Shown here piece after piece: positions 1 through 64,000 of a stretch of 64,000 nucleotides of DNA. The notes below the pieces were generated by a model, which saw only the letters and a program-made list of their open reading frames with translations, searched no databases and was not told where the DNA came from. Made by a program: the position numbers and the translations under genes. This DNA comes from Gaiellales bacterium (GTDB taxonomy: Bacteria; Actinomycetota; Thermoleophilia; Gaiellales; JAICJC01): contig DASWRM010000042.1 of assembly GCA_036403155.1 (NCBI GenBank), positions 49,463 to 113,462 of the forward strand, in the 5' to 3' direction. Within the stretch, counting starts at the first letter, position 1. Each line of letters starts with the position of its first letter.

Positions 1-2081
1 GCACAGCGGCGCTGACCGGTGAGCCGGTGTTCGTCCGCGACGTCGCCACCGACCCGATCTGCCCGGACCGGCGCGACGCGGCCGCGGCGGCCGGCCTCGC
101 CGCCTGCTGGTCCGTCCCGGTCAAGGTCGGCGACGAGGTGGTCGCAGTCGTGGCCGCGTACAGCCGGGATCCGCGGGACGCGACGGACGCGGACCGCGTG
201 CTCATGGAGCGGTGCGCAGCGCTGCTGGCGGTCGTGCTGCGGCGGGAGGCGGACCTCCGCCATCGCGCCGCGGTCGAGGGCCGCTACCGCATGCTGATCG
301 AGGAGATGCCGGTGGTCGCCTACGAGAGTGCGACGGACGGGTCGATCCGGCTGTTCGTGAGCCCACAGATCGAGCCGGTGCTCGGGTTCACCTCGCAGCA
401 GGTGGTGAGCGGCGAGGCCACCAAGGCCTGGCGGGAGATGCTTCACCCCGACGACCGCGACGCCGTGGCCGAGGACTGGGAGCACGCGCGGGTCGAGGGC
501 CGGACCTGGGACCGGGAATACCGGATGGTGCGTCCGGACGGCGAGACCGTCTGGGTGCGGAACGTCGACATGGTCGTCCGAGACGAGCACGGCCGGCCGA
601 CGGGGCGCCAGGGCGTGGTCTTCGACGTCACGTCCCGGGTGGACACCGTCAACGCGCTGCGGGACGCCGAGCATCGCTGGCGCACGCTGGTCGAGCGGCT
701 GCCTGCCGTCACCTACATCGACGGCCTCGATCACGAGCCGAGCTACGCGAGCCCACAGATCCAGCAGCTGGTCGGGATGACGCCGGAGCAGTGGCTGGAG
801 CGGTGGGAGGAGTGCATCCACCCGGACGACCGCGACCGCGTGGTGGCGAACTACCACGACCACGTGCGGAGCGGCGAGGCGTTCGAGATCGAGTTCCGGG
901 TGCTTCACCCGGACGGCGGCGTCCGCTGGGTCAGCGATCGCGCCGCGCCCGTGCAGAGCGTCGCAGGCGGCAGGACGCTCTTCCAGGGCCTCCTGTTCGA
1001 CGTGACGGCGCAGAAGGTCGCTGAGAACGCGGTGCGCGAGTCCGAGCGCCGGTTCCGCGAGATGCTCGAGACGGTGCAGCTGATCGCCGTGATCACCGAG
1101 ATCGACGGCAGCGTCAGCTTCTGCAACGACCACTTCGTCAGCCTCAGCGGCTACCGCGCGGACGAGGTGCTCGGCCGTAACTGGGAGGAGCTGTTCGTGC
1201 CGGAGGCCGACCGGGACGACAGGACGTTCTTCCGCGAGCTGTCCGAGGGGCGCGTGGTGCAGCACGAGATCACGCGCATGTGGACGCGAGCGGGGGAGGT
1301 GCGCACGATCTCGTGGAGCAGCACGCCGCTTCGGGACGCCACCGGGCGGGTGGTCGCCGCGGCCAGCATCGGCGAGGACGTGACCGATCGCCTGCGGGCG
1401 GAGCAGGCGCTGCGCGAGAGCGAGGAGCGGCGGCGCCTCGTGATGGCCGAGATGCTGCGGACCGCAGAGGAGGAGCGGACGCGGATCGCGACGGAGCTCC
1501 ACGATGACACCGTGCAGATCATGACCGCGACGCTGATGTCGCTCGACCGCCTGACGAAGGCGATCGAGCGCGGCACCGACGAGCACGTCACCGCGTCGAT
1601 CGCAACGGCGCGCTCGACCCTGGCCGCGGCCGTGGAGCGCACGCGCCGGCTCATGTTCGAGCTGCGCCCGCCGCTGCTCGAGAGCCAGGGGCTCGACCCT
1701 GCGCTGCGCGACCTGGCCGCGACGGCGGCGGCCGAGGTCGGCTTCGAGGTGTCGGCGTCGATCGAGGTGGGGCGCTACCCCGAGGCGGTGGAGACGCTGG
1801 CGTACCGCACCGCGCAGGAGGCGATCGCAAACGCGCGCAAGCATGCGGGAGCAAGGCGCCTCGGGCTGACGCTGGTCGAGGACGCCGGGCAGCTCCGCGG
1901 CGAGGTGCGCGACGACGGCCGCGGGTTCGACGTGCTGCAGGCGCTCGACCGGCGGGCGAACCGGATGCACATGGGCCTCGACACGATGATCGAGCGGGTG
2001 CGGATGGCCGGCGGCGAGATCGCCGTCGAGTCGGCTGAGGGGGACGGCACCACGGTCCGGTTCTGCATCCCCGCCGCTTGA
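1..2081 (+). CDS. Sensor histidine kinase, GAF-like/PAS x3/HisKA_3/HATPase_c, 5' end cut by window edge
   Basis: Track ORF 27..2081, but the frame stays open back to nt 3 (..TGEPVFVRDV..), so the N-terminus is off-window. Repeated PAS-like modules (..HPDDRD.., ..FDVT.. blocks), HisKA_3 H-box ELHDDTVQ, ATPase motifs RDDGRGF and GLDTMIERV. No response regulator adjacent. Confidence 0.85.
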   Translation, partial: TAALTGEPVFVRDVATDPICPDRRDAAAAAGLAACWSVPVKVGDEVVAVVAAYSRDPRDATDADRVLMERCAALLAVVLRREADLRHRAAVEGRYRMLIEEMPVVAYESATDGSIRLFVSPQIEPVLGFTSQQVVSGEATKAWREMLHPDDRDAVAEDWEHARVEGRTWDREYRMVRPDGETVWVRNVDMVVRDEHGRPTGRQGVVFDVTSRVDTVNALRDAEHRWRTLVERLPAVTYIDGLDHEPSYASPQIQQLVGMTPEQWLERWEECIHPDDRDRVVANYHDHVRSGEAFEIEFRVLHPDGGVRWVSDRAAPVQSVAGGRTLFQGLLFDVTAQKVAENAVRESERRFREMLETVQLIAVITEIDGSVSFCNDHFVSLSGYRADEVLGRNWEELFVPEADRDDRTFFRELSEGRVVQHEITRMWTRAGEVRTISWSSTPLRDATGRVVAAASIGEDVTDRLRAEQALRESEERRRLVMAEMLRTAEEERTRIATELHDDTVQIMTATLMSLDRLTKAIERGTDEHVTASIATARSTLAAAVERTRRLMFELRPPLLESQGLDPALRDLAATAAAEVGFEVSASIEVGRYPEAVETLAYRTAQEAIANARKHAGARRLGLTLVEDAGQLRGEVRDDGRGFDVLQALDRRANRMHMGLDTMIERVRMAGGEIAVESAEGDGTTVRFCIPAA

Positions 2082-2115
2082 CCGCGGCGGGGCCGTCCGG
2101 TACAACCGCCGCGCC

Positions 2116-2589
2116 GTGCCGCTCCTCGTCACGCCCTACCAGTTCTATCTGACGGTGCACATCCTGGCTGCGATCGTGTGGGTCGGCGGCGCCGCGATCA
2201 CACAGGTCTACGCCGCGCGGGCCCAGGCGTCGGGCGACCCCGAGCGGATCGCGGGCTTCGCGCACGACGCGGAGTTCGTCGGCCGCACGATGTTCGCCCC
2301 GTCTGCGGTCGTGCTGCTGATCTTCGGGTTCCTGCTCGTCAACGAGGGCGACTGGACGCTGAGCAGCGCGTGGATCGACGTCGCACTCGCCGTGTGGGCG
2401 GCATCGTTCGTGGTCGGGATCGGCTTCCTCGGGCCGGAATCGGGGCGCATCGGGCGGATGATCGAGCAGCGGGGCGCGAGCGCCCCCGAGGTGCGCCGCC
2501 GGATCGAGCGGATCTTCCTGATCAGCCGCATCGAGCTGCTGTTCCTGCTGGTCATCGTCGTCGACATGGTCACCAAACCGGGAACCTGA
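2116..2589 (+). CDS. Small integral membrane protein (4 TM, DUF2269-like from memory)
   Basis: GTG-start ORF. Four hydrophobic helices ([57 protein letters not shown]). Family assignment from memory only. Confidence 0.6.
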
Positions 2590-2610
2590 GAGGGCTTCGG
2601 CCCAGGTCCA

Positions 2611-2616
2611 TAGAAT
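2611..2616 (+). promoter_or_regulatory. -10 hexamer TAGAAT, 8 nt upstream of leuS ATG (leaderless leuS)
   Basis: ccaTAGAATcccggggcATG. Only 35 nt separate the upstream stop from the leuS ATG, and there is no SD. Confidence 0.5.
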
Positions 2617-2624
2617 CCCGGGGC

Positions 2625-5090
2625 ATGGAACGGTACGACCCCGGCCGCATCGAGGCTCGCTGGCAGGAGATCTGGCGCGACCTGCAGATCCACGAGGTGC
2701 CCAACCCGGCGCCCGGCGACGACGTGTCGAAGCTGATGTACGTGCTCGAGATGCTGCCCTATCCCTCGGGCGAGCTGCACATGGGCCACGTCAAGAACTA
2801 CACGATGGGCGACGTCGTCACGCTGTTTCGCCGCCGCAACGGGTGGCATGTGATGCACCCGATGGGGTACGACTCGTTCGGCCTGCCGGCCGAGAACGCG
2901 GCGATCAAGAGCGGCAAGCATCCCGCCGTTTCCACGTCAGAGAACATCGCCGCGATCCGCGTGCAGATGCAACGGATGGGCTGGTCGATCGACTGGACGC
3001 GCGAGCTGTCCACCGCCGACCCCGACTACTACCGATGGACGCAGTGGATCTTCCTGCGGCTGTTCGAGGCCGGGCTGGCGTACCGGAAGCTCGCGCCCGT
3101 GAAGTGGTGCCCGAACGACCAGACCGTGCTCGCAAACGAGCAGGTGATCGACGGGCACTGCGAGCGCTGCGGCCACCTGGTCGAGTCCAAGAACCTCGAG
3201 CAGTGGTTCTTCAAGATCACCGACTACGCCCAGCGGCTGCTGGACGACCTGGCGGACGTCCGCTGGCCCGAGCGCGTCGTGACGATGCAGCGCAACTGGA
3301 TCGGCCGCAGCGAGGGCGCTGAGGTGGTGTTCCGCGCCGAGCACGACTCGTCGATCGAGATCCCCGTGTTCACGACCAGGCCGGACACGCTGTTCGGGGC
3401 GACGTTCTTCGTGCTGGCGCCGGAGCATCCGCTGGCGGTGCAGCTGGCGGCGGGAACCGACGGGGCCGGCGCGGTCGCGGACTACGTGCGGCAGACGGCG
3501 GCGCTGTCCGAGGTGGAGCGGTCGGCGGAGAAGGAGAAGTCCGGCGTGTACACCGGACGCAACGTGATCAACCCGGTGAACGGCGAGCCGATCCCCGTAT
3601 GGGTCGCGGACTACGTGCTGATGGAGTACGGCACCGGCGCGATCATGGCGGTGCCCGCGCACGACGAGCGCGACTTCGAGTTCGCATCCGCGCACGGGCT
3701 GCCCGTCCGGCAGGTCGTGGCGCCGCGCGACGGGGCGGCCTCGGACGGCGCGGCCTACGTCGCCCACAGCGGGGACGAGGTGCTGGTGAACTCGGGGCGG
3801 TTCGACGGGCTGGCGTCGCCGGCGGCCAAGCAGGCGATCATCGAGTGGCTCGAGTCGGAAGGGCGGGGAAAGGGCCGCGTCGCCTACCGCCTGCGCGACT
3901 GGCTGCTCTCGCGCCAGCGCTACTGGGGCTGCCCGATTCCGATCATCCACTGCCCGGCGTGCGGGACCGTGCCGGTCCCAGATGATCAGCTGCCCGTCGT
4001 ACTGCCCGAGCTCGAGGACTTCGCGCCGAAGGGCCGGTCACCGCTCGCATCGGCGGAGCAATGGGTGCACGTGTCGTGCCCCAGGTGCGGAGGCGATGCG
4101 ACGCGCGAGACCGACACCATGGACACCTTCGTGGACTCCTCCTGGTACTACATGCGCTACGCCGACCCGCGCAACGAGGAGGCGCCGTTCGACCGCGCGA
4201 TCGTGGACACGTGGCTGCCCGTCGACCAGTACATCGGCGGCGTCGAGCACGCGATCCTGCACCTGATGTACGCGCGGTTCTTCACGAAGGCGCTGTACGA
4301 CCTGGGATACGTCGGCTTCACGGAGCCGTTCGCGGATCTGTTCACCCAGGGCATGATCTATTACCTGGGCGCGAAGATGTCCAAGTCGAAGGGGAACATC
4401 ATCAACCCCGACGACCTGGTGGAGCGCTATGGGGCAGACACGACGCGCCTGTACACCCTGTTCCTGGGGCCGCCCGACCAGGACGCGGAGTGGCAGGACA
4501 CCGGCGTTGCCGGCCAGCACCGGTTCCTGGCGCGGCTCTGGCGGCTCGTCAACGAGATCGTCGAGGCGCACGGGGCCGGGATACCGTCGTCGGTCGAGGC
4601 CACCGGCGGGGGAGCCGGCCTGGTACGCAAGGCGCACTGGGCGATCGACAAGGTGACGGGGGACCTGGGTGAGCGGTTCTCGTTCAACACGGCCCAGTCG
4701 GCGGTGCACGAGCTGGTCGGCGCGATCCAGGATGCCGAGGGCGCCGACGCCGAGCAGCTGCGCTTCGCGGCCGCGACGGCGGTGAGCCTGATCCATCCGT
4801 ATGCCCCGCACATCGCATGCGAGCTGTGGGAGCGGCTGGGCGGCGAGCGGCTGTGGGACGAGCCGTGGCCGGCCGCGGATCCGGCGATGCTCGCGCGCGA
4901 CACGGTCACCTACGCGGTGCAGGTGGATGGCAAGCGGCGCGGCGAGGTCGAGGTGGCGGTGGGAACAGAGGAGGACGCGGTCGCCGAGGCCGCGCGCGCG
5001 GTGCCGAACGTGGCTGCGCATCTGGACGGCAGGACGGTGCGAAAGACGATCGTCGTCCCCGGCCGCCTCGTCAACTTCGTCGTCGGCTGA
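2625..5090 (+). CDS. leuS: Leucyl-tRNA synthetase
   Basis: Internal ATG of track ORF 2178..5090 ([17 protein letters not shown]..). Class I motifs LHMGHVKNY (HIGH variant) and [10 protein letters not shown] (KMSKS). The upstream part of the track ORF is Arg-rich nonsense overlapping the previous gene. Confidence 0.95.
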
Positions 5091-5112
5091 GCGACACGCC
5101 CCTGCGCGACCC

Positions 5113-5408
5113 CGTGACGCCCGCGTGACCGGGCGGCGTCACGGATCGGTCACGCGTCTGCGGCACCCCACCCTCCGGTGACCAAGTCGTTCCAGGCGGT
5201 CGTCACGGCGCCGTTTCGCCGGTGTGACGGCGGGTCGCCTCGCCGGCGGCTTCCCGCCGCCAACCCCACTCCTCCGTGCCCCCCTCGGTGACCAAGTCGT
5301 TCGCGTGGGGCGCGAGCCGGCCGTCACCCACCCGTGACGCGGCCAGACGTGAGCTCCGGCGTGCTCATACCGTAACCGCTTCGCCACCTGTCGCCACCCA
5401 CGTGTGAC
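5113..5408. repeat. Array of 11 GTGAC/GTCAC pentamers in the leuS-comEA spacer, including a dyad-symmetric 4-site element and a duplicated 16-mer
   Basis: GTGAC at 5114, 5125, 5178, 5224, 5288, 5334, 5404. GTCAC at 5138, 5149, 5202, 5323. The sites at 5114/5125 and 5138/5149 are 11 nt apart within each pair and symmetric about 5133/5134 (CGTGAC..CGTGAC..GTCACG..GTCACG). GGTGACCAAGTCGTTC is exact at 5177-5192 and 5287-5302. Confidence 0.7.
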
Positions 5409-5431
5409 GCGGGCGGCGGCATCATCGCCCC

Positions 5432-6001
5432 ATGCTCCCGATCCCACCTCAGCGCCTGCTGCTCTACGCCGCCGCCGCGGCCGCCGTGCTGCTGATCGGC
5501 CTGCGGATGCAGGGCGGGGGATCGACGCCGAGCTATTCCTCGCCGGGGCGCTCCATCGCGGCGCCGGCCCCCGCCGGCCCGGCCGTCGTCGTCGTGGACG
5601 TGGTCGGAGCGGTGCGGCGCCCCGGCGTCTACCGGCTTCCCGAAGGCGCACGGGTGCAGGATGCCGTGCAGCGTGCCCGTGCCACGCGACGCGCGCAGCT
5701 CGAGGGTTTGAACCTGGCCGAGCGGCTCGCGGATGGCGAGCAGGTGGTCGTCCCCGGGCGCGGCGGCGCCGGGGCCGCGGTCGCAACAGCCGCTCCTGGG
5801 AGCGAGCAGGCGCCTGTCCACCTCAACAGCGCCTCGCTCGAGCAGCTGGAGACGCTCGACGGCATCGGCCCCTCACTCGCCCAGCGAATCGTCGACTACC
5901 GGACGCAGCACGGCGGGTTCCGCTCGCTGGACGAGCTCGACCAGGTGAGCGGATTCGGGCCGGCGCGCCTGGCCGCCCTGCGCGGTCATGTGGCGCTGTG
6001 A
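5432..6001 (+). CDS. comEA: Competence protein ComEA (DNA receptor, helix-hairpin-helix)
   Basis: N-terminal TM helix (LLLYAAAAAAVLLIGL), SLBB-like middle, C-terminal tandem HhH LEQLETLDGIGPSLAQRIVDYR..LDELDQVSGFGPARL. Confidence 0.85.
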   Translation: MLPIPPQRLLLYAAAAAAVLLIGLRMQGGGSTPSYSSPGRSIAAPAPAGPAVVVVDVVGAVRRPGVYRLPEGARVQDAVQRARATRRAQLEGLNLAERLADGEQVVVPGRGGAGAAVATAAPGSEQAPVHLNSASLEQLETLDGIGPSLAQRIVDYRTQHGGFRSLDELDQVSGFGPARLAALRGHVAL

Positions 6002-7208
6002 CCCGCCGACGCGGGTCGTGCTCGCGGCGGTCGCCGGTCTCGCCTCGGCGGCGCTCGGACACCCGCTGCTGGCCGCACTGGCCGGGATCCCTGCGCGACC
6101 GCGACTGCTGTTGCTGCTCGTCGCGCTCGGTGCGGCGATGTTCGGCGGCATGCGGACTGCCGCCCTGGAGCGATCCGTGCTGCGCCCCGGCCGCTTCGGC
6201 GCGCCCGTGGTCGTGACCGGCGCGCCGAGCGGTGACCGCGCCGTCGCCAGCGTGCCCGGCGCCGCCGAGGACGTGCTGCTCGTCGCGCCCGGATACCGGC
6301 CGCAACTGGGCGCCGCATACCGCGCCGCGGGCCGGCTGCACGAGATCGACGCGGCAGTGCGCGGCTACTACGCGACTCAGGGCGTCCATCTCGAGCTCCG
6401 GGCGTCACGGCTCGTGTATCTCGGGCGACGCGGCGGCCTCTGGGGCTTCGTCGACTCCGTGCATGCGGCGGCGCTGCGACGCCTCCAGGCCGGTCCCGAC
6501 GCATCAGCGCCGCGCTCGCTGGTCGCCGGTATCACCCTCGGCGAGACGGGTGCGATGCCCGCCGACGTGCGGCAGCAGTTCCGCGACTCCGGCCTGTATC
6601 ACCTCGTCGCCGTGTCGGGCCAGAACGTTGCGTTGGTGGTCGTCTTCGCGCTCGCCTGCCTGGCGGCCGCCGGCGTGATCGGCGCGCCTGCGCGGATCGC
6701 GGCCATCGCCGCGACGGTGCTGTACGTGCTCGTCACCGGCGCCGGGCCCTCGATCGTCCGCGCTGGGGTGGCGGGCACGCTGGTCGCGATCGCCTGGCTG
6801 GCGTCCCGGCCGGTCGCCCGCTGGCATCTTCTGGCATGCGGAGCCGCGGTCGTGCTCGCGCTGAATCCGCTCGACCTCTTCAACCCCGGGTTCCAGCTCA
6901 GCTTCGCCGCGGTCTGGGCCATCTACGTCCTGGCCCCGCGGCTGCAGCCGCGGCTCGGGTCGGCGGTGGCCGTGTCGGTTGCCTGCACGCTCGTGACCAC
7001 GCCGATCGCGTGGTGGCACTTCGGCAGCCTCGCGCCCCTGTCCGTCCCCGCGAACGTCCTGGCGCTCCCCGCGGCCGCGCCGATCCTCGTCTGCGGGCTG
7101 GCAGCGATCGTCACCGGCTCCGTCTGGCAACCGCTGGCGACGCCGCTGCTGGGGGTGGCCGACCTGCTCGCCGGCTACCTGATCTGGGTGGCCCGCCTGT
7201 GCTCGTGA
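5988..7208 (+). CDS. comEC: ComEC/Rec2 competence channel, membrane domain only
   Basis: Polytopic protein with the competence-domain signature ..FRDSGLYHLVAVSGQNVALV... Starts 14 nt inside comEA. Ends right after the TM domain, with no C-terminal metallo-beta-lactamase domain. Confidence 0.8.
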   Translation: MWRCDPPTRVVLAAVAGLASAALGHPLLAALAGIPARPRLLLLLVALGAAMFGGMRTAALERSVLRPGRFGAPVVVTGAPSGDRAVASVPGAAEDVLLVAPGYRPQLGAAYRAAGRLHEIDAAVRGYYATQGVHLELRASRLVYLGRRGGLWGFVDSVHAAALRRLQAGPDASAPRSLVAGITLGETGAMPADVRQQFRDSGLYHLVAVSGQNVALVVVFALACLAAAGVIGAPARIAAIAATVLYVLVTGAGPSIVRAGVAGTLVAIAWLASRPVARWHLLACGAAVVLALNPLDLFNPGFQLSFAAVWAIYVLAPRLQPRLGSAVAVSVACTLVTTPIAWWHFGSLAPLSVPANVLALPAAAPILVCGLAAIVTGSVWQPLATPLLGVADLLAGYLIWVARLCS

Positions 7209-7230
7209 CCGTCGGCGCGGCCGCGGCGGG

Positions 7231-8334
7231 TCAGGCCGGCGTCGCCAGCGACCGCGGCGCGGCGCCGACGTAGCGCGAGTCGGGACGGATCAGCCGGCCG
7301 TGCGCCGCCTGCTCGAGCGCGTGCGCCGTCCAGCCCGCCGTTCGGGCGACGGCGAACGCGGGGGTGTAGAGATCGGTGAGCAGGCCGACGCCGTCGAGCA
7401 CGATCGACGCGTAGTACTCGACGTTGGTCTTCAGCGGCCGGTCGGGCTTGTGCTCGGCGAGCAGCCGCAGTGCGACGTCCTCGACGTCGATCGCGAGCTG
7501 CAGCCAGTCAGCGTCCGCCGCAAGCCGTTCGGCGACCTGGCGAAGCGCGGCGGCGCGGGGATCCATCGTCTTGTAGACGCGGTGCCCGAAGCCCATCAGG
7601 CGCTCGCCGCGAGCCAGTGCTTCGCGGATCCACACCTCGGCATGGTCGACGTCGCCGATCTGCGTCAGCTGGTCGCGCACCTCGGAGGGAGCGCCGCCGT
7701 GGAGCCGCCCCTTGAGCGCGCCGACGGCGCCGCAGACCGCACTTGCAAGATCGCTCTGCGTGCTCGTGATGACGCGCGCCGTGAACGTCGACGCGTTCAG
7801 GCCGTGCTCGGCGCACACCGTGAAGTACGCGTCGAGCGCACGCGCCTGGGCCGGATCGGGCTGCTCGCCGCTGATCGCGTGCAACAGTCGCCCGGCCACG
7901 CCGAGGTCCGCGCCCTCGGAGCTGTCGACCGGCCGCTTGCCGTCTCGAAGCCGCGCGAATGCCCCGACGACGGCGGGCCCGAGTGCGATCAGCTGGCGAG
8001 CCTGATCCGGCGTCGGCGGCCAGCCGAACCGCCGCTCCGCGCCGAAGGCCGAGACGCCGGTTCGCAGTGCATCGAGCGGCGCGCACGACGTCGGAAGCCC
8101 GCGCAGCGCGGCCAGCACGGTCGAGTCGAGCTCCGCCACGGGCAGCACCTCGTCATCCGCCGGCCATTCGCCGTCGAGCAGCAGCCCCACCACCCGGTCG
8201 TAGCTCCCGTGCGAGGCGAGATCGCCGATCTCGTACCCCCGGTAGAGCAACCGCCCCGCCTGCCCGTCGACGAGGCTGATCGTCGTCTCGGCGGCGACGA
8301 CTCCCTCAAGCCCGCTGTTGACCTCCGCTGGCAT
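7231..8334 (-). CDS. Citrate synthase family protein (citrate/2-methylcitrate synthase)
   Basis: Signature ..GFGHRVYKTMDPRA.. and ..NVEYYASIVL... The track ORF starts at 8400. I prefer ATG 8334 (MPAEVNSGLEGVV..) because TACAAT lies 9 nt upstream on the minus strand. Confidence 0.85.
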   Translation of the reverse strand: MPAEVNSGLEGVVAAETTISLVDGQAGRLLYRGYEIGDLASHGSYDRVVGLLLDGEWPADDEVLPVAELDSTVLAALRGLPTSCAPLDALRTGVSAFGAERRFGWPPTPDQARQLIALGPAVVGAFARLRDGKRPVDSSEGADLGVAGRLLHAISGEQPDPAQARALDAYFTVCAEHGLNASTFTARVITSTQSDLASAVCGAVGALKGRLHGGAPSEVRDQLTQIGDVDHAEVWIREALARGERLMGFGHRVYKTMDPRAAALRQVAERLAADADWLQLAIDVEDVALRLLAEHKPDRPLKTNVEYYASIVLDGVGLLTDLYTPAFAVARTAGWTAHALEQAAHGRLIRPDSRYVGAAPRSLATPA

Positions 8335-8343
8335 GGCGGCGCG

Positions 8344-8408
8344 ATTGTAGCCACCCATCGGCTCGAGCACGCGCATCCGCCGTGCCCGGTTGCCGTCCAT
8401 GCGACAAT
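8344..8408. promoter_or_regulatory. Divergent -10 elements for citrate synthase (TACAAT, minus, 8344-8349) and the Rrf2 gene (GACAAT, plus, 8403-8408)
   Basis: Minus strand: ggCTACAATcgcgccgccATG. Plus strand: gcGACAATgaggccATG. Both hexamers lie 6-9 nt from the start codon. The Rrf2 hexamer is weaker (G at position 1). Confidence 0.4.
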
Positions 8409-8414
8409 GAGGCC

Positions 8415-8873
8415 ATGAAACTCTCCGCCAAGGCCGACTACGCGGTGCGAGCGGTGCTCGTGCTCGCCTCGCACGACGACCCGCACCCGCTCAAGGGCGA
8501 GCTGATCGCCGCATCCCAGGACCTGCCGCTCAAGTTCGTCGAGAACATCCTCGGCGAGCTGAAGCACGCCGGGCTGGTCGTGTCGCAGCGCGGGCCGGAG
8601 GGTGGATACCGGCTGGCCGTTCCGGCCGACCAGATCACCGTCGCCGAGGTGATCCGGGTGGTGGACGGGCCGCTGGCCGCGGTTGCCGGCGTGCGTCCGG
8701 AGGCGATCGTCTACCCACCCGGGGCTGAGGCGCTGCCGGACGTCTGGCTGGAGGCGCGGTCGCAGCTTCGCTCCGTGCTCGAGAACATCACGTTCGCCGA
8801 TCTGGTGCGGCGCTCGCGGGCCCGTGCCGGGCGGCTGGAGCCGTCGCCCGCGGGGGGCAGCACTGGCACATAA
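8415..8873 (+). CDS. Rrf2-family transcriptional regulator
   Basis: MKLSAKADYAVRAVLVLA.. is a canonical Rrf2 winged-HTH N-terminus. ATG 8415 preferred over the upstream start at 8382. Confidence 0.85.
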   Translation: MKLSAKADYAVRAVLVLASHDDPHPLKGELIAASQDLPLKFVENILGELKHAGLVVSQRGPEGGYRLAVPADQITVAEVIRVVDGPLAAVAGVRPEAIVYPPGAEALPDVWLEARSQLRSVLENITFADLVRRSRARAGRLEPSPAGGSTGT

Positions 8874-9810
8874 GCCGGCGTACCTGATCGCGGGCACCGA
8901 CTGGCCCAAGATCGACGCGGCGGCGACACGCCTGCGCGGCCAGTTCGACGAGGACTCGGTCGAGCAGATCACGGTTGGGGACGAGGAGCAGGTCGACATC
9001 GTGGCGGCCTGCAATGCGCTCGGCCTGTTCGGCGGCGAGCGGCTGGTGTTCGTTCGCGGGGCCGAGTCGCTGGAAACCGAGCAGGTGGACGAGATCGTCG
9101 CCTACCTGGCCGATCCGGCGCCGGGAACCTGCCTGGCGCTGTTCGGGGGAAAGGGCATTCCCGACGACGGCCCGCTCGCGGTCGCCGTGGCGAAGATCGG
9201 AGACGTCCGCATCTTCGACGCTCCGGACGACGAGCATGCCGTGCAGTGGGTGGTGAAGCGGTTCGCGGAGACCGGAATCGCCTGCCCCGCCGGCATCGCG
9301 AAGCGGATCGTGAAGCGCGCGGGCATCGAGATCGGCGACCTCGCGCTCGAGGTGGAGAAGCTCGCGGTGCACGGTCGTGACCGCGCGCCGACCGAGGCTG
9401 AGGTCGACGCGCTCGTGCCGGAGCAGCAGGACGTGAAGCCCTGGAACATGACGGACGCGTGGGGCCGCCGCGACGCGGCGGCGGTCGTGGGCTACGCCAC
9501 GGCGGACATCGAGAAGCCCGACGACGTGCAGCGGATCTCGGCGATCTTCGCCAACCACGTGCGCCGCGTCCGCCAGGCCCTGCTCGTCGTCGAGGCGGGC
9601 GGGTCGGAGAGGGAGGTGCAGAAGCAGCTCGGCCTCAAGTCGCCCTTCCAGGCGAAGGGGCTGTGCCGGCAGGCGCGGGCGTTCAGCGAGCCGGAGCTGG
9701 CCCGCGCCGTCGTGCGCCTGGCCGAGCTGGACGAGGCGATCAAGGGTGGCAGCCGCCTCGACCCCCGGCTCGAGCTGGAGCTGGCGCTGGTCGAGATCAG
9801 CTCCGAATGA
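8824..9810 (+). CDS. holA: DNA polymerase III delta subunit
   Basis: ..KPAYLIAGTDWPKID.., ..GLFGGERLVFVRGAE.., ..LELELALVEI.. blocks, and the conserved position before rpsT. Start uncertain (GTG 8824 or CTG 8863). The track start at 8683 would overlap the Rrf2 gene by 190 nt. Confidence 0.75.
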   Translation: MPGGWSRRPRGAALAHKPAYLIAGTDWPKIDAAATRLRGQFDEDSVEQITVGDEEQVDIVAACNALGLFGGERLVFVRGAESLETEQVDEIVAYLADPAPGTCLALFGGKGIPDDGPLAVAVAKIGDVRIFDAPDDEHAVQWVVKRFAETGIACPAGIAKRIVKRAGIEIGDLALEVEKLAVHGRDRAPTEAEVDALVPEQQDVKPWNMTDAWGRRDAAAVVGYATADIEKPDDVQRISAIFANHVRRVRQALLVVEAGGSEREVQKQLGLKSPFQAKGLCRQARAFSEPELARAVVRLAELDEAIKGGSRLDPRLELELALVEISSE

Positions 9811-10454
9811 GCGGCCAGACCGCCGCGGCAGCGGTCGCAGCGCTCGTCTCGCTGGCGTGCACGGTGGTGGTGGCCGGGCGCGCGCTGCGCCGTCCGGTGC
9901 GCCCGCCGCTTGTGGCATGGACGATCGGATTCGCGCTCTTCACCGTGGCGACCGCCGCCCTGTGGTACGGCGCCGCCCGGGGCTGGAGCGACACGACGTT
10001 TCGGCTCTACTACCTGTCCGGCGGCATCCTGGTCGTCGCCTACCTGGCCGTCGGCGAGCTGCTGCTGGTTGCGCCGGCGCGCCGCGCGACGCGGCTGATC
10101 GCAGCCACGATGCTCTGGATCACCTTTGCATCTGCGGCGGCCGTGATCGCGGCCGACGTGAACGGCGCGCAGCTGGCCGCCGCCGGTGCGACGCCGCCGA
10201 ACGGCGCGATGGGAGGGCCGTGGACGACGATCCTCGCCGCGGCGCTGAACACGGCCGGCACAGTCGTGCTGCTGGCGGGGTCGATCGCTTCGGCCCGGCG
10301 CCGGCGCGACGCGCGGCCGCTGCTCGTCGCGGCCGGCGTGGCCGTGATCGCGCTGGCGTCCACGGCGACCCGGCTCGACGTCTACGCGCTGTTCGCGCTT
10401 GGCCAGGCGCTTGGCATCGTGCTGATCCTCGCCGGCCTGGCCTGGCGCCGCTGA
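9807..10454 (+). CDS. Hypothetical polytopic membrane protein
   Basis: ATG 9807 overlaps the holA stop (ATGA). About six Ala/Leu-rich hydrophobic helices. No family recognised. Confidence 0.6.
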   Translation: MSGQTAAAAVAALVSLACTVVVAGRALRRPVRPPLVAWTIGFALFTVATAALWYGAARGWSDTTFRLYYLSGGILVVAYLAVGELLLVAPARRATRLIAATMLWITFASAAAVIAADVNGAQLAAAGATPPNGAMGGPWTTILAAALNTAGTVVLLAGSIASARRRRDARPLLVAAGVAVIALASTATRLDVYALFALGQALGIVLILAGLAWRR

Positions 10455-10457
10455 ACG

Positions 10458-10494
10458 CGTCACAGCGGGCGTTTGCCGTTGCACGGCTGTGACG
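10458..10494 (+). terminator. Hairpin with 9-bp perfect stem (CGTCACAGC / GCTGTGACG), 19-nt loop, no T-tract
   Basis: Begins 4 nt after the stop of the membrane-protein gene. The arms contain the same GTCAC/GTGAC core seen in the leuS-comEA spacer. Confidence 0.4.
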
Positions 10495-10528
10495 AGCAGC
10501 GGCGGCCGAACCGTTCTAGGATCGGGGC

Positions 10529-11032
10529 GTGCGCCCGTCTGCCTCAGCCGTCTCGTCCGCCCTCGCAGCCTCCGCAACGCGGCGGCGGCAGCCCGGCCCT
10601 CCGCGCGGCATGGGCCGGGAGTGGGTCGCCGCGCTCGCGGGCGTGCCGCTCTTCGCCGGCCTCTCGCAGCGGCAGCTGCGCTCCATCGCGCGCCTGGCCG
10701 AGCAGGTGCAGGTGCCCGCCGGCGCCCCGGTGGTGTTCCGTGCCGCGCCCGGCAGCGAGTTCTTCGTCATCCTCGACGGAACGGCGGTGGCCGGGCCGCC
10801 GACCCGCGAGCAGCACCACCTCGGGCAGGGAGACTTCTTCGGCGAGATGTCCGTGATCGACGGCCGGCCGCGCTCCGCAGCCGTCCGAGCCGAGACCGAC
10901 CTGACGCTGATGGTGCTCGGGCGCTCCGCCTTCCTCCGGCTCCTGCGCGAGCAGCCGTCGGTCGGGATCGCGGTGATGACCGAGCTCGCGGCGCGCGTCC
11001 GGCGCCTCGAGGCGGCTACGTCTCGGTCGTGA
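10529..11032 (+). CDS. Stand-alone cyclic-nucleotide-binding (CAP_ED) domain protein
   Basis: ..[12 protein letters not shown].. and ..[19 protein letters not shown].. (FGE..RSA phosphate-binding cassette). No HTH or other output domain. GTG 10529 lies 6 nt after TAGGAT (10517-10522). ATG 10610 is an alternative start. Confidence 0.8.
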
Positions 11033-11288
11033 CGCCGGCCGCCATGCGGGCGGCCTGCGACTTGCGGCGGGCGGCCGCGTTCTTGTGGATCGCCTTGCGG
11101 GCGGCCGCGCGGTCGAGCAGCACGACCAGCCGGCGGTGGGAGTCGGCGATCCGCTCATCCTCGCCGCTGTCGACCGCCTCGCGCAGCCGGCGGAAGAGCG
11201 TCTTGATCTGGGTGCGATAGCGCAGATTCTCGAGCCGCTGTCGGGCGGCGAGGCGTACGCGCTTCTCCTGCTGCTTCGAATTCGCCAT
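11016..11288 (-). CDS. rpsT: 30S ribosomal protein S20
   Basis: [30 protein letters not shown].. GGAGGGG SD 8 nt upstream. Confidence 0.95.
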
Positions 11289-11315
11289 AGAAAAGCCCCT
11301 CCGCGGGGCCGTCGG

Positions 11316-11331
11316 ACTATAGCACTAGACT
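11316..11331. promoter_or_regulatory. Back-to-back -10 elements: TATAGT (minus, rpsT) and TAGACT (plus, murJ leaderless)
   Basis: Plus strand ggACTATAgcacTAGACTctcccgccgATG. TAGACT lies 9 nt before the murJ ATG. On the minus strand, TATAGT precedes a ~27-nt SD-containing rpsT leader. Confidence 0.5.
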
Positions 11332-11340
11332 CTCCCGCCG

Positions 11341-12906
11341 ATGGCAGACACCCGCCGGCTGGCGACGTCCACGGCCGTCTTCGGAGCGGCCACCGCGATC
11401 TCCAGAGTGGCGGGCCTGGTACGGGAGAGCGCCGCGGCCGCCGTGCTCGGCTCGGGCTCGGTCTACTCGGCGTTCACGGTCGCGTTCAACCTGCCCAACC
11501 TGATCCGGGCGATCGTCGCCGACAACGCGATCAGCGCCGCGTTCGTGCCCGTGTTCCTCGAGCTGCGCGAGCGTGGGGAGGAGCGGGAGGCCTGGCGTGT
11601 CGCCGGCATGGTGATCTGGACGACGGCCGTCGTGCTCGGGGCCCTGTCGGCGCTGTTCATGCTGCTCGCCCCGCTGTTCGTCCCGCTCCTGCTGCTCGGC
11701 AACGGCAACGTCAGCTCCGATCTCGTCGTGTCGCTGACCCGCTGCCTGTTCCCGATCGTGGTGCTGATGGGGCTGACCGGCGTGGTCACCGGCATCCTCA
11801 ACGCCGAGCGCATCTTCGGCGTGCCGGCGTTCGCGCCGGTCGTGTGGAACCTCGTCATCATCGCGGCGCTGTTCGGCTTCGCCCGGCACGGGTCGCTCGA
11901 GTACCGGGCGCACGTCTATGCGATCGGCATCCTCGTGGCCACGATCGTCCAGCTGATGATCCCGCTGCCGCTGCTCCGCGGCCGCGGCACCGGCCTGGCC
12001 TTCCAGCTCGGCTTCGGCAACGAGCACGTGCGGCGGGTGCTGCGGCTGATGATCCCCGTCTCGCTGGGCCTCGGCCTGATCAACGTGAACCTGACGCTCG
12101 ATACGCTGATCGCGACGCATCACAGCGACACCGCCGCCGGCGACCTCGGCTTCGCCTTCCGGCTCTTCATGCTGCCGCAGGGGCTGTTCTCGGTGGCCGT
12201 GTCGTCGGTGCTGTTCCCGGAGCTGGCGCGCGCGGCCGGCGCCCGCGACCTGCCCGAGCTCTCCCGCATCGTCTCCCGCGGAGCCCGTGCCATCGTCTTC
12301 CTCCTGCTCCCCGCCGCGGCCGTCTCGATCGCGCTCGCCTACCCGGTGGTGCGCCTGCTCTACCAACACGGCCAGTTCGACGCGGGCGATACCCGGCGCG
12401 TCGGCGCGACGCTGATCACCTTCTCGCTCGGGCTGGTCGCGAACGGCCTCTCCCTGCTCCTGACGCGTGCCTTCTTCAGCCTGCAGGAGCCGCGCGTGCC
12501 GACGCAGGTGGCTGTCATCAACCTGGTTCTCAACCTCATCCTCGACATCGCGCTGCTGCACTTCGGGGCTGCCGGCATCGCCCTCGCCACGGCGGTCGTG
12601 ACAACCTTCAACGCCGTGGCGCTGGCGCTGCTGCTCCGCCGCCGCGTGGGGCTGATGCACGGCCGCGAGATCGCGCGGGCGACGCTCCTGACCGTCGTTG
12701 CGACCATCTACTGCACCGTTGCCGCCCTTGGCACCTGGTATCCGCTCGACCAGCTGCTCGGCCACACGCTGGGTGCCCAGATCGTGTCGCTCGCGCTCGG
12801 GCTGCTCGCCGGCGCAGCCGCGTACCTCGCGGCCGCACGCTTCCTCGGCCTCGAGGAGGTCGGCATCCTCACCAGCCTGGTGCGCCGCCGCGCGGCGCCC
12901 GCCTGA
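11341..12906 (+). CDS. murJ: Lipid II flippase MurJ (MviN)
   Basis: N-terminus ..[38 protein letters not shown].. is typical of MurJ. About 14 TM helices. Confidence 0.9.
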
Positions 12907-12929
12907 ACCTCCGCCTCTACCCTTCATCC

Positions 12930-14742
<1,813 letters not shown>

Positions 14743-14753
<11 letters not shown>

Positions 14754-15819
14754 GCACCTCTATCTCCACGTCCCGTTCTGCGGCCATCGCTGCGGCTACT
14801 GCGACTTCGTGACCGTCACGGGCCATGCCGACCTGCACGAGCGGTACGTGGACGCGCTGATCTCCGAGCTCGCGCGCGAGCAGCCGGCACCGCGCACGAT
14901 CTTCATCGGCGGCGGCACCCCGTCGCTGCTCGGCGACGACCTGCTGGCGCGGCTGCTGGCGTCGCTGCCGCGGTGCGAGGAGCTGACGATCGAGTGCAAC
15001 CCCGAGACGATCACGCCGTCGAAGGCCCGGGTGCTGGTCGAGGGGGCCGTGAGCCGCGTCTCGCTCGGCGCCCAGTCGTTCCAGCCGCACCTGCTCGCGA
15101 CGCTCGAGCGCCGGGCCGCTCCGGCGCGCGTTCTGGACGCCGTCGCCGTGCTTCGCGAGGCCGGTGTGTCGAACCTCAACCTCGACTTGATGTTCGGAGT
15201 ACCGGGTCAGACTCCAGCCGACCTCGAGGCCGACCTCGACAACGTATTGAGCGTACGTCCCGAGCACGTCAGCTACTACGAGCTCGAGGCGAAGCCGGGG
15301 ACCCGGTTCACCCACCGGCACGGGGCGGCGCTGGCAGCACAGAGCGACGCGCTGGAGCGCCACTACGAGACGGTGGTGAAGACGCTGCGGGGCGCCGACT
15401 ATCGCTGGTATGAGACTGCGAACTTCTGCCGCGACGGGCGCCGCTCGCTCCACAATCTCGGCTACTGGGAGGGGCGCGACTACCTCGGGCTCGGCGTCGG
15501 CGCCGTCTCCACCCGGGGTCTGGTGCGGACGCGCAACCTGGCCTCGCTGCCGCGCTACCTCGAAGCCGTCGAGGCGGGGCGCGTGCCGCCCTCGCGGACA
15601 GAGCTGCTGACGCCGTCGGAGCGCGGCAGCGAGCGGGTGATGCTGGGGCTGCGGCTCGACCGGCCGCTTGCACTGTCCGGGCTCGAGGACGTGATCGACC
15701 CCGACCAGCTGGCCCGGATGCGGCGCGCCGGGATGGTCGACGGCGACGACAGTACGATCTCCCTGAGTGAGCGTGGCCGGTATCTGGCCAACGACGTGGT
15801 CAGCACGATCCTGCGATGA
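14743..15819 (+). CDS. hemW: Radical SAM HemN-like heme chaperone (HemW)
   Basis: CxxxCxxC in [14 protein letters not shown]. HemN-like C-terminal domain. GTG start overlaps the lepA end by 11 nt. Confidence 0.85.
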
Positions 15820-16850
15820 GCACCTCCCGCCTCCATCTCACGCCCCGCCAGGTGCTGATCCTGACCAGGGTCGTGACCGACTACATCGCAACCGGCCACC
15901 CGGTCGGCTCCAAGGCGCTCGTCGAGAGCGGTATCGTCGACGCCTCCTCGTCGACGGTCCGGTACGAGCTGGCCGAGCTCGAGTCTCTGGGCCTGCTCGA
16001 CCATCCCCATACCTCCGCCGGGCGCGTGCCGACGGACGCCGGCTACCGGCTGTACGCCGACCAGCTGCTCGAGCAGCCGCTCGGCGCTGCACAGCTGCCG
16101 ATCGACCTCTCGGAGGTGCGCAACGAGGTCGACGCGGCGCTGCGCAACACCACCGAGATGATGTCGCAGGTCACCAACCTGCTGGCGGTCGTCACCGCTC
16201 CGCCGCTCGCGACGGCGGAGATCCGCCACGTCGAGGTGCTGCAGCTCCAGCCGCGCCTGCTGATGGTCGTGGTGATCACGTCCACCGGTGGGGTGACCAA
16301 GCGGATGTTCCCGTTCGAGGACACCGTCGACGCCAAGCTCGTCGAATGGGCCAACGCCTATCTCAACGAGCAGCTCGGCGGCGTGCGGATGGGCGCGCTC
16401 ACGCTGCGCCAGCGGATGTACGACGACGGGCTCTCGCCGCGCGAGCGGGAGTTCCTGGAGGTGCTCGAGCCGGCGTTCACCGAGCTGGTGGGCGGCGACG
16501 AGCAGAGCCTGTACGTCGGCGGAGCGGCGCGGCTGTTCGAAGAGATGCGCTGGGCCGAGCTGGCGGAGATCAACGACATGATGCACGCGCTCGAGGAGCG
16601 GGTGGGGCTGCTCCAGCTGCTGCGCGGCGCGCTCGACTCGAACAGGCTGTACGTGCGAGTCGGCTCCGAGAACGAGATCCCGCATCTGCGGAGCCTCACG
16701 CTGGTGGCCGCCAACTACGGTCTGCCGGCACGTAACCTGGGGACGGTGTCGGTGATCGGGCCGATGCGGATGGACTACGCGACGGCGATCCGCTCCGTGC
16801 GAGGGGCGGCGGCGCTGCTGTCGGAGTTCGTCGAGCAGGTGTACGAGTAG
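15816..16850 (+). CDS. hrcA: Heat-inducible transcription repressor HrcA
   Basis: ..LTPRQVLILTRVVTDYIATGHPVGSKAL.., ..RVPTDAGYRLY... ATGA overlap with hemW. Confidence 0.92.
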   Translation: MSTSRLHLTPRQVLILTRVVTDYIATGHPVGSKALVESGIVDASSSTVRYELAELESLGLLDHPHTSAGRVPTDAGYRLYADQLLEQPLGAAQLPIDLSEVRNEVDAALRNTTEMMSQVTNLLAVVTAPPLATAEIRHVEVLQLQPRLLMVVVITSTGGVTKRMFPFEDTVDAKLVEWANAYLNEQLGGVRMGALTLRQRMYDDGLSPREREFLEVLEPAFTELVGGDEQSLYVGGAARLFEEMRWAELAEINDMMHALEERVGLLQLLRGALDSNRLYVRVGSENEIPHLRSLTLVAANYGLPARNLGTVSVIGPMRMDYATAIRSVRGAAALLSEFVEQVYE

Positions 16851-16890
16851 CGCGGTTTCCGGCGGCGGCCTCCCGGGGAAGTCGTCGCGA

Positions 16891-17676
16891 ATGGCAGCCA
16901 CCGCTGAACGGCTGAGCGCAGGCGAGATCTACGAGCGCGTCCAGTCGAACGCCGAGGAGGAGCTCGGGCGCTCGTGGCCGGCGCTGGCGTTCTCGGGGCT
17001 GGGCGCCGGACTGGCGATGGGATTCACCGCACTCGGCGTGGCGGCCGGGCTGTCCATCCTGGGAGAGGGCCGGTGGCAGGAGTTCGCCGCGACCATGCTC
17101 TACCCGATCGGGTTCATCGCGGTGATCGTCGGCAGGGCCCAGCTGTTCACCGAGAACACCCTGTTCCCGGTCGTGCTGACGCTCCAGCGCGGCGACCGCG
17201 CGACGCTGCTCGACACCGCGCGGCTGTGGGGCGTGGTGTTCGCCGCGAACATCCTCGGCGCGCTGGTGTTCGCGGTGCTGGCCATCAGCGGAGGAGGGCT
17301 GGAGCAGCCGATCGGCGACCGGATGGTCACGCTCGGCGCCGGCGCCGTGCACCATCCCTTCGCAACCGTCGTGGTCAGCGGGGTGTTCGGCGGGTGGCTG
17401 GTCGCCCTTGTCGCCTGGCTCGTCACCGCGAGCCACCACACCATCGGCCAGGTCGCGATCATCTGGCTGCTGACCTTCCTGCTCGGCCTCGCGCACTTTG
17501 CGCACTGCATCGCATCGAGTGACGAGGCGCTCTGCGCCGTGGTGAACGGGACGATCGGCGTCAGCGCCTACGGGGTGTGGCTGGCTGCCGCCACGATCGG
17601 CAACATCATCGGAGGCGTCGTCATCGTCGCCGTCCTGAACTACGGACAGGTGCGGCCGGACACGGAGCGCGGGTAG
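16891..17676 (+). CDS. Formate/nitrite transporter (FNT) family protein
   Basis: Six-TM protein with FNT-like blocks (..LFTENTLFPV.., ..NIIGGVVIVAVLNY..). Confidence 0.75.
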   Translation: MAATAERLSAGEIYERVQSNAEEELGRSWPALAFSGLGAGLAMGFTALGVAAGLSILGEGRWQEFAATMLYPIGFIAVIVGRAQLFTENTLFPVVLTLQRGDRATLLDTARLWGVVFAANILGALVFAVLAISGGGLEQPIGDRMVTLGAGAVHHPFATVVVSGVFGGWLVALVAWLVTASHHTIGQVAIIWLLTFLLGLAHFAHCIASSDEALCAVVNGTIGVSAYGVWLAAATIGNIIGGVVIVAVLNYGQVRPDTERG

Positions 17677-17697
17677 CGCTGAGCCGTTAACAGAGTC

Positions 17698-17738
17698 GCG
17701 CGTCGGAGTGGGGCTCCAGTCCACTCCGACGCGCTTTT
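17698..17738 (+). terminator. Rho-independent terminator of the FNT gene
   Basis: Perfect 14-bp stem GCGCGTCGGAGTGG / CCACTCCGACGCGC, 9-nt loop, then TTTT. Lies 22 nt after the stop codon. Confidence 0.85.
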
Positions 17739-17894
17739 GACTCCGACCCCCCGGCTGCGAGTTGGGCGATGAGACCCCTTGGAGACTGCTGAATCCTTCC
17801 CGGCGGCCCACCGGTTGAGGGTTCGTCTCCGGCACCGCCGTCTCGCGTGCCGTCTTTGCGTTGTAGGCCTCACGATACCGATCGGCGCCTGCTC

Positions 17895-18021
17895 GGTCAA
17901 GTACCCGAAAAGGGTGAAATCAAGTAGTCTGTCAAGCAGTGCTTCACCAGCGAATGTCCCGCTTGGATAAAGGGTTCATGCCAGCGATCACAAATGTTCT
18001 CCGAGACACTGGTCAAGCAGT
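17895..18021 (+). promoter_or_regulatory. Four TCAAG[C/T]AG boxes upstream of the HTH-TPR gene (candidate operator sites)
   Basis: GGTCAAGTAC 17895-17904, TCAAGTAGT 17920-17928, GTCAAGCAGT 17931-17940, GGTCAAGCAGT 18011-18021. The last box ends 11 nt before the TACGGT -10 (18033-18038), which itself lies 6 nt before ATG 18045. Confidence 0.45.
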
Positions 18022-18044
18022 CAGCAATCCGCTACGGTGAGGGC

Positions 18045-19394
18045 ATGGCAGACCACGCCACGAAGGTCGAGACGCAGGGGGTCACCCGCACGGCGCGCGC
18101 GACGGGGGTTGGCGCGCGCGTGCGCGAGGCGCGTCTCGAGGCGGGGCTCACGCAGGGCGAGCTGGGGGGCTCGCGCTTCTCCAAGGAGTACGTGAGCCAG
18201 GTCGAGCTGGGCAAGACGCGTCCGTCGCCTGCCGCGCTCGACTGGTTCGCCGGGCGGCTCGGCGTCGACCGCCTCGCGCTCGCGGGGGAGAGCAGCGCGG
18301 CCGTGCGGGCGGCATGCGAGGCGGCCGTCACGCGCGCCGAGGCGGAGATCGAGGCGCACCGCCATGCCGAGGCGCTTGCCGAGCTGGACGGAGCGAAAGG
18401 GGCGCTCCGTCCCGACGGCGACGAGCGACTGGCGCTGCGCCTGCGCCTGGCGCGGGGCTGGGCACTGCAGAACCTGGGACGGATGGACGAGGCGCTTGCC
18501 GAGCTGGGGGAGGCTCGGCGCGCCGCGGAGGAGGCTGGGTCGAGCGACGCCGTCGCACAGGCGCTGTACCGGATCGGGGTCGTCCGGTACAAGATGGGCA
18601 GCCTGTCGACGGCGGCGTCGCTGCTGGACGAGGCGCTGCGCGCCTGCGAGTCGACCCGCGATCCGTCCGACGCACTGCGGGCGCGGATCTTCAACGCCCG
18701 CGCAAAGGTCCGCCGGCGGCAGAAGGACTTCACCGCCGCGGCGGAAGACGTGGAGCAGGCGCTCGAGCTGGCGCACGCGCTGAACGACGACCGCGTGCTG
18801 GCCGAGACATACCTGGACGCGTCGCTGGTGGCGGAACGGCGCAACGAGTACACGCTGGCCCGCGAGCACGCCGAGCGGTCGAAGGCGCTGTTCGAGCGGG
18901 TGGCCGACCACGAGTACGTCGGCAAGCTCCTGAACAACCTGGGGCAGCTCCGCGCCATCACCGGCAAGCCGGAGGAGGCGGTGCCGCTGCTGCGGGAGTC
19001 CTTCCGCATCGCGGTCGAGCAGGACAACCGGATCGACGCCGCCTTCGCGGCGTCGTCGCTGGCATCGGCACGGATGCACAGCGGAGACCTCGAGGGCGCG
19101 ATCGAGAGTGGAAATCGCGCGATCGAGCTATTGAGTGGGCGCGAGGAATACCGAGAAGAAGAAGGGAACGCTCGCATCGTGATCGGCCGCGCGGCACTGA
19201 AGCTCGGCCGGATCGATCAGGCGGAGCTGTCGTTCACGGCAGCGGCGGACTGTTTCGCCGCCGTCGAGACCGTCAGCCATCTCGCCGGCGCATGGGTCGC
19301 GCTGGGGGATGTCGCGGAGGCACGCGGAGAGTCGAAGAGGGCAGCGGAGCTGTATCGCAGGGCGGCGGACGCCCTGCAGGATGTCCGCTGGTAG
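18045..19394 (+). CDS. XRE-family HTH regulator with long C-terminal TPR-like domain
   Basis: HTH_3-type ..GARVREARLEAGLTQGELGGSRFSKEYVSQVELGKTRPS.., followed by ~350 aa of degenerate TPR helices (..ALQNLGRMDEALAELGEA.., ..LNNLGQLRAITGKPEEAV.., ..GDVAEARGESKRAAELYRRA..). ATG 18045 preferred over 17994, which lies in a lower-GC non-coding-looking stretch. Confidence 0.8.
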   Translation: MADHATKVETQGVTRTARATGVGARVREARLEAGLTQGELGGSRFSKEYVSQVELGKTRPSPAALDWFAGRLGVDRLALAGESSAAVRAACEAAVTRAEAEIEAHRHAEALAELDGAKGALRPDGDERLALRLRLARGWALQNLGRMDEALAELGEARRAAEEAGSSDAVAQALYRIGVVRYKMGSLSTAASLLDEALRACESTRDPSDALRARIFNARAKVRRRQKDFTAAAEDVEQALELAHALNDDRVLAETYLDASLVAERRNEYTLAREHAERSKALFERVADHEYVGKLLNNLGQLRAITGKPEEAVPLLRESFRIAVEQDNRIDAAFAASSLASARMHSGDLEGAIESGNRAIELLSGREEYREEEGNARIVIGRAALKLGRIDQAELSFTAAADCFAAVETVSHLAGAWVALGDVAEARGESKRAAELYRRAADALQDVRW

Positions 19395-19423
19395 GGGAGG
19401 ACCCCCGTGGAGGAGGTAGGCAG

Positions 19424-19540
19424 ATGCGGTATCTGACGAAGCGCCCGACCCTGTTCGTGTGGGCGGTCGTTCTCGCCATGCTGGTGGGCAAGGCCGGTGG
19501 CCATCACAGCCACGGCTTCCACCAGTGGTTCGGCTTCTGA
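19424..19540 (+). CDS. 38-aa micro-protein with signal/TM-like N-terminus and His/aromatic tail (candidate pro-peptide)
   Basis: MRYLTKRPTLFVWAVVLAMLVGKAGGHHSHGFHQWFGF. GGAGGAGG SD with a 7-nt spacer. About 34 of 38 codons end in G/C, as in real genes here. Lies 29 nt after the regulator stop. It is hidden in the track as the tail of spurious ORF 18314..19540. Confidence 0.55.
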   Translation: MRYLTKRPTLFVWAVVLAMLVGKAGGHHSHGFHQWFGF

Positions 19541-19559
19541 GCCGACAGGCGTAGCGGCG

Positions 19560-19587
19560 GAGCGGGCGGCCGAGAGGCCGCCCGCTC
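19560..19587 (+). terminator. 12-bp GC hairpin with GAGA tetraloop after the micro-ORF
   Basis: GAGCGGGCGGCC-GAGA-GGCCGCCCGCTC. No T-tract follows, which I assume (from memory) is common in GC-rich actinobacteria. Lies 20 nt after the micro-ORF stop and 16 nt before the dnaJ -10. Confidence 0.5.
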
Positions 19588-19616
19588 AGTTACCGCACGT
19601 CTCTACACTGCTGCCC

Positions 19617-20735
19617 GTGGCGAAACGGGACTACTACGAGGTGCTGGGCGTCGGCCGGGACGCCGCCGAGGCGGACGTCAAGAAGGCGTTTCGGAGGCTG
19701 GCGCGCGAACTGCACCCCGACGTCAACCCCGACGACCCGGAGGCGGCCGAGCGCTTCCGCGAGGCGGCCGAGGCCTATGAGGTGCTGTCCGACGCCCAGA
19801 CGCGCGCTCGCTACGACCGGTTCGGGCATGCCGGCGTTGACGGCGCCTCCCTGCACACCGACCAGTTCATGGATTTCGGCTCGCTCTCCGACCTGCTCGG
19901 CGCCTTCTTCGGCGACGACCTGTTCGGCGGAGCGATGCGGCGCGGGCCGCAGCGGGGCGCGGACGTCGCGGTGGCCGTGACGCTGGAGCTGGCCGAGGCG
20001 GCGTTCGGCGCGCAGCGCGAGCTCGAGGTCGAGGTGGTCGGCAGCTGCGAGCGCTGCGGCGGGAACGGGGCGGAGCCGGGCACCCAGCCGGAACGCTGCG
20101 AGACGTGTGCCGGCCAGGGGCGCGTCCAGCGCGTCCAGCAGACGGCGCTGGGACAGTTCGTCCAGACCTCGTCGTGTCCGACCTGCTCCGGCCGCGGCGT
20201 CACCATCTCGACGCCCTGCACGACGTGCCGCGGCCGCGGCCGCGTGCCGGAGACGCGCACGGTCACCGTGGACATCCCGGCCGGCATCATGGACGGCCAG
20301 CGGATGCAGCTGCGGGGCCGCGGCCACGAGGGCGAGCCGGGCGGCGCGCCCGGAGACCTGTACGTGGCCGTGCGGGTGGCGCCCGATCCTCGCTTCGAGC
20401 GCGACGGCAACGACATCGTCGCCGTCCTCAACGTCCCGTTCACGCGCGCCGCGCTGGGCACCACCATGACCGTCGAGACGCTCGACGGCGACCAGGAGGT
20501 CGAACTGCGTCCCGGCACCCAGCCGGGAGACGTCCTGGTGCTGCGCGGCAAGGGCGTGCCGGTGCTGAACGGCCGCGGCCGCGGCGACCACCGGCTGCTC
20601 GTCAACGTGATGCTGCCCCAGCGCCTGACCGACGAGCAACGGCGGCTGCTGACCGAGTTCGAGGCGGCCGTGACCGATGAGACGTACCGCCCGGACGAGT
20701 CGTTCTTCGGCCGTATCCGCTCGGCGTTCTCGTGA
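19617..20735 (+). CDS. dnaJ: Chaperone DnaJ
   Basis: GTG start gives VAKRDYYEVLGV.., a J-domain with HPD (ELHPDVNPDD). Four zinc-finger repeats CERCGGNG, CETCAGQG, CPTCSGRG, CTTCRGRG. TACACT (19604-19609) lies 7 nt before the GTG. Confidence 0.93.
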   Translation: MAKRDYYEVLGVGRDAAEADVKKAFRRLARELHPDVNPDDPEAAERFREAAEAYEVLSDAQTRARYDRFGHAGVDGASLHTDQFMDFGSLSDLLGAFFGDDLFGGAMRRGPQRGADVAVAVTLELAEAAFGAQRELEVEVVGSCERCGGNGAEPGTQPERCETCAGQGRVQRVQQTALGQFVQTSSCPTCSGRGVTISTPCTTCRGRGRVPETRTVTVDIPAGIMDGQRMQLRGRGHEGEPGGAPGDLYVAVRVAPDPRFERDGNDIVAVLNVPFTRAALGTTMTVETLDGDQEVELRPGTQPGDVLVLRGKGVPVLNGRGRGDHRLLVNVMLPQRLTDEQRRLLTEFEAAVTDETYRPDESFFGRIRSAFS

Positions 20736-21445
20736 TGCGGCGGTGCAGCATGCGCGTCCCGGCCGCCGAGGCCGACGTCGCGCTGCTGCGGATGCTCGAG
20801 TGGTTTCCCAGCGGAGTGGAGGAGGCGCGCGAGGGCGACGACGTCATCCTGTCCGGCTACGCCGAGCGGTCGCCGGATCCGAGCCTCGCCGAGGAGCCCG
20901 TCGCCGCCGGATGGGAGGATGCCTGGCGCGAGCATCACCGGCCGGTGCGCGTGGGGCGGCTCTGGGTCGGCCCGCCGTGGTTCGATCCCGAGCCGGTCGC
21001 GATCGTGATCGACCCCGGGCGCGCCTTCGGCACCGGCGCGCACGGCTCCACCAGGGCCGCCCTCTCGCTGCTCCAGGAGCTGGATCCGACTCCGGCGCTT
21101 GACCTCGGCTGCGGTTCGGGCGTCCTCTCGATCGCGGCGCTGAAGCTCGGCTTCGGCCCGTTGCGGGCGTTCGACATCGATCCGCTCGCCGTGGCCGCCA
21201 CGGCCGAGAACGCGGTGCGCAACGGCGTCGAGGTCCCGGCCGAGCGGCGCGACGTGCTGACCGGCCCGCTGCCCCCGGCGCCGCTGTGGCTGGCCAACCT
21301 CGAGCTGCACCTGCTCGAGCCGCTGCTGCGCCGACCAGATCGCCCGCCGCTGATCCTGGCGTCCGGCCTGCTCGAGAGCCAGCGCCTGGGCGAGGGGCCT
21401 CGCCGCGTGGTCGACGGGTGGGCCGCCGAGCTGGTCGAGCGGTGA
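20732..21445 (+). CDS. prmA: Ribosomal protein L11 methyltransferase
   Basis: ..GTGAHGSTRAAL.., SAM motif LDLGCGSGVLSIAALKLG. Follows dnaJ as in Firmicutes. Start is GTG 20732 or ATG 20735. Confidence 0.85.
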   Translation: MMRRCSMRVPAAEADVALLRMLEWFPSGVEEAREGDDVILSGYAERSPDPSLAEEPVAAGWEDAWREHHRPVRVGRLWVGPPWFDPEPVAIVIDPGRAFGTGAHGSTRAALSLLQELDPTPALDLGCGSGVLSIAALKLGFGPLRAFDIDPLAVAATAENAVRNGVEVPAERRDVLTGPLPPAPLWLANLELHLLEPLLRRPDRPPLILASGLLESQRLGEGPRRVVDGWAAELVER

Positions 21446-22125
21446 CACACGTCTACCGGTTCTTCGCGCGCGACGTCCGCGACGGCGTGGCCGTCCTCTC
21501 CCAGGGCGACCACCACCACCTCGAACACGTCCTGCGCCTGCGGGTGGGCGATACTTGCGAGGTCGTGTGGCGCGACACCGTGCACCGCGCGCGGGTCACG
21601 CCCGAGGGATGCGAGCTGCTCGAGGAGGTCGATGAGGTGGCGAGGGCGCCGTCGGTGACCGTGTGGATCGCCCAGCCGGGCGCGCGCTCGGACGAGGCGG
21701 TCGAGAAGCTGACCGAGTTGGGGGTGACCGCGGTCGGCGCGCTCGAGAGCGAGCTGCTCAAGAGCCGGTTCAGCGCGTCGCGGCTCGAGCGGTGGGGCCG
21801 GGTCGCCGAGTCGGCCGCGAAGCAGTCCAAGCGCGCGCGGCTTCCCGACCTGCTCGGGCCGGCCACCTATGCGGACGTGCTGAGCCGTGAGGCGGTCGTC
21901 CTCAGCAACACGGGGGCGTCGGGCGGGCTCGCCGACCGTATCGTCGGGCGGCGCTCCGCCACCTTGCTGATCGGCCCGGAGCCGGGGTTCTCCGACGCCG
22001 AACTGGATCTGGCGCGCTCGCGCGGCGTCGCCGTCGCGACCTTCGGCCCCGTGGTGCTCCGCACCGAGACGGCGGCCATCGTGGCCGCGGCGCTCGCCCT
22101 GCGCGAGATGGGGTTCCTGGGATGA
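21442..22125 (+). CDS. rsmE: 16S rRNA (uracil1498-N3)-methyltransferase RsmE
   Basis: GTGA overlap with prmA. VTHVYRFFA.. N-terminus and ..LIGPEPGFSDAEL..VLRTETAAI.. C-terminal SPOUT block. Confidence 0.85.
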   Translation: MTHVYRFFARDVRDGVAVLSQGDHHHLEHVLRLRVGDTCEVVWRDTVHRARVTPEGCELLEEVDEVARAPSVTVWIAQPGARSDEAVEKLTELGVTAVGALESELLKSRFSASRLERWGRVAESAAKQSKRARLPDLLGPATYADVLSREAVVLSNTGASGGLADRIVGRRSATLLIGPEPGFSDAELDLARSRGVAVATFGPVVLRTETAAIVAAALALREMGFLG

Positions 22126-23342
22126 CGTCGTTCGCGTCGGAGTTCCTCGGCTGCAAGGTCTCGATGACCGACGCTCACCAGGTACGCGAGCGCCTTGCCC
22201 TGGACGGGCACCGCGAGGTCGACGGCGTGGATGCCGCCGTGCGCGTGATCAACACGTGCTGCGTCACCGCGGAAGCGGTGGCGAAGTCGCGGAAGGCCGC
22301 CCGCCGTGCGTCGCGCTCCGCCGAGCACGTGATCGTGACCGGCTGCGCCGCGGCGCTGGACGGGGCGTTCGACGGGCTGCCGCCCAACGTCACCGTGCTC
22401 CGGCGTCCGTCGGAACTGCTGGCCGAGGCGGTCTCGGCCACCGTCGGGCCGCTCGCCTGCACCGGCGCGGCCGAGTCGCGGTTCGCGCGCACCCGCGCCT
22501 ACCTGAAGATCCAGGACGGCTGCTCGTTCACCTGCAGCTACTGCGTGATCCCGCAGGTGCGCGGCGCCAGCCGCAGCCGTTCGGCGGCTGCGGTCGTCGC
22601 CGAGGCGGCGAGGAGAGCGGGGCAGGGCCATCGCGAGCTGGTGCTGACCGGTGTGAACCTCGGCTGCTTTCGCGACCGGTCGGCCGGCGTCGACCTGGCG
22701 GCTCTGCTTGCGGACGTGGCGGGCATCGAGGGCGTCGACCGCGTGCGGCTCTCGTCGATCGAGGTCAACCATCTGAGCGACCGGCTCCTGCAGGCGGTCG
22801 CCGGTACGCCCGGCGTCGCACCGCACCTCCACGTGCCGATGCAGAGCGGCTCGGACGCGGTGCTGCGCGCGATGCGGCGCCGGTACACCTCCGCGCGGTT
22901 CCTCGAGCGGATGCGCCGGGCGCGGACGCTCGTCCCCGACGTCAACCTGACCACCGACGTGATCGTCGGCCACCCGTCCGAGGGGCCGGACGACTTCGGA
23001 GCCACGCTGGCGGCCGTCCGCGACGCCGGGTTCACGAAGGTGCATGTGTTCCCGTACTCGCCGCGGCCGGGCACCCCGGACGCCGCCGAGGATCCGGTCG
23101 AGCCGGCCGAGAAGCGCCGCCGCTCGCTCGAGCTCCGCCGCCTGTCCGATGCCCAGGGCGCCGCCCACCGGGCTGGGAAGGTCGGCCGGCGTGACCTGGT
23201 GCTGGTCGAGGGGCATGACGGCCGCGGCTACGGCGGCGACTACACGCCGTTCATCGTCCCGGGCGCGCCGGCCGGCGAGGTGGTGCCGGTGATCGGGGTC
23301 GATGCGGGCGACGACGCGGTGATCGCTACGCTGTGCGCGTGA
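22122..23342 (+). CDS. mtaB: Radical SAM methylthiotransferase, MtaB-like
   Basis: UPF0004 N-domain, radical-SAM CSFTCSYC, TRAM-like C-terminus. Its position after rsmE equals B. subtilis yqeV (MtaB). MiaB/RimO cannot be excluded without a search. Confidence 0.75.
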   Translation: MTSFASEFLGCKVSMTDAHQVRERLALDGHREVDGVDAAVRVINTCCVTAEAVAKSRKAARRASRSAEHVIVTGCAAALDGAFDGLPPNVTVLRRPSELLAEAVSATVGPLACTGAAESRFARTRAYLKIQDGCSFTCSYCVIPQVRGASRSRSAAAVVAEAARRAGQGHRELVLTGVNLGCFRDRSAGVDLAALLADVAGIEGVDRVRLSSIEVNHLSDRLLQAVAGTPGVAPHLHVPMQSGSDAVLRAMRRRYTSARFLERMRRARTLVPDVNLTTDVIVGHPSEGPDDFGATLAAVRDAGFTKVHVFPYSPRPGTPDAAEDPVEPAEKRRRSLELRRLSDAQGAAHRAGKVGRRDLVLVEGHDGRGYGGDYTPFIVPGAPAGEVVPVIGVDAGDDAVIATLCA

Positions 23343-23782
23343 CGCTGACCGAACGCGTGCAGGCGTCGCTCCGCGACGCGATGAAGAGCGGGCAGAGGCA
23401 ACGGCTCGAGGCCCTTCGGCTGCTGTACTCCGCGCTCCAGAAGGCCGAGAAGGATGCGGCGGAGTTCGGTGACGAGCAGGCGATGGCCGTGCTGCGACGC
23501 GAGCGCAAGCAGCGCGTCGAGGCGGCCGAGGCATACGAGGCCGCGGGGCATGCCGAGCGCGCCGGGCACGAGCGTGCCGACATCCCCGTCATCGACGAGT
23601 TCCTCCCGGCCGCGATGAGCGAGGCCGAGCTGACGCAGCTGGTCGACGCGGCGATCGCCGAGACCGGCGCCTCCTCGATGAAGGACATGGGCAAGGTCAT
23701 GGGCCTGGTCACCCAGCGCGGGAAGGGCCGCGCCGACGGGCGTACGGCGTCCGCTCTCGTCCGAACGCGGCTCGGCGCGTAG
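23333..23782 (+). CDS. GatB/YqeY domain protein
   Basis: ..LTERVQASLRDAMKSGQRQRLEALRLLYSALQKAEKD.. and ..MKDMGKVMGLV.. are typical of YqeY. Confidence 0.85.
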   Translation: MRVTLTERVQASLRDAMKSGQRQRLEALRLLYSALQKAEKDAAEFGDEQAMAVLRRERKQRVEAAEAYEAAGHAERAGHERADIPVIDEFLPAAMSEAELTQLVDAAIAETGASSMKDMGKVMGLVTQRGKGRADGRTASALVRTRLGA

Positions 23783-23830
23783 ACTGAACCTGATGGCGCA
23801 ACATCACAGCGAGGACGGCCGGCAGACCTG

Positions 23831-24795
<965 letters not shown>

Positions 24796-24799
<4 letters not shown>

Positions 24800-25224
24800 C
24801 GCTGGCGGTGGAGGTCGAGAACCACACGGCGTGGCGGATCGACGAGCCTGCCGTGGCCGAAGCGGTGCGCTCGACGCTGGCGGCCGAGGGCGTCGACGCC
24901 GGCGACGTCGGCGTGATCTTCGTCGACGAGCTCCGCATCGCCGAGCTGAACGGCATCTACCGCGGCAAGCCGGCGCCGACCGACGTGCTGTCGTTCCCGG
25001 TGGACGGGGATGCCGACCTGCCGCCCGGCCTGCCCCGACAGCTGGGCGACCTCGTGGTGTGCCCGTCGGTCGCGACGGCCGAGGGCACGCCGATCGCGAC
25101 GCTGCTCGTCCACGGAGCGCTGCACCTCGTGGGCTACGACCACGAGACGGACGACGGCCGGATGCTCGAGCGGCAGGAGCAACTCGTGCAGGAGGTCGAG
25201 CCGGTTGTCGCCGATCCTTCGTAG
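24796..25224 (+). CDS. ybeY: rRNA maturation endoribonuclease YbeY
   Basis: Zinc motif [15 protein letters not shown] overlap with phoH. Confidence 0.92.
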
Positions 25225-25990
25225 CCGCGAAGACGTCGTCAAGCACACGCGCCGCGCCGGCCCGTTCCGTGTGGCTCGGCAGGAGGCGGCCGGACTCGTC
25301 ACCAGCTTCAACTACGCCTTCGAGGGAATCATCTACGTCGTCCGCACCCAGCGGAACATGCGCGTGCACTTCGCCGGGGCGCTGCTGGTGCTGCCGCTCG
25401 GCGTCGCCCTCGGGGTGACGCGGTTCGAGCTGCTCGCGCTGCTGCTCTCGGTGTCCTTCGTGCTGATCGCCGAGATGCTGAACACCGCGCTCGAGAAGGC
25501 GATCGACGTGGCCACCAACTCGTTTGACCCGCTCGCCCGGACGGCGAAGGACGTCGCCGCCGGGGCGGTGCTCGTCGCCGCCGTCAACGCGACGTTCGTC
25601 GGCTACCTCGTGTTCGCGGAGCGCCTGCGGGACCCCAGCCGTCGCGCCATCGACTCGGTCAAGGGGTCGCCCGTCCACCTCTCGGTGATCGCCCTGGCGG
25701 TGGTGATCATGCTGGTGATAGCGCTGAAGGCGTTCACCAACCGGGGAACGCCGCTCCGCGGCGGGCTGCCGTCCGGGCACGCAGCCGTCGCGTACGGCGG
25801 CTGGGTGGCGATCACGTTCGCCGTCGCCGACTTCCGGCACGCGGTGCTCGTCTCGACGCTGGTGTTCGTGATGGCGACACTGGTGGCGCAGACGCGCGTG
25901 GAGGCCGGCGTGCACAGCACGACGGAGGTCGTGCTGGGCGGCCTGCTCGGCGCCACGGTGACGGCGGCGGTGTTCCAGGTCTTCAGCTGA
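25205..25990 (+). CDS. dgkA: DgkA-type lipid kinase fused to a PAP2-like phosphatase domain
   Basis: N-half ..[37 protein letters not shown].. (DgkA). C-half ..PSGH.. and [12 protein letters not shown] (PAP2 motifs C2/C3, with a degenerate [10 protein letters not shown]1). Start uncertain (TTG 25205 or a downstream GTG near 25270). Confidence 0.75.
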
Positions 25991-26002
25991 CCCGCCGAAC
26001 GT

Positions 26003-26040
26003 GTGACGCTTTCGTGACGCGGCGGGGCTAGTTCCGTCAC
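26003..26040. repeat. GTGACGC-N4-GTGACGC doublet plus inverted GTCAC upstream of the kinase-like gene
   Basis: GTGAC at 26003 and 26014 (11-nt phase, as at 5114/5125). GTCAC at 26036. TAGCCT -10 (26052-26057) lies 6 nt before ATG 26064. Confidence 0.5.
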
Positions 26041-26063
26041 GGCGAGCTCCCTAGCCTTCGTGC

Positions 26064-27185
26064 ATGCCCGCGTCCGCCACCTCCACCGCACTCGTGATCG
26101 CCGGCCGCTACCTCGCGAGCCCGGCGGCCCTGCGCACGCGCCCCGAGGGGCCGATCGAGGCGCTGGACACGCGCTCGGGCCGAACCGCGCAGGTGCGGAT
26201 CGTCTTCGCGAGCGACGGATGGGAGGACGAGGCGTTCACCGAGGCCGTGTCGCGCTGGTGCGCGCTCGCGTGCTCGGAGATCTGCGGCGTGCTCGACTTC
26301 GGGGAGCACGAAGGCCGCCGGTTCCTGGTGGTGCCGCCCTCGCTCGGGATGACCGTCGAGCGATGGCAGGCGACCCGCCGCCCCGGGGCGGCCGATGCCG
26401 CAGCGCTGACGCTCGCCTTCGGCCGTCTCGCCGAGCGGATCGCGGCGGCGGGCTTCCCGGTCGACGCGTGCGACCTCGCCGACTGCGCGGTCGGCCCCGG
26501 GCCGACGCCGTTCATCGAGCGGCCGCTGCTCGGCTCGCCGCTCGTCAACGACGTGCTGGTGGGCCCCAGGGACGGCCAGCGAACGCTCGCATCCGTGCTT
26601 CGGGCCGCCGGGTCGGGGCCGCTGCCGGAGCCGCTGGCAGCCTGGTTGGAGCGGGCGGAACGGGCCGGATTCGCCTCCCTCGCCGAGTGCCTCGACGATC
26701 TCGAGCGCTGCGGGAACGACGTCCGCAGCAGCGATCCGACAGGCGACCTGCTCGGGCTCGACGGGCTGTTCGACGAGGACGACGAGGCGTTCGAGGCCCG
26801 GTTCCTGAGCCCCGAGCCGCGCCGCTGGCCGCGACGAGTGCTGGGCGGCGCCGGCGCTCTCGCGCTCGCGGTGCTCGCGTTCGCCGCGCTCGGCCACCGT
26901 CAACCGGGAGCCCTGGACGCTGCCGTTCGGCCCGCCGCCCCCCGGCCGGTCGCTGTCGCGGAGGCGCCGCCACATGCCGACGCGAAACCCCGCCGGCACC
27001 ACGCCCACCGCCGCCCGCATCCGCACGCCCGCCGGACGCAGCGTCCCTCTCACCGCCACGCGACGCGCCCGGACACCCCGCCACCTCCGCCGTCCCCGCC
27101 GGCCGCGACGCCGACCCGCGCGAGCAGCGGGAGCGGCACCGCGCTGCCCGATCCGGGCTCGGTCGCCACGCTGCCGCCCCCCTGA
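26064..27185 (+). CDS. Membrane-anchored protein with degenerate Ser/Thr-kinase-like N-domain and His/Arg/Pro-rich tail
   Basis: The N-domain follows the kinase layout (IAGRY.., ..AQVRIVF.., ..RRFLVVPP..) but lacks the VAIK Lys and HRD/DFG motifs. One TM helix (VLGGAGALALAVLAFAALG). Tail HADAKPRRHHAHRRPHPHARR..PPPPPSPP. GC3-rich codons. The antisense ORF is nonsense. Confidence 0.55.
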   Translation: MPASATSTALVIAGRYLASPAALRTRPEGPIEALDTRSGRTAQVRIVFASDGWEDEAFTEAVSRWCALACSEICGVLDFGEHEGRRFLVVPPSLGMTVERWQATRRPGAADAAALTLAFGRLAERIAAAGFPVDACDLADCAVGPGPTPFIERPLLGSPLVNDVLVGPRDGQRTLASVLRAAGSGPLPEPLAAWLERAERAGFASLAECLDDLERCGNDVRSSDPTGDLLGLDGLFDEDDEAFEARFLSPEPRRWPRRVLGGAGALALAVLAFAALGHRQPGALDAAVRPAAPRPVAVAEAPPHADAKPRRHHAHRRPHPHARRTQRPSHRHATRPDTPPPPPSPPAATPTRASSGSGTALPDPGSVATLPPP

Positions 27186-27250
27186 CCCGCCTGCGCGCGA
27201 ACGTCGTCGACGCCGCGGTCGAGCGGAATCGATCATCTACGCTTGGCGCA

Positions 27251-27637
27251 GTGGCATTGTCTCAGTCGGACACGGAGCTGTACGAGCGGGCGCGCACCGC
27301 GGCGGCGAACGCCCATGCACCGTACTCCGACTTCCCGGTGGGCGCCGCCCTGCGGACGGTCGACGGCGCCGTGCTGACGGGCGTCAACGTCGAGAACGGT
27401 TCGTACGGGCTGACCAGCTGCGCGGAGCGAAACGCCGTTTTCACGGCCGTGGGGGCCGGGCACCGAGCGTTCGACGCGATCGCGGTGCACGCCGATGCCG
27501 GCTCGTCGCCGCCGTGCGGCGCATGCCGGCAGGTGCTCGCCGAGTTCGCGCCGGAGATCCGCGTGATCTGGCGACGTGAGGGCGAGGTGGTCGTGTCGTC
27601 GCTGGCGGCGCTGCTGCCGGAGCGCTTCGTGCTTTGA
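27251..27637 (+). CDS. cdd: Cytidine deaminase
   Basis: C-terminal 128 aa of track ORF 26060..27637. Zinc motifs CAERNA and PCGACRQ. GTG 27251 lies 7 nt after TACGCT (27238-27243). Confidence 0.9.
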   Translation: MALSQSDTELYERARTAAANAHAPYSDFPVGAALRTVDGAVLTGVNVENGSYGLTSCAERNAVFTAVGAGHRAFDAIAVHADAGSSPPCGACRQVLAEFAPEIRVIWRREGEVVVSSLAALLPERFVL

Positions 27638-28530
27638 GCGACCCGGCGCCGTATCGCTCCGGCCTCGTTGCGCTGGCCGGCCGGCCGAACTCGGGCAAGT
27701 CGACGCTGGTCAACCGCCTCGTCGGCGAGCACGTGGTGGCGGTGTCGTCGCGGCCGCAGACGACGAGACGGCGGACGCTCGGCGCCGTGCGCGGGGACGG
27801 CTGGCAGATGGTGCTGGTCGACCTGCCCGGCGTGCAGAAGCCGTTCGACCGGCTCACGGAGCGGATGCAGCGGTCGGTCGAGGAGACGGTGGCGGACGCG
27901 GACGCCGTGGTGCTCATGCTGAACGGGCCGGACGGCGTGGGCCTCGGCGACCGGCACATCGCGTCCGGTGTGCTGCGCCCGGGTGCGCCGCCGTGCGTGA
28001 TCGCGATCAACAAGGTCGACATCATGCGGCCGGCCGGGATCGCCGAGACGATCGCCGCGGCCGCAGAGCTTGGTGACTTCCACGCGATCCATCCGATCAG
28101 CGCGCGCGCCGGGACCGGAGTCCAGGAGCTGGCCGCGGACCTCGCCGCGCTGATGCCCGAGGGCCCCGCGTACTTCCCGGAGGGCATCAGCACCGACCAG
28201 ACGGCCGAGCAGCGGATCGCCGAGTCGATCCGCGAGGTGGCGCTCCAGGCGCTGCGGCAGGAGGTTCCCCACGCCGTCGCGGTGCTGGTCGACGAGATCA
28301 CGCAGGGCCGGCGCGGCGTGACGGTCGTGCAGGCGACGATCATCTGCGAGAGCCAGTCGCAGAAGCGAATCCTGGTGGGCGCGAACGGTGCGATGGTCCG
28401 GTCGATCGGGACGGGCGCGCGGCCGGTCGTCGAGGAGATCCTGAGCAGTCACGTCTTCCTCGATCTGACGGTGAAGGTGCGGCCACGGTGGCGGCGCGAC
28501 GAGGCGGAGCTGGACCGGCTCGGGATCTGA
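27634..28530 (+). CDS. era: GTPase Era
   Basis: G1 GRPNSGKST, G3 DLPG, G4 NKVD, C-terminal KH domain. TTG start overlapping the cdd stop (TTGA). Confidence 0.93.
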   Translation: MSDPAPYRSGLVALAGRPNSGKSTLVNRLVGEHVVAVSSRPQTTRRRTLGAVRGDGWQMVLVDLPGVQKPFDRLTERMQRSVEETVADADAVVLMLNGPDGVGLGDRHIASGVLRPGAPPCVIAINKVDIMRPAGIAETIAAAAELGDFHAIHPISARAGTGVQELAADLAALMPEGPAYFPEGISTDQTAEQRIAESIREVALQALRQEVPHAVAVLVDEITQGRRGVTVVQATIICESQSQKRILVGANGAMVRSIGTGARPVVEEILSSHVFLDLTVKVRPRWRRDEAELDRLGI

Positions 28531-28543
28531 GCAGCCGCGGTCG

Positions 28544-29248
28544 ATGGACTACACTGACACGCGGATGCCTCCGTCGTCAGCCGAGCAACTGGCACGCGCC
28601 ATCGACCACACGCTGCTCGACCCGGGTGCCGGCAAGGATACGGTCAGATCGCTCTGCAGGGAGGCTGCCGAACGGCGGTTCGCGGCGGTCTGCGTATATC
28701 CGTGGTGGGTGCCAATGGCGCGCGCCGAGCTGGACGGCGCTGCGGCCGTGTGCACGGTCGTGGCCTTGCACGGGCTCGACTCGACCCGCGCCAAGTGTGG
28801 CGCCGCGCGGGCGGCGATCGCCGGCGGGGCCGACGAGGTGGACGTGGTGCTCGCGTATGCCGCGCTGCGCGGCGGTGACGCCGCCGCCGCCGGGCGTGAC
28901 ATCGCCGAGGTGGTCGCGGCCGCCCGCGCTGAGCGAGGCGATGCCGTCGTCAGGGTGATCGTCGAGGCGGGCGAGCTGACGGCGGACCAGCTGGCGGCAG
29001 CGTGCCGGCTCGTGGCCGAGAGCGGCGCCGACTTCGCCAAGACGTCGACCGGCACCCGCGGCGGAGCAACGGTCGAGGCGGTGTCGTTCATGCGCAGGGC
29101 GCTGCCCGGGGAGGTGGCCGTCAAGGCGTCCGGCGGCATCCGCACGCTGGCCGCGGCGCAGGCGCTGCTCGCGGCCGGCGCGACGCGGCTCGGGACGAGC
29201 AGCGGCGTGGGCATCCTCGACGAGCTGGAGGCGCATGCCGTCGCTTGA
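28544..29248 (+). CDS. deoC: Deoxyribose-phosphate aldolase
   Basis: ..IDHTLLDP.., ..FAKTSTGT.. (Schiff-base Lys), ..VKASGGIRT... An alternative leaderless start is ATG 28565 (TACACT 9 nt upstream). Confidence 0.88.
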   Translation: MDYTDTRMPPSSAEQLARAIDHTLLDPGAGKDTVRSLCREAAERRFAAVCVYPWWVPMARAELDGAAAVCTVVALHGLDSTRAKCGAARAAIAGGADEVDVVLAYAALRGGDAAAAGRDIAEVVAAARAERGDAVVRVIVEAGELTADQLAAACRLVAESGADFAKTSTGTRGGATVEAVSFMRRALPGEVAVKASGGIRTLAAAQALLAAGATRLGTSSGVGILDELEAHAVA

Positions 29249-29966
29249 GAAGCGTCTCAGCTCGGCCCGGAAAGAGGTCGAGCAGCGCCGCTCGGCGCGG
29301 CCGCTCGCCGACCTCGAAGCGGCGGTCGCGGGCCTGGAGCCGATACGGCCGTTCACCGAGGCTGCGTCGGGCGAGGAGATCGATTTCGTCCTGCGGCTGA
29401 GGGAGGTCGACGGCCCGCTGCTCGAGACGGCCGAGAGCCTCGAGGTGGCTGGGCTCGCGGGTCCGATCGGACAGCTGTCGTCGCTCGCCGCGTTGACAGC
29501 CCTCCCGCTGCTGCTGACCGATGTCGTCGTGGACGGCTACCAGCTCTACGAGTCGCGCCTCGCGGGTGCCGGCGGGGTCGTGCTGATCGCGGCCGCATTC
29601 CGCGACGAGGACGAGCGTGAGCACCTGTCCGAGCTGTACGGCCTGGCGGGGTCGATCGGCCTGGACGTGATCGTCGAGGTGGCTGACGAGGAGGAGATCG
29701 AGGACGTGCTCGAGCTGCTCGACCCCGACTCGTTCCTCGTCCGCAACCGGAGCGAGGACGGGGAAGCGGCGGACTTCGAGCGGACGTTCTCGCTGCTCGA
29801 GGAGGTGCCGGCCGGCAAGGTGGTCGTCAGCCAGGGCGGCGTGCGGGAGCGCGACGAGGTCGAGGCGCTCGAGCGCGCGGGGGTCGATGCCGTGATCCTC
29901 GGGCCGTGGGCTGCGGCGGGCGATCTTGCCGACACGCTGCGCGTGCTGCGCGGCGAGTCGCGCTGA
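29235..29966 (+). CDS. Indole-3-glycerol-phosphate-synthase-like TIM-barrel protein, catalytic residues apparently substituted
   Basis: Collinear with TrpC blocks: IDFVLRLREVDG (vs IAEVKRASPSKG), LPLLLTDVVVDGYQLYESRLAGAGGVVLI (vs PVLRKDFIIDPYQ..GADAVLLI), VIVEVADEEE (vs LVEVHDEEE), FLVRNRS (vs IGINNRD). Both catalytic Lys positions appear replaced in this by-eye alignment. Confidence 0.6.
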   Translation: MPSLEKRLSSARKEVEQRRSARPLADLEAAVAGLEPIRPFTEAASGEEIDFVLRLREVDGPLLETAESLEVAGLAGPIGQLSSLAALTALPLLLTDVVVDGYQLYESRLAGAGGVVLIAAAFRDEDEREHLSELYGLAGSIGLDVIVEVADEEEIEDVLELLDPDSFLVRNRSEDGEAADFERTFSLLEEVPAGKVVVSQGGVRERDEVEALERAGVDAVILGPWAAAGDLADTLRVLRGESR

Positions 29967-29967
29967 G

Positions 29968-30999
29968 CTACCCGAACAGGGCCTCAGCCTGGCGGTAGAG
30001 CTCGGGCGGGACGGTCTTCAGTTCGGCGACCGCGTCCGCGATCGGCACCGCCACGATCTCGTCGCCGCGGAGGGCCGCCATCATCCCGAACTCACCGTCG
30101 AAGACGAGGTCGGCGGCCTTCAGCCCGAAGCGTGTCGCGAGCACGCGGTCGTGGGCGGTGGGCGAGCCGCCGCGCTGGACGTGGCCGAGCGCCGTGACGC
30201 GGGTCTCGAAGCCGGTGCGGTGCTCGATCTCGCCGGCCAGGAGGGCGCCGATGCCGCCGAGGCGCGCGTGGCCGAACGCGTCCGTCGACGCGGCCGCGAC
30301 GACCTGGCTGTCGCCGCTCTCGAAGCGGAGCTCCCAGCCCTCGCTGACGACCACGATCGAGAAGTCCTTGCCGCGAGCGTGGCGGCGCTCGATCAGCTGG
30401 CAGGCCCGCTCGACGGTCACCGGCTGCTCGGGGATGAGGACGACGTCCGCGCCGCCGGCCATGCCGGACAGCAGGGCGATCCAGCCGGCGTGCCGCCCCA
30501 TCACCTCGCAGACCATGACGCGGTCGTGCGACTCGGCGGTGGAGTGAAGGCGGTCGATCGCCTCCGTGGCGATCGAGAGGGCGGTGTCGAAGCCGAACGT
30601 GTAGTCGGTTGCCGACAGGTCGTTGTCGATCGTCTTCGGCACGCCGACGACGTGGGCGCCGTGCTCCTCGTGAAGACGGGCGGCGACGCCGAGCGTGTCC
30701 TCGCCGCCGATGACGACGAGCGCATCCATGGCGTCGAGCGCTGCGAGCGTGCGCTCCACGCCGTTCTCGACCTTGTACGGGTTGGTGCGCGACGTGCGGA
30801 GGATGGTGCCGCCGCGGGGGAGGATTCCGCTGATGTCCCGGGCGGACAGCGGCTGGGTCGCCCCCTCGACGAGGCCGCGCCAGCCGTGGAGGACGCCGAT
30901 CACCTCGTCGCCTCGGTCGAGCGCGCGTCGCGTCACGGCGCGGATGACGGCGTTCAGGCCGGGACAGTCGCCCCCGCCGGTGAGGATGCCGATGCGCAC
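29968..30999 (-). CDS. pfkA: 6-phosphofructokinase
   Basis: VRIGILTGGGDCPGLNAVIR.., ..MGRHAGWIAL... GTG start lies 6 nt after TAGCAT (minus strand, 31006-31011). Confidence 0.92.
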   Translation of the reverse strand: MRIGILTGGGDCPGLNAVIRAVTRRALDRGDEVIGVLHGWRGLVEGATQPLSARDISGILPRGGTILRTSRTNPYKVENGVERTLAALDAMDALVVIGGEDTLGVAARLHEEHGAHVVGVPKTIDNDLSATDYTFGFDTALSIATEAIDRLHSTAESHDRVMVCEVMGRHAGWIALLSGMAGGADVVLIPEQPVTVERACQLIERRHARGKDFSIVVVSEGWELRFESGDSQVVAAASTDAFGHARLGGIGALLAGEIEHRTGFETRVTALGHVQRGGSPTAHDRVLATRFGLKAADLVFDGEFGMMAALRGDEIVAVPIADAVAELKTVPPELYRQAEALFG

Positions 31000-31057
31000 G
31001 CCGTGATGCTACCGCTGCCCCCGGGCGGCCACGCGGGATCGCGTACGCTGCGCGCAG

Positions 31058-31141
31058 GCCGAAGTGGCGGAACCGGTAGACGCGCCGGACTCAAAATCCG
31101 GTGACCGCAAGGTCGTGTGGGTTCGAGTCCCACCTTCGGCA
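31058..31141 (+). tRNA. tRNA-Leu (anticodon CAA), class II with long variable arm, CCA not encoded
   Basis: Acceptor GCCGAAG/CTTCGGC plus discriminator A. Anticodon stem CCGGA/TCCGG with loop CTCAAAA. Variable arm TGACCGCAAGGTCGT. T-arm GTGGG-TTCGAGT-CCCAC. Confidence 0.93.
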
Positions 31142-31175
31142 TACCGATCGTTGATCGAATCCTCGCCCGGTCCCA

Positions 31176-31967
31176 TCACCCCGCCAGTCCCTCGACGAGG
31201 TAGCGGACGGCGATGGCGACGACGAGCACGCCGAGCACCCGCCGGATCAGCCGGTCCGGCACTCGCGGCTGGACATGGGCGCCGAGGTAGCTGCCCGCCA
31301 GGCCCGATGCGCCCATCGCGAGCCCAAGCACCCAGTCGGGCGCGATCGTGCCGCCGTGGCGAAGCTGTATCAGCTGGTAGGTGACCACTCCGGCCAGCGA
31401 GGTGACGAACGTCGCCGCGAGCGCTGCGCCGGCCACCTCCACAACGCTGAATCCGAGTGCCAGCAGGATCGGCGCGAGGATCGAGCCGCCGCCGATTCCG
31501 TAGATGCCGCCCACCACGCCAACCGCCAGGGCGAGCGGAATGACGCCGCGAGCGGACGGCCGGACCGCCGCCCTCCTGCTGCGTGGCCGGCTACCGGCGG
31601 TCGCGAGCCACGACCCGAGCGGCAGGAGCACTGCTGCGACGACGACCAGGAACGCCCGGGGACCTGACAGCCACTCCACCCGCACGATCGCGCCGACGAC
31701 GACGCCGGGAAGCGTCCCGAGCACCAGGATCCGTGCCAGCCGTTCGCGCAGCGATCCCGCCTGCCAGTACCGCAGCAGCCCGCCGGGCGTGGCGACGACG
31801 CTGTAGAGCAGGTTGGTCGGCGTCACCGCCGGGCTCGGCACGTCGAGCAGCGACACCTGCACCGGCAGCAGCAGCACCGCGCCGGACACGCCCGCCGGCG
31901 TGGTGATCAGCGCGATGACGAACGCGAACAGGCAGCCCTCGGCGATTCGCACCGCGGGAGTCTGCAC
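31176..31967 (-). CDS. TauE/SafE (DUF81) family anion exporter
   Basis: Polytopic protein. ..TTPAGVSGAVLLLPVQV.. and ..VGGIYGIGGGSILAPILL.. are typical of TauE. An alternative start is GTG 31952 (CAGACT 6 nt upstream). Confidence 0.8.
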   Translation of the reverse strand: MQTPAVRIAEGCLFAFVIALITTPAGVSGAVLLLPVQVSLLDVPSPAVTPTNLLYSVVATPGGLLRYWQAGSLRERLARILVLGTLPGVVVGAIVRVEWLSGPRAFLVVVAAVLLPLGSWLATAGSRPRSRRAAVRPSARGVIPLALAVGVVGGIYGIGGGSILAPILLALGFSVVEVAGAALAATFVTSLAGVVTYQLIQLRHGGTIAPDWVLGLAMGASGLAGSYLGAHVQPRVPDRLIRRVLGVLVVAIAVRYLVEGLAG

Positions 31968-32025
31968 GATCGGGCGGTGAGCTTGTCTGCGATTGCCGGC
32001 CGCGATGCGCGGGTAGAGCGTCCGG

Positions 32026-32520
32026 ATGCACAGCGGGCATGCCGACTACCTCCGTATCTACATGAACGACCAGCTTGCGCTCGGGATCGCCTGGCGCGAG
32101 ACGGCGCGGCGCGCGGCCCGCGAGAACAGCGGGAGCCCGACCGGCGAGGCGCTGGCGGTCGTGGCCCGGCAGATCGCCGAGGACATCAGCCTGTTCGAGA
32201 CGATGATGCGGCGGCTCGGGCTGAGCCGCAATCCCGTCAAACCGGTGCTCGCGATGGCGGCCGAGCGGATCGGCCGGTTCAAGCCGAATGGCCACCTTCG
32301 AAGTTACTCGCCGCTCAGCCGCTTCGTCGAGCTCGACGTGCTGGTGATGGGCATCGAGGGCAAGAAGATCCTGTGGGAGAACCTGCGGGAACTCGCCGGC
32401 ATCGAGCTGGCGGACGTGGATTTCGATGCGCTGATCGAGCGGGCCGACGAGCAGCGCCGCATGCTCGAGCCGTTTCGCCGCGAGGCCGGGCGCGAGGCGC
32501 TCACCCTCTCCGCGGCCTGA
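32026..32520 (+). CDS. Hypothetical helical protein (164 aa)
   Basis: GC3-rich ORF, predicted all-helical (..YLRIYMNDQLALGIAWRETARRAA..). No family recognised. Confidence 0.6.
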   Translation: MHSGHADYLRIYMNDQLALGIAWRETARRAARENSGSPTGEALAVVARQIAEDISLFETMMRRLGLSRNPVKPVLAMAAERIGRFKPNGHLRSYSPLSRFVELDVLVMGIEGKKILWENLRELAGIELADVDFDALIERADEQRRMLEPFRREAGREALTLSAA

Positions 32521-32565
32521 ACCGTCACGCCGCATCACGATCGTGCACCAGAACGTCGTCGCCCC

Positions 32566-32610
32566 CCGAGTCGGGCTCTGAGCCCTTTTCCGGCCGGTAG
32601 CGGACGCTTC
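32566..32610 (+). repeat. Direct repeat copy 1 with embedded mini-hairpin plus T4 (GGGCTCTGAGCCCTTTT)
   Basis: CCGAGTCGGGCTCTGAGCCCTTTTCCGGCCGGTAGCGGACGCTTC. Lies 46 nt after the stop of the 164-aa gene. Confidence 0.7.
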
Positions 32611-32674
32611 GAGCGGGATTCGGTCACAAGGATGCGCCGCGGCGCGCGAGGTCGTCAAGAAGCGATCACGGCGG

Positions 32675-32719
32675 CCGACTCGGGCTCTGAGCCCTTTTCC
32701 GGCCGATAGCGGACGCTTT
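32675..32719 (+). repeat. Direct repeat copy 2 (109 nt downstream of copy 1)
   Basis: CCGACTCGGGCTCTGAGCCCTTTTCCGGCCGATAGCGGACGCTTT. Differs from copy 1 at about 3 positions. Confidence 0.7.
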
Positions 32720-32805
32720 GGGTGCCCCGCGTGGCGGCCAGGATCGCGTTCGCTGCGCCGCCCGCCCGGGTAGGTGGGCCTCAGTCCCCGCCCTGGAGGT
32801 GTCCC

Positions 32806-33159
32806 GTGCCGGTCGTCGGCGTCCACCATGTTCCCAGCCTGACGCGCGAGCGCTACGAGCAGCTCGTGCGCCGGCTGTCGGGCTCACAGCGCGTCGAGTC
32901 GACCGACGACCTCCCCGACGGCGTCCTCGCCCACGTGGCCTGGGAAGCCGAGGACGGCTTCTGGGTCGTCGACGTGTTCGCGACGCAGCGTCACGCCGAC
33001 GACTTCGCGCGGCTCGCGCGTCCGATCGCGGAGGCGGCCGGGATCGACCAGCCGCCGACGACCTATCCGGCGCACACGGCGGTCGTCGGGGACGGGGGCA
33101 ACCGGCCCGAGACGCTGGAGGACGAACCGGGATCCGTCCCGCCCGTCGGCGGCGGGTAG
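32806..33159 (+). CDS. Hypothetical small protein (117 aa)
   Basis: GTG 32806 preceded by GGAGGTG (4-nt spacer). ..VHHVPSLTRERYEQLVRRLSG..AWEAEDGFWVVDVFATQRHADDF... The upstream part of track ORF 32722 covers the repeat region and looks non-coding. Confidence 0.55.
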   Translation: MPVVGVHHVPSLTRERYEQLVRRLSGSQRVESTDDLPDGVLAHVAWEAEDGFWVVDVFATQRHADDFARLARPIAEAAGIDQPPTTYPAHTAVVGDGGNRPETLEDEPGSVPPVGGG

Positions 33160-33194
33160 CCGGTCGCCGGCGCACCACGATAGAAGGAGGAGCG

Positions 33195-33491
33195 ATGGCA
33201 GCACGATTCGAGATCAAGAAGCGGCGAGGCGGTCAGTTCTACTTCGTCGTCATCGCAGGCAACAACCAGGTGGTCGCGACCAGCGAGAACTACACCGACA
33301 AGGCGCGCTGCCAGCGAGGCATCGAGAGCGTCAAGCGCATGGCCGCCGACGCGCCGGTGCGCGATACGGCGGACGCGGCGACACGCACGCCGGCTGCGAC
33401 TAGCGGCGGCAGGAGAACGCCATCGGCGCCGGCGCATCCCGGGAAGGAGCCGACCGCCTCGCCGGCGCGCCGGACGCGGCGCAGCCCCTAG
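33195..33491 (+). CDS. YegP/DUF1508 domain protein with basic low-complexity tail
   Basis: MAARFEIKKRRGGQFYFVVIAGNNQVVATSENYTDKARCQRGIESVKR matches the DUF1508 repeat as I recall it. GAAGGAGGAG SD. C-terminal ~45 aa are Ala/Pro/Arg/Thr-rich. Confidence 0.75.
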   Translation: MAARFEIKKRRGGQFYFVVIAGNNQVVATSENYTDKARCQRGIESVKRMAADAPVRDTADAATRTPAATSGGRRTPSAPAHPGKEPTASPARRTRRSP

Positions 33492-33805
33492 CCCGGGTAC
33501 TCATCGGCGATGCCGCCGACGGCCAGCGCGTCGTGGATCGGGTCGCTGGCCTCGATCTGCAGTCCGATGCCTGCCGCATGGCACCGCGCCGACGTGGCCA
33601 CCAGGCACCGGAGGCCCGCGTCGTCGATCCCGTCGAGCTCGAGCAGGTCCACGCGCAGCCGCTCGATGCCGCTGTCGAGCGCCTCGTCGATGGCGGACTG
33701 GAGCATGTCGCACGTGGTCTCGTCCAGCCAACCTCGGCCGGACACCACCGCGGAGTTGTCCGCACTGCTGCGGAAGACCTGCAGCGCGTGTGCTTGCTCG
33801 GGCAT
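33488..33805 (-). CDS. STAS-domain protein (anti-sigma-factor-antagonist-like)
   Basis: Internal ATG of track ORF 33488..34180 with a GAGGAG SD. 105 aa, ..RLRVDLLELDGIDDAGLRCLV.. is typical of a SpoIIAA/RsbV fold. No partner kinase in the window. Confidence 0.65.
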   Translation of the reverse strand: MPEQAHALQVFRSSADNSAVVSGRGWLDETTCDMLQSAIDEALDSGIERLRVDLLELDGIDDAGLRCLVATSARCHAAGIGLQIEASDPIHDALAVGGIADEYPG

Positions 33806-33902
33806 GAACGCTCCTCGGGGCGGGGTCGTGACGAGTGTCTCACACCACCCGGCGGCCGGCACACGACTTTGCGCCGGCGACCGAATCCGGTAGAACCCTC
33901 GT

Positions 33903-35072
33903 GTGGCCGACCAGACCGAGAAGCAGGGAGCGGCACGCTCGAGCGTCCTCGACCACAGGTTCGGCGACGGCCCGCCGCTCACGGTCGGCGTGGAGGAGGA
34001 GTACATGCTGCTCGACGGCGCCAGCTTCGACCTCGTCTCCGGCGTCGAGCCGCTGCTCGACCAGGCAGCGGACGGGCCATTCGTCGAGCAGCTGAAGCCC
34101 GAGCTGATGCAGTGCGTGCTCGAGTCCGGCACCGTCGTCTGCGAGACGGTCGCGGACGCCGATGCCGACCTGCGCGCCATCCGGCGCTACGCGAGCGGCC
34201 TCGCACGCGACCACGGCATCCGCCTGGGGGCGGCCGCCACCCATCCCTTCTCGCTGTACGAGGATCAGAAGATCACGGCGCGCGACCGCTATCGCATGCT
34301 GGTCGAGATGCTGCAGTACGTGGCGCGCCGCGAGCTCGTCTTCGGGATGCACGTGCACGTCGCCGTGCCGACGCCCGAGGCCGCGCTGCAGGTGATGGAG
34401 GGGGTGCTGATCGAGCTGCCCGTGCTGCTCGCCCTGTCGACGAACTCGCCGTTCTGGCGGGGCGAGTCGACCGGCCTCCACTCGACCCGCTCGATGATCT
34501 TCGCCGCATTCCCCCGCAGCGGCATCTCGCCGAGGTTCGAGAGCTACAAGGACTACGCGGATGCCGTCGGCTTCATGGAGGCGACCGGCGCCATCGGCGA
34601 TTACACGCACCTGTGGTGGGACGTGCGGCCGCATCCGCGCTTCGGCACGGTCGAGCTGCGGGTGATGGACGTGCAGACGCGCGTCGAGGACGCCCTGGCG
34701 CTGGCCGCGTACGTCCAGTGCCTGGTCAAGCTGATCCTCGACGAGATCGAGGCCGGCAACCCGCCGACCGCCTACAACCGGATGCTGCTCTCCGAGAACA
34801 AGTGGCTGTCCGCGCGCTACGGGCTCGATGCCCCGCTGATGGATCTCGCGGCCGGCAAGCGGATCAAGGTGCCGGCCCGCACGCTCGCGCGCCGGCGGCT
34901 GAAGGAGCTACGTCCGATCGCCCGCGAGCTCGGCTGCTCCGACCACCTGGCACGCATCGAGTGGATGATCGAGAACGGCACCGGCGCGCAGCGCCAGCTG
35001 CAGGTCTGGAACGCGAACCGCGACCTGCGCGAGGTGGCCGAGGAGATCGCCGACGCGACAGAGGCGGTGTGA
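33903..35072 (+). CDS. Carboxylate-amine ligase, glutamate-cysteine ligase family 2 (YbdK-like)
   Basis: ..LTVGVEEEYMLLD.., ..GMHVHVAVP.., ..WWDVRPHPRFGTVELRVMD.. are GCS2 signatures. GTG start lies 6 nt after TAGAAC. Confidence 0.88.
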   Translation: MADQTEKQGAARSSVLDHRFGDGPPLTVGVEEEYMLLDGASFDLVSGVEPLLDQAADGPFVEQLKPELMQCVLESGTVVCETVADADADLRAIRRYASGLARDHGIRLGAAATHPFSLYEDQKITARDRYRMLVEMLQYVARRELVFGMHVHVAVPTPEAALQVMEGVLIELPVLLALSTNSPFWRGESTGLHSTRSMIFAAFPRSGISPRFESYKDYADAVGFMEATGAIGDYTHLWWDVRPHPRFGTVELRVMDVQTRVEDALALAAYVQCLVKLILDEIEAGNPPTAYNRMLLSENKWLSARYGLDAPLMDLAAGKRIKVPARTLARRRLKELRPIARELGCSDHLARIEWMIENGTGAQRQLQVWNANRDLREVAEEIADATEAV

Positions 35073-35087
35073 CGCTCCCGCCACGCG

Positions 35088-36257
35088 TCATCCCACCGGT
35101 TGGTCGCGCGGTCTGACCGCCGCCAGGGCGACCAGGGCGAGCAGCGCGGCGACGGCGCCCAGCGCGAACACCGCTCCCGGCCCGACCGCCTGCCACAGCA
35201 CCCCCGCGACCAGGCTCGCAACCACCGCGGCGGTACCGGTCGCGAGCCGGAACGCGCCCTGGCCGGTGGCACGGTGGCGCGGCGGGGAGAGGTCCGAGAC
35301 GAGCGCCTTGCCGACGCCGTCCGTCGCGGCGATGTAGACGCCGTACACCGCCATCAGCGGCCACACCAGCGCACCCGTGCGCGCGAGGCCGAACCCGGCA
35401 TACACCGCTGCGAACACGGCCAGCCCGGCCGCGAGCACCCGCCGCTTCCCGATCCGGTCGCTGAGCGTGCCGAGCGGCCACGAGAGCCCGGAGTAGAGGG
35501 TGTTGTAGAGCGCGTATGCGAGCACGACCGCGGTGGCGCCGAGCCCGAGATCCTTCGCCCGGAGCAGCAGGAAGACATCGGCGGAGTTGCCGAGCGAGAA
35601 GACCGTCCATGCCGCCGTGAACGCCCAGAACGGCCGACCGAGGTCTGCCAGCCGTGCGCGCTCGACCGGCTCGGCCGCGTCCGCCGGGGCGGCGGGGATG
35701 TCGCGGATCCGGCGCAGCGCCAGCATCGTCAGGAGCGCCGGCGCCACGGCCACCATGATCACCTGGCGATACGACAGCCCCGCCTCCAGCAGCGCCAGCG
35801 CGACGAGCGGGCCGATGACGGCCCCGAGCGAGTCCATGAAGCGGTGGAACCCGAACACGTGCCCGGCCCGTCCCGGCTCGCTGGAATCGCGCAGGAGCGC
35901 GTCGCGGGGTGCGGTGCGAACGCCCTTGCCGGCACGGTCGAGCACCCGCGCGCCGAGCACCCAGCCCCAGGCAGGCGCGGCGGCGACCAGCGGCTTCGCG
36001 AGGTTCGACATGGTGTAGCCGCTCCACACGAACGGCATCCGCTTGCGGATGCGGTCGGATCGGCGACCGACCGCCAGCCCGACCACCTGGGCCGCTGCGT
36101 CCGCGGCTCCCTCGACGGCGCCGACGGCCGATGCCGGAGCGCCCAGCGTGATGGTCAGGAACAGCGGCAGGACGGGGTACAGCAGCTCCGACGAGGCATC
36201 GTTCAGGAGGCTCGTCCAGCCCATCGCCCACACGTTCCGGTTGATCCCCAGGCGCAC
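35088..36257 (-). CDS. MFS transporter
   Basis: 12-TM pattern. GTG 36257 (VRLGINRNVWAMGWTSLLND..) preferred over track start 36299 because TACAGT lies 9 nt upstream. Confidence 0.8.
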   Translation of the reverse strand: MRLGINRNVWAMGWTSLLNDASSELLYPVLPLFLTITLGAPASAVGAVEGAADAAAQVVGLAVGRRSDRIRKRMPFVWSGYTMSNLAKPLVAAAPAWGWVLGARVLDRAGKGVRTAPRDALLRDSSEPGRAGHVFGFHRFMDSLGAVIGPLVALALLEAGLSYRQVIMVAVAPALLTMLALRRIRDIPAAPADAAEPVERARLADLGRPFWAFTAAWTVFSLGNSADVFLLLRAKDLGLGATAVVLAYALYNTLYSGLSWPLGTLSDRIGKRRVLAAGLAVFAAVYAGFGLARTGALVWPLMAVYGVYIAATDGVGKALVSDLSPPRHRATGQGAFRLATGTAAVVASLVAGVLWQAVGPGAVFALGAVAALLALVALAAVRPRDQPVG

Positions 36258-36266
36258 CGCGTGCCA

Positions 36267-36276
36267 ACTGTAGACT
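36267..36276. promoter_or_regulatory. Overlapping divergent -10 hexamers ACTGTAGACT (TACAGT for the MFS gene on the minus strand, TAGACT for glnA on the plus strand)
   Basis: The two hexamers share 2 nt. glnA keeps a ~28-nt leader with a GAGGAGGG SD. The MFS gene would be leaderless. Confidence 0.45.
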
Positions 36277-36310
36277 GGCCGCGTTCGCGGGCAAACCACC
36301 GAGGAGGGTC

Positions 36311-37636
36311 ATGGACAAGCAGGAAGTGCTCGAGCGCTGCCGCCGGGACAACGTCGCGTTCGTGCGGCTGCAATTCACGGAGCCGTACGGCGCGGTGAAG
36401 AACGTGTCGATCCCGGTCGAGGAGCTGGAGAAGGCGCTCGACAACGAGCTCATGTTCGACGGATCGTCGATCCGCGGCTTCAAGCGGATCGAGCAGTCGG
36501 ACATGTACTTCCTGCCCGACCCGGCGACCTACGCGCTGCTTCCCTGGCGCGGCAAGGAGGACGCGAACACCGCCCGCCTGATCTGCGACGTCGCCGACCC
36601 GGACGGCCAGCCGTTCGCCGGCGACCCGCGCTCCAATCTAAAGCGCGTGCTCAAGCAGGCGGAGGATATCGGGTACACGATGCAGGTCGGTCCCGAGGCG
36701 GAGTTCTTCCTGTTCCGCCTCGACGGCGAGGGCAACCCGACGGTCGACCCGCATGACGCGGCCACCTACTTCGACGTGGCGCCGATGGACAAGGGCGAGG
36801 ACTGCCGCCGCGACATCGAGCTGACCCTCCAGAAGATGGACTTCCACCTCGAGGCGGCCCACCACGAGGTGGCGATCGGCCAGCACGAGATCGACTTCCG
36901 CCACGGCGACGCACTGTCGACGGCGGACAACCTGATCACGTTCCGGATGGTGGTGAAGGTGACCGCTGCGCAGCACGGCATGCACGCCACGTTCATGGCC
37001 AAGCCGCTGCACGGCGAGAACGGCTCCGGGATGCACGTGAACCAGTCGCTCTCGCGCGGGGACGAGAACGCGTTCCTCGACGAGTCGGACACGCTGCAGC
37101 TCTCGTCGGAGGCCTACAGCTACATCGCCGGCATCCTCAAGCACCTGCCCGCGATCACGGCCGTCGCCAACCCCACGGTCAACTCCTACAAGCGGCTGCT
37201 GCCCGGCTACGAGGCTCCGGTCTACATCGCATGGTCGCCCGGCAACCGCTCGGCGGCGATCCGCGTGCCGGCCAAGCGCGGACGCTCGACGCGGATCGAG
37301 CTGCGCACGCCCGATCCCACCGCGAACCCGTACCTGGCGCTGGCATGCATGCTGCAGGCGGGGCTGGACGGCATCACCAAGGGCCTGACTCCGCCGGATC
37401 CCGTCAACCGCAACATCTATGACCTGACCGAGGAGGAGTCGGCCGGGCTCGGCATCACCAGCCTGCCGCACGACCTGGCGCACGCACTCGACGCGCTCGA
37501 GCAGGACGCCGTCATGCGGCAGGCCCTCGGCGAGCACATCTTCAGCGAGTACATCGCGCTCAAACGGGCGGAGTGGGCCGCCTACAACGAGCAGGTGCAC
37601 CGGTGGGAGATCGACCAGTACATGGACCGCTTCTAG
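36311..37636 (+). CDS. glnA: Glutamine synthetase type I
   Basis: ..MFDGSSIRGF.., ..KPLHGENGSGMHVNQS.., ..NSYKRLLPGYEAP... GAGGAGGG SD. Confidence 0.95.
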   Translation: MDKQEVLERCRRDNVAFVRLQFTEPYGAVKNVSIPVEELEKALDNELMFDGSSIRGFKRIEQSDMYFLPDPATYALLPWRGKEDANTARLICDVADPDGQPFAGDPRSNLKRVLKQAEDIGYTMQVGPEAEFFLFRLDGEGNPTVDPHDAATYFDVAPMDKGEDCRRDIELTLQKMDFHLEAAHHEVAIGQHEIDFRHGDALSTADNLITFRMVVKVTAAQHGMHATFMAKPLHGENGSGMHVNQSLSRGDENAFLDESDTLQLSSEAYSYIAGILKHLPAITAVANPTVNSYKRLLPGYEAPVYIAWSPGNRSAAIRVPAKRGRSTRIELRTPDPTANPYLALACMLQAGLDGITKGLTPPDPVNRNIYDLTEEESAGLGITSLPHDLAHALDALEQDAVMRQALGEHIFSEYIALKRAEWAAYNEQVHRWEIDQYMDRF

Positions 37637-37655
37637 CCGCGACCGGCGGCCGCCG

Positions 37656-38543
37656 ATGAGCTTCGCCGAGGGGTACGAGCGGTCGGCGGGCGAAGGTGCG
37701 CGGATGCGCCGGGCGCGCGGCCTGGCCGAGGGCCAGGCGGTGCCCGCGGCCGATGTCGAGCGTCGCCTGGAGCGGCCGGAGACGGCAGATGCCGAGCTGA
37801 ACGATCTGGCGGTGCGGGCGCAGGCGGGCGACCGCCGCGCGCGCGAGCAGCTCGTGGAGCGGGCGCTGCCGCTGATCCAGCGGGTCGCGGGCCGGTATGC
37901 CGGCCGGGACGTCGATCGGGCCGATCTGGTGCAGGAGGGCGTGATCGGACTCCTGCGGGCGCTGCGCCGGTTCGATGCCGAGCGCGGCGTGCCGTTCACG
38001 GCCTACGCCGGGTGGTGGCTCCGCCAGTCGATGCAGCAGGCGATCGCGGAGCAGTCGCGCGCCGTGCGGCTGCCGACCCACGTGCTCTGGGACATCCACG
38101 CCCTGAAGGAGGCGCGCGGAGCGATCGCGGCGCGGCAGGGACGCGAGGCGACCGCCGCGGAGCTCGAGCGTGAGCTGGGGTGGGGGTCTGGCCGCTTCGC
38201 GGACGTGAGCCGCGCCGAGCGGCCGGCGCTCTCGCTGGACGCGCCGTTTGCGGGCGACGAGGGCGAGATCGATACGCTCGGTGACCTGCTGGCCGACCCG
38301 CTCTCGGGGCAGCGATTCGCCGAGGTGCTGGAGGACGCGTCCACGCCGGCGGTGCGCGCGCTGCTCTCGACGCTCTCCGAGCGGGAGCGCCAGGTGCTCG
38401 CGTGGCGGTTCGGCGAGGAGACGGAGGAGCCCCTCACGTTGCAGCAGATCGGCCGGCGGCTCGGGGTGTCGGCAGAGCGCGTTCGCCAGATCGAGAGGCG
38501 GGCGCTGGCCAAGCTCGAGACGGCCGCGATCGATGGGGCTTGA
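37656..38543 (+). CDS. Sigma-70 family RNA polymerase sigma factor (regions 2-4, SigB-like)
   Basis: Region 2 ..DLVQEGVIGLLRALRRFD..FTAYAGWWLRQ.., region 3 ..RLPTHV.., region 4 ..LTLQQIGRRLGVSAERVRQIERRAL... Confidence 0.88.
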   Translation: MSFAEGYERSAGEGARMRRARGLAEGQAVPAADVERRLERPETADAELNDLAVRAQAGDRRAREQLVERALPLIQRVAGRYAGRDVDRADLVQEGVIGLLRALRRFDAERGVPFTAYAGWWLRQSMQQAIAEQSRAVRLPTHVLWDIHALKEARGAIAARQGREATAAELERELGWGSGRFADVSRAERPALSLDAPFAGDEGEIDTLGDLLADPLSGQRFAEVLEDASTPAVRALLSTLSERERQVLAWRFGEETEEPLTLQQIGRRLGVSAERVRQIERRALAKLETAAIDGA

Positions 38544-38557
38544 AAGACCGGCCGCCG

Positions 38558-38596
38558 TCCTTACCCGGGAGGGTGTGACACACCAACCGGGAAGGA
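38558..38596 (+). promoter_or_regulatory. Imperfect hairpin pairing TCCTT(A)CCCGG with CCGGGAAGGA, covering part of the hsp20 Shine-Dalgarno
   Basis: 10 bp with one bulged A (38558-38568 / 38587-38596). The apical part contains the palindrome GGTGTG-A-CACACC (38572-38584). SD GGAAGGAGG is at 38590-38598 and the ATG at 38605. Confidence 0.35.
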
Positions 38597-38604
38597 GGTT
38601 TCCG

Positions 38605-39060
38605 ATGTTGCGATTGAAGGGCGACCCGCTGCTGGCGGAGCTGCAGTCGCTGAGCGAGGACGTCGACCGGGCGTTCGGTCGGATGCTGGCCTCGCCTGGA
38701 GGCGGGACCTCGGGGTGGATGCCGCCGGCCGACATCTACGAGACGGAGGACGACGTCGTCATCGAGCTCGACGCGCCCGGCGTGCATTCCGAGAACCTCT
38801 CGGTCGAGGCGGTCGACGGGCAGCTCGTCATCGCCGGCGAGCGGCAGCCGAGCGACCAGGCGACGCGGCGATTCCGCGCCGAGCGCTGGAGCGGGAAGTT
38901 CGTGCGCACGTTCGCGTTGCAGCCCGGCCTGCGCACCGACGACGTCCGCGCCGACTACCACGACGGCGTCCTCACCGTGCGGCTGCGCAAGCCGGAGGAG
39001 ACCAAGCCGAAGCGCATCTCCATCCAGCACGGCCGAAAGCAGATCACCGAGAAGAGCTAG
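38605..39060 (+). CDS. Small heat-shock protein, Hsp20/alpha-crystallin family
   Basis: ..PPADIYETEDDVVIELDAPGV.., ..GVLTVRLRK... GGAAGGAGG SD. Internal ATG of track ORF 38248..39060. Confidence 0.92.
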   Translation: MLRLKGDPLLAELQSLSEDVDRAFGRMLASPGGGTSGWMPPADIYETEDDVVIELDAPGVHSENLSVEAVDGQLVIAGERQPSDQATRRFRAERWSGKFVRTFALQPGLRTDDVRADYHDGVLTVRLRKPEETKPKRISIQHGRKQITEKS

Positions 39061-39069
39061 CGGCTTCCG

Positions 39070-39140
39070 GCGGCGGTTGTCGTGCCGATCGGCGCTCCCC
39101 GTGACGGGAGCATGGGCATGGCGGCACAGGCAACCGCCGC
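39070..39140. terminator. Long inverted repeat between convergent hsp20 and malic-enzyme genes
   Basis: Outer 10-bp stem GCGGCGGTTG (39070-39079) / CAACCGCCGC (39131-39140). Inner hairpin GCTCCC-cgtgac-GGGAGC (39094-39111). Confidence 0.4.
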
Positions 39141-39148
39141 GCCGGGCG

Positions 39149-40591
39149 CTACCGGTAGATCTCGGTGACGTCGAGGGGCCGCTGCGGTTCGCGCTGCGCG
39201 ACGCCCGACCGCACGGCGGCATCCGTCACCGCCGCCGCGACCTGCTCGACGACCGCCTTGTTGAAGACGCTGGGGATGATGTACTCGTCGTGCAGCTCGT
39301 CGTCGCCGATCACCGAGGCGACGGCACGCGCGGCCGCCAGGTTCATCTCCTCGTTGATGGTCGTGGCATGCGCGTTCAGGGCCCCGCGGAACATGCCGGG
39401 GAAGCAGAGCACGTTGTTGATCTGGTTCGGGTAGTCGGAGCGCCCCGTCGCGATCACCCTGACCGCGCCCTGGATCTCCTCCGGCGCCACCTCCGGCTCC
39501 GGGTTGGCCATCGCGAACACGATCGCGTCGCCGGCCATCGCGCGGACGGCCTCGACGCTGACCGCCCCCGGCCCCGAGAGGCCGATGAACACGTCCGCTC
39601 CCTCCAGCGCCTCGTCCGCCGTCCCGGTGAACCCGCGCGGGTTCGTGTGCTTGGCATACCACTTGCGGATGCCCGTGAGGCCCCGCTTGCCGGCGTAGAG
39701 CGACCCGTCGCGGTCGCAGCCGACGATGTCCGTGACACCCGCACGCAGGAGCAGCTTGCTGACGGCGACGCCGGCGGCGCCGACGCCCACCAGGACGACC
39801 CGCAGCTGCTCGAGCGGCTTGCCGACGAGCTTGGCCGCGTTGATGAGACCGGCCAGCACGACGACGGCGGTGCCATGCTGATCGTCGTGGAACACCGGGA
39901 TGTCGAGCTCCTGCCGCAGCCGGCCCTCGATCTCGAAGCACCGCGGGGCGGCGATGTCCTCGAGGTTGATCCCGCCGAACCCCGGTGCGAGCGCCTTGAC
40001 GATGGCGATGATCTCGTCGGTGTCCTTGGTGTTCAGGGCGATCGGCCAGGCGTCGATGCCGGCGAACTCCTTGAACAGCATCGCCTTGCCCTCCATCACC
40101 GGCATGGCCGCCTCCGGGCCGATGTCGCCGAGCCCCAGCACCGCCGTGCCGTCCGTGACGACGGCGACCGTGTTCTGCTTGATGGTCAGCGAGCGCACCT
40201 TCTCGCGGTCGCTCGCGATCGCCAGGCAGACCCGCGCCACGCCCGGCGTGTAGGCCATCGACAGGTCGTCGCGCGTCTTCACCGGCACCTTGTTGTGCAC
40301 CTCGATCTTGCCGCCGAGGTGCATCAGGAACGTGCGGTCGCTGACGTTCACGAGCTGGACCCCCGGCACGGACCGGACGGCGTCGACGATCTGCTGGCCG
40401 TGGTCGGCGTCCGACGCCGAGCACGTGATGTCGCGAACGGTGTACTCCTTGCTGACTCGGACGAGGTCGATCGCGCCCATGTCGCCGTTGGCTTCCGCCA
40501 CGGCGGCTGCGACGTGCGCGAACGCGCCCGGCTCGCTCGGGATCTCGAGTCGCATCGTGAGGCTGTAGCTGGCTGACGGGTTGCGCGCCAC
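39149..40591 (-). CDS. NAD(P)-dependent malic enzyme with N-terminal ACT-like domain
   Basis: ..LSMAYTPGVARVC.., ..VVTDGTAVLGLGDIG.., Rossmann VLVGVGAAGVA. GTG start. Confidence 0.9.
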   Translation of the reverse strand: MARNPSASYSLTMRLEIPSEPGAFAHVAAAVAEANGDMGAIDLVRVSKEYTVRDITCSASDADHGQQIVDAVRSVPGVQLVNVSDRTFLMHLGGKIEVHNKVPVKTRDDLSMAYTPGVARVCLAIASDREKVRSLTIKQNTVAVVTDGTAVLGLGDIGPEAAMPVMEGKAMLFKEFAGIDAWPIALNTKDTDEIIAIVKALAPGFGGINLEDIAAPRCFEIEGRLRQELDIPVFHDDQHGTAVVVLAGLINAAKLVGKPLEQLRVVLVGVGAAGVAVSKLLLRAGVTDIVGCDRDGSLYAGKRGLTGIRKWYAKHTNPRGFTGTADEALEGADVFIGLSGPGAVSVEAVRAMAGDAIVFAMANPEPEVAPEEIQGAVRVIATGRSDYPNQINNVLCFPGMFRGALNAHATTINEEMNLAAARAVASVIGDDELHDEYIIPSVFNKAVVEQVAAAVTDAAVRSGVAQREPQRPLDVTEIYR

Positions 40592-40600
40592 GGGGCGGGA

Positions 40601-40652
40601 AGCGTATCGACTCGCTGCACGGCGGGCGCCCGGAACAGCGGTGGTCTACGGT
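40601..40652. promoter_or_regulatory. Divergent leaderless -10s: TACGCT (minus, malic enzyme) and TACGGT (plus, hydrolase)
   Basis: Minus strand: gaTACGCTtcccgccccGTG. Plus strand: tcTACGGTtgcggcGTG. Confidence 0.5.
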
Positions 40653-40658
40653 TGCGGC

Positions 40659-41474
40659 GTGACCCTCCACCATCAGATCGCGGGCGAGGGCAGCGCCGTC
40701 GTGCTGATCCACGCAGGCATCGCCGACAGCCGCATGTGGGACGCCCAGTGGGACGCCTTCACCGCCCGGCACCGCACGCTGCGCTACGACATGCACGAGT
40801 TCGGCCGGTCGCCTCCGCCGGGCGGTGCGTTCGCACACGGCCGCGATCTGATCGAGCTGCTCGAGCGGCTCGAGATCGGGCCGGCGGCGCTGGTCGGCGT
40901 GTCGCTCGGCGGGCGCGTCGCCGCGGAGGTCGCCGTCGCCCGGCCCGACCTCGTCTCGGCGCTGGTGCTCGTGGGGCCGGGGATGCCCAGAGCGGGATGG
41001 TCGGACGAGGTGCGCCGCTATGGGGAGGAGGAGGAGCGGTTGCTGGAGGCGGGCGACGTCGACGGCGCCGCCGAGGTGACCGTGCGGTTCTGGGTGGACG
41101 GCGAGGGCCGCCGGCCGGAGGACGTCGATCCGGCCGTCCGGCGGGCCGTGCACGCGATGCAGCTGGCCGCCTACGGGCACATGCTCGCGGCAGATGAGGT
41201 CGAGGAGCTGCCAACCGTCGAGGATCTGGCCGACCGCGTCGCCGAGATCGCCGCCCCGACCCTGCTGATCCTCGGGGAGCACGACCGGGCCGACATCGCC
41301 GCCGCCGTCGAGTGGCTGCACCAGGCGATCGCGGGATCGCGGCTCGAGCGGATCCCGGGCGCGGCGCATGTTCCCAGCATGGAACAGCCGGAGCGGTTCA
41401 CCGAGCTCGTGCTCGGCTTCGTCGCCGAGGCTCAGGCGACCGGGCGCCAGGCCGGCGCCCCGACCACGTCCTGA
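40659..41474 (+). CDS. Alpha/beta hydrolase fold protein
   Basis: ..VVLIHAGIADSRMWD.., nucleophile elbow GVSLGG, C-terminal ..GAAHVPSMEQPE... GTG 40659 chosen (a -10 lies 6 nt upstream). Confidence 0.85.
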   Translation: MTLHHQIAGEGSAVVLIHAGIADSRMWDAQWDAFTARHRTLRYDMHEFGRSPPPGGAFAHGRDLIELLERLEIGPAALVGVSLGGRVAAEVAVARPDLVSALVLVGPGMPRAGWSDEVRRYGEEEERLLEAGDVDGAAEVTVRFWVDGEGRRPEDVDPAVRRAVHAMQLAAYGHMLAADEVEELPTVEDLADRVAEIAAPTLLILGEHDRADIAAAVEWLHQAIAGSRLERIPGAAHVPSMEQPERFTELVLGFVAEAQATGRQAGAPTTS

Positions 41475-42490
41475 AACTCGCGGGCGAACGACCGGTACGA
41501 CACGCCGGTGCCCGACGTGACGCGCACCACCGAGAGCGCCGCCGGGTCTCCCGGCCCGGCGCTGGCGAACGCGATGCGCGCGCCGTCCGGAGCCCAGGCC
41601 GGCGCTCCCGCGGGGCGTGTCGTGGTCAGGCGAACGGCCCGCCCTCCCGGCGCGGGCAGGACATAGAGGCCGGCCGGGGTGACGACGGCCAGCCCCGGGG
41701 ACGCCGGCGACCAGACCGCGGACTCGATGCCCCCGGGCAGCCCGCGCGCGGGCAAGGGCGAGGGCGGCCCGTGGCCGGTCCACCACCAGAGCGTCGATCT
41801 GCCCGCGTCGCGGCGCACCACCACCAGCGCGCGGCTGCCGTTCGCCCAGTCGGGATGTGAGATGTCCCGGCACGGCCGGCTCCGGCCGCAGGGGCTGAGG
41901 ATCCTCGGCACCTCGCCGCGCGGCTGCTCGAGCGCGACCGAGTTCCCGGTCGGCGTCAGATACGTCACGGCGAGCAGCGAGCCGTCCGGAGACCAGGCGA
42001 TTCCGCCGGCCTCCGCCGGGTCGGCCGGGACGACCTCGCCGAGCGTGCGCAGCACCGACCCGTCGGCGTTGAGAATGCTCACCTTCCCGTCCCATTCGAC
42101 CGCGATGTGGGCGCCGTCCGGCGACCACCGCGCATCGGCGACGAGCGTGCCCCGCCAGAGCTCGCGACCGCGCCCGCTCGCCGGCGAGATCGACTCCAGC
42201 CGCTGGCCGTCCCTGTCGGTGCGGACGACCAGCAGGTGCCGGCCGTCCGGGGCCCACGACGCCACGGAGGCCGCGTCCCGCCCGTGTGTCAGCTGCGAGA
42301 CGGTGCCGTCGCGGTGGAGCACGAAGACCTGCGTCAGCGCCGACGAGCGCGACTTGGCGGTGAAGGCGAGCAGCGCCGGCGACCGGGTGGCTCCCGCCGC
42401 CGCTCGCTGGTGGGTGGGGGCGCCGGTCGCGAGCAGCGCGCCGGCCGCCGCGACGGCGCAGACCACGGCGATCGCCACGCGCACCGCCAT
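41432..42490 (-). CDS. Secreted TolB-like beta-propeller protein (PD40/WD40-like repeats)
   Basis: Signal-like MAVRVAIAVVCAVAAAGALLA. Repeated W(A/S)PDG blades (WAPDGRHLL, WSPDGAHIAV, WSPDGSLLAV, WAPDGARIAF). Its 3' end overlaps the hydrolase gene by 43 nt. Confidence 0.8.
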   Translation of the reverse strand: MAVRVAIAVVCAVAAAGALLATGAPTHQRAAAGATRSPALLAFTAKSRSSALTQVFVLHRDGTVSQLTHGRDAASVASWAPDGRHLLVVRTDRDGQRLESISPASGRGRELWRGTLVADARWSPDGAHIAVEWDGKVSILNADGSVLRTLGEVVPADPAEAGGIAWSPDGSLLAVTYLTPTGNSVALEQPRGEVPRILSPCGRSRPCRDISHPDWANGSRALVVVRRDAGRSTLWWWTGHGPPSPLPARGLPGGIESAVWSPASPGLAVVTPAGLYVLPAPGGRAVRLTTTRPAGAPAWAPDGARIAFASAGPGDPAALSVVRVTSGTGVSYRSFAREFQDVVGAPAWRPVA

Positions 42491-42496
42491 CCGACG

Positions 42497-42542
42497 ATGG
42501 TACCGGGCTGCAGCGGATGGCTCCCGCGCGATCAACTACGCT
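42497..42542. promoter_or_regulatory. Divergent leaderless -10s: TACCAT (minus, TolB-like) and TACGCT (plus, polA)
   Basis: Minus strand: ggTACCATcgtcggATG. Plus strand: acTACGCTtgcccgGTG. Confidence 0.5.
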
Positions 42543-42548
42543 TGCCCG

Positions 42549-45131
42549 GTGGCGACCGCGAAGCAGACCAAGCCGTCCGATCTCGACCTGGACGACGCGC
42601 CGGCCCGCACGTGCGACGTCTACCTGATCGACGGCAACGGCCTCGCCTACCGCGCGTTCCACGCGCTCCCGGAGGAGCTGCAGACGGCCGAGGGCCAGCC
42701 GACCAACGCACTGCTCGGCATGGCGAACATGCTGATGAAGATGCTCGCCGACTACCGGCCCGCGACGGTGCTGGTCGCCTGGGACGAGCGGCCGACCAAG
42801 CGGCTGGAGCTCGACCCCGACTACAAGGCGAACCGCAAGCCGACGCCGTCGCTCCTGCAGGCGCAGCGCCCGTACTTCGCGCCGATCGTCGAGGCGTTCG
42901 GATACCGCAACATCCGGGTCGAGGGCATGGAGGCCGACGACGTGATCGGCACCCTGTCGGCCAGGGCCGAGGAGGCCGGGCACCGCGTATGCGTCGTCTC
43001 GACCGACCGGGACGCGTTCCAGCTGGCCTCGGACAGCGTCTGCGTGATGATGACGCCCCGCGGGGTCTCGGACGTGGTCGTCTACACCCCCGAGCGCATC
43101 CGCCAGCGCTACGGCATCGGGCCCGCGCAGATCCCCGACTTCATCGGCCTGAAGGGCGACACCTCCGACAACATCCCGGGGGTTCCGGGGATCGGCGAGA
43201 AGACGGCCGCCGACCTGCTGGTCCAGTTCGACACGCTCGAGGGCGTCTACGAGCACCTCGACGAGGTGGCGGGCGAGAAGCGCCGGGAGGCGCTCCGCGA
43301 CAACCACGACGACGCGGTCAAGAGCAAGCGGCTCGCGACCATCGACCGCAACCTCGACATCGACGTCGACTTCACGGCGCTCGTCGCCGAGCAGCCCGAC
43401 CGCTCGACGATGAAGGAGCTGTTCCGCACGCTCGAGTTCCGGGCGCTGCTGAAGCGGGTCGACGAGCTGGAGGAGGTGATCCCGGCCGCTCCCGGGGCGC
43501 CGCTCGAGCGCACCGACATGTCGTGGTGGGAGGGAACGGTGGGCGACATCGCCCGCCTCCCGCACGAGCTGGCCGTCTCGGTGCGCGACGACCGGGTGGC
43601 CGTCGCATCGGCCGGCCGCGATGTCCTGGTCGCCCCGGTTGCCGACCGGGCGGCGCTGGCCGATGCGCTCGCCGGCCACCGCGTGATCACCCACGGCGAG
43701 CACATCCCCAGGCTGCTTCCCGCGGGCGACACGCAGATCGCGGCGTATCTGCTCGATCCCGGCCGCTCCGGGTACGAGATCGCCGACCTGGCCGAGGAGC
43801 AGGGCGTCGCGCCGGCCGTCCAGGCCGACCCCGAGACGGCGGAGCTGGTGGCCGCGGCGGGCACCCAGCTGGCGATCCACGGCGGCCTCGCCGAGCGCAT
43901 CGCGGCGCGCGAGATGACCGCGCTCTACACCGACATCGAGCTGCCGCTCGTCCCGGTGCTCGCCGAGATGGAGCGGTGCGGCGTGCAGGTGGACAGCTAC
44001 CGCCTGGCGGAGATCGCCGCCAAGCTGCGCGACCAGGTGGACGAGCTCGAGCAGCAGGCGTACGAGCTGGCCGGCGGGCCGTTCACGATCGGATCGCCGA
44101 AGCAGCTTGGCGAGGTGCTATTCGAGCGCCTCGGCCTCCCCGCCGACCGCAAGGGCAAGACCGGCTACTCGACCGACGCACGGGTGCTCGCGAAGATCCG
44201 CCACCTGAACCCGATCGTCGACGTGGTCGAGGCCTGGCGCGAGCAGTCCAAGCTGCTCAGCACGTACCTCGACCCGCTCCCCGGCCTGGTCGGTGACGAC
44301 GGGCGGCTGCACACGTACTTCAGCCAGACGACGGCCGCCACCGGCCGCCTCAGCTCGATCCGGCCGAACCTCCAGAACATCCCGATCCGCACCCCGCTGG
44401 GCCGGGAGATCCGCGGCGCGTTCATCGCCTCGCCCGGCTTCTGCATCGTGTCGGCCGACTACTCGCAGGTCGAGCTTCGGATACTGGCGCATCTCTCCGG
44501 CGAACCGGCGCTCCGGGACGCCTTCGCCCGCGGCGAGGACATCCATCGCGCGACCGCAGCCGAGGTGCTCGGCAAGCCGGCGGAGGAGCTGACGTCGACC
44601 GAGCGGAACCGCGCCAAGGCGGTCAACTTCGGGATCATCTACGGCATCAGCTCGTTCGGGCTGTCGGAGCAGCTGTCGATCCCGCGCGAGGAGGCGCAGG
44701 CCTACATCGACACGTACCTCGCCCGCTTCCCGCACGTGAACGAGTTCATGCGCGGCGTGATCGGCCGGGCCAAGGAGGACGGGTACGTGACCACGCTGTT
44801 CGGACGCCGCCGGCCGATCCCCGAGCTGCGCGCCTCGAACTACCAGACCCGCAGCCTGGGCGAGCGACTGGCGGTCAACACCGTCATGCAGGGCAGTGCA
44901 GCCGACATCATCAAGGTCGCGATGATCGGCTGCCACCGCCGCCTGCGCGAGCACGACGCGCGCTCGATGCTGGTGCTGCAGGTGCACGACGAGCTCGTGT
45001 TCGAGGCGCCGGAGGACGAGCTGCCGATGCTGCAGCCGCTCGTGCGAGAGGAGATGGTCAGCGCCTACCCGCTCGACCCGCCGCTGGAGGTGGACATCGG
45101 CAGCGGCGCGACGTGGCTGGAGGCCAAGTGA
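42549..45131 (+). CDS. polA: DNA polymerase I
   Basis: Internal GTG of track ORF 41679..45131. 5'-nuclease YLIDGNGLAYRAFHA. Motif A DYSQVELRILAH, motif B RNRAKAVNFGIIYG, motif C QVHDELVFE. Confidence 0.95.
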   Translation: MATAKQTKPSDLDLDDAPARTCDVYLIDGNGLAYRAFHALPEELQTAEGQPTNALLGMANMLMKMLADYRPATVLVAWDERPTKRLELDPDYKANRKPTPSLLQAQRPYFAPIVEAFGYRNIRVEGMEADDVIGTLSARAEEAGHRVCVVSTDRDAFQLASDSVCVMMTPRGVSDVVVYTPERIRQRYGIGPAQIPDFIGLKGDTSDNIPGVPGIGEKTAADLLVQFDTLEGVYEHLDEVAGEKRREALRDNHDDAVKSKRLATIDRNLDIDVDFTALVAEQPDRSTMKELFRTLEFRALLKRVDELEEVIPAAPGAPLERTDMSWWEGTVGDIARLPHELAVSVRDDRVAVASAGRDVLVAPVADRAALADALAGHRVITHGEHIPRLLPAGDTQIAAYLLDPGRSGYEIADLAEEQGVAPAVQADPETAELVAAAGTQLAIHGGLAERIAAREMTALYTDIELPLVPVLAEMERCGVQVDSYRLAEIAAKLRDQVDELEQQAYELAGGPFTIGSPKQLGEVLFERLGLPADRKGKTGYSTDARVLAKIRHLNPIVDVVEAWREQSKLLSTYLDPLPGLVGDDGRLHTYFSQTTAATGRLSSIRPNLQNIPIRTPLGREIRGAFIASPGFCIVSADYSQVELRILAHLSGEPALRDAFARGEDIHRATAAEVLGKPAEELTSTERNRAKAVNFGIIYGISSFGLSEQLSIPREEAQAYIDTYLARFPHVNEFMRGVIGRAKEDGYVTTLFGRRRPIPELRASNYQTRSLGERLAVNTVMQGSAADIIKVAMIGCHRRLREHDARSMLVLQVHDELVFEAPEDELPMLQPLVREEMVSAYPLDPPLEVDIGSGATWLEAK

Positions 45132-45574
45132 TCGACTGGCTGCAGGTGTCCGGCACGCTCTACGTCCTGCCCGCGCACCGGGGCGAGGAGCGGGGGAGCT
45201 ATCTGTGGCTGGAGGCGGGCGAGCTGCGCGAGGCGCTCGTCGCGGAGCTGTTCCTGCCCGCCGTCCCGCCGTCGCAGCTGGACACGGCCATGGGCATCGC
45301 GACGGGCTCCGTCCAGATCAACGGCGAGCACCGAACCGGCGACGTCCAGCTCGTGTTCGGACGGGTCGGCGAGCAGCGCGGCGTGCTCTCGGCTGACGGC
45401 GGGATACTGGCGGCCGACGTCACGTTCGAGCTGCGGCACCACCCGCCGAGCGGCGGCTTCTGCCCGCGCTGCGGCAGCCCTCTGGTGGTCGACCCCGTGT
45501 CGGTGATCACGCCCCCCGACGGCGGCCTGATCGGCGCACCGGTGACGCGCTGCGACGCATGCGGCTCGTCCTAA
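45128..45574 (+). CDS. Hypothetical protein with C-terminal zinc-ribbon (CPRC..CDAC)
   Basis: GTG 45128 overlaps the polA stop (GTGA). C-terminus ..FCPRCGSPLVV..VTRCDACGSS. Confidence 0.55.
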   Translation: MIDWLQVSGTLYVLPAHRGEERGSYLWLEAGELREALVAELFLPAVPPSQLDTAMGIATGSVQINGEHRTGDVQLVFGRVGEQRGVLSADGGILAADVTFELRHHPPSGGFCPRCGSPLVVDPVSVITPPDGGLIGAPVTRCDACGSS

Positions 45575-46710
45575 TCGCGGCCTGTGCGGCCGGGCTGCTC
45601 GCCGCGGGATGCACGGGACAGGGGAGCTCGGCCACGAGCACCCACGTGCCGCCCCGGTGCGCCGCGCGGTCGCGCCCGCCCACCTCGCTGGTGATCAGCC
45701 TCGCCAAGCGGCCGACGCCCGAGCGGGCGGCGTGCATCGGCCGCACGTACCTGAACATCATCGCGCCGGGATGGGACGGGCTCCCGGGCGATGTCCACGC
45801 TGCGGAGCCGGCCGTTCGCGTGTGGGAGACGCGCTCCCTGCAGTACGGCTTCGCGCAGTGCGCCGGCTGCCCCCAGCCCGCGCTCGACCTCGACGACGTG
45901 CGAGAGCAGCACCCCGAGTGGATCCTCCACGACGCCGCCGGCGAGGAGGTGCACCCGCCCGAGCATCCCACCTGGGCGATGTTCGACATCACCAACACCG
46001 ACTACCTGCAGGCGTGGGCGGAGGCGGCGGAGCAGCAGCTCACGAGCGGCGGCTGGGCCGGGGCCGTGCTGGTCGACGCCGGCAACGGCCCGGCATGGGT
46101 CTCGCCGCCGATCGATCCCGCCACCGGAGAGCCGATGACGATCTCCGCGCACGCGACGTACCTCGGCGAGGCGATGGCGGTGGTGCGCGCCGGTCTCAAG
46201 ACGAACGGCCTGTCGGTGATCGCCGAGAACGGCCCGTTCACGATCGTCCGCCCGGCGCAGATCGGCAGCAGCGACGCGGTCTCCGTCGGCCGCGGGTTCG
46301 CCGATCTGACGGGTGCGGCGTGGACGGCGCTCTACCGCTACTTCGAGGCGGCGCTCGACCGGCGTGTGGGTGCGTGGGTGTGGGACGACGAGCCGCGGCT
46401 GACCCGTGCGCAGCGCGTCTTCGGCCTCGCGTCGTACCTGCTGTTCTCGGGGCCCGACTCGGCGTACGGCGTAGCGACGGGGAGCCAGAGCGCGCTGTAT
46501 CACCTCGACCCCGGCATCCCGACCGACGTGCCGATCACCCGCGACGGCGCCGTGGTGCGGGCGTTCGAGTCCGGCGCGGTGGCGGTGAACCCGAGCGCCG
46601 CCCCCGCGGTCGTCCAGCTCCCCGGACGGGCCAGCTCGTTCACCCTGCCGCCGGGCGGCGCGGTGATCGAGGTGCGCGGCCAGCTGACGGCGAGCTACGC
46701 GGCCGGCTGA
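45559..46710 (+). CDS. Putative lipoprotein (possibly glycoside-hydrolase-like TIM barrel, unverified)
   Basis: MRLVLIAACAAGLLAAGC lipobox. Overlaps the previous ORF by 16 nt. No firm family. Confidence 0.6.
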   Translation: MRLVLIAACAAGLLAAGCTGQGSSATSTHVPPRCAARSRPPTSLVISLAKRPTPERAACIGRTYLNIIAPGWDGLPGDVHAAEPAVRVWETRSLQYGFAQCAGCPQPALDLDDVREQHPEWILHDAAGEEVHPPEHPTWAMFDITNTDYLQAWAEAAEQQLTSGGWAGAVLVDAGNGPAWVSPPIDPATGEPMTISAHATYLGEAMAVVRAGLKTNGLSVIAENGPFTIVRPAQIGSSDAVSVGRGFADLTGAAWTALYRYFEAALDRRVGAWVWDDEPRLTRAQRVFGLASYLLFSGPDSAYGVATGSQSALYHLDPGIPTDVPITRDGAVVRAFESGAVAVNPSAAPAVVQLPGRASSFTLPPGGAVIEVRGQLTASYAAG

Positions 46711-46834
46711 CGGCCCGGGACCGGCACCGACAGCCGGAAAACTCGCGCTCTGTATACTTTCCGCGCGCGCTCGGACGTCCGGGTGGATGTGCCGTGCGCT
46801 CACATTCTTTCAGTAAAGGACTGATCCCGTTCTC

Positions 46835-48355
46835 ATGACATCACTCGACCAGCAGCACTCTGACCCGTCCGACACCTGGATGATCGAGGTGGACGGGCAG
46901 TTGGTGCCCGACTACGACCGCACGCTGACCAACTTCAACGAGGGCGATGTCGTCACCGGCACGGTCGTCCGCGTCGACAAGGACGAGATCCTCGTCGACA
47001 TCGGATACAAGTCGGAGGGCGTCATCCCGATCTCCGAGCTGTCCATCCGGCGGTCGGTCAACCCCGACGACGAGGTTGCGCTCGGCGACGCGATCGACGC
47101 GCTCGTACTGCAGAAGGAAGATGCCGATGGGCGGCTGATCCTCTCCAAGAAGCGCGCCCGCTTCGAGAAGGCCTGGCGCCGGATCGAGGCCGCCGCCGAG
47201 AGCGGCGAGCCGGTCGAGGGACTCGTCATCGAGGTCGTCAAGGGCGGCCTGATCATCGACCTCGGCGTCCGTGGCTTCTTGCCCGCCTCGCTGGTCGACA
47301 TCCGCCGCGTCCAGGATCTGGACGAATACCGGGATCAGACGCTGCGGTGCAAGGTGATCGAGCTCAACCGCAGCCGCAACAACGTGGTGCTCTCGCGGCG
47401 CGCGGTGCTCGAGGAGGAGCGGCGCGAGCAGCGTCAGCAGATCCTCGACCGCCTGTCGCCCGGCACCGAGGTGGAGGGGGTCATCTCGAACATCGTCGAC
47501 TTCGGCGCGTTCGTCGACCTCGACGGGATCGACGGCCTGATCCACATCTCGGAGCTGTCGTGGAGCCACGTCAACCACCCGTCCGAGGTGCTCGAGATCG
47601 GCCAGAAGGTGCGCGTCAAGGTGCTCGACGTCGACCGCGACCGGCAGCGCATCTCGCTCGGTCTCAAGCAGACGCAGACGGACCCGTGGCAGCGCGTGAT
47701 CGACGAGACGCATCAGGGCGATGTCGTCGTCGGGCGCATCACCAAGGTGGTGACGTTTGGCGCCTTCGCCGAGATCCTGTCGGGGGTCGAGGGGCTCGTC
47801 CACATCTCCGAGCTGGCCGACCACCACGTCGAGAATCCCCGTGACGTCGTGAACCAGGGCGACGAGGTGAACGTCAAGGTGATCGAGATCGACGCCGAGC
47901 GCCGGCGCCTCTCGCTGTCGCTGAAGCGCGTCGAGCCGGGCGAGACGGTCAAGCGGATCGAGATGGACGGCACCACGACGGCCGTGAGCGACCAGCCGGT
48001 GCCCGAGCTGGGCCTGTCCTCGGAGGTCTTCGCGGACGCCGACCGGACCGAGCAGCCCGTGGACGGCGAGCCCGAGGCCGCGGCGAGCGAGCCGGAGCCG
48101 GCCGAGGAGGCCGCCGAGCCGGCTGCAGAGGCAGAGCCCACGGAGGAGCCGGCCGAGCCGGCCGCAGAGGCAGAGCCCGCGGAGGAGCCGGCCGAGCCGG
48201 CCGCGGAGGCAGAGCCCGCCGAGGAGGCACCGGAAGCGGAGGCGGCGGAGGAACAGCCGGCCGCGGAGGCCGAGGATCCGGGTGATCCGCCGGCGGTGGA
48301 CGACCCGGCCGGCGAGACAACGGCCGAGCCCGAAGAGGCGCTCGCAGAGGAGTAG
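46835..48355 (+). CDS. rpsA: 30S ribosomal protein S1 with acidic repeat tail
   Basis: Four S1 OB-fold modules (..GDVVTGTVVRVDKDEILVDIG.., ..VEGLVIEVVKGGLIIDLG.., ..VEGVISNIVDFGAFVDL.., ..VVGRITKVVTFGAFAEI..). TATACT at 46753-46758 suggests a ~70-nt leader. Confidence 0.95.
   Translation: MTSLDQQHSDPSDTWMIEVDGQLVPDYDRTLTNFNEGDVVTGTVVRVDKDEILVDIGYKSEGVIPISELSIRRSVNPDDEVALGDAIDALVLQKEDADGRLILSKKRARFEKAWRRIEAAAESGEPVEGLVIEVVKGGLIIDLGVRGFLPASLVDIRRVQDLDEYRDQTLRCKVIELNRSRNNVVLSRRAVLEEERREQRQQILDRLSPGTEVEGVISNIVDFGAFVDLDGIDGLIHISELSWSHVNHPSEVLEIGQKVRVKVLDVDRDRQRISLGLKQTQTDPWQRVIDETHQGDVVVGRITKVVTFGAFAEILSGVEGLVHISELADHHVENPRDVVNQGDEVNVKVIEIDAERRRLSLSLKRVEPGETVKRIEMDGTTTAVSDQPVPELGLSSEVFADADRTEQPVDGEPEAAASEPEPAEEAAEPAAEAEPTEEPAEPAAEAEPAEEPAEPAAEAEPAEEAPEAEAAEEQPAAEAEDPGDPPAVDDPAGETTAEPEEALAEE
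48113..48229 (+). repeat. Three tandem 39-nt units inside the rpsA 3' region
   Basis: Units 48113-48151, 48152-48190 and 48191-48229 (GCCGAGCCGGCYGCRGAGGCAGAGCCC..) encode AEPAAEAEP(T/A)EE(P/A) x3. Confidence 0.85.
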
Positions 48356-48357
48356 CG

Positions 48358-48924
48358 GTGGCCCTGGTCGTCGGACTCACCGGCGGCATCGGGTCGGGCA
48401 AGTCCGAAGCGCTCGCCGCGTTCGCCCGGCACGGCGCATCGACGCTCAGCAGCGACCAGATGGTGCGGGAGCTCTACGAGCGCGACGAGGTGCAGCGCGC
48501 GGTCGCCGAGCACTTCGGAGCCGGCGTTGTCGACGGCTCGGGTGCGGTCGACCGCGCCGCCATCGCGCGTCGCGTGTTCCGTGACGAGCGCGAGCGGCGG
48601 TGGCTCGAGGGGCTGCTGCTGCCGCTGCTGGCCGAGCGGTTCGCGCAGTGGCGCGACGAGCGGCTGGCTGCCGGCGACGCGCTGCTCGTGCACGAGGCGC
48701 CGACGCTCTTCGAGGCGGGGATCGAGGATCGCTACGACATGATCGTGCTCGTGACCGCGCCCGCGGACATCCGCGAGGCGCGCCGCCCGGGGGCCGCCGA
48801 GCGGATGGCGCACCAGCTGCCGGAGGACGAGAAGGCGGCGCGGGCGGACGTCGTCTACGAGAACACGGGCAGCCTCGAGCAGCTCGACCGCTGGGCCGCC
48901 GACCTCGTGGCGCGACTGGCGTGA
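48358..48924 (+). CDS. coaE: Dephospho-CoA kinase
   Basis: P-loop GLTGGIGSGKS. GTG start 2 nt after the rpsA stop. Confidence 0.9.
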   Translation: MALVVGLTGGIGSGKSEALAAFARHGASTLSSDQMVRELYERDEVQRAVAEHFGAGVVDGSGAVDRAAIARRVFRDERERRWLEGLLLPLLAERFAQWRDERLAAGDALLVHEAPTLFEAGIEDRYDMIVLVTAPADIREARRPGAAERMAHQLPEDEKAARADVVYENTGSLEQLDRWAADLVARLA

Positions 48925-49499
48925 GGCGCGCGCTGCTGGTGCTGCTGGCCGTGGCGCTGGCCGGGGCGGGGGCGTTCGGCGTGCTTCAGCACGAGCAGCC
49001 GGGGTGGTGGGTGCGGCTGTGGTATCCGCTCGACTACCGGCAGGTCGTCGTCGGCAACGCGCGGCTCTACCACCTCGACCCCGCGCTCGTGGCTGCGGTG
49101 GTCTACGAGGAGTCGCAGTTCGACGCGCAGGCGCGAAGCGGCGCCGGCGCGGTCGGCCTGATGCAGCTGCTGCCCGACACGGCGCGCGGGATCGCCATCC
49201 ACACCGGCGGGACGAAGTTCCACCCGGCCACCGACCTGCTCGATCCTGATCTGAACGTCCGCTACGGCTGCTGGTACCTGCGCCACCTGCGTCAGAAGTA
49301 CGCCGAGTACCCGAACGGGGACGAGCTGGCGCTCGCCGCATACAACGCGGGGCAGGCGAACGTCGACGCGTGGATCGCCGCAACGACACCCGGCGCGACC
49401 GTGCAGATCCGGTTCCCCGGTACCCGCGACTACGTCACGGATGTCATGCACCTGGAAACGCTGTACCGGAGGGCGTACCACTCCGAGCTGTACGGCTGA
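48921..49499 (+). CDS. Lytic transglycosylase (SLT domain), membrane-anchored
   Basis: GTGA overlap with coaE. TM LLVLLAVALAGAGAF. SLT motifs EESQFD..AGAVGLMQLLPDTA..AYNAG. Confidence 0.85.
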   Translation: MRRALLVLLAVALAGAGAFGVLQHEQPGWWVRLWYPLDYRQVVVGNARLYHLDPALVAAVVYEESQFDAQARSGAGAVGLMQLLPDTARGIAIHTGGTKFHPATDLLDPDLNVRYGCWYLRHLRQKYAEYPNGDELALAAYNAGQANVDAWIAATTPGATVQIRFPGTRDYVTDVMHLETLYRRAYHSELYG

Positions 49500-49526
49500 G
49501 GGAGCGGCCGGCAGGTGCGATGACGG

Positions 49527-50225
49527 TCAGCCCGCCGTCGCGGCGATCACCACCCGGCCCGCCACGCGGCTCGATCGCGTCACGGCGAATCCGGCCGAGA
49601 GCACGGCCGCCTCGAGCTCGAGCGGTGCGATCGGGTGCAGGTCGACCTCGTGCGTGCGGATGCCGCGGGAGTCTTCGATCTCGAGCGTGTAGACGATCAG
49701 GTCGGCGCCGCGGTATGCGAAGCGCGCCTCGGCGCGGGCCACGGCGTCGTCGCGCCACACCCCGCCCTTGATCCGCTCGCTGAAGTCCCTGATCGCCACC
49801 ATCAGCGCGCCGCCCTCGCGCGTGCAGTCGCGAAGCTCGCGCAGCGCCTGGGGCACATGGCTCGGCTCGAGCATCGGGAGCGCGTTGCCGACCGAGATAA
49901 CGGCGTCGTAGCGTGCACCGAGCGCATCGGCCAGGCCGAGCAGGCCGGCGCTCCGGTACGTCACGTCCGGGAAGCGGTCTCGCGCCCGCTGCACCATCGC
50001 CGGCGATGCGTCGCACGCGGTCACCGTCCAGCCCGTTCGCCGGGCTGCGTCGATCGAGAGCCCGGAGCCGCAGCTCGCGTCGAGCAGCCTGCCGTTCGGC
50101 ACCACGGGCAGGTGCCCGTTCATGATCTGGACGAGCCGCTCCACCTGCGCGTCCCAGTTCGCGTAGATGAGGTCGTAGTCCGCCGCGACGGCCGCGTCGT
50201 TCAGGTGTGCGGGCGAGGGCGTCAC
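49527..50225 (-). CDS. Class I SAM-dependent methyltransferase
   Basis: Motif I LLDASCGSGL. I prefer GTG 50225 (VTPSPAHLND..) with TACGGT 6 nt upstream (minus strand, 50232-50237) over track start 50285, which would overlap the uvrB ATG. Confidence 0.8.
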   Translation of the reverse strand: MTPSPAHLNDAAVAADYDLIYANWDAQVERLVQIMNGHLPVVPNGRLLDASCGSGLSIDAARRTGWTVTACDASPAMVQRARDRFPDVTYRSAGLLGLADALGARYDAVISVGNALPMLEPSHVPQALRELRDCTREGGALMVAIRDFSERIKGGVWRDDAVARAEARFAYRGADLIVYTLEIEDSRGIRTHEVDLHPIAPLELEAAVLSAGFAVTRSSRVAGRVVIAATAG

Positions 50226-50256
50226 CGGGCAACCGTATACCTGCTTGCGGCCACCA

Positions 50257-50277
50257 CGAACGGGCGTTCGATAGACT
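50257..50277 (+). promoter_or_regulatory. LexA SOS box CGAACGGGCGTTCG abutting the uvrB -10 TAGACT
   Basis: CGAAC-N4-GTTCG at 50257-50270. TAGACT at 50272-50277, 6 nt before the uvrB ATG 50284. Confidence 0.7.
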
Positions 50278-50283
50278 TCGGCC

Positions 50284-52282
<1,999 letters not shown>

Positions 52283-52287
<5 letters not shown>

Positions 52288-52317
52288 AAAAAAAGTGCCA
52301 GGCACCTTTTTTTCACC
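52283..52317. terminator. A8/T7-containing 17-bp palindrome (bidirectional terminator-like), includes the uvrB stop codon
   Basis: GGTGAAAAAAAAGTGCC-A-GGCACCTTTTTTTCACC, one mismatch. It is the only long A/T tract I saw in the window. Confidence 0.7.
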
Positions 52318-52382
52318 GACGGTCACCGCCGTCTTCCCGACGCTGGTAGCATCGACCGCCCATCGACGGTAGGCGGTAACAG

Positions 52383-52937
52383 ATCCCGCGTCACGCTCAC
52401 GCTCCGAACGAGCTCGACCTCGTCCTCAGCTTCATCAACTCGGCCCAGCTCGAGCGCCGCTTCGACCTGTTCGACAGCACGGAGTCGCTCTCCGGGTGGC
52501 TGCACGGCCGCCGGCTGCTGAGCACGCACCTCGCCGCCGAGAACGGGGACGTCGACGTGGCGATCGCCGTGCGGGAGGCGCTGCGCGACCTGGCCGGCGC
52601 GAACTGCGGGCTGTCGATGCCCGACGCGTCGAGCGCGCGGCTGGACGCGGTATCGCTGGCCTGCGGCCTGCGGCCCCGCTTCGACCCGGGCGGAGGCGTC
52701 TCGCTCGCACCGGAGGTCGGCGGGGTGGCCGGAGCGCTCGGGCGGCTGCTCGGCATCGTCGTCGCGGCGGTCGGGACGGGCGACTGGTCGCGGGTGAAGA
52801 CGTGCCGCAACCCAGCGTGCCGGTGGGCCTTCTTCGATGCGACCCGCAACCGGTCGGCGGTGTGGTGCGACATGGCGGTGTGCGGCAGCCGCGCGAAGTC
52901 GCGACGCTACCACGCGCGGCAGCGGTCGCTCACGTAG
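52383..52937 (+). CDS. ABATE/CGNR zinc-finger protein, with no canonical start codon for the N-terminal domain
   Basis: C-terminus ..CRNPACRWAFFDATRNRSAVWCDMAVCGSRAKSRRYH.. (CGNR). GC3-rich ABATE-like N-part (..LDLVLSFINSAQLE..SLSGWLHGRRLL..) is in frame from 52380, but there is no ATG/GTG/TTG before GTG 52557 (the track start). ATC 52383 lies 6 nt after AGGCGG. Confidence 0.6.
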   Translation: MPRHAHAPNELDLVLSFINSAQLERRFDLFDSTESLSGWLHGRRLLSTHLAAENGDVDVAIAVREALRDLAGANCGLSMPDASSARLDAVSLACGLRPRFDPGGGVSLAPEVGGVAGALGRLLGIVVAAVGTGDWSRVKTCRNPACRWAFFDATRNRSAVWCDMAVCGSRAKSRRYHARQRSLT

Positions 52938-52977
52938 ACGGAGGACATCGCCGGCCGGCCGCGAACTGGACGAGTCC

Positions 52978-53541
52978 ATGAGCCGCGTCGACCGCCTCGT
53001 CTCGTCCTCCGAACGGATCCATCTGGTGACCCGTGAGCACGGGGTCGTCCTGCTGCGGCCGTTCCTGCGCTCGACGCTCGCCGTCCTGCTGTTCGGCGGG
53101 GGTGCCTACGAGCTGGCCGGCTCGCCCGCGCCCGCGCCGGTGCGCTGGGCCGCCGCGCTGCTGGCCGGCGTGGTCGTCGCCGTCTCGATGCTCGGGCTGC
53201 TCCGGCGCGTCAGCCGCTGGAACGCACGGCGCCTGGTCGTGACCGACAGGCGCGTGCTCCTGACCTCGGGCCTGCTCGCCCGGCGCGTGAGCGCCGTGCC
53301 GCTGCACGCGCTGGACGACCTCCAGATCCACGTATCGGGCGCGGGCCGGCTGCTGCGGTACGGCTGCGTGGTCGCGAGCGCCAACGGGCGCCGCGGACCG
53401 CTGTTCGGCTTGCGACGGCTGCCTGATCCCGACCTCGTCTTCGCGCTGCTGCTCGGCCTGGACGAGGAGGAGTGGGACGACGCACCGGAGCCCGCGCCGC
53501 TCGGCGGGCGGCACGCGCCCGGCGCCCTCAGTATCCACTGA
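52978..53541 (+). CDS. Membrane protein with bacterial PH (bPH_2/DUF304-like) domain
   Basis: Internal ATG of track ORF 52837..53541. Two TM helices followed by ..RRLVVTDRRVLLTSGLLARRVSAVPLHALDDLQI... Confidence 0.65.
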   Translation: MSRVDRLVSSSERIHLVTREHGVVLLRPFLRSTLAVLLFGGGAYELAGSPAPAPVRWAAALLAGVVVAVSMLGLLRRVSRWNARRLVVTDRRVLLTSGLLARRVSAVPLHALDDLQIHVSGAGRLLRYGCVVASANGRRGPLFGLRRLPDPDLVFALLLGLDEEEWDDAPEPAPLGGRHAPGALSIH

Positions 53542-55111
53542 CCACGACCCACAGGCGACCGTACGCGGCCAGGAGGTGGCGCGGAACGTACGGAACGTGG
53601 TAACGGTGAACGATGTGCAGCGTCGTCGGGTCGATCTGCACGATCTCGTGCTTCGTCGGAGCGGCGATCCACAGGCTGTCCCCCGCGGCGGCGACGTCCA
53701 CTGTCAGCGGCGCGACCGGCGCCCCGACATCGACCGTTCGCACAGCCTTCGTCGACGGGTCGATCTCCGCCAGCGTCTGGGGCACGCTGGCCTGGCCGAG
53801 GCTCGCAACCCAGACCGCGTGAAAGGCTACGGTGATCCCGCTGAGCCCGTTGACACCGTCAGGGAGTTGGTAGACGGTGCGGGTGCCGGTCACGGCAGCG
53901 ATCCGTTCAACCGTGTGCGCCTCGGTCGCGACCCACGCGGCATGCTCGCCGACCGCGACCGCGGCCGGCGGCGGGATGCGGACGGGCATCGGGTGAAACC
54001 GGTCGTCCGACGCGTCATACCGGAAGATCCGCCCGGAGTGGCAGAAGACCCACGGGACGCCGCCTACGTCCGCCACGTATTGCGGCACCCCGGGAAGCCT
54101 GTACGTCGCCGCGACGGTATTCGAGTTGGTGTTGATCTTGATCACGCTGCTGGCGGCGTTCGCCACCCACAGCCAGCCGGCACTGACTGCAAGGCCAGCA
54201 GAATCGACCTGATTCGGCGACCCGTCCGCTGTGTTGATCGTCGCGGCCCGTGTCAGCGTGTCGCCGGACACTCGCACCATGGTGACGAGCTGCTTCGCGT
54301 AGCTGAACGTCGCGAGTTGGCGGCCTGGCGTTGCCGCAGGCGTGGTGCCCGCGGGATCCACGACGTGCACGTCCTGCAGCAGTCGCCCGGTTCGCGGGTC
54401 GATCTCCGCCACCGACGACGCATGGAACCGCGGCCCGTCGTCTCCGCGCAGGTGTTCCTCCACGATCGCCCCCGCACCAATCACCGCCGCCAGCACGACC
54501 GCCGCAGCCGCGAACCGGCGCGGACGCGGCCTGGCGGCCGGCGGCGCCGTAATGGATCCCTGCCGCCTTGCGGCCTCCTCCGGCGTGAGCGGCTTCGCCA
54601 CCGGTTTGCCGTCCACCGCCCGCACGGCATAGAGGTGCACGTCCGATGGAATCCCCTTCAGCCGGTGCACGCCGCGGTCCTCGAAGGACAGGGCCGCTCC
54701 GGCAACCAGGTCCCGAAGCACGCCTGAGACGAGCACCTCGCCTGCGCCGGCCCGTCCCATGATCCTCGCGCCGACGTGCACCGCCATGCCGCCCACGGCT
54801 CGCCCCGCGCGTTCCACCTGGCCCGCCGTCAGGCCAGCTCGCACCTCGATGCCCCAGGGCCGGACGGCTTCCACGATCTCGCAGCCACACCGGATGGCGG
54901 CCTCCTGATCGTCGAACACGGCGAAGAACCCGTCCCCGGCCGTGTCGACCTCCCTACCGGCGTGCCGCCGCAGCGCCGTGCGCACGGCGGCGTGATGGTG
55001 GGCCAGCAGGACCTGCCAGCGGCTGTCCCCGATCTCCGCGAGGACCGAAGAGGAGCGGACGATGTCCGTGAAGAGAATCGTCGCCAGCACGCGCTCGCGT
55101 CGACGGCGCAT
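53528..55111 (-). CDS. Class III adenylate/guanylate cyclase with TM helix and extracytoplasmic beta-propeller-like domain
   Basis: Cyclase core ..[30 protein letters not shown]... [20 protein letters not shown]. About 330 aa of repeat-rich C-terminal domain. Confidence 0.85.
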
Positions 55112-55182
55112 GCGGCAATCGTCTCAAGCGGAGCGGCACGATGCACCTCACTCACCGTCCAGCTGCACTGCTACAGTTCCAG

Positions 55183-55218
55183 CGAACATGCGTTCGCCTG
55201 AGCAGTCACTGCTAGAAT
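55183..55218 (+). promoter_or_regulatory. LexA SOS box CGAACATGCGTTCG plus -10 TAGAAT upstream of uvrA
   Basis: CGAAC-N4-GTTCG at 55183-55196. TAGAAT at 55213-55218. uvrA GTG at 55260. Confidence 0.7.
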
Positions 55219-55259
55219 CCCAGTCTCTTCCGCTTGATCAAGCCAGTTTTGGGGGGTAC

Positions 55260-58103
55260 GTGCCGAGCGACGAGATCGTGATCCGGGGCGCCCGGGAGCA
55301 CAACCTGAAGGACGTCACGGTCTCGCTGCCACGCGATCGACTCGTCGTCATCACCGGCCTCTCCGGGTCGGGTAAGTCCAGCCTTGCGTTCGACACGCTG
55401 TATGCCGAGGGCCAGCGGCGCTACGTCGAGTCACTCAGCGCCTACGCGCGCCAGTTCCTGGGCCAGATGGACAAGCCGGACGTCGACTCGATCGACGGCC
55501 TGTCGCCGGCGATCTCCATCGACCAGAAGACGACGACGCGCAATCCCCGGTCGACCGTCGGCACGGTCACGGAGATCTACGACTACCTCCGCCTGCTGTA
55601 CGCGCGGGTCGGTCAGCCGCACTGCCCCAAGTGCGGCAAGCCGATCTCCGGCCAGTCGGCCGAGCAGATCGTCGACCAGGTGATGGGCCTGCCCGAGGGC
55701 ACGCGGTTCACCGTCGACGCGCCCATCGTGCGCGGCCGAAAGGGCGAGTTCAAGGACCTGTTCGACGAGCTGCGCGCGGACGGCTATACGCGGGTGAAGG
55801 TGGACGGCGAGCAGCACCTCCTGGAGGAGCCGCCCGTGCTGGACAAGCAGATCCGCCACACCATCTCGGTGGTCGTCGACCGGCTGGTGATGAAGCCGGG
55901 GCTGCGCGCCAGGCTGGCCGACTCGATAGAGACGGCGCTGCGCCTCGCCGAGGGCCTGATCGAGGTGAGCGAGGTGGAGGGGCCGGCGCGCACGTTCTCC
56001 GAGAAGTTCGCCTGCCCCGACGACGGCATCTCGCTGCCGGAGCTGGCGCCGCGCATCTTCTCGTTCAACTCGCCGCACGGCGCGTGCCCGCGCTGCACCG
56101 GCCTGGGGATGCAGCGCGAGATCGACCCGGACCTGATCGTGCCCGATCCGGGCCTGTCGATCGCCGAAGGGGCGCTCGTCCCGTGGACGGTGATCAACAG
56201 CAACTTCTATGAGCAGGTGATCCAGGCGATCGCCGAGCGCTACGAGATCGACCTCGACACGCCGTGGCGGGACCTGTCCGAGCGCGAGCGCAGCCTGTTC
56301 CTCTACGGGACCGAGGGTGACAAGATCTACGTCGCCTACCGCAACCGGATGGGCCGCAGGCGCAACTACACGCTGGCGTTCGAGGGCATCGTCCCCGGTC
56401 TCGAGCGGCGGTACCGCGAGACCGACTCGACGCTCCAGAAGGAGCGGATCGAGGAGTACATGACCCTGAAGCCGTGCCCCCAGTGCCACGGCGCGCGGCT
56501 CAAGGACACGAGCCTCGCCGTCACGGTGAATGGCCGCAACATCTCGCAGTTCACGGAGATGCCGGTCGAGCGGGCGATCACCTTCGTCGACGGACTCGAG
56601 CTGACGGACACCGAACGGGCGATCGGCGCCCGGATCCTCAAGGAGATCACCGAGCGGCTGAACTTCCTCGAGAACGTCGGCGTCGGCTATCTGACGCTCG
56701 ACCGGGCGGCCGCAAGCCTCTCAGGCGGTGAGGCGCAGCGGATCCGCCTGGCCACGCAGATCGGCTCCAGCCTGATGGGCGTGCTGTACATCCTCGACGA
56801 GCCGTCGATCGGCCTCCACCAGCGCGACAATGCGCGGCTGCTGGCCACGCTCACGCGGCTGCGCGACCTCGGCAACACCGTGATCGTCGTCGAGCACGAC
56901 GAGGACACGATGCGCTCGGCCGACCACCTGGTCGACATGGGGCCGGGCGCCGGGGAGCACGGCGGGAAGGTGGTCGCGGTCGGCACGGCTGCGGAGGTGA
57001 TGGCGAACCCCGATTCGATCACCGGCGCGTATCTCAGCGGCCGGCGCGAGATCCCCGTGCCGGAGCGGCGGATCCACGACGCCGGGTGGTTCGGCGTCGA
57101 AGGGGCCTCGGAGCACAACCTGAAGGACATCGACGTCGAGATGCCGGTCGGCAAGCTGATCTGCGTGACCGGCGTGTCCGGCTCGGGCAAGAGCACGCTC
57201 GTCAACGAGGTGGTCTACAAGGCGCTCGCCAACCGCGTCACGCGGAGCCGGGTGAAGCCGGGCGCGCACCGGTCGGCGCACGGGTTCGAAGCGTTCGACA
57301 AGGTGATCGACATCGACCAGTCCCCGATCGGGCGAACGCCGCGCTCCAACCCTGCCACCTACACGGGCCTGTTCGACCACATCCGGTCGCTCTACGCACA
57401 GACGCCCGAGTCCAAGACACGCGGCTACAAGCCGGGCAGGTTCTCCTTCAACGTCAAGGGCGGCCGCTGCGAGAACTGCCGGGGCGACGGCACGATCAAG
57501 ATCGAGATGCACTTCCTGCCCGACGTGTACATCAACTGCGACGTCTGCCACGGCCGGCGGTACAACCGCGAGACGCTCCAGGTGAAGTTCAAGGGCAAGT
57601 CGATCGCCGATGTGCTGGACATGCCGGTGGAGGAGGCCCTCGAGTTCTTCGCCAAGATCCCGAAGCTGCGCCGGCGGCTGCAGACGCTGCACGACGTCGG
57701 GCTCGACTACATGCGGCTGGGCCAGCCGGCGACGACGCTCTCCGGCGGCGAGGCGCAGCGGGTCAAGCTGGCGACCGAGCTGTCCAAGGTGGCGACCGGG
57801 CGAACGCTCTACATCCTGGACGAGCCGACGACAGGCCTGCACATGTACGACGTCGAGAAGCTCCTGGACGTGCTGCAGCGGCTGGCCGACGCGGGCAACA
57901 CCGTGCTCGTGATCGAGCACAATCTCGACGTGATCAAGCAGGCCGACTGGGTCGTAGACCTCGGCCCCGAGGGCGGCTATCGCGGCGGCGAGATCATCGC
58001 GCAGGGCACGCCGGAGGAGGTGGCCGAGACTCCGGGGAGCGCCACCGGCGAGTTCCTGCGGCGCGTGCTTCCGGTCTACGAGACTGAACGCGCGCTTGTC
58101 TGA
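55260..58103 (+). CDS. uvrA: Excinuclease ABC subunit A
   Basis: Internal GTG of track ORF 55062..58103 ([19 protein letters not shown]..). Two ABC modules ([23 protein letters not shown]). CxxC zinc modules. Confidence 0.96.
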
Positions 58104-58554
58104 GCTTCTCCCGGAGCTCTCCATCCGCGTTCGCGGAGTGATCGTGCGGGACGACGGGGCGGTGCTCATGGACCGCACGCACCACGACGACCGGGCGGTC
58201 TTCTACTGGCTCCCCGGCGGCGGCCTCGAGCCCGGTGAGACCTCGGAGCAGTGCCTGCAGCGGGAGCTGATGGAGGAAGCGGCCCTGGAGATCGAGGTCG
58301 GCCGGCTGCTCTACGTCAGCGAGAACGTCTTCACCGAGAGCGGCGACCACCGCCACGAGGTGATCCTGTACCGGCTCGCGGCGGTCCGCAGCGGGCCGCA
58401 CGGCGCTCCCAGCGACCCGCGCATGCATGAGTGGCACCGCCCCGGCAGCCAGCCCGGGCCGCTGCTCCCAGAGGCCGTGGCCCGCGAGCTCGAGGTCGAC
58501 CTGAAGGACGGGTTCCGGCGGCCGATCCAGCACCTGGTGTCGCCGCAATCCTGA
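58096..58554 (+). CDS. NUDIX hydrolase
   Basis: Nudix box [27 protein letters not shown] start overlapping the uvrA end. Confidence 0.85.
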
Positions 58555-58603
58555 TGCCGGAGCGCGTGGCACGGCATAGACTCGGCCTCGTGGGAGCCGA
58601 CGC

Positions 58604-59377
58604 ATGAGCAGCGAGGTGCTGACCGCGCGTGACGGTGCCGTCCTCACGATCACGCTGAACCGTCCGGACGTCCTGAACGCCCTGGACGAGGCGATGCACC
58701 GCGCGTTTGCGCAGGCACTCGGTGAGGCTGCCGCCGAGGACATCCGCGCTGTTCTGATCACCGGCGCCGGCCGCGGTTTCTGCGTCGGCCAGGACGTGTC
58801 GGCATTCCCGCGCGACGCGGACGCCGTCGGCGAGCTGCTTCGGCGCTGGTTCAACCCCGCCGTCACCGCGGTTCGCGCACTCGAAAAGCCGGTGGTCGCG
58901 GCCGTCAACGGACCGGCGGCGGGCGCCGGCCTCGCGCTGGCCATGGCATGCGACCTCCGGCTGGCCGGCACCTCCGCGAGCTTCGTCCCGGCGTTCCTCG
59001 GCATCGGCCTGGTGCCGGACTCGGGCCTCTCGCACACCCTGCCGCGTTTGATCGGGCCCGCCGCGGCGTTCGAGTGGCTGGTATCCGGCCGCAAGGTGGC
59101 CGCCGACGAGGCGGCCCGGCTCGGCCTGGTCAGCCGCGTCGTCGAGGACGCCGCGCTCGCCGGCGAGGCGGCCGCGCTTGCCGCCGATCTCGCCGCTCGG
59201 CCGACACGAGCGATCGCACTGACGAAGCGGTTGATCGACGAGGGCGCGCAGCGGTCGTTCACCGGGCAGCTCGAGGCGGAGGCGGCGCTGCAGGCGCAGG
59301 CTGCGGCGCGCGCCGACTTCGCCGAGGGGGTTGCGGCCTTCCTGGAGAAGCGCGCGCCGCGGTTCACAGGCCGCTGA
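58604..59377 (+). CDS. Enoyl-CoA hydratase/isomerase family protein
   Basis: ..ITLNRPDVLNALD.., ..GAGRGFCVGQD.., ..AVNGPAAGAGLALAMACD... Confidence 0.9.
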   Translation: MSSEVLTARDGAVLTITLNRPDVLNALDEAMHRAFAQALGEAAAEDIRAVLITGAGRGFCVGQDVSAFPRDADAVGELLRRWFNPAVTAVRALEKPVVAAVNGPAAGAGLALAMACDLRLAGTSASFVPAFLGIGLVPDSGLSHTLPRLIGPAAAFEWLVSGRKVAADEAARLGLVSRVVEDAALAGEAAALAADLAARPTRAIALTKRLIDEGAQRSFTGQLEAEAALQAQAAARADFAEGVAAFLEKRAPRFTGR

Positions 59378-59383
59378 GGCTCC

Positions 59384-60613
59384 ATGCTGGCGCCGCTTCG
59401 CCTCCGCGACTTCCGGCTGCTGTGGACCGGCCTGACCGTGTCCCTGCTGGGCGACGGCGTGTACGTGGTCGCGATCGCCTGGCAGGCGTACCAGATCTCG
59501 GACTCGCCGTTCGCGCTGGCCGTGACGGGGGTCGCGTGGACGCTCCCGTCCGTGGTCGTGCTGCCGTTCAGCGGTGCACTGTCAGACCGGCTCGGCCGCC
59601 GGCCGCTGATGATCGCGGCCAACGCGCTCCGCGCGGTGGCGGCGCTGGGCATCGGTCTGCTGGCCGTTGCCGGGAGCATCGAGATCTGGCACCTGATCGT
59701 GCTCTCTGTCGTGTTCGGGCTCGGGGAGGCGCTGTTCGGGCCGTCGTTCACGGCGATCGTTCCGGAGATCGTGCCTGAGCACCTGCTGGTGCAGGCGAAC
59801 TCGCTCGATCAGGCGATGCGGCCGCTGGCGATGCAGTTCGCCGGCCCGGCGCTCGGTGGCGCGCTCGTGGCGTCCGTCGGTCCCGGATCGGCGTTCCTGT
59901 TCGACGCGGGATCGCTGCTGTTCGGAGCGGCGATGCTCGCCCTCATGCACGTCATGCCCGCCCAGCGCCGGGGTGAGCCGGCCAGCCTGGTCGACGACAT
60001 GCGGGAGGGGGCCCGGTACGTTCGCGCCAACATCTGGCTCTGGGCCACGCTGCTCGCCTTCTCCGTGACGGTGCTCGTCTTCTGGGGTCCCACGGAGGTG
60101 CTGGTGCCCTTCGTGATCAAGAACGATCTGGGCGGCGGCGCCGGCGGATTCGGCATCGTGCTCGCAGCAGGCGGTGCCGGTGCCATCGTGACGGCGGTGG
60201 CGATCTCGGTGACGGGGCTGCCCGCGCGGCGGCTAGGCCTCGTCTACGCCGCCTTCATCGTGGCCGGGTACGGGACCGCGCTCTACGGGCTCGCGGACGC
60301 GCTCTGGCAGATGGCCGCCACGGCGGCGCTGGCCGGGGCGTGCTTCTCGGCGGGGCTGGTGGCGTGGTCGACCACAATGCAGTCCCGCGTACCGCCGGAG
60401 CTGCTCGGCCGCGTGTCGTCGCTCGACTGGATGGTGTCGATCTGCCTGCTGCCCGTGTCGTACGCGCTGGTCGGCCCCATCTCCGACGTGGTCGGCGCGC
60501 GCGCGACGCTGGTCGGGTCGGGTGTCGTCGCCGGCACGATCCTCGTCGTGGCGCTGGCGGCGGTGCCGGAGGTGCGCCGCCCGGAGCCGGAACGGGTGGG
60601 GGCCGAGACCTAG
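59384..60613 (+). CDS. MFS transporter
   Basis: 12 TM. ..FRLLWTGLTVSLLGDGVYVVAIAW.. and ..GALSDRLGRRPLM.. motifs. Confidence 0.85.
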   Translation: MLAPLRLRDFRLLWTGLTVSLLGDGVYVVAIAWQAYQISDSPFALAVTGVAWTLPSVVVLPFSGALSDRLGRRPLMIAANALRAVAALGIGLLAVAGSIEIWHLIVLSVVFGLGEALFGPSFTAIVPEIVPEHLLVQANSLDQAMRPLAMQFAGPALGGALVASVGPGSAFLFDAGSLLFGAAMLALMHVMPAQRRGEPASLVDDMREGARYVRANIWLWATLLAFSVTVLVFWGPTEVLVPFVIKNDLGGGAGGFGIVLAAGGAGAIVTAVAISVTGLPARRLGLVYAAFIVAGYGTALYGLADALWQMAATAALAGACFSAGLVAWSTTMQSRVPPELLGRVSSLDWMVSICLLPVSYALVGPISDVVGARATLVGSGVVAGTILVVALAAVPEVRRPEPERVGAET

Positions 60614-61158
60614 TTGGGGACGTCGACGACGTCCGCCGAGAGCGCGCCCGCGCGCCGGTACTCCTGCCAGTGGCGGAACGCGGAGACCGTCAGCTCGCCC
60701 TTCACCTGTCCGTCGCCGATCAGCGCCTCGATCTCGGCCGGGCTGAACCATTCCGGGGCGCCGAGGATGTCCGAATCGTTGATCGCGTAGCTCGTCTGCC
60801 GCGGCTGGCTCGAGAGGTAGTTCAGGCGCATCGACGTGCCGATCCGCTTGCCGTCGAGGTCGTGCTCGCGGACGAGCGAGATGCCGATCAGGGTCGCACC
60901 GGACGCGGCGTAGCCCGTCTCCATGAGCAGGTTCCGGTTGACCACGTGCTCGGGGATCTGGACGTGCCCGTCCTCGTCACGGGGCTCCATCCATCCGGTC
61001 GGGAAGTTCCAGCGCTCCTCGCCCTCGCGGTTCAGCTGACGCACCATCAACAGCTCTCCGCCATGCTCGACGATGGCGCACACGGTGGTCGCGAAGATCA
61101 GCGCATGCTCCTCCGCGAGGGCGGGGCCGGGGCCGGCTGGGATCGCCTGCTCACTCAT
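60610..61158 (-). CDS. NUDIX-like hydrolase (degenerate Nudix box)
   Basis: Internal ATG of track ORF 60610..61596 (MSEQAIPAG..). ..FPTGWMEPRDEDGHVQIPEHVVNRNLLMETGY.. resembles an interrupted Nudix box. Confidence 0.55.
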   Translation of the reverse strand: MSEQAIPAGPGPALAEEHALIFATTVCAIVEHGGELLMVRQLNREGEERWNFPTGWMEPRDEDGHVQIPEHVVNRNLLMETGYAASGATLIGISLVREHDLDGKRIGTSMRLNYLSSQPRQTSYAINDSDILGAPEWFSPAEIEALIGDGQVKGELTVSAFRHWQEYRRAGALSADVVDVPN

Positions 61159-61165
61159 GCGAGAT

Positions 61166-61187
61166 AGCTTACAGCGCACGGTATCGT
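61166..61187. promoter_or_regulatory. Two divergent leaderless -10s in a 36-bp intergenic region: TAAGCT (minus) and TATCGT (plus)
   Basis: Minus strand: tgTAAGCTatctcgcATG. Plus strand: ggTATCGTcacccggATG. Each hexamer lies 7 nt from its start codon. Confidence 0.5.
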
Positions 61188-61194
61188 CACCCGG

Positions 61195-62124
61195 ATGCGG
61201 GAGTGGAGCGCAGAACAGGTGGTGGACGAGGCGCTCGCGCGGTGCCTGATCGAGCGGCAGTTCCCGGACATCGCCTCCGCGCCGCTGCGGCTGCTGGGCG
61301 AGGGCTGGGACAGCACCGTCTGGCGGCTGGGCGAGGACTGGGTGTTCCGGTTTCCCCGTCGCGAGGTCGTGATCCCGGGCCTGCGGCGTGAGATGGAGGC
61401 GCTCGAGGCGCTGGCATCCGAGCTGCCGCTGCTCGTCCCGGTGGCCGAGCGCCGGGGAGCGCCCGACGAGGCGTTCCCGTGGCCATGGGCCGGGTCGCGG
61501 TTCATCGCCGGCAGGGAGATCGGCGAGGCGGCGCCGGACGACACCCACCGGGTCGCGCACGGCGCGGCGCTGGCACGGTTCCTGCGGGCGCTCCACGACA
61601 TCGACCCGTCGAGCGTGCTGGTGGCGGGCGAACCGCTACCGGTCGACGTTGTGCACCGCGCGGACATGCCGTTCCGCGTTGCGAAGCTGCGCGCGCGGCT
61701 GGACGCGCTCGGGGCGCTCGACCTGTGGACGCCCCCGGAGCGTTTGATGCCGTTGCTCGACGAGGCCGTCGAGCTGCCGCCGCCGGAGGCCGCCACGCTC
61801 CGCATCTGCCACGGCGACCTGCACCTCCGGCATCTGCTGGTCGCCGGCGACGGCACGCTTTCGGGCGTGATCGACTGGATCGACGTCTGCCGCGGCGACC
61901 CCGCGATCGATCTGCCGCTGTACTGGGGATACCTGCCGCCGGCCGGGCGGGCGGCCTTTCACGAGGTCTACGGGCCGCTCGACCACGCGTCGCTGCTTCG
62001 CAGCCGTGTGCTGGCCGTCTTCCTGTGGTCGACGATGGTCGAGTACGGGCGCGACGTGGGCCCGGAGTGGCTGATGCGCGAAGCCCTCTCCGGCCTCGAT
62101 CGAGCGGTCGCGGATCTCCGCTGA
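61195..62124 (+). CDS. Aminoglycoside/choline-kinase-type phosphotransferase (APH family)
   Basis: ..LLGEGWDSTVWRL.., catalytic ..ICHGDLHLRHLLV..GVIDWIDVCRGDPAIDL... Confidence 0.85.
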   Translation: MREWSAEQVVDEALARCLIERQFPDIASAPLRLLGEGWDSTVWRLGEDWVFRFPRREVVIPGLRREMEALEALASELPLLVPVAERRGAPDEAFPWPWAGSRFIAGREIGEAAPDDTHRVAHGAALARFLRALHDIDPSSVLVAGEPLPVDVVHRADMPFRVAKLRARLDALGALDLWTPPERLMPLLDEAVELPPPEAATLRICHGDLHLRHLLVAGDGTLSGVIDWIDVCRGDPAIDLPLYWGYLPPAGRAAFHEVYGPLDHASLLRSRVLAVFLWSTMVEYGRDVGPEWLMREALSGLDRAVADLR

Positions 62125-62131
62125 GCCTTCG

Positions 62132-62404
62132 TCACGGCCGGGTGGTGACACGCGCCGCCGCCTCGGCCGACGAGAGCACCGGCACCACCTCGAACTCCGC
62201 CAGGTCGCTCCAGCGGGCGATCCACGCGTCGAACAGCGCCGGGTCGTCGGTCTCCATCAGCTGGAAGCAGCGGTCGAGGCGCTCGTCGACCCAGCTGTCC
62301 ACATACTCGAGGCCGGGCGGCAGCATCCGGCCCGACGCGGCGGCTCGCTCGTAGACCGGCGCGGGACCCCTGCTGTAGCGCTCGACGACCATGAAGCGGG
62401 CCAT
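62132..62404 (-). CDS. DUF3303-like small protein
   Basis: MARFMVVERYSRGPAPVYERAAASGRMLPPGLEYVDSWVDERLDRCFQLMETDDPALFDAWIARWSDL.. matches the DUF3303 pattern from memory. Internal ATG of the track ORF. Confidence 0.7.
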   Translation of the reverse strand: MARFMVVERYSRGPAPVYERAAASGRMLPPGLEYVDSWVDERLDRCFQLMETDDPALFDAWIARWSDLAEFEVVPVLSSAEAAARVTTRP

Positions 62405-62560
62405 TCGGCGCCTACCCCGGCGCCCCGGTTGCGGTGCGGCATGCACCATGGTGCGGCGGTCCTTCGATCATCGGCTGAGCGTCCACGGCGGCTCCCTTCG
62501 CTATGGCCCGCCAGCCTACGCCTCTTCGCACGCTGCCGCAGCCCGGTAGACTCGCGGCCG

Positions 62561-62926
62561 ATGAGTGCGTTCGAGGGCATCGCCGGCCTGCCGCACGTCC
62601 GCATCTGGGACGGCATCACGGCGCACGCCGTCGATGGCGACCGAACGACGCTGGCGGTGATCGAGCTCGAACCCGGGAGCGCGGTTCCCGAGCACCGCCA
62701 TGACAACGAGCAGCTGGGCGTCCTGATACGCGGATCGATGCAGTTTCGCGTTGGCGGCGAGTCCAGGAACGTGGGGCCGGGCGACACGTGGCGGATCCTG
62801 AGCGGTGTGCCGCACGAGGTCACGGCCGGGCCGGACGGTGCCCTGGCGGTCGAGTGCTTCACGCCGGCGCGCGCCGACTGGGCCGCGCTTCAGCGCGCCG
62901 AGGGCTCTCCGCCACGCATGGGCTGA
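62561..62926 (+). CDS. Cupin domain protein
   Basis: ..LEPGSAVPEHRHDNEQLGVLIRG.. and ..GDTWRILSGVPHEV.. cupin motifs. ATG lies 8 nt after TAGACT (62547-62552). Confidence 0.85.
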   Translation: MSAFEGIAGLPHVRIWDGITAHAVDGDRTTLAVIELEPGSAVPEHRHDNEQLGVLIRGSMQFRVGGESRNVGPGDTWRILSGVPHEVTAGPDGALAVECFTPARADWAALQRAEGSPPRMG

Positions 62927-62944
62927 CCGGCGGACGGCGAGGGC

Positions 62945-64000
62945 ATGACCGACTTCCTGTTCTATGGGGACACCGAACGGTCTGCGGCGATGCGGCACGA
63001 GCTCCCGGTTGCGATCGGCGATGCGTTCCTGCTCGGCGTCGTCGGCGGGCGCCGGCACATCGTCGTCAACAGCCTCGAGCGGGGACGCGTGGAGGCGGCG
63101 ACGCCGGACGCCGTCCTTCACGACATCGCCGACCTCGGCTTCCACGACCTGCTGCAGAGCGGGAAGCGGTTCTTCGACATCGACCTCGAGCTTGCGTCGC
63201 GCGGTGCGGCGGCGATGGGGATCCGTGAGGCGGTGGTCGACCCCGAGATGCCGGTCGCCGTCGCCGACCGGTTGCGCGCCGACGGCCTCGTCCTGCGACC
63301 CGATGATGTCCCGGTCGCCGCCCGGCGACGCGTGAAGACGCCGGCGGAGATCGCGGGCGTCCGTCGGGCGCAGGCGGCGGCTGAGGCCGGCATGGCGGCG
63401 GCGGCCGCTCTGCTTCGGAGCGCCGACCTGGAGGGTGAGCGGCTGGTGGCCGCAGGGGAGCCGGTCACCGCCGAGGCGGTCCGAGCGGTGCTGCGAGAGG
63501 AATGCCGCCGCCACGGGGCGCCCGCGCCGCCGGACGTCATCGTCTCCTCGGTGTGGCAGGGAACGGGGCACGATCCGGGCTCCGGCCCACTGCCCGCCAA
63601 CCTTCCGATCGTGATCGACGTATGGCCGCAGGACGAGGAGTCGGCCTGCTGGGGTGACATGACGCGGACGTTCGTCGTCGGCGAGGTCAGCCCCGCCGTC
63701 CGCGGGCTCGCCTCGCTCGTGGGCGACGCGCTGGAGCGTGCGCGAAAGGCGGTGCGACCGGGCGTGCTCGGCCGTGAGCTGCACGCAATCGTGTGCGACG
63801 TCTTCGAGGCGGCCGGGCACCGCACCCAGCGAACCGGTCCCGGAGACGATCCGGAGGCCGGGTTCCAGTTCTCGCTGGGCCATGGCGTCGGGCTGGCGGT
63901 GCACGAGGCGCCGTCGCTCGGGCTGGCGGGCGTGGACGCCCTCGTCGCCGGCGATGTGGTGGCGATGGAGCCCGGGCTCTGGGTGCGGGGGATCGGCGAG
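62945..64000 (+). CDS. M24-family metallopeptidase (Xaa-Pro aminopeptidase/creatinase-like), 3' end off-window
   Basis: Not in the ORF track because it has no stop. My own translation from ATG 62945: MTDFLFYGDTERSAAMRHELP.. ..IVIDVWPQDEESACWGDMTRTFVVG.. ..FSLGHGVGLAVHEAP.. ..GDVVAMEPGLW... GGCGAGGG SD. Confidence 0.8.
   Translation, partial: MTDFLFYGDTERSAAMRHELPVAIGDAFLLGVVGGRRHIVVNSLERGRVEAATPDAVLHDIADLGFHDLLQSGKRFFDIDLELASRGAAAMGIREAVVDPEMPVAVADRLRADGLVLRPDDVPVAARRRVKTPAEIAGVRRAQAAAEAGMAAAAALLRSADLEGERLVAAGEPVTAEAVRAVLREECRRHGAPAPPDVIVSSVWQGTGHDPGSGPLPANLPIVIDVWPQDEESACWGDMTRTFVVGEVSPAVRGLASLVGDALERARKAVRPGVLGRELHAIVCDVFEAAGHRTQRTGPGDDPEAGFQFSLGHGVGLAVHEAPSLGLAGVDALVAGDVVAMEPGLWVRGIGE

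Follow-up and report, generated by a model that had tools for sequence, protein, structure and literature searches.

A phased pentamer array upstream of comEA-comEC, conserved across Thermoleophilia and expanded in a Gaiellales lineage, as a candidate platform for a DNA-binding regulator

The window analyzed here, i.e., the whole 64,000-nt stretch of Gaiellales DNA, harbors a 341-nt gap (5091-5431) between the leuS stop codon, with its last base at 5090, and the comEA ATG at 5432. The closest relatives of the LeuS encoded in this window were found in Gaiellales MAGs (class Thermoleophilia), and another protein of the window matches a Gaiellales MAG protein with 100% identity; a Streptomyces-type origin was therefore rejected. 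The genes on both sides are:

2178-5090, plus strand: leuS (leucyl-tRNA synthetase), the upstream gene, with the Pfam domains tRNA-synt_1_2, tRNA-synt_1, and Anticodon_1.
5432-7208, plus strand: operon of comEA (5432-6001; Pfam SLBB and HHH_3) and comEC (5988-7208; Pfam Competence).

The gap is non-coding, as an earlier note on this DNA had assumed: its G+C content is equal over the three codon positions, stops occur in all six frames, and no small open reading frame or other coding potential was found in 5091-5431. That note also called the spacer unusually long, which holds mainly in comparison with the orthologous spacers (~60-170 nt in the nearest relatives).

The spacer contains exactly 11 GTGAC/GTCAC pentamers (starting at 5114, 5125, 5138, 5149, 5178, 5202, 5224, 5288, 5323, 5334, and 5404), where fewer than one had been predicted. 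We obtained the same order of expectation from the base composition of the spacer (0.55) and from the rest of the window (0.73), as well as from the other gaps (0.81 per 341 nt, the mean over 12 gaps in a crude gene map of the window). The excess is highly significant (Poisson P(≥11) = 4e-10): 2000 dinucleotide-preserving shuffles yielded at most 7 pentamers, and the runner-up 341-nt stretch of the window carries 4 copies. Hence, within the window, this density is not that of other intergenic regions (11 vs ~0.8 per 341 nt). Both pentamers represent the same quasi-palindromic motif, GTSAC, read on opposite strands. The 11-nt phasing previously described was found for three adjacent pairs (5114/5125, 5138/5149, and 5323/5334) but does not extend to the whole cluster.

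The following two features lie closest to comEA:

5372-5408, plus strand: core array of four phased boxes, GTAAC (5372-5376), GCCAC (5383-5387), GCCAC (5393-5397), and GTGAC (5404-5408), assigned by box-for-box alignment; their offsets from the -10 hexamer (-16, -27, -37, and -48) match class-wide peaks.
5420-5425, plus strand: CATCAT, the -10-like hexamer of the comEA promoter, with the proximal box 11 nt upstream and the ATG 6 nt downstream.

To describe this arrangement across the class, we gathered 104 non-identical comEA upstream regions from Gaiellales, Solirubrobacterales, Conexibacter, Thermoleophilaceae, and soil metagenomes. A nAnnnT hexamer is located 6-8 nt before the start codon in 115 of 135 comEA loci. 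Measured from this hexamer, the G[TG]NAC pentamers of the 104 regions fall at -16 (57), -27 (43), -38 (30), -37 (11), -49 (9), and -59 (10), and almost none occur at other offsets. At least one in-phase pentamer is present in 89 of these regions and at least two in 58, against 2 of 104 for control offsets. The phasing is therefore kept in relatives, as pentamers at fixed distances from the comEA -10 hexamer across Thermoleophilia. The proximal site has base frequencies of 0.86 (G), 0.69 (T), 0.67 (A), and 0.73 (C), followed by R, and the commonest pentamers are GTGAC, GTCAC, GGCAC, and GTAAC. The core array of the window is also its best match to a 32-nt array PWM (5379, plus strand). In the two nearest relatives (L001 and L002), the corresponding boxes read GTGAC, GTGAC or GTAAC, GTCAC, and GTTGG; as their degenerate proximal box (GTTGG) shows, the array evolves quickly in this sub-lineage.

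The geometry of the composite pattern was examined with a control grid of 9 spacings by 7 periods. A spacing of N11 with a period of 11 gave 42 matches, N12 gave 8, N10 gave none, and every other cell contained at most 3; periods of 8-10 and 12-14 thus reached at most 3 matches vs 42 for period 11. These 42 matches all belong to comEA orthologs or to orthologs of one other gene, plus one gene for a PD-(D/E)XK nuclease. Adjacent-site PWMs were correlated both directly (r = 0.47-0.61) and inverted (r = 0.35-0.47); the quasi-palindromic nature of the core (self-palindromy of r = 0.57-0.69) blurs the distinction between the two orientations of the pentamers. Plain spacing spectra over all DNA mainly reflected coding periodicity and gave no information. 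GTSAC is not a general promoter element either, as the pentamer at N11 was absent from 76 other candidate leaderless promoters.

The comEA promoters share further properties. No -35-like consensus exists between -35 and -30 (n = 104), the -10 hexamer is weakened (C first) in 60% of them, and no Shine-Dalgarno sequence precedes comEA. Since the hexamer lies only 6-8 nt before the start codon and no Shine-Dalgarno is present, we infer from these sequences that the comEA mRNA would be leaderless. The proximal pentamer would then cover about -28 to -24, where the -35 element is missing.

The same architecture recurs at a second locus of the window:

26003-26063, plus strand: second promoter of the same architecture, with GTGAC at 26003, GTGAC at 26014, and GTCAC at 26036, then N11, TAGCCT (26052-26057), N6, and the ATG at 26064.
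26064-27185, plus strand: 373-aa hypothetical protein, pseudokinase-like, with a cytoplasmic domain of the Hanks-kinase fold, one TM helix, and a Pro-rich tail.

The array is kept upstream of the homologs of this gene in five loci (L161-L165; protein identity 72-48%). The 373-aa protein has no Pfam match. Its AlphaFold model reaches a pLDDT of 77 overall and >90 for residues 10-220, and the best Foldseek matches were PknA (4x3f) and the kinase-homology domain of Rv3910 (3uqc). This membrane pseudokinase-like protein is thus a candidate second member of the regulon.

Upstream of the core array, the spacer carries the remaining pentamers and several internal repeats:

5114-5118, 5125-5129, 5138-5142, 5149-5153, and 5178-5182, no strand assigned: lineage-specific extra GTSAC sites 1-5, as motif positions.
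5202-5206, 5224-5228, 5288-5292, 5323-5327, and 5334-5338, no strand assigned: lineage-specific extra GTSAC sites 6-10, as motif positions.
5176-5192, plus strand: copy 1 of the 17-mer CGGTGACCAAGTCGTTC, 110 nt from copy 2.
5286-5302, plus strand: copy 2 of the same 17-mer, an exact repeat of copy 1.
5317-5342, plus strand: 26-nt copy of the promoter-proximal pair of boxes, CCGGCCGTCACCCACCCGTGACGCGG, 81% identical to 5387-5412.

Segment 5091-5356 (~265 nt) has no counterpart in L001 and L002, and the 10 extra sites that it contains are all perfect pentamers. A metagenome scan for closer relatives reached at best 73% ComEA identity, so no spacer closer than those of L001 and L002 was available for comparison. 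Three of the window's top five matches to the 32-nt array PWM fall among the extra sites (5167, minus strand; 5309 and 5199, plus strand), single PWM matches scoring no higher than the best match in shuffled windows. The extra sites do not keep the helical register of the core array, and no -10-like hexamer accompanies any of them.

The repeat seen earlier as a 16-mer recurring 110 nt apart is real but is actually 17 nt long, and its flanks are also alike (CCACCCTCCGG vs CCCCCCTCGG). The suggested origin of the spacer as a tandem duplication or a miniature repeat element found no support, as only internal repeats of 17-26 nt were detected and neither the rest of the window nor 160 related loci contained a further copy. 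For a simple tandem duplication, significance was reached by these 17-26-nt repeats only. For a dispersed MITE/REP, blastn-short against the window and the 160 loci returned only the internal 17-mer repeat and chance 13-20-mers.

The first four pentamers form a structure directly downstream of leuS:

5103-5156, plus strand: imperfect hairpin of the first four pentamers (5114, 5125, 5138, and 5149), MFE -40.2 kcal/mol, z = -1.6.

The dyad [GTGAC-N6-GTGAC]-N8-[GTCAC-N6-GTCAC], centered at 5133/5134, is present as first described. Its complementary stems are 10 nt long, not 6 or 9 bp (CCGTGACGCC/GGCGTCACGG and CGCGTGACCG/CGGTCACGCG), with perfect arms at 5112-5121/5135-5144 and 5122-5131/5147-5156. 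No conservation of the dyad was found in relatives; L001, L002, and L014 have unrelated hairpins at the matching position. An Rfam search of region 4800-5800 at E ≤ 10 gave only chance-level matches, none of them at E ≤ 1 (best E = 1.7, far under the gathering score). Folding of the plus strand was ordinary (z = -0.70 for the whole spacer, -1.2 to -1.6 for its 5′ part), while the minus strand had z = -1.85. A scan with intrinsic-terminator and sigma-70 promoter consensuses gave no match. A known structured RNA or a G+C-rich hairpin-plus-U-tract terminator was rejected on these grounds, the best Rfam match having E = 1.7 and the hairpin being devoid of a U tract. The idea of a leuS 3′ UTR or terminator accordingly stays plausible for the first four copies only, for which hairpin 5103-5156 would probably be the leuS terminator; the lack of an Rfam match, the ordinary fold z, and the non-conserved dyad speak against it for the rest.

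Overall, the earlier interpretation of the spacer is partly supported. Among its suggestions, a multi-site array for a regulator of the competence genes is favored by the phased GTnAC sites, conserved across Thermoleophilia and recurring at a second operon. We consider with moderate confidence that the best explanation as a whole is an array of sites for a winged-helix activator of comEA-comEC, expanded in this lineage. In this view, a DNA-binding regulator acting in trans on the comEA-comEC (DNA-uptake) promoter would recognize the GTSAC pentamers. The conserved core comprises 3-4 pentamers (consensus G[T/G]NAC) at intervals of one helical turn (11 bp), and exactly 11 bp separate the end of the last pentamer from the -10-like hexamer downstream, in a promoter with no -35 hexamer. 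The regulator would most probably be a response regulator of the OmpR/PhoB family, of the MtrA/GlnR type. It could bind the phased sites cooperatively as tandem dimers and, once bound, make up for the absent -35/sigma-region-4 contact, in the manner of PhoB and PhoP on Pho boxes. In the lineage of the window, the spacer has gained ~265 nt with 10 perfect sites, in part because short stretches that contain boxes were duplicated locally. The extra sites (5114-5338) probably serve as binding sites that add capacity for the same protein as the core, and the first four, two direct pairs in inverted arrangement just past the leuS stop, probably double as the leuS terminator hairpin.

A response-regulator gene was searched for by phmmer in the window and in 80 orthologous loci (L001-L080), using M. 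tuberculosis MtrA as the query. None was found in these sequences or in a 10-kb flanking extension of the contig (L166), and neither the window nor L001-L080 yielded an mtrA ortholog. A full-text literature search returned no relevant paper on a link between MtrA and comEA and nothing on competence in Thermoleophilia. Neither comEA-comEC nor the pseudokinase is mentioned in three supplementary files of the S. venezuelae MtrA paper.

Other readings of the same data were weighed against this activator. The ten extra copies could be neutral by-products of a terminator hairpin and local duplications, with core 5372-5408 alone being functional. We hold this to be unlikely, if still worth serious thought. 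It would fit the absence of the 265-nt segment from all relatives, the short internal repeats (the 26-nt copy of the proximal boxes and the 17-mer present twice), the hairpin formed by the first four copies where relatives carry terminator hairpins, and the lack of a phase shared with the core. However, the repeats account for just a few of the ten copies, and ten perfect pentamers in 265 nt are far above chance, while several boxes of the conserved core itself now read GCCAC or GTAAC; in neutral DNA, perfect sites should decay rather than persist. The pentamers might instead be the helix-forming segments of a structured RNA, either a leuS 3′ UTR element, an sRNA, or a riboswitch-like comEA leader. 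The two pairs of perfectly complementary 10-nt arms and the minus-strand fold point in this direction, but with the Rfam result and the plus-strand z values given above, and neither dyad nor sequence kept in relatives, such an RNA is very improbable. What is conserved instead is the pentamer position relative to the -10 hexamer, upstream of the putative transcription start. We give even less credence to GTSAC serving an alternative sigma factor as its -35-type element or being a restriction-modification/methylation target (GTSAC is a Tsp45I-type enzyme specificity). A fixed distance to the -10-like hexamer would agree with a sigma element, yet the 11 nt between box and hexamer are too few for a -35/-10 pair and the 22 nt to the next box too many, and repeated phased copies are not a sigma feature. 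As for a restriction target, GTSAC is not avoided in the window, with 136 copies outside the spacer vs ~119 expected (our own calculation from base counts).

Two further readings also involve a protein at the promoter. A repressor bound at -26, -37, and -48 could occlude RNA polymerase and keep the competence genes off, the extra sites tightening repression or blocking leuS read-through; this we judge rather doubtful. The sites do overlap the core promoter region, where they might as well repress as activate, as the MtrA sites do at the repressed bldD promoter of Streptomyces (PMC5650626), and a protein bound to the four-site dyad just past the leuS stop could act as a roadblock. But the lack of a -35-like hexamer and a -10 weakened in 60% of the promoters are typical of activator-dependent promoters, and the proximal site is placed as in activated Pho-box and PafBC promoters. 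A winged-helix factor of another kind could also work by sigma adaptation, a PafBC-like protein (WYL-type or other) binding the -26 element and bridging to sigma region 4, in which case the upstream phased copies would be accessory. This seems improbable to us, although GTSACr-N10-nANNNT occupies the same six positions as the PafBC element (PMC8635444), and a DNA-related stimulon would suit one composite match before a PD-(D/E)XK nuclease gene together with comEA and comEC, which handle DNA. The GTC that is almost invariant across actinobacteria (PMC8635444) is not conserved here, the proximal triplet being GTG in 51%, GTA in 23%, and GTC in 20%, with the GT displaced by 1 nt. PafBC promoters have a single upstream element vs 2-5 phased ones here, and PafBC-like GTCGG-N10-TAGACT promoters seem to exist separately (at 11311 in the window and before holA in L067 and L073).

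If the winged-helix activator is the right explanation, the sharply defined comEA-comEC module predicts a leaderless, activator-dependent promoter in Thermoleophilia, which are abundant in soil and mostly uncultured. A 2021 study of Micrococcus luteus stated that the control of DNA-uptake genes was little known for any member of the actinobacterial phylum (PMC8467076). With the binding motif, genomes could be scanned for further regulon members and for a regulator gene under its own control, and the module could supply a probe for DAP-seq or EMSA. These promoters would be a further example of -35-less promoters with a factor-specific -26 element, an arrangement proposed to be widespread in actinobacteria in the PafBC paper (PMC8635444). 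More speculative, and in our view not likely in its entirety, is a class-wide Thermoleophilia competence regulon (comEA-comEC, the membrane pseudokinase, and perhaps the PD-(D/E)XK nuclease) combined with an amplified 11-site leuS terminator/roadblock and sink in this lineage. If true, a regulator reading a phased GTnAC array that ends in a -26 element would drive the regulon from leaderless promoters without a -35, and the 11-site platform of the Gaiellales lineage would be both a leuS terminator/roadblock and a high-capacity sink setting a sharp DNA-uptake threshold. The 11-site expansion itself has a more limited bearing, as one lineage's amplification of binding sites.

Several known systems resemble this array to different degrees. 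The ComK boxes of Bacillus subtilis late competence promoters are AT-rich (A4N5T4). Like the comEA array, they are helically phased short boxes before comE-type operons, bound by an oligomeric activator, but they belong to another protein family and another phylum and have no sequence relationship to it. The GlnR box of actinomycetes is gTnAc-n6-GaAAc. Its a-site gTnAc and its n6 spacing are found here, whereas GaAAc b-sites are not, all phased sites being G[T/G]NAC. Cross-talk between GlnR and PhoP on GlnR-type boxes has been described (PMC11825685).

PafBC recognizes the consensus tGTCgg(N10)tANNNT, with its element at -23 to -28 in promoters without a -35 (PMC8635444). These hybrid promoters share with the comEA promoters the missing -35, a factor-specific element at -28 to -23, and a (near-)canonical -10. 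The position of the PafBC -26 element is thus matched but not its sequence, in which the invariant GTC is not kept, and the comEA element, unlike it, is repeated in phase upstream. In Pho-box promoters, direct repeats in tandem lie 10 bp upstream of the -10 (PMC1906773), and tandem PhoP dimers bound to 1-3 boxes displace the -35/sigma R4 contact (PMC11825685). The boxes of E. coli PhoB and of Streptomyces and M. tuberculosis PhoP share the 11-bp period of the comEA array and likewise end ~10 bp upstream of the -10, in place of the -35. They differ in sequence (CTGTCAT or GTTCACC vs G[T/G]NAC, with a free central base in the comEA array) and in serving phosphate control, of which the comEA array gives no sign. 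Two properties of OmpR/PhoB-type arrays in general were recovered: half-sites repeated every ~11 bp (peaks from -16 to -59 in 104 promoters) and an array that abuts the -10 and replaces the -35 (the pentamer ending 11 nt before the hexamer).

The MtrA site is GtnAcC-n5-GTnAcn in Streptomyces and a direct repeat of GTCACAgcg in M. tuberculosis (PMC5650626, PMC13189361). In the literature searched, MtrA targets are not known to include comEA-comEC or the pseudokinase, which sets the MtrA box apart from the comEA array. On the side of sequence, the proximal-site consensus agrees with the MtrA half-site GTnAC(c)/GTCACA: the half-site core is GTnAC in both, and the loci studied here often read GTGACC or GTCACA. 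The two also have in common a distance of 11 bp from center to center, several boxes per promoter, and an overlap with the -35 region.

The stretch between leuS and comEA and the promoter-proximal boxes compared below are:
5091-5431, leuS-comEA spacer, between the leuS stop (ends 5090) and the comEA ATG (5432), genes identified by Pfam
5372-5408, core array of the window: GTAAC, GCCAC, GCCAC, GTGAC, then N11 and the -10-like hexamer CATCAT (5420-5425)
Core array of L002, one of the two nearest relatives: GTGAC, GTGAC, GTCAC, GTTGG, then N11 and CATGAT

The spacer holds 11 GTGAC or GTCAC pentamers (5114, 5125, 5138, 5149, 5178, 5202, 5224, 5288, 5323, 5334 and 5404), which are opposite strands of a single quasi-palindromic motif, GTSAC. 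The earlier note's count of 11 copies against fewer than one expected was borne out. The base composition of the spacer itself predicts 0.55 copies, the remainder of the window 0.73 per 341 nt and twelve other gaps in a crude gene map 0.81 per 341 nt (Poisson probability of at least 11 copies, ~4e-10), so that the density is not that of other intergenic regions. The maximum in 2000 dinucleotide-preserving shuffles was 7, and the runner-up 341-nt stretch in the 64-kb window held 4 copies. The clustering is real and highly non-random, and the spacer is truly non-coding, with a G+C of 0.73-0.75 at each of the three codon positions in six frames and stops in all frames. Outside the spacer, 136 copies of GTSAC were found in the window where base counts predict ~119; the motif is not avoided, and restriction avoidance is hence not indicated.

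The gene order leuS-comEA-comEC-holA resembles that of Streptomyces-type genomes; such a genome was ruled out by the LeuS relatives, as the closest C-termini belong to Gaiellales MAGs (88% identity) and the best 80 loci are all from Thermoleophilia. One protein of the window is also 100% identical to a hypothetical protein from a Gaiellales MAG. In the closest relatives, the spacer spans ~60-170 nt and carries 1-4 pentamers, typically immediately 5' of comEA. Alignment with L001 and L002 placed the four core boxes in one-to-one register, and homology was limited to ~5357-5431, leaving 5091-5356 (~265 nt, ten perfect pentamers) with no counterpart. A ComEA metagenome scan for a closer relative yielded none, the best being 73% identical.

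We then compared 104 non-identical comEA upstream regions, drawn from 80 genome and 80 metagenome loci and aligned by their -10-like hexamer (nAnnnT), located 6-8 nt 5' of the start codon. G(T/G)NAC pentamers peaked at offsets of -16 (n = 57), -27 (n = 43), -38 (n = 30) and -37 (n = 11) from the hexamer, and farther out at -49 (n = 9) and -59 (n = 10), with essentially none between the peaks. At least one in-phase pentamer occurred in 89/104 regions and at least two in 58/104, versus 2/104 for controls shifted by 5 nt, showing that the phasing is conserved in relatives. The module consensus is TC-GGCAC-gaAGcC-GtCAC-acACnC-GTGAC-Gg..T.C...Gg-CAnnnT-N6/7-ATG. In a grid of repeat periods from 8 to 14 nt and gaps of 7-15 nt between proximal pentamer and hexamer, N11 with period 11 gave 42 composite matches and N12 with period 11 gave 8, while any other cell gave at most 3.

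No Shine-Dalgarno sequence was found at the comEA starts, and the hexamer-to-start distance is fixed, which suggests a leaderless comEA mRNA and would put the hexamer at -12 to -7. The pentamers would then lie at ~-28 to -24, -39 to -35 and -50 to -46; these promoters lack a -35-like hexamer. The window and L001-L080 yielded 76 candidate leaderless promoters (TANNNT, N6/7, start codon, in-frame stop upstream). Among these, a pentamer at N11 was found only at comEA orthologs and at window position 26036, and was absent from holA, leuS and other promoters, so that a general promoter feature was rejected. On sequence evidence, the pentamers appear to be part of a conserved cis-regulatory array in the comEA-comEC promoter of Thermoleophilia, of which no description was found in the searchable literature.

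The comEC ORF (5988 onward) encodes 406 aa with the Competence domain only and no C-terminal metallo-beta-lactamase part, which may represent a short or truncated ComEC; it adjoins a citrate synthase gene that lies convergently on the minus strand (7231-8400). A stand-alone cNMP-binding-domain protein gene (10532-11032) has a leaderless-type promoter, TAGGAT-N6-GTG (region 10460-10530), preceded by GTGAC 23 nt and GTCAC 53 nt before the hexamer, 30 nt start to start, a geometry that differs from that of the comEA array.

The array recurs at a second operon:
26003-26063, plus strand, second array: GTGAC-N6-GTGAC-N17-GTCAC-N11-TAGCCT-N6-ATG

This promoter would also have a leaderless-type start. 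It precedes a gene for a 373-aa protein (to 27185), located between dgkA/PAP2 and cdd-era and without a Pfam domain, and the array is kept before each of its homologs at 72, 65, 58, 49 and 48% identity (for example GTGACggtttcGTGACgggttgcgtctggttccGTGACgcccccgtcccTAGCCTgtgagcATG in L162). In its modelled structure, with a pLDDT of 77 overall and above 90 across residues 10-220, the protein resembles Hanks-type kinase domains, PknA and the Rv3910 kinase-homology domain being the best matches. The kinase-like domain precedes a predicted long helix (255-276), read as a putative transmembrane segment, and a Pro-rich tail, which points to a membrane pseudokinase-like protein. All 42 composite matches in 1.3 Mb precede comEA or this gene, plus one PD-(D/E)XK endonuclease gene (PF11645; L076 950-1520, minus strand; GTGAC...GTGAC-N11-TAGGTT-N6-ATG), a possible third regulon member. 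Two unlinked operons with one precisely placed array argue for a trans-acting factor. Hence, of the readings in the earlier note, a multi-site array for a regulator of the competence genes is the one supported by both the comEA promoters and the second operon.

The other two readings may hold in part, for the segment upstream of the core. The first four pentamers form the proposed dyad, [GTGAC-N6-GTGAC]-N8-[GTCAC-N6-GTCAC] about 5133/5134, though its perfectly complementary arms are 10 nt rather than 6 or 9 bp, and fold into a hairpin (-40 kcal/mol, z = -1.6) directly 3' of leuS. As relatives carry unrelated hairpins at the same place, it probably terminates leuS. A structured 3'UTR beyond this hairpin gained no support from Rfam (no family in the spacer; best E-value 1.7) or from folding the whole spacer (plus strand, z = -0.70; minus strand, z = -1.85), and consensus terminator and promoter scans of the region were both empty. 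Elsewhere, a hairpin word, GGGGTCAGACCCC, with short inverted A/T-containing arms on both sides, recurs in several Gaiellales/Thermoleophilia MAGs (L010-L016 just after leuS, twice in L015; L165 about 1390-1420) and is possibly either REP-like or a common terminator. An intergenic ~45-nt unit, CTCGGGCTCTGAGCCCTTTTCCGGCCG(G/A)TAGCGGACGCTT, is present in two copies ~110 nt apart at 32560-32725, each containing the hairpin GGGCTC-TGA-GCCC followed by TTTTCC, and may be a duplicated terminator or small RNA.

As for a tandem duplication or miniature repeat, no other copies of the spacer or its modules were found in the window or the 160 loci, but short internal duplications are evident. The recurring 16-mer is in fact a 17-mer (5176-5192 and 5286-5302) duplicated together with its flanks, 5317-5342 duplicates the two proximal boxes (5387-5412) at 81% identity, and 5122-5142 is similar to 5401-5421; some extra sites thus arose by short duplications. 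The 11-nt phasing holds for three adjacent pairs and not for the cluster as a whole, the extra sites forming no single long phased array and having no -10-like hexamer of their own. A 32-nt array PWM placed three of its top five window matches in the extra segment, the others being the core array and the 26011 array, with single scores no better than the best match in shuffled sequence. Judged from the alignments, the 11-site array of this genome is a lineage-specific expansion. As several core boxes have drifted, neutral change does not easily account for the ten perfect sites kept within 265 nt, and these sites are probably functional.

No response-regulator gene was found near comEA in the window, in the orthologous loci L001-L080 or in one 10-kb flanking extension. 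A histidine kinase (GAF-PAS-PAS-HisKA_3-HATPase) is encoded at 27-2081, directly upstream of leuS, with no partner response regulator within the window. The GlnR a-site resembles the comEA pentamers in half-site and spacing. The same half-site and spacing are found in published MtrA sites, GtnAcC-n5-GTnAcn in Streptomyces and a direct repeat of GTCACAgcg in M. tuberculosis (PMC5650626, PMC13189361); the comEA pentamer core is nearly palindromic and can be read as a direct or an inverted repeat. Pho boxes, tandem repeats 10 bp upstream of the -10 (PMC1906773), share the position of the comEA array, and in the cryo-EM structure of M. tuberculosis PhoP, one to three boxes are occupied by tandem dimers, which displace the -35/sigma region 4 contact (PMC11825685).

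The main rival is a PafBC-like mechanism, whose specific "-26 element", part of -35-less hybrid promoters, likewise takes up the six positions from -28 to -23 (PMC8635444). However, its near-invariant GTC triplet is not conserved in the comEA arrays, PafBC promoters have a single element rather than phased pentamers, and separate PafBC-like promoters seem present in these genomes. GTCGG-N10-TAGACT, fitting the PafBC consensus tGTCgg(N10)tANNNT (PMC8635444), occurs at window 11311-11343, before a gene starting near 11341, and in two Solirubrobacteraceae MAGs (L067 6945, L073 2850) before putative holA orthologs assigned by position; GTCRG-N10-TANNNT gave 11 matches versus 2-7 at other spacings. 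Given the MtrA-like half-site and spacing, the Pho-box-like position and the lack of a conserved GTC triplet, recognition by an OmpR/PhoB-type winged-helix activator is favored. By analogy, the array has the build of OmpR/PhoB-family site arrays and the position of a Pho box or -26 element.
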